A stretch of DNA of 20,000 nt. Origin: an uncultured virus (IMG/VR IMGVR_UViG_3300029448_000026) (lineage: Duplodnaviria > Heunggongvirae > Uroviricota > Caudoviricetes). Below the pieces are notes generated by a model, which was given only the letters and a program-made list of their open reading frames with translations, did not search any database and was not told the DNA's origin. Below, piece by piece: positions 1-20,000 of this stretch (position 1 is its first letter; every line of letters begins with the position of its first letter). The stretch spans positions 44,124 to 64,123 of IMG/VR virus record IMGVR_UViG_3300029448_000026. One strand, written 5' to 3'. Both the position numbers and the translations under genes were made by a program.

Positions 1-5
1 TAATT

Positions 6-22
6 GTTAGTCACGCACTAAC
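6..22. promoter_or_regulatory. Palindromic operator-like site GTTAGT-N5-ACTAAC, copy 1
   Basis: GTTAGT CACGC ACTAAC directly upstream of the AAGGAG RBS of ORF 41; identical arms recur at 1573, 2869 and 3039. Confidence 0.75.
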
Positions 23-40
23 TAAACAAGGAGAAACTAA

Positions 41-1117
41 ATGTCATATAGATATCATTCAACAAACCTTAATACCTTTGCTGAAGTTGCTGAGTTATAC
101 AACACAGTAAAACCTGTGGTCAGTAAGAACCACCGTAGAGAAGATGACCTTAGACCGATAGGTGTTCGCACTAGAAAGAATGAACGCATCATCAAAGTAA
201 GTGATAACAAGTATATACTTAATGATGGGGAGTGCGATCCAATACCATTCTGGCATGGTTACAACCACAACAATGCTACTAGATTACCAACCATGAAAGA
301 GGTCGAGGCACTCGCACCGATAGTGTGGTCTATTGATCGTAAGGGTAACGAGGTTATCAAGATACGTAATGGGTCTGGTAAAGGGTCACACCAAACACGA
401 TACGCATTCCTTCAACATACCCTACCAGAGAATATGGGGCTTCTTATTGATAGTGGTAAGCAGTACATTCAACTTATACGACACTACAATCATGAGGCTG
501 AACATAAAAACTTCTTCCTACCAAAGAGTGAATATAATTGGAAAGATGGAGATTCAAAAGATGATGGTAGGCAGTTGTACTTTACCAGACCCATAAATCA
601 TAAGAACCCCCATACCCCTTGGAGTATCAAGGGTAACACGTTTACATTTAGCCCACCAAGGAAGAGGATAGATCTAGAACGTAAGGCTAGGGTCAAACCT
701 CTGTGCGATAAGTTCTATGAGTACATACTAGCCATGTATCCATTGGTCGAGTTAAAAGATAGTGGTTGGCATTGGTCTGTATACCAAGACAAGCTGTCTT
801 CTTTGCAAGAACACTTTGAGATCTTCTCAGGTACACTTGTGAAGGAAGGAAACCAACACCCTTACACACATTGGGACTGGGATAATAAGCACGACTTCGT
901 TGAACATGTACTAAAGAAAGAGGATCACCCATGTAGGGTCGTACTTCTAGAGTTGTTTATCATTGACAGTGAGTTGCACCAGATCAAGGTAGGGAACTCT
1001 CATGTACCTGATGACAAGTTATCAAGTGTCATACGCAACCAATGGAACAGATGGGTCAACAAAATATTTGATCTTGAGTATGTACATACTAAGGCAACCA
1101 TAGCGAGGGTGAAGTAA
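41..1117 (+). CDS. Phage hypothetical protein (358 aa)
   Basis: Long ORF with AAGGAG RBS; stop overlaps the next start (TAATG); no recognisable motif. Confidence 0.85.
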   Translation: MSYRYHSTNLNTFAEVAELYNTVKPVVSKNHRREDDLRPIGVRTRKNERIIKVSDNKYILNDGECDPIPFWHGYNHNNATRLPTMKEVEALAPIVWSIDRKGNEVIKIRNGSGKGSHQTRYAFLQHTLPENMGLLIDSGKQYIQLIRHYNHEAEHKNFFLPKSEYNWKDGDSKDDGRQLYFTRPINHKNPHTPWSIKGNTFTFSPPRKRIDLERKARVKPLCDKFYEYILAMYPLVELKDSGWHWSVYQDKLSSLQEHFEIFSGTLVKEGNQHPYTHWDWDNKHDFVEHVLKKEDHPCRVVLLELFIIDSELHQIKVGNSHVPDDKLSSVIRNQWNRWVNKIFDLEYVHTKATIARVK

Positions 1118-1614
1118 TGGGTTACCGTAGCGATGTAGTCATTGCACACTCTTTCATTTCTAAGAGCCACATGGAAGAGGTGCTTACCGTACTGACATTG
1201 GATAAGAGGTTTGCTGAGTACAAATTGGCAGACCACGTCTACACCAGCGAGGAGTACATACCACATGAAGACAAGTATATGTTTAACCTTGTGGTGGTTG
1301 GCGAACAATGGAAGTGGTATGAGGAAAGCCAATTTGGTGGGTATGAGGATGTAGCTTGCATTAATTCCTTACTTACAATCTGCCAAGATTTTAACACAGA
1401 AAGGGGTGTACCATACGCATACAAGTTTCTACGTATTGGTGAAGACGTGACCGATGAAGAGATGCGTGAGAAGGCAAGTGATTGTCAACATGGGGAATGG
1501 CTTGGAGAGATGCAAGATCGGGTCATGTTTATAAACAGAACAATAGAAAACGACTTCGCTAACTTACAATCAGTTAGTGGGTCACTAACCGAAAAGGAGA
1601 ATGACAATGAGTGA
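1117..1614 (+). CDS. Phage hypothetical protein (165 aa, acidic)
   Basis: Coupled to the upstream gene (TAATG), with GAGG upstream; function not recognised. Confidence 0.85.
   Translation: MGYRSDVVIAHSFISKSHMEEVLTVLTLDKRFAEYKLADHVYTSEEYIPHEDKYMFNLVVVGEQWKWYEESQFGGYEDVACINSLLTICQDFNTERGVPYAYKFLRIGEDVTDEEMREKASDCQHGEWLGEMQDRVMFINRTIENDFANLQSVSGSLTEKENDNE
1573..1589. promoter_or_regulatory. Palindromic operator-like site, copy 2
   Basis: GTTAGT GGGTC ACTAAC, 4 nt before the AAGGAG RBS of the next gene. Confidence 0.75.
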
Positions 1615-2632
1615 TAGTAGATTTTTAGATAGCAACTATAAGAAGGAAAGCCTAGAGAAGTTACACTCAGTGACTAGGAGTAAGAAATGTATTGTCAAAG
1701 GTGAGACCTTGAGAAACCTTCCTGTCATTAATGATGAGACAGAGATTAGTGAGGTGTTTGTTGATGTGTCAGGGGAGGCTCTATTTGGTGACAAATACAA
1801 TGTAAACTTCCCACAATTATTACACCACAGTACGACATATAAAGCTATTGTATTCGCCAAGGAGTTAGCACACAAGATCAGAGGTGTTGACTTTGCAGTG
1901 TGTTCGATAAAAAGGACTAAGAGTGTATTTTGGGTATTCATGGAGGAACAAGTTTATACGATGGGTCAGATTGGCTATGGGGATTTCTATACAACAACTA
2001 CCCCTGCCCAGTACGAGTACATGGTTAGTTCCTACCCTATACAAAACTACAAGTATGATTCGTATTCTGAGCAACACTACATGGCTAGGTCTATGCATAT
2101 AGACAAGGCTATAAAGAATGCGAGTTCTTATTTGCGTAACCCTGCACCGAAAGACGTAGCGATATTAAATGCATTCAAGGCTAAACGAGAGTTCACTGAT
2201 ATTGGTGATAATATAGAATACAAGGTAAGGAGTAGTGCCAAAGAGGTTTTGAACGATGAAGTTATGTTGATAAGAGAGTTGAGAAATCTTTTGGACACAG
2301 ATCATAAGTTCATACATGATGTTTTCCGTAGTAATGTTGAAAGATGGATACATGATACAGACGAGCTGGCCGATAGGAAACGTAAGGCACTCAACCTATA
2401 TCACGTTAGGGTGTACATGGAAGAGGATGTACAGACCTTCGATGTCATACCTATGGACAACGTACAAGGAGATGTACACAAATCTGTCGGAGACCTTGTA
2501 ACATATACTGTAGACAATGTACCAGAATATATAGTTGGTAAGGTGTCCGTATTATCCATGGTCAATGCTGAAACTTTTGTTGATGATGTGGGGTACAGAG
2601 ATGAAGCAGGTTGTTTCTACATTACACGATGA
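1607..2632 (+). CDS. Phage hypothetical protein (~341 aa)
   Basis: Long ORF; AAGGAG at 1594-1599 gives better spacing to ATG 1607 than to ATG 1601. Confidence 0.85.
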   Translation: MSDSRFLDSNYKKESLEKLHSVTRSKKCIVKGETLRNLPVINDETEISEVFVDVSGEALFGDKYNVNFPQLLHHSTTYKAIVFAKELAHKIRGVDFAVCSIKRTKSVFWVFMEEQVYTMGQIGYGDFYTTTTPAQYEYMVSSYPIQNYKYDSYSEQHYMARSMHIDKAIKNASSYLRNPAPKDVAILNAFKAKREFTDIGDNIEYKVRSSAKEVLNDEVMLIRELRNLLDTDHKFIHDVFRSNVERWIHDTDELADRKRKALNLYHVRVYMEEDVQTFDVIPMDNVQGDVHKSVGDLVTYTVDNVPEYIVGKVSVLSMVNAETFVDDVGYRDEAGCFYITR

Positions 2633-2873
2633 CTTGTTATCTAGTGACAGGGTATACCGTGTACAGATACCGATAGATAGGAAATACATAACTGTGATAT
2701 GTATTGGCATAGAATGTATTGACAAGGAATTAAAGAATTGCTACCATTCGATTAATGACTTACCAAATTGGTTGCAGGGCAAGATAGCGGTGCTTATGCT
2801 CTGTGACTTTAACGAGGAGATAAGGGGAGTTGGTCGGAGAGTGCGAGAGGATTTATTCTACATATTTGGTTAG
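2601..2873 (+). CDS. Phage hypothetical protein (~90 aa; start uncertain)
   Basis: ORF fills the space after the previous gene; globular-looking C-terminus (LPNWLQGKIAVLMLCD...GVGRRV) loosely resembles the C-terminus of the preceding protein (VPEYIVGKVSVLSMV...DVGYRD). Confidence 0.65.
   Translation: MKQVVSTLHDDLLSSDRVYRVQIPIDRKYITVICIGIECIDKELKNCYHSINDLPNWLQGKIAVLMLCDFNEEIRGVGRRVREDLFYIFG
2719..2747 (+). promoter_or_regulatory. Sigma70-type promoter inside a CDS
   Basis: TTGACA (2719-2724), 17-bp spacer, TACCAT (2742-2747), with extended -10 TG at 2739-2740. Confidence 0.55.
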
Positions 2874-2885
2874 TGCGTTACTAAC
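2869..2885. promoter_or_regulatory. Palindromic operator-like site, copy 3
   Basis: GTTAGT GCGTT ACTAAC overlapping the stop codon that ends at 2873. Confidence 0.75.
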
Positions 2886-2890
2886 TGATT

Positions 2891-2920
2891 GACCCACTTG
2901 GCTACGGCTGAGTGGGTTTG
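2891..2920 (+). terminator. Stable hairpin with c(UACG)g tetraloop; weak terminator or processing site
   Basis: GACCCACTTGGC-TACG-GCTGAGTGGGTT, a 12-bp stem including G-U pairs; only a short U tail. Confidence 0.5.
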
Positions 2921-2951
2921 ATGCCAGTTCCACCACTATTAGGGAGAAACG

Positions 2952-3104
2952 ATGAAGACAGAAGATTTACCAACTGATTTAACTTTGTTCCTGAGAGAGA
3001 TGGGATTAATTGAGGACATGGCTTTACCAAATAAAACGGTTAGTGCTACACTAACTTACAAGGTGTGGTTACCAACAAATAAAGAAGAGGAGATACCGTT
3101 TTGA
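2952..3104 (+). CDS. 50-aa microprotein ending in EEEIPF (not in the ORF track)
   Basis: GGGAGA RBS; MKTEDLPTDLTLFLREMGLIEDMALPNKTVSATLTYKVWLPTNKEEEIPF; its stop overlaps the TTG start of the next gene (TTGA). Confidence 0.7.
   Translation: MKTEDLPTDLTLFLREMGLIEDMALPNKTVSATLTYKVWLPTNKEEEIPF
3039..3055. promoter_or_regulatory. Palindromic operator-like site, copy 4
   Basis: GTTAGT GCTAC ACTAAC, 45 nt upstream of the VRR-NUC start. Confidence 0.75.
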
Positions 3105-3442
3105 AACCAGAAGCTAAAGTTAAACGTACAGTAACAAGTTATTTAAAGAACATGGGTGCATACTATTTTTACCCAGTAACAGGTGGGTATGGGGGTAGCG
3201 GAGTACCAGATATCATAGCCTGTTACGAGGGTAAATTTATAGCTATCGAATGTAAAGCAGGTAGCAACAAGCCCACACCATTACAAGAAAAAAATATTAG
3301 GGATATAAAAAACTGCGAGGGATTGGCATTAGTCATTAATGAAGAGAGTATGCATACTGTTGTTGATAAAATAGTGAGGTTCACTGCAAAAGTAGAGAGC
3401 AAAGAAATAGATATGAACAACATCTATAAGATGATGCAATGA
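3101..3442 (+). CDS. VRR-NUC domain nuclease (PD-(D/E)XK, resolvase-like)
   Basis: E..V, GVPDII, FIAIECKA, KPTPLQ motifs typical of phage VRR-NUC; GAGGAG RBS. Confidence 0.88.
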   Translation: MKPEAKVKRTVTSYLKNMGAYYFYPVTGGYGGSGVPDIIACYEGKFIAIECKAGSNKPTPLQEKNIRDIKNCEGLALVINEESMHTVVDKIVRFTAKVESKEIDMNNIYKMMQ

Positions 3443-3451
3443 GTTTTGTTG

Positions 3452-3617
3452 TCGGTGTTTTTTTGAGTTTGACACCGAGTAAGACAAGCAGTGAGAGTCT
3501 TACGACATGGAATATCCACTGCAACAAGAGGTAGTCTTAGTGTTAATGATGCACCTCCAACTACTGATCTTGTCGAGTAGGGTACGTAAAATCTAGCCCC
3601 CTACTGTAATAGGGGGC
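3452..3617 (+). ncRNA. Structured intergenic RNA candidate (hairpins and an H-type pseudoknot)
   Basis: Several complementary segments: 3452-59/3471-78, 3479-85/3497-3503, 3488-93/3517-22, 3524-29/3568-73, 3596-3603/3610-17. Confidence 0.4.
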
Positions 3618-3637
3618 GACTAAAAAAGGAGAACGAT

Positions 3638-3982
3638 ATGAGTATAGCTGACGAATTTAAACTTAGAGAAATACCAAAAACAAAGGGTTGGTACGCACCA
3701 AATAGGCGTAGACTGGTTAAGACAAAGTCTGGCAAGGTGCAGGTCCGAAAAGTAGCCGTAAAGATTGGGCTTAAAACGAATAATGTAGCAAAAGAAAGAG
3801 CTGAACGATTGAACAAAAGAAAAGAAAAGTATGAAGCCTACACGAAGAAGAGTGAGGAAATTAAGCTCTGGACTCTACGCGAGTTACTAATATTCTTGGA
3901 GGGGCGCGATCCCAAGAAGTCTGCCACTGTTTCTAACATTGTGAATGATATAGTTAGAGGTAAGTATAATGACGAGGGATGA
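3638..3982 (+). CDS. Basic hypothetical protein (114 aa)
   Basis: AAGGAG RBS; K/R-rich, possibly nucleic-acid binding. Confidence 0.8.
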   Translation: MSIADEFKLREIPKTKGWYAPNRRRLVKTKSGKVQVRKVAVKIGLKTNNVAKERAERLNKRKEKYEAYTKKSEEIKLWTLRELLIFLEGRDPKKSATVSNIVNDIVRGKYNDEG

Positions 3983-4247
3983 GATATTACGAGAAGCAAT
4001 GCGCCTCATAAATAACGACAGGGCAAAGGATTATGGTGATGCTTATATCAACCATGACCGTATAGCCAAGCTATGGTCCGTTATCATAGACAAAGAGATA
4101 ACAGTAAAAGATGTTATGATGTGTATGTTGTGTGTGAAACTAGCTCGTTTGATCCATGCAGATAAGGCCGATAGTTGGGTAGACATATGTGGTTACGCAG
4201 GATTAGGAGGGGAGTTGAGTGGGAAAACAAATGACGATATGCCCTAG
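3969..4247 (+). CDS. DUF6378-like protein (putative nucleotide diphosphohydrolase fold)
   Basis: IL.EA..LI..DR..DYG.....H.RIA.LWS...VK.AR......DSWVDICGYA pattern. Confidence 0.8.
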   Translation: MTRDEILREAMRLINNDRAKDYGDAYINHDRIAKLWSVIIDKEITVKDVMMCMLCVKLARLIHADKADSWVDICGYAGLGGELSGKTNDDMP

Positions 4248-4380
4248 ATGTGGGCAAGAAACTACTATGATACCTGTGCATGGACACTACCAATGTATAC
4301 TATGTATGAGTGTTGTTGACGATTGCTGTAATGGTTTAACTTGTCAAAAACCAAAGGAGGAAGAGGAAGATGAGCAATGA
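4231..4380 (+). CDS. 49-aa Cys/His zinc-finger microprotein (not in the ORF track)
   Basis: MTICPRCGQETTMIPVHGHYQCILCMSVVDDCCNGLTCQKPKEEEEDEQ; ATGA overlap with the polymerase start. Confidence 0.75.
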   Translation: MTICPRCGQETTMIPVHGHYQCILCMSVVDDCCNGLTCQKPKEEEEDEQ

Positions 4381-6203
4381 GTATGAATTTAATTACATTA
4401 GACTTTGAAACATACTATGACAAAGATTACTCGTTGAAGAAGGTTACAACCGAAGAGTATATACGCAGTCAAGATTTTGAAGTTATAGGTGTTGGTGTAA
4501 AGCTAAACGAAGAAGAAACCCAATGGGCGAGTGGTACACACAAACAAGTTAAGGAGTACTTACTTACCTTCCCCTGGTGCAACAGTGTGCTAAATGCGCA
4601 TAACACTATGTTCGATGGGAGTATTCTTAATTGGGTCTTTGATATAAAACCAAAATTGTTTGCAGATACATTGTGTATGGCTAGAGGTATACATGGTGTA
4701 GATAAGAGTGCTAGTCTGGATGCTTTGACTAAACGATACGACATAGGTGTTAAAGGTAAAGAAGTGCTAAACACTTTAGGTAAGCGAAGAGAAGATTTTA
4801 CCAAAGAAGAACTGTCTAGATTTGGTGACTATTGTGTTAATGATGTAGACCTTACGTTTGAGTTGTTTAAACTTATGGGTAAGAATTTCCCCAAGAAAGA
4901 ATTTAAGTTAGTCGATTTAACTTTACGTATGTTTATAGAACCTACCTTGGACTTGGACGTGATATGGTTAGAGAATCATCTTAGAGAAACACGTCAACGT
5001 AAAGATAAGATGTTGGTAGATGCAGGGTGTAGCAAAGAAGATTTGATGAGTAACCCCAAGTTTGCAGAACTACTGAAAGGGTTTGGTGTTGAGCCTCCCA
5101 CAAAGACAAGCCTTACAACTGGCAATAAAACTTTAGCACTTGCCAAGTCTGATGAGGGTTTTAAGAAACTCATACATCACCCCAACGAAGAGGTTAAAAA
5201 ACTAGTGGGGGCTAGGCTTGAACTAAAAAGCACCTTAGAAGAAACAAGAACTGAGAGATTCATAAACATAGGTAAACGTGGTCTACTGCCTGTCCCAGTA
5301 AAATACTACGCGGCACACACTGGTAGATGGGGTGGTGATGACAAGATAAACTTACAGAACCTACCAAGCAGAGGGGATCACGCAAAAAGATTAAAGTCCA
5401 GTATTGTTGCTCCGCGTGGTTGCACGTTGATTGATGCCGACTCTTCTCAAATAGAAGCAAGGGTATTAGCGTGGCTTGCGGAACAAACTGAGCTTACAGA
5501 AGCGTTTAAAAATGACGAAGATGTATATAAGAAGATGGCATCAGCTATATATAATGTAGGAGAAGATAGTGTAACTAAAGACCAACGGTTCGTGGGTAAG
5601 ACTACTATACTTGGCGCAGGTTATGGTATGGGTGCGTTGAAGTTCCAGAACCAACTCCAAACATTTGGTTTTAGTATGGGTATAGACGAGGCTAGGCACG
5701 TCATTAAAATATACAGAGATACTAACGACAATATAAACAAGTTGTGGCGTGATGCCCAACGATTCCTCCAAGGTGCTGTAAATGGAGACGATAATCAATT
5801 TGGGTTGCGCGGTGTTCTAAAAGTAGAGAAGGGTAGAATAAAATTACCTTCTGGTCTTTATATATCTTATGATGGATTGGAAGCTACTCAAACAGACTTG
5901 GGGTTTGAGTATAGCTACATGACACGTAATGGTAAGACACGAATCTATGGCGGAAAGATAATAGAAAATGTATGTCAGGCCATAGCACGTTGCATTATAG
6001 GCGAACAAATGATAAAGATAGCTAATAAATATAAGGTAGTTCTGACTGTCCACGATAGCATCGTTTGTTGTGTAAGAGATAAAGAAGCAGAAGAGGCACA
6101 ACAATACATAGAAGAATGTATGCGTTGGACACCAGAATGGGCAGGCGGACTCCCAGTTAATTGTGAGAGTGGAAAAGGTAAATCATATGGAGATTGCGAG
6201 TGA
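4377..6203 (+). CDS. polA: Phage family A DNA polymerase with 3'-5' exonuclease
   Basis: ExoI DFET, ExoII HNTMFD, ExoIII YCVND; TGRWGG, NLQNLP; motif A DSSQIEAR, motif B RFVGKTTILGAGYG, motif C TVHDS. Confidence 0.95.
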   Translation: MSMNLITLDFETYYDKDYSLKKVTTEEYIRSQDFEVIGVGVKLNEEETQWASGTHKQVKEYLLTFPWCNSVLNAHNTMFDGSILNWVFDIKPKLFADTLCMARGIHGVDKSASLDALTKRYDIGVKGKEVLNTLGKRREDFTKEELSRFGDYCVNDVDLTFELFKLMGKNFPKKEFKLVDLTLRMFIEPTLDLDVIWLENHLRETRQRKDKMLVDAGCSKEDLMSNPKFAELLKGFGVEPPTKTSLTTGNKTLALAKSDEGFKKLIHHPNEEVKKLVGARLELKSTLEETRTERFINIGKRGLLPVPVKYYAAHTGRWGGDDKINLQNLPSRGDHAKRLKSSIVAPRGCTLIDADSSQIEARVLAWLAEQTELTEAFKNDEDVYKKMASAIYNVGEDSVTKDQRFVGKTTILGAGYGMGALKFQNQLQTFGFSMGIDEARHVIKIYRDTNDNINKLWRDAQRFLQGAVNGDDNQFGLRGVLKVEKGRIKLPSGLYISYDGLEATQTDLGFEYSYMTRNGKTRIYGGKIIENVCQAIARCIIGEQMIKIANKYKVVLTVHDSIVCCVRDKEAEEAQQYIEECMRWTPEWAGGLPVNCESGKGKSYGDCE

Positions 6204-6868
6204 GCATAACCCCTTGGTCTTTTAGTAGACTTAAGTCTTTTGAGCAGTGTCCTAAACAGTTCTTCCATTTAAAGATGGTAAAGGATTATGAGGATAAAGT
6301 GTCAGAAGCTATGATGTATGGAACTAAGGCACACTTGATTGCTGAAGAATACATACGTGATGGTAAGCCGATACCAAAACCCTTTGCTTACATGGAGGGA
6401 CCTCTTAAGGCTCTTAACAATAAGCGTGGTAACAAGTTTACAGAAATGAAGTTAGGCTTAACCGAAGAGCTGAAGCCTTGTAAGTTTAATTCTAAAGACG
6501 CTTGGTTCAGGGGTATTGTTGACTTGGTTATTATCAAAGATTATAAGGCATGGATCATAGATTATAAGACTGGAAAGAATCCACAAAATGCAGATAAAGG
6601 CCAACTTGAATTGATGGCTTTAGCTATATTTAAGTACTTTCCTTTTATAGAAAACATCAGTGCAGGTTTGCTATTCACAGTTAAAAAAGTATTTATAACA
6701 TCTAAGTATCATGTAGATGATAGCGAAACTCTTTGGAAAAACTGGAGGGAAAGGCATGATAGAATGAAGATGGCTGTAACATCGAATGTATGGAACCCGA
6801 ACCCAAGCGGTCTTTGCTATCGCCACTGTCCTGTGGTAGAATGTGTGTATAATGGAGCGAATAGATAA
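6200..6868 (+). CDS. Cas4/RecB-like PD-(D/E)XK exonuclease with predicted Fe-S cysteines
   Basis: WSFSRL..FEQCP, GIVDLV, IIDYKTG, Q..LMA and C-terminal CYRHCPVVEC; GTG 6200 overlaps the polA stop, with GGAG 7 nt upstream. Confidence 0.88.
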   Translation: MSITPWSFSRLKSFEQCPKQFFHLKMVKDYEDKVSEAMMYGTKAHLIAEEYIRDGKPIPKPFAYMEGPLKALNNKRGNKFTEMKLGLTEELKPCKFNSKDAWFRGIVDLVIIKDYKAWIIDYKTGKNPQNADKGQLELMALAIFKYFPFIENISAGLLFTVKKVFITSKYHVDDSETLWKNWRERHDRMKMAVTSNVWNPNPSGLCYRHCPVVECVYNGANR

Positions 6869-7074
6869 TGTTAGTAGATTTAGAAGAAAAACAAATACAG
6901 CTACTTATTTTAGCTACTAATTATTACTTAGATGAAAAGTCTTTCTCGCGCTTCATAAACTTAAAATACGAGACACATGAAGAAGAAGATAAACTAGACA
7001 AAGACTATAAGTTATTAAGTGACGCACAAATGAAATTGTACGAAGCAGTACAACGGTATAAAAAAAGAGGATGA
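6868..7074 (+). CDS. Hypothetical protein (68 aa)
   Basis: TAATG coupling with GGAG upstream. Confidence 0.7.
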   Translation: MLVDLEEKQIQLLILATNYYLDEKSFSRFINLKYETHEEEDKLDKDYKLLSDAQMKLYEAVQRYKKRG

Positions 7075-7169
7075 TATGGTTTTTTATATTGTCCCTAGCA
7101 GTAGCACTAACTTTCGTACTAACAGGTTTAGTATGGATATTGAAAAACAAAAATGGGAGTAAGTACTAA
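7071..7169 (+). CDS. 32-aa single-transmembrane microprotein (not in the ORF track)
   Basis: MIWFFILSLAVALTFVLTGLVWILKNKNGSKY; ATGA overlap upstream and TAATG overlap downstream, exactly filling the gap. Confidence 0.6.
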   Translation: MIWFFILSLAVALTFVLTGLVWILKNKNGSKY

Positions 7170-7417
7170 TGCCCTACACTAAGTCACCAAGACCTTATAA
7201 AAAAGAATATAAGAAACAAAAAGAAAGAGGGGAACACCCTGATAGGATGGAACGTCAAAGAGCTAGGCGCAAGTATGATAAGAAGGGGATAAGTCGTAAA
7301 GGTAAAGATGTATCCCACAATAAAATGTTAAGTCGAGGGGGATCTAACAAAGATGGTACAAAATTAGAAAGTCCATCAAAGAATAGGAGTAGGAACGGCA
7401 AAAAGCCGAAGAAGTAG
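7169..7417 (+). CDS. Small basic HNH-like protein
   Basis: DVSH.K.LSRGGSN....L....KNR resembles an HNH beta-beta-alpha core; GGGAG RBS. Confidence 0.7.
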   Translation: MPYTKSPRPYKKEYKKQKERGEHPDRMERQRARRKYDKKGISRKGKDVSHNKMLSRGGSNKDGTKLESPSKNRSRNGKKPKK

Positions 7418-7428
7418 AGGAGAACGAA

Positions 7429-8961
7429 ATGCAAATAGTGGACAACGAGAGTGTCTTATTACGCCTGCGTAATCCAGCAAGGGTTATGAAACATTTAGAT
7501 ACTGCCAAACATAGTGGTGCTAATGGGGTCACTGTAGATTGGAATCTAAGAGAAACTACAATATTAAATGCGTTAAACATTTACGTGCCATCACCCATAT
7601 ATGGACAGTACGCGTGGCCTGGGAAGGTTCCGTTTGAACACCAAAAGAAAACAGCTTCTTTTCTTACATTACATAGAAAAGCATTTTGCTTTAACGAACA
7701 AGGTACAGGTAAAACAGCAAGTGCCATATGGGCATCAGACTATCTGATAGACTTGGGGATGGTAAGACGTGTGTTAGTTATATGCCCACTCTCGATAATG
7801 GATAGCGCATGGCGCACTGACTTGTTTACATTTGCACCTCATAGAAAAGTGGCTATAGCTTATGGTTCAGCGAACAAAAGAAAAGAAATTATAAAGTCAG
7901 ACGCTGAGTTTGTTATTATAAACTATGATGGAGTATCCATTGTAGTAGATGAAATAGCTAAAGGCGATTTTGATTTAATCATTGTAGACGAAGCAACACA
8001 TTACAAGAACGCGCAAACTACAAGATGGAAGAAACTAAAGAAGATTATGAAAGATGATACATGGTTGTGGATGATGACAGGCACACCCGCGTCTCAAAGT
8101 CCAGTGGATGCCTATGGCCTAGCTAAGTTGGTAAACCCTTCTGGTGTACCCATGTTTTTTAGTACGTTCAAAGACAAAGTTCTGTATAGAGTTTCACAGT
8201 TTACATGGAAGCCAAGAGATAATGCTATAAATACAGTATACTATGCTTTACAACCTGCAATACGTTATAAGAAGGAACAGTGTTTAGATTTACCAGACAT
8301 GGTATATACAAAAAGAAAGGTGGAACTAACACCGCAACAAAGTAAATATTACAAGAAACTAAAAGACCAGATGACTATGGAGGTTGTAGGAGAGGAGATC
8401 ACCGCAGTCAATGCAGCTGTACATCTAAACAAGTTACTACAGATATCAGCAGGGGCAGTATATACTGACAGTGGTCAAGCACTTGAGTTTGATATAAAGA
8501 ATAGATACAAAGTTCTAAAAGAAGTAATAGATGAATCTAGTCAAAAGGTATTAGTGTTTGTCCCTTTCAAACATTCTATACGAATACTAACAAACGCTTT
8601 AAACGAAGATAATATATCTACAGAAATAATAGATGGGTCTGTACCTGTCCATAAAAGAACTGACATATTCAAGAAGTTTCAGACTACTGCTGACCCACAG
8701 GTACTCGTGATACAACCTCAAGCAGCTGCACATGGTGTCACGTTAACACGCGCTAATACAATAGTGTGGTGGGCGCCTGTGAGTAGCTTAGAAACATACT
8801 CTCAAGCCAATGCACGTATACACAGGAGTGGGCAGACCCATAAATGTACAGTGGTGCAGTTGCAAGGATCTGATGCTGAGAAACATGTTTACAGACTTCT
8901 TGATAACAGAATACACATACACACAAAAATTATAGATTTATACAAAGAAATACTTGACTAA
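7429..8961 (+). CDS. SNF2-family (SF2) helicase
   Basis: Q motif PFEHQ, Walker A QGTGKT, Walker B IVDEAT, motif III MTGTP, motif VI QANARIHRSGQ. Confidence 0.93.
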   Translation: MQIVDNESVLLRLRNPARVMKHLDTAKHSGANGVTVDWNLRETTILNALNIYVPSPIYGQYAWPGKVPFEHQKKTASFLTLHRKAFCFNEQGTGKTASAIWASDYLIDLGMVRRVLVICPLSIMDSAWRTDLFTFAPHRKVAIAYGSANKRKEIIKSDAEFVIINYDGVSIVVDEIAKGDFDLIIVDEATHYKNAQTTRWKKLKKIMKDDTWLWMMTGTPASQSPVDAYGLAKLVNPSGVPMFFSTFKDKVLYRVSQFTWKPRDNAINTVYYALQPAIRYKKEQCLDLPDMVYTKRKVELTPQQSKYYKKLKDQMTMEVVGEEITAVNAAVHLNKLLQISAGAVYTDSGQALEFDIKNRYKVLKEVIDESSQKVLVFVPFKHSIRILTNALNEDNISTEIIDGSVPVHKRTDIFKKFQTTADPQVLVIQPQAAAHGVTLTRANTIVWWAPVSSLETYSQANARIHRSGQTHKCTVVQLQGSDAEKHVYRLLDNRIHIHTKIIDLYKEILD

Positions 8962-8984
8962 AGTATTTTATGACACTATATGTT
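8954..8984 (+). promoter_or_regulatory. Possible sigma70 promoter
   Basis: TTGACT at 8954-8959, then TATATG at 17 bp or TATGTT at 19 bp, in the gap before gene 9011. Confidence 0.4.
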
Positions 8985-9010
8985 AAGTATAGAGAGTGAG
9001 GAATCTATAA

Positions 9011-9406
9011 ATGGATATAAGTAAACTAATAAAAACCTATATAAAAATACGAGACCAACGTTCCGTATTGAAATCAGACTATGCCGACAAAGACTCCACT
9101 TTACTGAAACAACAAGACACTATTAAAGAAGCTATCAATGAGTATGCTGACATGAATAAGGTCGATAGAGCAGGAACAAGTGAGGGTATGTTTTATAGGA
9201 CTACAAAAACCAGATACTGGACAAGTGATTGGGAGTCTATGTACAAGTTTGTTGTAGAAAATAAAACACCAGAGTTCTTTGACAAACGTCTAAATCAAAA
9301 AAATGTAAGGGAGTATTTAGACGAGAACCCAGACAAACTTCCAGAAGGATTAAACGTAGATACGGAGTATGTCATATCTGTTAGGAAAAATAAAAATGAT
9401 AAGTGA
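9011..9406 (+). CDS. Phage hypothetical protein (N-terminal coiled coil), replication-module associated
   Basis: GAGG RBS; YIKIRD coiled coil, DWESMYKFV and LPEGLNV segments. Confidence 0.85.
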   Translation: MDISKLIKTYIKIRDQRSVLKSDYADKDSTLLKQQDTIKEAINEYADMNKVDRAGTSEGMFYRTTKTRYWTSDWESMYKFVVENKTPEFFDKRLNQKNVREYLDENPDKLPEGLNVDTEYVISVRKNKNDK

Positions 9407-9638
9407 AGAACCTTTTGTTACAATAGATAATGTTGCAAAACATTTTTCTGTTTCAAAATCTACGGTACGTGGTTGGGTAAGAGAGAACCGTATACCGAAA
9501 GATACCTATATACGTATAGGTAATACACTACGATTTAAGATTAGTGGTGTAAGCGAAGCCCTAATTCAGTTTTCAAAAGATACTTTGAGTACAGTTGATA
9601 TGGATGACGAATTAGATTTACTTGATGAAGATAATTAA
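9396..9638 (+). CDS. Excisionase/MerR-like helix-turn-helix protein (HTH_17-like)
   Basis: FVTIDNVAKHFSVSKSTVRGWVRENRIP...IGNTLRF winged-HTH pattern; acidic tail. Confidence 0.82.
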   Translation: MISEEPFVTIDNVAKHFSVSKSTVRGWVRENRIPKDTYIRIGNTLRFKISGVSEALIQFSKDTLSTVDMDDELDLLDEDN

Positions 9639-9653
9639 TAGTTGGAGAACGAC

Positions 9654-10337
9654 ATGAGCGAGAGCTACAAAATAGAGAACGTTGAGGCTTTATGGCCTAA
9701 GATAAATACTACCTATAGATTTGACAGTACCGAAAACAGATCTGTACCTTGCAGTGCTTTGGATGATAATTCAGAGTACAGCTTACAATTTAAAATGGAT
9801 GAAGCGACTGCTCAAGCTTTATATAAGCCAATGAGTTCAGCCTATAAAGCAAAAAAGCAGAAAGGTTGGGAGGACAAGTTACCTTTACCTTTTGAAAAGG
9901 ATGAAGAAGGTATGTACATTGGTAAGGCACGTCTAAAGGGTGCATACGGTGCAGACCCCACTAGAAAGCCATCACAATATGATGCGAAAGGTAATAGACT
10001 TGATTCCGATTTTAAACTTACCACTGGCAGTAAGATAAATGTGCTTGTTGGTTTTTATCCTTGGAATATGGGGGGAAGATCTGGCGTATCGTTAAGATTA
10101 AAAGCAGTGCAAGTTGTTAAATATATACCTATGGAGGAGTCTTCTCCTTTTGATGAGGTAGAGGGATTCAATTCTTCTTCTGAAATGGATCAAGTATTTT
10201 CGGATACTACGACTGAGAAAGAAGAGGTCATTGAAGAACCAAAGAAACTAACTCCGAAACCTGATAAAAAAGAAGTAAAGACACCCCAACAGGCAACGAG
10301 TGAGTTAAGTGATATTGTTGATAGTTGGGATGACTAG
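9654..10337 (+). CDS. Single-stranded DNA-binding protein (DUF2815/T7 gp2.5-like)
   Basis: LTTGSKINV, GVSLRLKAVQVV OB-fold signature; acidic tail ending DIVDSWDD; GGAG RBS before ATG 9654. Confidence 0.82.
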   Translation: MSESYKIENVEALWPKINTTYRFDSTENRSVPCSALDDNSEYSLQFKMDEATAQALYKPMSSAYKAKKQKGWEDKLPLPFEKDEEGMYIGKARLKGAYGADPTRKPSQYDAKGNRLDSDFKLTTGSKINVLVGFYPWNMGGRSGVSLRLKAVQVVKYIPMEESSPFDEVEGFNSSSEMDQVFSDTTTEKEEVIEEPKKLTPKPDKKEVKTPQQATSELSDIVDSWDD

Positions 10338-10352
10338 TAAGCAATAGAACTT

Positions 10353-10412
10353 CACTGTGGCTAGGGCATTGCGCCCCGAAAAGAGTATAATGCAAATACT
10401 CCTGCCACGGTG
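10353..10412 (+). ncRNA. Three-way-junction RNA candidate in the primase leader
   Basis: P1 CACTGTGGC/GCCACGGTG, P2 GGGC/GCCC, linker CGAAAA, P3 GAGTAT/ATACTC; loops partly complementary. Confidence 0.55.
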
Positions 10413-10432
10413 TCTTTATTAGGGGTGGTATT

Positions 10433-13219
10433 ATGGAAACAAAACAATTTTTACAGAGCGTAGTAGCTTCAGAAGGTTACTACTGCGTATGGGGTTTTAA
10501 AGGTGACCGACTCGTAACCAAGTTTTACGACTCCATTGATAAGGTCATAGATACAGCTACAAAACTAGACAGCAATGGATACAATGCTTTCTTTGCATTG
10601 GCGACATTTGAAAAGTCTGGCTCTAGAAAAGTAGAGAATGCCAAACAATATAAGTCTTTCTTTCTTGATTTAGATTGTGGCGATAAGAAAGATTACCCAA
10701 CTCAACAGGATGCTTTGACAGCCCTCCGTGGGTTTTGTAAGAAGAATACTTTACCTAAACCTGTTATAGTGAGTTCTGGTAATGGGGTACATTGTTACTG
10801 GCCTTTGGAAACTCCTATTATATATAGTGATTGGTTTCCTGTGGCTGAAAGGTTAAAGGCTCTTTGCGCAGAACACAATCTACTAGCAGACCCTGCTGTT
10901 ACATCGGACGGTGCTAGGGTACTAAGAGTACCAGAAACACATAACCACAAAGGTGATACACCTATAAGAGTTCACGCAATAAGTAGTAATATAACAACCA
11001 TACCTTTCCACGAATTTTCAGAGTTAATTGGCGAGATAATACCTGCACCTAAAACTCTTCCTATGAACCAAGTTGATAGTAAAGTTGCTGATAGTACAGA
11101 AGCATGGTTTGTGGACATAATAAGAAAGACAAAAGAAGGTAGAGGGTGTGAACAGATAAAGAATATCATTATAAATCAAAAAGATATAAGCGAACCTTTA
11201 TGGAGAGGGGGGCTATCTATAACAAAGTTCTGTGTTGATTCTGAAGAAGCGTCTAAAATAATATCCGAAAAGCACTTAGAATACTCAGAAGAAAAAACAC
11301 AAGAGAAATTAGACCTTATAAAGGGGCCTTATTGGTGTACTACATTTGACGAACATAACCCAGATGTATGTCCGAATTGTCCTAACTGGAAGAAGGTAAA
11401 AAGCCCGATTGTTCTGGGGAATAGAATTATAGAATCAGAAGAGGACATAAAGAAGGCACTGGCTATGGATCTGCCAGAAGATGAAGAGATGGATTATAAA
11501 GTACCATCAAAATACCCTTCGCCCTACTTTAGAGGATCTAATGGCGGTGTATACATGAGGTATAAAAACGCTGATGGTGACCCAGAAGATAAGTTAATAT
11601 ATCACAACGATCTATATGTTGTGAATCGTATTACAGATGCAGAAACTGGAGAAGGTGTCGTGATGCGTCTACACTTACCCAGAGATGGGGTAAGAGAATT
11701 TACAGTTCCTTTAACTGCTGTAACATCAAAAGAAGATTTTAGAAAACAACTGTCCATGCAAGGTGTGGCAGTTCCAAAAATGGATGACCTTATGAAATAC
11801 ACTACAACATGGGTAAACGAGTTACAGGTGCAAGAAATGGCAGATATAGCTCATAAACAGTTTGGTTGGACTAATGATGAATGTGGTTCATTCATACTAG
11901 GTAACAAAGAGATATCAAAAGATAGTGTCAAGTTTAATGCACCATCTTTGCAAACAGCTAGTTTCTTTCCTTATTTTGAACCTAAAGGTGAGCTTGAAAA
12001 GTGGAAAGAGATGATAAATTTTTACGATAGAGATGATTTTGAACTACACCAATTTGTTGTCGCAACTTCTTTTGGTTCCCCTTTGATGCAATTTTTGCCC
12101 ATACACTGCGCTACTTTACATCTGCATGGAGATACAGGCATAGGTAAAACAACTGTCCAGATGGCCGCAGTGTCGGTTTGGGGCAATCCATCACAACTTA
12201 TATGTTCAGAAAATGATACAGTTAATACAAAGATGAATAGGGGCGAGGTGTACCGTAACTTACCGTTATATATTGACGAGTTAACAAATGAGAAGCCTAA
12301 AGACCTAAGTGATCTAGCCTATAGACTTACTGGTGGTAGGCAAAGAAATAGAATGTCTGCTGGTTCTAACGTGGAAAGATATCGGGGTGAACCTTGGAGA
12401 CTATTAGCAGTAACTAGTGCTAATGCAAGTATTGTAGAAATGATAAGTATGATAAAGATAATGCCGAAAGCAGAAGCGCAAAGGATATTGGAATGTAAGA
12501 CAAAAGAGATGAGGTTTGATACAAAAGAGGAGACAGATGCGTTTAGTTTACTCCTCACCCATAACTATGGTCACGCGGGTAGGATATATCTTAAATCTAT
12601 ACTGAATGATATAGAAGGCGTTAAGAAATTATTAAAAGAAGTCCAGATTAAGATAGATACCACAGCAGGTCTTACAGCGAAAAATAGATTTTGGTCTGCT
12701 TTAACTGCATGTTCATTGACAGGTATTATATTGGCTAAGAAAGCAGGGCTTGTAAACTATGATGTAAAGAACCTTTTTAAATGGACTGTGGGTCAGTTGA
12801 AACGTAACTTACATATGTCTAATGACATGTCTGCCTCTGTAGAAGAAGTTATAAATGATTACATACATGAACACTGGAGTAATGTCCTTTGGATAAAAAG
12901 TACAGATGATCTCAGGGGTAAGGAAGGTGATGAGATATCTACACTTGTTGTACCAGAAGCTGTACCCAGAGGTAAGTTAGTAGCAAGGTATGAAACCGAT
13001 TTAAAGAAAGCTTATCTCCTACCTAAACCGCTAAAGAAGTGGTGTGTAGAACAACAGATAAATTATACTTCTTTTATTCAAGATTTAAAACTTAAACTAA
13101 ATGGCAAGAAAGGTAAGGTGAGACTTAGCAAAGGTACGCACATGAACTTACCGCCTACTCATGTTATTATAATAGATTGCACTATACAAAATGAGACAGG
13201 AAGTACTGAAGAACTTTGA
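10433..13219 (+). CDS. Primase-helicase: AEP/RepB-like primase, Cys4 domain, DUF927 and P-loop helicase
   Basis: AEP motifs FLDLD, SSGNGVHCYW, RVLRVP; Cys cluster; FGW of DUF927; Walker A GDTGIGKTT; Walker B YIDE. Confidence 0.9.
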   Translation: METKQFLQSVVASEGYYCVWGFKGDRLVTKFYDSIDKVIDTATKLDSNGYNAFFALATFEKSGSRKVENAKQYKSFFLDLDCGDKKDYPTQQDALTALRGFCKKNTLPKPVIVSSGNGVHCYWPLETPIIYSDWFPVAERLKALCAEHNLLADPAVTSDGARVLRVPETHNHKGDTPIRVHAISSNITTIPFHEFSELIGEIIPAPKTLPMNQVDSKVADSTEAWFVDIIRKTKEGRGCEQIKNIIINQKDISEPLWRGGLSITKFCVDSEEASKIISEKHLEYSEEKTQEKLDLIKGPYWCTTFDEHNPDVCPNCPNWKKVKSPIVLGNRIIESEEDIKKALAMDLPEDEEMDYKVPSKYPSPYFRGSNGGVYMRYKNADGDPEDKLIYHNDLYVVNRITDAETGEGVVMRLHLPRDGVREFTVPLTAVTSKEDFRKQLSMQGVAVPKMDDLMKYTTTWVNELQVQEMADIAHKQFGWTNDECGSFILGNKEISKDSVKFNAPSLQTASFFPYFEPKGELEKWKEMINFYDRDDFELHQFVVATSFGSPLMQFLPIHCATLHLHGDTGIGKTTVQMAAVSVWGNPSQLICSENDTVNTKMNRGEVYRNLPLYIDELTNEKPKDLSDLAYRLTGGRQRNRMSAGSNVERYRGEPWRLLAVTSANASIVEMISMIKIMPKAEAQRILECKTKEMRFDTKEETDAFSLLLTHNYGHAGRIYLKSILNDIEGVKKLLKEVQIKIDTTAGLTAKNRFWSALTACSLTGIILAKKAGLVNYDVKNLFKWTVGQLKRNLHMSNDMSASVEEVINDYIHEHWSNVLWIKSTDDLRGKEGDEISTLVVPEAVPRGKLVARYETDLKKAYLLPKPLKKWCVEQQINYTSFIQDLKLKLNGKKGKVRLSKGTHMNLPPTHVIIIDCTIQNETGSTEEL

Positions 13220-13418
13220 TTTAGACCCAGACCATGTTAGAATTATTGTAAATTGGGGCAAGATGGTCGTAAATGCATCGGTGTTTGTACCTTGTGTAAA
13301 CACTCAAAAGGCCACACAACAAGCAAAAACTATAGCTAAAGAGAAAAGCTGGGAGTTCAAAATACATGTTCGTATAGAGGATAACAAACTTGGAATCCGT
13401 ATATGGAGGTTATTGTGA
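13191..13418 (+). CDS. Small hypothetical protein, possibly DNA-binding
   Basis: 75-aa ORF with SVFVPC and a C-terminal GIRIWR; overlaps the primase end. Confidence 0.75.
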   Translation: MRQEVLKNFDLDPDHVRIIVNWGKMVVNASVFVPCVNTQKATQQAKTIAKEKSWEFKIHVRIEDNKLGIRIWRLL

Positions 13419-13534
13419 TGTGGCAAGGTAACATATTTAGGTATGTAAATTATTGGTTAGGCACAAGGAGAATGCCTATTATTAGATTAAAACATAAAGT
13501 GAGAAACAGAAAATGGTTATCGAGAGTGCATTAA
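13418..13534 (+). CDS. Possible 38-aa basic microprotein
   Basis: GGAGG at 13405-13409, TGATG overlap; MWQGNIFRYVNYWLGTRRMPIIRLKHKVRNRKWLSRVH. Confidence 0.4.
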   Translation: MWQGNIFRYVNYWLGTRRMPIIRLKHKVRNRKWLSRVH

Positions 13535-13911
13535 TTTGTTTAGCTATGAACATCTACCATGAGGCTAGAAGTGAACCCGTAGATGGTAGGGTTGCAGTTG
13601 CAGAAGTTACTTTGAATAGGGTTGAATCAAAATACTACCCAGATACTGTATGTTCTGTAGTCTACCAGAAAGGTAAAAAAGCATGTGCCTTTAGTTGGAC
13701 TTGCGATGGAATTTCAGACACGCCATACGAAGAAAAAGAGTTTAACAGCGCAAAAAGATTGGCAAGAATGATAATGTTAAACAGAGAAAGCGTACACGAA
13801 GTCGGCAAAAATGCAACACATTACCATAATAAACGTGTAAAACCCTACTGGTTAACAGACGTAGAGCTAATAAAACAGGTAGGTAACCATATTTTTTACA
13901 AAAGAAAGTAG
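13513..13911 (+). CDS. SleB/CwlJ-like cell wall hydrolase (Hydrolase_2)
   Basis: CLAMNIYHEARSE (catalytic Glu), VTLNRV, YPDTVCSVVYQ, FSW, ATHYH, V.PYW, GNHIFY. Confidence 0.92.
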   Translation: MVIESALICLAMNIYHEARSEPVDGRVAVAEVTLNRVESKYYPDTVCSVVYQKGKKACAFSWTCDGISDTPYEEKEFNSAKRLARMIMLNRESVHEVGKNATHYHNKRVKPYWLTDVELIKQVGNHIFYKRK

Positions 13912-13938
13912 TCAAACTATATATTGGTGTGGTACATT
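13909..13938 (+). promoter_or_regulatory. Extended -10 promoter for the candidate sRNA
   Basis: TAGTCA (13909-14), 18-bp spacer, TACATT (13933-38) preceded by TGn; predicted TSS about 13945. Confidence 0.5.
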
Positions 13939-13944
13939 GTGCGT

Positions 13945-14007
13945 GGCAGTATCCTCGCACTGTCGTTCTCCCTCCTAAACTCCCCCTTTAATTAGGGGGG
14001 GTTTTTT
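13945..14007 (+). ncRNA. Candidate trans-acting anti-Shine-Dalgarno sRNA (~63 nt)
   Basis: 5' hairpin GGCAGT/ACTGTC, unpaired GTTCTCCCTCCT, terminator; TGTCGTTCTCC is complementary to the RBSs at 9644, 1596, 3628 and 7419. Confidence 0.6.
13977..14007 (+). terminator. Rho-independent terminator between convergent units
   Basis: AAACTCCCCCT-TTAATT-AGGGGGGGTTT stem followed by a T run; A-rich left flank could allow bidirectional use. Confidence 0.85.
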
Positions 14008-17000
14008 ATTTAATATTCAGAGGGGGAAACAACCCAGATTCTTCTAGTATGTCAAAAGTAGAAAGCATTTCATTAATTGCATCTCTATTCTTTTCTGTTA
14101 GCAGTACACCAAACTTCATTTTTTGAGATGTTTCTACGAATTTTTTACGTGATCTAAGTAACGTTTTCATATCTATAACATTGAATGGGTGTTTAAGATT
14201 AAAATCCATCATGGCTGACTCTGTTTCTATCCGCATAAGTATATCCCCATTTAATATAGAGTTATTCCACATACGTAGTAGCTTTGACCTTTTCGCATTT
14301 ATAGCTGTATCTAACTGTTTTGAAACTCTAGCCTTTGTCTGTGCTTGTGTTAACCTGTTAAACCCAAAACCAAAACCAGTAATAGATTTTTCAAAGAGGN
14401 NNNNNNNNNTTCGTCTTCTGTGTACCTAAATGCTTTACGTGCATTTCTGATTGAGGCTGGTAACATATTTTCTATACCTCTACCCATGTTACCATCTTCT
14501 GACATGATTTCTTTGAACCCATTATATAACTGCCTACCTACACTACCCGCTGGACCAAGAAGCAATTCGTAAGTAAACACTTCTGGTGACCATTCTTTTT
14601 GGTAAGGGTTGGATCTAAATAGTAAATTAGATAGTCCAATACGTGTAGACACGTCAGCACCTGACATTGCAGTAACGGCCCCTTTGTACCACCCTTCACC
14701 TACGTACATTCTCACAAGGGTATCTGCGTCTAGTTCATCGTCATCTAAGAACAGGTCAGCTATCATGGTAACTATGCCATACATAGGTAGCCCTCCGACC
14801 CCTGCTAAAAACAAGGAGGAACCTACCATACCTACAAGTTGCCTAAAAGCTATCCTTTGTTCTTCGGGATTAGTATAAGCATTCTTGACAAGTGATCTGG
14901 CTGTCTTAAACATATTGTAGTACATCATGATGCCAAAGCCCTTATACATCATGGCAACTCTACCTACACCTTGTTGTGCTATAGGTGGAGCAGTATCTAA
15001 CAATGCACCGCCATTTATAAGTTGTGTATTATAAACGGCAAATTCGGCAGCACGTTGTTGCTTCTGTGTAGGTGTTAACGCTTTCTCNNNNNNNNNNCTG
15101 GCGTAGGTTTATTTGTAAGCCTGTCTAACTCAAGATTATATGAACCCATCAAAGCTATTTGCCTGTTGAACCTCTCGACTTGATGAAACATACCTGCTGA
15201 AATTATTTGGAATCTATCAAGGATACCAGTTCCTCGCTTAGTACCCTCTATACCAAGAGTATCAAAGAATATTGATCTGTTTAGCTGTCCTTGTTGCTCT
15301 GCAACCTCGACTAGCTTTTGCATGGTTTTTAATTTTTCTATAAAACCTTTTGAGTACTTGCCATCTTTTAGTACGCTATCTTTTATCTGGTAATTACCCT
15401 GCGCATCTAATTGGAAATAATTATCAATAGATGGGGCTGCAGCTACATCTTTGTATATACTACCCTTAACACGTTTAGACAAACGTATCTTATTACTGAA
15501 ACCACTATTTGTGTAGAAACGAGCTGCGTCTATAAACGCTTTACTTGATTTTAAATAACCGAACCTACCGCCTAGCATCGGAGCCATAACAAGTGGTATT
15601 TGTGATAGGTTAACAATAGCAGAGGAAGCGTTCAACCCCAGTGTAAATGTAAAAGCAAACCTGTTACCAAGTATAGCTAATGCATCTGGAGGGGGGTTCA
15701 TAGCAAACCTTCCTCGCTCTATCAGGCTTTCTATGATAGCTCCTTTTGTGCTATCACGGTCTACTTTCATATCTAAAAGCCTGTCTATTTCTTTTCTAAA
15801 CAAGTCTGCGTATCTTATCTTTTCTACTTGCCTAGCGAGATCATAACCTTTTGTTTTTAGACCGTATATTATGTCTTGGTTGTACCCCAGAGTTCCTTCT
15901 CTTTTAGCGAAAGACTTGGCAAAGCTAGATTCTGGCAGAGCTTCTATAAATAACTGTAGCAAAGAGTCTCTTGTCTCTTGTGGTATCTTCGTCTTTGAAC
16001 CATCTAATACTTTTAACATTTCTGCCATAAAAGATGTAGATGGTGGATTTTTGTATGCTCTATTGTATTGTGATGGTTTCTCAAAAGACTCTATATTATT
16101 AACTCCGTACCCACTTTGTAATCTTTTTACTGCTCTTCTTCTTTGATTTATACTTTCAAACGCCATTACGACACGTTCTTCTTTGTTAAACTTTTCGTCA
16201 AACACATCGAATGCAAGCCAATACTGGCCTTTTCTAACTAGAGGTATGTAGGGTTCAAGTTTTGCCTTCTCAAATAACTTACTGAATATTTGACTTTTTA
16301 ACTTGTTTTTTGTTCCTTGGTCTATAGGACTACCGTCTTCTCCTGTAAGATTATTTATTTTACCTTCAATAGTTTTCTTTAGTTTCTCAAATAAACTTTT
16401 GTATTCAGCTACAACAAGTTTAAAAGCTTGTTTACTATCTGGGTCGAGAGTTTCGTAATCTTTTTTCACTATCTCCCAATTTTGAAACTCTTCGGTATTT
16501 TGTCCGTATTTATCAATAGCTTGTTTTCTATCCAATGTAGGATCTACCTGTAGCCTAGTAGCGTCTGTGGACATTTCGTTAAACTTATCCATTTTAGCTT
16601 TAGGCACTAATGATTTTATTGATTCTATAGTACCTTCTACAGATTGTTGCGCCTTGTTAATATCACCCTGTTGCCCCCTAAGTAAGGTATCCATAGTATA
16701 TGCTTCATCTATACCTGCATTACCTGCAAAATCACTTACTGCATTAGAAGGTAGAAATCTAAAAAATATATCCCGCCCTTTTTTAGACATGAATGACAGT
16801 ATACCCATAGACTCTTCTATGTACTCTTTAGTAGCTGTTTGACTAGGGCTAGGAAAATTAGATGATACTTCTTGTATGTTTTTCATAAACTTTCTTATAG
16901 GGGTAAAGTTTAATCTTTTACCTTCTGCGACTTCTTGAGAGGGAGCAATAAGATTTTCAAGTATTTCCATTGATTCATCAAACACGGTAGTGGGTTTGAC

Positions 17001-20000
17001 ATTTGGTTCTCCACCTATTCTACCATTTAGGAAACCTACTATGTTGTTTTTAAATCTATCCCATAGAGATACTTTAATTGCAGGAGCTTCTTTACGAGGG
17101 GATTTTATTTCTTGCAGGGTGCTTCTAAAACTAACATTGCTTAAAGCTTCTGAAAGAAAATCATCTAAGGAGACAATACTTACATCTCCCCCAAGAGTAT
17201 CCTTAACATCTTTATGTAGTAATTTAAGACGACTTACAAACGCTTGTGCTTTAGGATCTCTCAACGCTTTGTATGTCACAGCATGTATAAGTTCATGCAG
17301 TATAACATGTGTATTCATACCCTGTTGGCTATTAAGGTATATCGTGTTTTCTTTAGGATCATACGCACCATATGGAATATCGTCACCTAGTTTTGTATTT
17401 TCTTTTACAACAAATACGCGTGGGTTGCCCATATCGTTAATTAATCTTCTAAGAAGTTTTTCTACCGTTCTATTAGCGTTCTTAAAGTAATTTGATGTTT
17501 CTTTTGCATCTATTAAATCCTGTAAGGCTTCTTTAAATAGAGCTGGGTCTTTATTTTTAGCTGATTGTCTTATCTTTGCACTTACGTTTGCAGGTAACTC
17601 TCTCCCCTTTACAAGATCTTTTTTGTATTCGGACTTTGACAAGGCTATTTGTTTTCTGTAACCCGCAATTTCTTTGCTTATTTGTTCATTTAAATAAACA
17701 TTTGCTTCTTTCGATAGATTTTTTGATACCCATTCTTTGGCTAACAGAGCATTAGTTGTACCCGTGCCTTTATAAAATTCTTTATCAAAACGTGGATAAT
17801 CAGTTGTTCGTATCGTAGCAGACCCCTCTGCTATATCAGACGCAATATTATCTAACACAGCTTGAGGGTAAGCTGATCGTCTAAAATACATTTGTGCTTT
17901 GCCTGCTGGGTTTGATTTGTCTCTAGTTGTTAAGGCTTTTTTAGTTAGACTAAGTATTTCTCTAAAATCATCATAAGTCGCAGGATCATTTATTTTAATT
18001 TTCTTTGGATCTTTAGGATCTACTTCTTCTCTGTAAGCTTTACCATCTTTACCCACTTCAGGCATTGCATATTGATCTACACCCTCTTTGTCAGTTTTAG
18101 GCGCTACTGCTAAATTTTTCTGTAAGTCTTCTATAACTTTTAGTTTATATTCACCTTCTTTTTTCTGCCTTAATTTTCTATTCGCTTCTTTTATAACTTC
18201 GTTAGGGTCTTCAAACTTGCTACCTTTTAATTTTTTGGTAGGAACTTGAGCATTTTTGTTTATAACATCAGTACGTGCCATAAAAGATCCAAACCCTTCA
18301 GCCTCTTTACCTAACGAGTTTAACCCACTTTTAAAATCTTCTGGACTCATGTCTATACCCAAAGCATCTGCTGTAGCTACGTTGTCTTTTACAACATCAT
18401 TGTTAGTAGCCATTTCCATGCGGTCTCGTATGTAATCATCAAGATCTGAGCTTAGATTAGGTCTTGATTCAGCATCTGGGTCAACAGCATCATCAGTTAT
18501 ACCAAACTTCCCTGAATCTTTTTTATCAATGTCTTCTTCAGCAGTAGCAGCGCGACCCTGATCTTCAATGATTTCTTCTTTAGGAGTAGCAGCGCCAGTG
18601 TCTTCATCAATTTCAATACCGTATTTTTGTTTTAGTTCGTTAAACGCTTTATTTATACGTTTATCACCTGCAGGTGCTTTTGGTAAATATATACCATTGT
18701 CAGTAAATATTTTTCTTGTTTGGATGGGTAGAATCGTATCAACAAGATCATCAGGATCTACATTTTGAATAAAATTTAAAGAGCGATTTTTTAGTGATGT
18801 GTCTTCTTGCTCTTGGACTCCATCTGTTTCTCCAGCAGGTCTTCCACGATCTCCCAATCCAACGGATGTAGATGATGCAACTCCTTTGGTATCGTTGCTT
18901 GGGAGTTCTCCAACCACGTTTTGTATACTACTTGAAACGCCAACTCCAGTTGTTTCTTCGTCAGTTTGCTTGATATCATCTTTTTTTCGCGCTAATAACG
19001 TTTCTTTTATTTTTTCTTTTAAAAAGTTTTGTTCATCTGTTAAAGGTTTTTTGAGTTTACCTTCTTCAGATAACGTACCTTTAAGATTTTTATAGGTATC
19101 ATCTATTGTAGGTACTGTTTCTTTAGTTTCAACTGTTTCTTTTGGTTTTGCTTTTGGGCTTGGTGCGGTTATTTTTTTTGGTGGAGGTTGTTGTATCTTT
19201 TCTTCAATATCAGAATCAGTTACACTGCCACGTTTTCTAACCGCAAGGTCTAATATTCCTTGTACAAATGCACCTACAGCTCCGCCATACGCAGCCTCTT
19301 CACCAGTTTGCTCAAACAAGTCTTGTTGTGGGTTGTAACCTTTTGCAATAGCATTTTGTAAAATACCTGCTACAGCTTCTTGCCCACCTTCTATACCTCC
19401 TGATGCTGCAGCCCTATAGGCTCTTTTAAATAAACTAGCTCTTTCTCCAGGACTAAGAACTTTTAACAATTTAATTGGCAAGAGTTCTGTAAGACCAACA
19501 GCCCCACCTAAAAGAGCAGCTTTGTTTCTTTCTTCTTGTGTTGTGCCAAAAGCTCGCGCTCTTTCACTTGCTTCCCCTGCTCCTGCTCCTATTGCTGTAG
19601 ATGCTGCTAAAGGAAGTCCAACATATGGTAGTAAAGATGTTATACCTAATGCACCAAAAGAACCTAATGCCTCACCAAACCTACGAGGTACAGAGTCTTC
19701 TAATCCTGGCGCAGCTTTAGTAGCATCTAATTCAAAAAAATCTTTTACACCTTTTCTAGCTTTTAATTCTGTTTCTTCACCAAAAGGAGTTATAGCGCCA
19801 AGAGCTGCCGACTCAAACATTTGTACTGCCCCTGCCCTTGTTCCTTTTTGGAACTCGTTTAGTAAGGAAAGTATCCCAGGATCAGTTTTTGTTTGTCTAG
19901 TTAGGTAAGGAGATATGTAAGGTGTGGAGGTAGGTGTTACAGTAGACTGTCGTTTTTGTTGTTGTTTTCTAGAATATAGATCAACTAATTCATTCCAAGT
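14006..20000 (-). CDS. Large polyvalent virion/ejection-type protein (~2,000 aa or more; start beyond the window; two N gaps)
   Basis: Frame open from 20000 to the gap at 15097; resumes at 15087 (EKALTP...) in frame with ORF 14350-15003, and at 14398 (LFEKSIT...) in frame with ORF 14006-14272. Contains a Gly/Ala-rich hydrophobic N-region, GAYDP/HELIH/SEALSN zincin motifs and PYIPLVRKGQY (PLxRFG-like). Confidence 0.85.
14400..14409. other. Assembly gap (10 N)
   Basis: Run of Ns causing an apparent frame break. Confidence 0.99.
15088..15097. other. Assembly gap (10 N)
   Basis: Run of Ns causing an apparent frame break. Confidence 0.99.
18791..18979 (-). CDS. Candidate overprinted +1-frame ORF (62 aa) nested in the giant gene
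   Basis: Amphipathic, protein-like sequence overlying a low-complexity stretch of the main frame; preceded by an A7 run. Confidence 0.4.
   Translation of the reverse strand: MISSKLTKKQLELAFQVVYKTWLENSQATIPKELHHLHPLDWEIVEDLLEKQMESKSKKTHH

Follow-up and report, generated by a model that had tools for sequence, protein, structure and literature searches.

Accounts of phage programmes mostly invoke promoters, sigma factors and protein repressors, and the known phage antisense RNAs mostly have a single gene or the host as target. Small RNAs (sRNAs) with an anti-Shine–Dalgarno (anti-SD) motif that pair over the Shine–Dalgarno (SD) site and the spacer block loading of the 30S subunit; AbcR sRNAs depend on Hfq. 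The c4 antisense RNA has a role in heteroimmunity, with RNA and target showing matching changes between phages P1 and P7. It is described as a trans-acting repressor RNA of these phages (Rfam RF01695; PMC8546580), and its Rfam family is listed in PMC2864571. For the cuckoo RNAs of Alphaproteobacteria (CcsR; RSs0680), an exposed C/U-rich anti-SD motif is proposed to occlude several ribosome-binding sites (RBSs); these RNAs have 2–4 adjacent hairpins with an invariant CCUCCUCCC in each loop (PMC4615179). Further base-pairing RNAs—P22 sar/sas, lambda OOP/aQ/PreS, VP882 VpdS, BTP1 STnc6030 and DicF—tune phage development or exclusion; in the part of PMC12197685 that treats them they are cis-antisense to one gene or mainly host-directed, and none is described as recognizing an RBS tag common to several replication genes of its own phage.

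A shared tag is known from Cluster K mycobacteriophages, whose SAS/ESAS elements (13-bp GGGATAGGAGCCC, 11–19 near-identical copies) form an extended RBS tag before non-structural genes that reaches beyond 16S pairing; some of the tags have inverted repeats upstream, and four K1 genomes each hold one reversed copy (PMC3203893). Whether the SAS partner is RNA or protein is left open in the relevant part of that paper and likewise of PMC11373665.

Here we analyse the final 20 kb (the window, 20,000 nucleotides) of the 64,123-bp record of an uncultured marine phage, in which an annotation made from the letters alone (the initial annotation) had placed a candidate sRNA complementary to the RBSs of four phage genes. 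Our main reading, to which we give a probability of about 0.7, is that the phage encodes a trans-acting antisense RNA that would repress translation of several of its own early and replication genes.

Genome setting

Early and replication genes lie on the plus strand—a family A polymerase, an exonuclease, an SNF2 helicase, an HTH protein, a Gp2.5-like SSB, a DUF927 primase-helicase and a cell-wall hydrolase—and virion genes on the minus strand. GC skew flips at about 14,000, and the RNA unit is located exactly at the early/late strand convergence, behind two genes:

13191–13418, plus strand: 75-aa ORF, weakly linked to DUF7303; its TGA stop supplies the TG-A of the RNA promoter in most relatives
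13513–13911, plus strand: cell-wall hydrolase (PF07486), separating the 75-aa ORF from the RNA gene in the window's seed class and no other

The capsid protein shares 57–70% identity with those of MinM2, HTVC023P, DSL-LC04 and CRP-901/902. HTVC023P-type pelagiphages and CRP-901-type roseophages are thus alike to the window phage in capsid protein but far apart in replication proteins, the primase being less than 30% and the polymerase less than 35% identical to any cultured phage. Pseudomonas phage Rollin and Rhizobium phage RHph_TM27A have the layout of the helicase–primase arm in common with it; the RNA model found no match in the stretches of Rollin, RHph_TM27A and DSL-LC04. Among 51 genome ORFs scanned (not all of those present) there is no integrase, repressor or antirepressor. 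A first genome-collection scan returned no relatives. In a second, the closest were short MAG contigs of many taxa, not integrated prophages, and these single out no host or prophage.

Two 10-N gaps (14400–14409 and about 15090) split one giant virion gene into frames of 1,581, 217 and 88 aa; the first is bridged by 47 bases in contigs of three runs. A GroES-like co-chaperonin lies among the head genes (L115:6192–6626, minus strand), and a 104-aa early ORF (L115:17035–17349, plus strand) contains a direct repeat of about 30 bases (KTEKENAEKAE twice), within which GGAGAAC occurs. The SSB–primase spacer, which is the primase leader, holds an Rfam int-alpA RNA match (10354–10425, plus strand; 41.8 bits against a gathering score of 35.8); eight related loci gave no gathering-score match to that model.

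A predicted promoter-to-terminator unit

Positions 13930–14007 are organized as an extended −10, a 6-bp 5′ hairpin, a 12-nt open C/U linker and a terminator:

13930–13938, plus strand: extended −10 element (TGnTAnnnT), TGGTACATT, 6 bases ahead of the RNA start; putative function, from conservation
13945–14007, plus strand: predicted small RNA of about 63 nt, from fold and conservation in relatives
13945–13964, plus strand: 5′ hairpin, 6 bp with an 8-nt loop AUCCUCGC; its 3′ arm lengthens the match to some targets
13965–13976, plus strand: open C/U-rich seed GUUCUCCCUCCU (anti-SD plus anti-spacer), unpaired probability at least 0.97; covaries with RBSs
13977–14007, plus strand: intrinsic terminator with a U-run, the top terminator-scan hit, 11 pairs
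13742–13960, minus strand: 72-aa GTG ORF, rejected as a gene

The RNA region folds at −25.3 kcal/mol (z −4.5), and 1 of 200 shuffles was equally stable. This fold bears out the hairpin, the unpaired stretch behind it and, with the terminator scan, the strong terminator of the initial annotation, whose coordinates and strings for the unit were all correct on recheck. No ORF is carried on the plus strand of the unit. Promoter, hairpin, open linker and U-run are all oriented to that strand; on the minus strand the terminator lacks a U-run, and late transcription may therefore pass through the unit. The terminator probably also ends the replication operon.

The proposed promoter fared less evenly. 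Its string and position are right and its spacing is conserved in relatives, but a consensus −35/−10 scan, whose 54 hits are no more than chance, did not pick up 13930–13938, and the case for it is therefore one of conservation. Spacing is constant in 14 of 14 metagenome matches of the window's seed class while the n positions vary (L331 equals the window here). In most relatives the TGA stop of the small ORF doubles as the TG of the extended −10, with the hairpin beginning 7 bases past the hexamer; in the window's seed class the hydrolase gene intervenes and the motif is retained without any stop codon. With the held-out clusters described below positioned by the upstream stop codon rather than by the motif, TGATA is present in 21/24 and T at −7 in 23/24; T at −7 occurs in only 15/33 of the discovery set, where extraction required TG.TA for most rows.

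Conservation in relatives

Searches with primase and SSB gave a discovery set of 103 related loci (primase identity within the group, 56–89%). A unit of the same plan stands at the end of the replication arm, after the 75-aa ORF behind the primase, in 62 of them; the remainder are mostly truncated, and two lineages are without it. There are 35 distinct unit sequences, the window included, in ten seed classes that follow the primase tree, and the RNA model finds one match per genome. The first 30 RNA bases are 100% identical in three loci (L013, L015 and L032) whose upstream flanks are 40–95% identical. Contigs of four runs contain the unit's DNA. One related contig diverges upstream of 13944 with the unit unchanged; as it may be an assembly chimera, it was left uncounted.

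A more distant search returned 80 loci, 76 of them new, and the unit is at the same position in 44 of the 76, these having passed an automatic filter (primase end, small-ORF hit and a terminator within 150 bases). Five of the 44 were dropped as near the discovery set, and the rest form a held-out set of 24 clusters below 72% primase identity. The RNA model R1 is narrow: it misses class H, and in 52 distant loci it gave 21 matches at E up to 3, one probably false. Across these 21, in an alignment fitted to the structure, two-sided changes affect 6/6 pairs of the 5′ hairpin and 9/11 pairs of the terminator. The terminator stem is wholly different in sequence between seed classes, yet its pairing is always kept; the 5′ hairpin is absent in classes G and H. 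These comparisons support a conserved small-RNA gene with a predicted RNA product.

The two lineages without the unit lie next to class B and include the near-complete records G006 (98%) and G007 (100%). Because R1 is narrow, this absence rests also on the junction sequence and on a permissive scan, which finds the unit in eight of nine unit-bearing genomes (G010 was missed; an earlier, stricter scan missed four). Loci L057 and L066 were assigned to the unit-less lineages by tree, and L061 by junction. The unit is dispensable in some lineages.

The initial annotation had named a competing explanation itself, that the sequence is simply the RBS of the minus-strand GTG ORF. This was rejected: across the 35 sequences the counterpart frames range from 4 to 77 aa and the start codon is missing in three, so the ORF is not a conserved gene, and it has no Pfam or PHROG match.

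The plan of the unit varies in several ways. Some class A phages (L003/L004 and L009/L010) carry an extra plus-strand gene just past the terminator, and the strand switch is therefore not a constant location of the unit. Class B RNAs (L041, L045, L059, L067, L068 and L091) have a second C/U-rich motif, CCUCC, in the loop of the 5′ hairpin, which is cuckoo-like. The RNAs of classes G and H (L047, L092, L054, L069 and L100), lacking the hairpin, begin with CAU, complementary to a start codon and separated from the anti-SD by an SD distance. Two loci, L227 and L247, have short tandem repeats between the small ORF and a displaced promoter–RNA unit.

Predicted targets and their tag

The candidate target sites, with the tag-associated palindromes, are as follows:

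9644–9654, plus strand: RBS and first start-codon base of the Gp2.5-like SSB; best predicted target (−17.7 kcal/mol), orthologue RBS covaries
7419–7427, plus strand: RBS of the SNF2 helicase; predicted target, orthologue RBS covaries
1596–1606, plus strand: RBS of a 341-aa gene without family assignment, probably starting at 1607; predicted target
3628–3638, plus strand: RBS of a 114-aa gene of no family; predicted target with few orthologues
2942–2951, plus strand: RBS of a 50-aa ORF; weaker predicted target
9011–9406, plus strand: 131-aa gene after the helicase (DUF7307 on 21–31% of look-alike clusters); RBS covaries with the seed in relatives
6–22, 1573–1589, 2869–2885 and 3039–3055, with six more in L115 at 14528–18726, no strand: 17-bp palindromes

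Positions 13961–13971 are, as claimed from the letters, the exact 11-nt reverse complement of the SSB site. Only GUUCUCC of this match is accessible, since the other four bases (TGTC, 13961–13964) form the 3′ arm of the 5′ hairpin (unpaired probability at most 0.01), and the full 11-nt duplex requires stem opening or strand displacement. The lesser matches were confirmed as strings: 11 nt to 1596–1606 and 3628–3638, each with one C>T difference that makes a G–U in the duplex, 9 nt to the helicase RBS, and one with a bulge to 2942–2952. Co-folding predicts stem opening for the SSB, 1607 and 3638 duplexes, and pairing through the linker alone for helicase and 2952; after SSB, the energies are −14.5 (1607), −14.1 (helicase), −13.1 (3638) and −12.2 kcal/mol (2952). 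Untagged G-rich starts (4219 and the polymerase) bind the RNA as strongly as tagged ones in the same calculation, so part of the binding signal is generic anti-SD pairing.

The motif GGAGAAYGA, which the initial annotation took to mark a dispersed regulon, has five matches in the window against 0.26 expected, a number reached in 0/200 shuffles. All four plus-strand copies stand just ahead of a start codon, and the sole minus-strand copy is inside the RNA unit. Over the 64,123-bp genome, with simple gene calls, GGAGAA precedes 9/27 early-strand starts against 3/48 late-strand starts; early genes also have stronger generic SD sites than late genes. The tag extends beyond four genes and differs by lineage, which makes the putative regulon looser than one fixed motif. 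The DUF7307-like gene is untagged in the window genome, and GGAGAAC is found in 0/5 class A RBSs of this gene.

The palindrome GTTAGT-N5-ACTAAC has ten copies, all in the early region and several preceding a tagged RBS (six in L115, where 0.01 are expected). Of ten relatives, G002, G004, G006, G007 and G008 carry 6–9 copies and the other five 0–1; the palindrome is present also in lineages without the RNA. It looks like an operator for a phage DNA-binding protein. Immediately before the tagged RBS of the 3638 gene lies a G+C hairpin (3596–3617), and similar hairpin-plus-RBS units occur in L028, L092 and G004, each with its own lineage's tag.

Seed and ribosome-binding sites change together

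By eye, the complement of the seed and the helicase RBS change in step: GGAGAACGA goes with GGAGAAC, GAGAAAGAGAG with GAGAAAGAGAA, GGGAGAGTG with GGGAGAGTT and GGAGTAGTTATG with GCGAGTAGTTTG. We compared cognate and non-cognate duplex energies at class level in a permutation test, with row and column means removed. In the discovery set the cognate effect has p = 5e-5 for the helicase (nine classes), p = 5e-5 for the DUF7307-like gene (ten) and p = 0.0015 for SSB (ten), and p = 0.07–0.97 for seven control genes; in a linker-only version one control, the primase, reached p = 0.046. Helicase and SSB had been named in the initial annotation. The DUF7307-like gene was picked after the discovery data had been viewed, and the test was for that reason repeated on new loci.

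For the held-out test the genes were fixed beforehand and the whole RNA was used, structure included, over the 24 clusters. It gave p = 5e-5 for the DUF7307-like gene (n = 23), p = 5e-5 for SSB (n = 8) and p = 0.015 for the helicase (n = 19), with five control genes at p = 0.16–0.75. The check for seed/RBS covariation that the initial annotation had suggested is thus positive in both sets. In whole records of nine unit-bearing genomes (six classes) there is a cognate effect over all early-strand starts (exact p = 0.0014) and none over late-strand starts (p = 0.85). All of these p-values overstate independence, because classes and clusters share descent.

Presence and absence of the tag follow the same lines. 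GGAGAAC occurs in 1/13 distinct RBSs of the unit-less lineages against 14/19 in sister class B and 6/14 in class A; among held-out clusters it occurs in 11/18 RBSs where the RNA has GTTCTCC against 2/32 where it does not.

The fit is far from complete. The cognate seed is the best in only 5–6 of 9–10 rows of the discovery test, the SSB RBSs of classes F, G and H do not fit their own seed, and L015 has the window's seed with untagged RBSs in its SSB, 1607 and 3638 orthologues; the target set shifts between relatives. The asymmetry expected of RNA pairing, in which G–U but not A–C is tolerated, was sought in both sets with low power, most matches being perfect and the flanks purine-rich, and neither set showed it. 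Discovery values were G>A 24.7 versus A>G 18.6 and C>T 4.4 versus T>C 0.9 (Wilcoxon p = 0.78), and in the held-out set the comparison of real with mirror orientation gave p = 0.20–0.71. G–U asymmetry does not favour RNA pairing over plain sequence identity. Taken across lineages, comparison shows seed and RBS tags co-evolving as a putative lineage-specific address code.

Proposed mechanism and alternatives

In the main reading, a host sigma-70-type polymerase would start at 13945 from the extended −10 and stop at the U-run, yielding about 63 nt, and read-through from the replication operon would end at the same terminator. The 5′ hairpin and the terminator are computed to keep the 12-nt seed open. 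GUUCUCC would nucleate on the GGAGAAC tag, that is, the SD site and the start of the spacer, and for SSB, 1607 and 3638 the duplex is computed to extend into the 3′ arm of the hairpin, up to or next to the start codon. Such a duplex over SD and spacer would exclude the 30S subunit. Given a host-type promoter and a gene that replicates with the genome, the RNA should accumulate in the course of infection, whether in step with genome copy number or as the 3′-terminal part of the replication transcript; it may then slow or time the production of helicase, SSB and early proteins, with virion genes spared.

A broader idea, on which we lean slightly to the sceptical side, is a private RNA address system: in a large group of uncultured aquatic phages, an RNA of about 60 nt would read a lineage-specific code in the RBS spacers of scattered early and replication genes, turn these genes off as genome copies accumulate and so serve as an RNA-only early-to-late brake, possibly with kin-specific superinfection exclusion. 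Its logic may be general among phages and could explain orphan extended-RBS tags, the SAS of Cluster K being one.

Among alternatives the one that survives best, though we think it unlikely, is that exclusion is the actual role: the RNA of a resident phage would silence the early genes of a later phage of the same class, and seed classes would be immunity groups. Ten seed classes within a group of 56–89% primase identity, the early-strand specificity and the host-type promoter all suit this, as does the precedent of c4 in P1/P7 as a trans-acting repressor RNA (PMC8546580). It is weakened by the lack of an integrase or repressor among the 51 ORFs scanned (again, not all ORFs), by closest relatives that are short MAG contigs instead of integrated prophages, and by a GUUCUCC seed common to many distant clusters, which would be poor for private immunity.

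Somewhat less probable again is that a protein reads the tag (a RegA-like repressor or activator), with 13961–13971 as a minus-strand decoy in late read-through RNA or as a DNA site, and that no RNA–RNA pairing takes place. Identity alone explains the covariation equally well, late transcripts may cross the unit, and the SAS tags of Cluster K are invariant without a conserved antisense partner. A minus-strand decoy sits badly with a promoter, protective 5′ hairpin, open linker and U-run that all face the plus strand; the protein would need to change specificity at least as often as there are ten seed classes, and all four plus-strand tag copies are at SD distance from a start codon.

We regard as improbable a general anti-SD silencer, acting mainly on host mRNAs, to which the phage RBS matches would be secondary. 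The seed does contain CCUCCU, the 16S anti-SD core, and untagged G-rich starts bind well; phage sRNAs with host targets are also known (PMC12197685). Against this, the phage's own early RBSs track the seed rather than escape it.

Least probable of all is that there is no regulatory RNA and that a terminator adjoins a degenerate RBS cassette in inverted orientation (or the minus-strand ORF's RBS), homogenized by recombination between the cassettes of early genes: these genes have a repeated cassette in common (17-bp palindrome plus RBS) and most classes have a start-like triplet after the antisense SD, but the antisense ORFs are of 4–77 aa or without a start codon, matches of 7–12 bases are too short for gene conversion, promoter spacing is conserved, the 5′ stem covaries, and the first 30 bases are invariant while the flanks drift.

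We retain the antisense RNA as the main reading, and regard the predicted RNAs as a genuine phage small-RNA family without earlier description, for whose pairing to the phage's own RBS tags the comparative evidence has been replicated. If true, one RNA acting on several targets and co-evolving with the RBS spacers of the phage's replication genes would add another level of temporal control, here in phages with capsids like those of abundant marine groups. Natural matched and mismatched seed–RBS pairs and two loss lineages are available, as is a natural set of semi-orthogonal RNA–RBS pairs, and the reading offers a concrete hypothesis for the extended-RBS repeats of other phages.

Comparison with known RNAs and tags

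Rfam gave no match on the unit to E 5 in the window and no hit at gathering score in eight related loci, and its models of cuckoo, AbcR and c4 (RF01695) did not match the unit in any of these. We found no description of the RNA in the literature searched or in Rfam; the part searched of the supplement to PMC10690425 (10,000 candidate viral RNAs, where the motif may be listed unnamed) held no match.

On the target side the SAS of Cluster K is a parallel in layout only. It has no sequence relation to the window tag, GGAGAAY(GA), which has 4–9 copies and varies by lineage; common to both are the bias to non-structural genes, inverted repeats upstream of a subset and one reversed copy. In Adephagia a long conserved hairpin in the gene 92–93 spacer (L154:33640–33720; record about 58640–58720) carries the single reversed SAS in its loop, behind a conserved TTG...TAGACT promoter-like motif and where late transcription begins. 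Of seven further phages compared, Validus and Amelie preserve the anti-SAS loop, DarthP, Unicorn and TClif have a drifted version of it, and ShedlockHolmes and SirPhilip have lost it. SAS itself is fixed in the four Cluster K genomes checked, despite drift or loss of the loop in five of these seven other phages, so no loop–tag covariation is seen in the Cluster K phages compared, and the Adephagia loop is a weak lead as a counterpart of the window RNA.

The initial annotation had likened the RNA to cuckoo and AbcR, a likeness that holds as functional resemblance but not as membership by hairpin motif or Rfam. Where cuckoo RNAs present an invariant motif in hairpin loops, the window RNA has a single 5′ hairpin with loop AUCCUCGC and no CCUCCUCCC; its motif occupies a single-stranded linker, has an anti-spacer portion and is lineage-variable. 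From c4, an RNA that is processed and directed at one antirepressor operon of a temperate plasmid phage, it differs in having its own promoter and terminator, another fold and several dispersed RBS targets in the replication arm, those that covary being helicase, SSB and the DUF7307-like gene in place of an antirepressor operon. What the window RNA shares with trans-acting sRNAs in general, judged by conservation, is a promoter and a terminator without a coding frame, together with an accessible seed that shows compensatory change.
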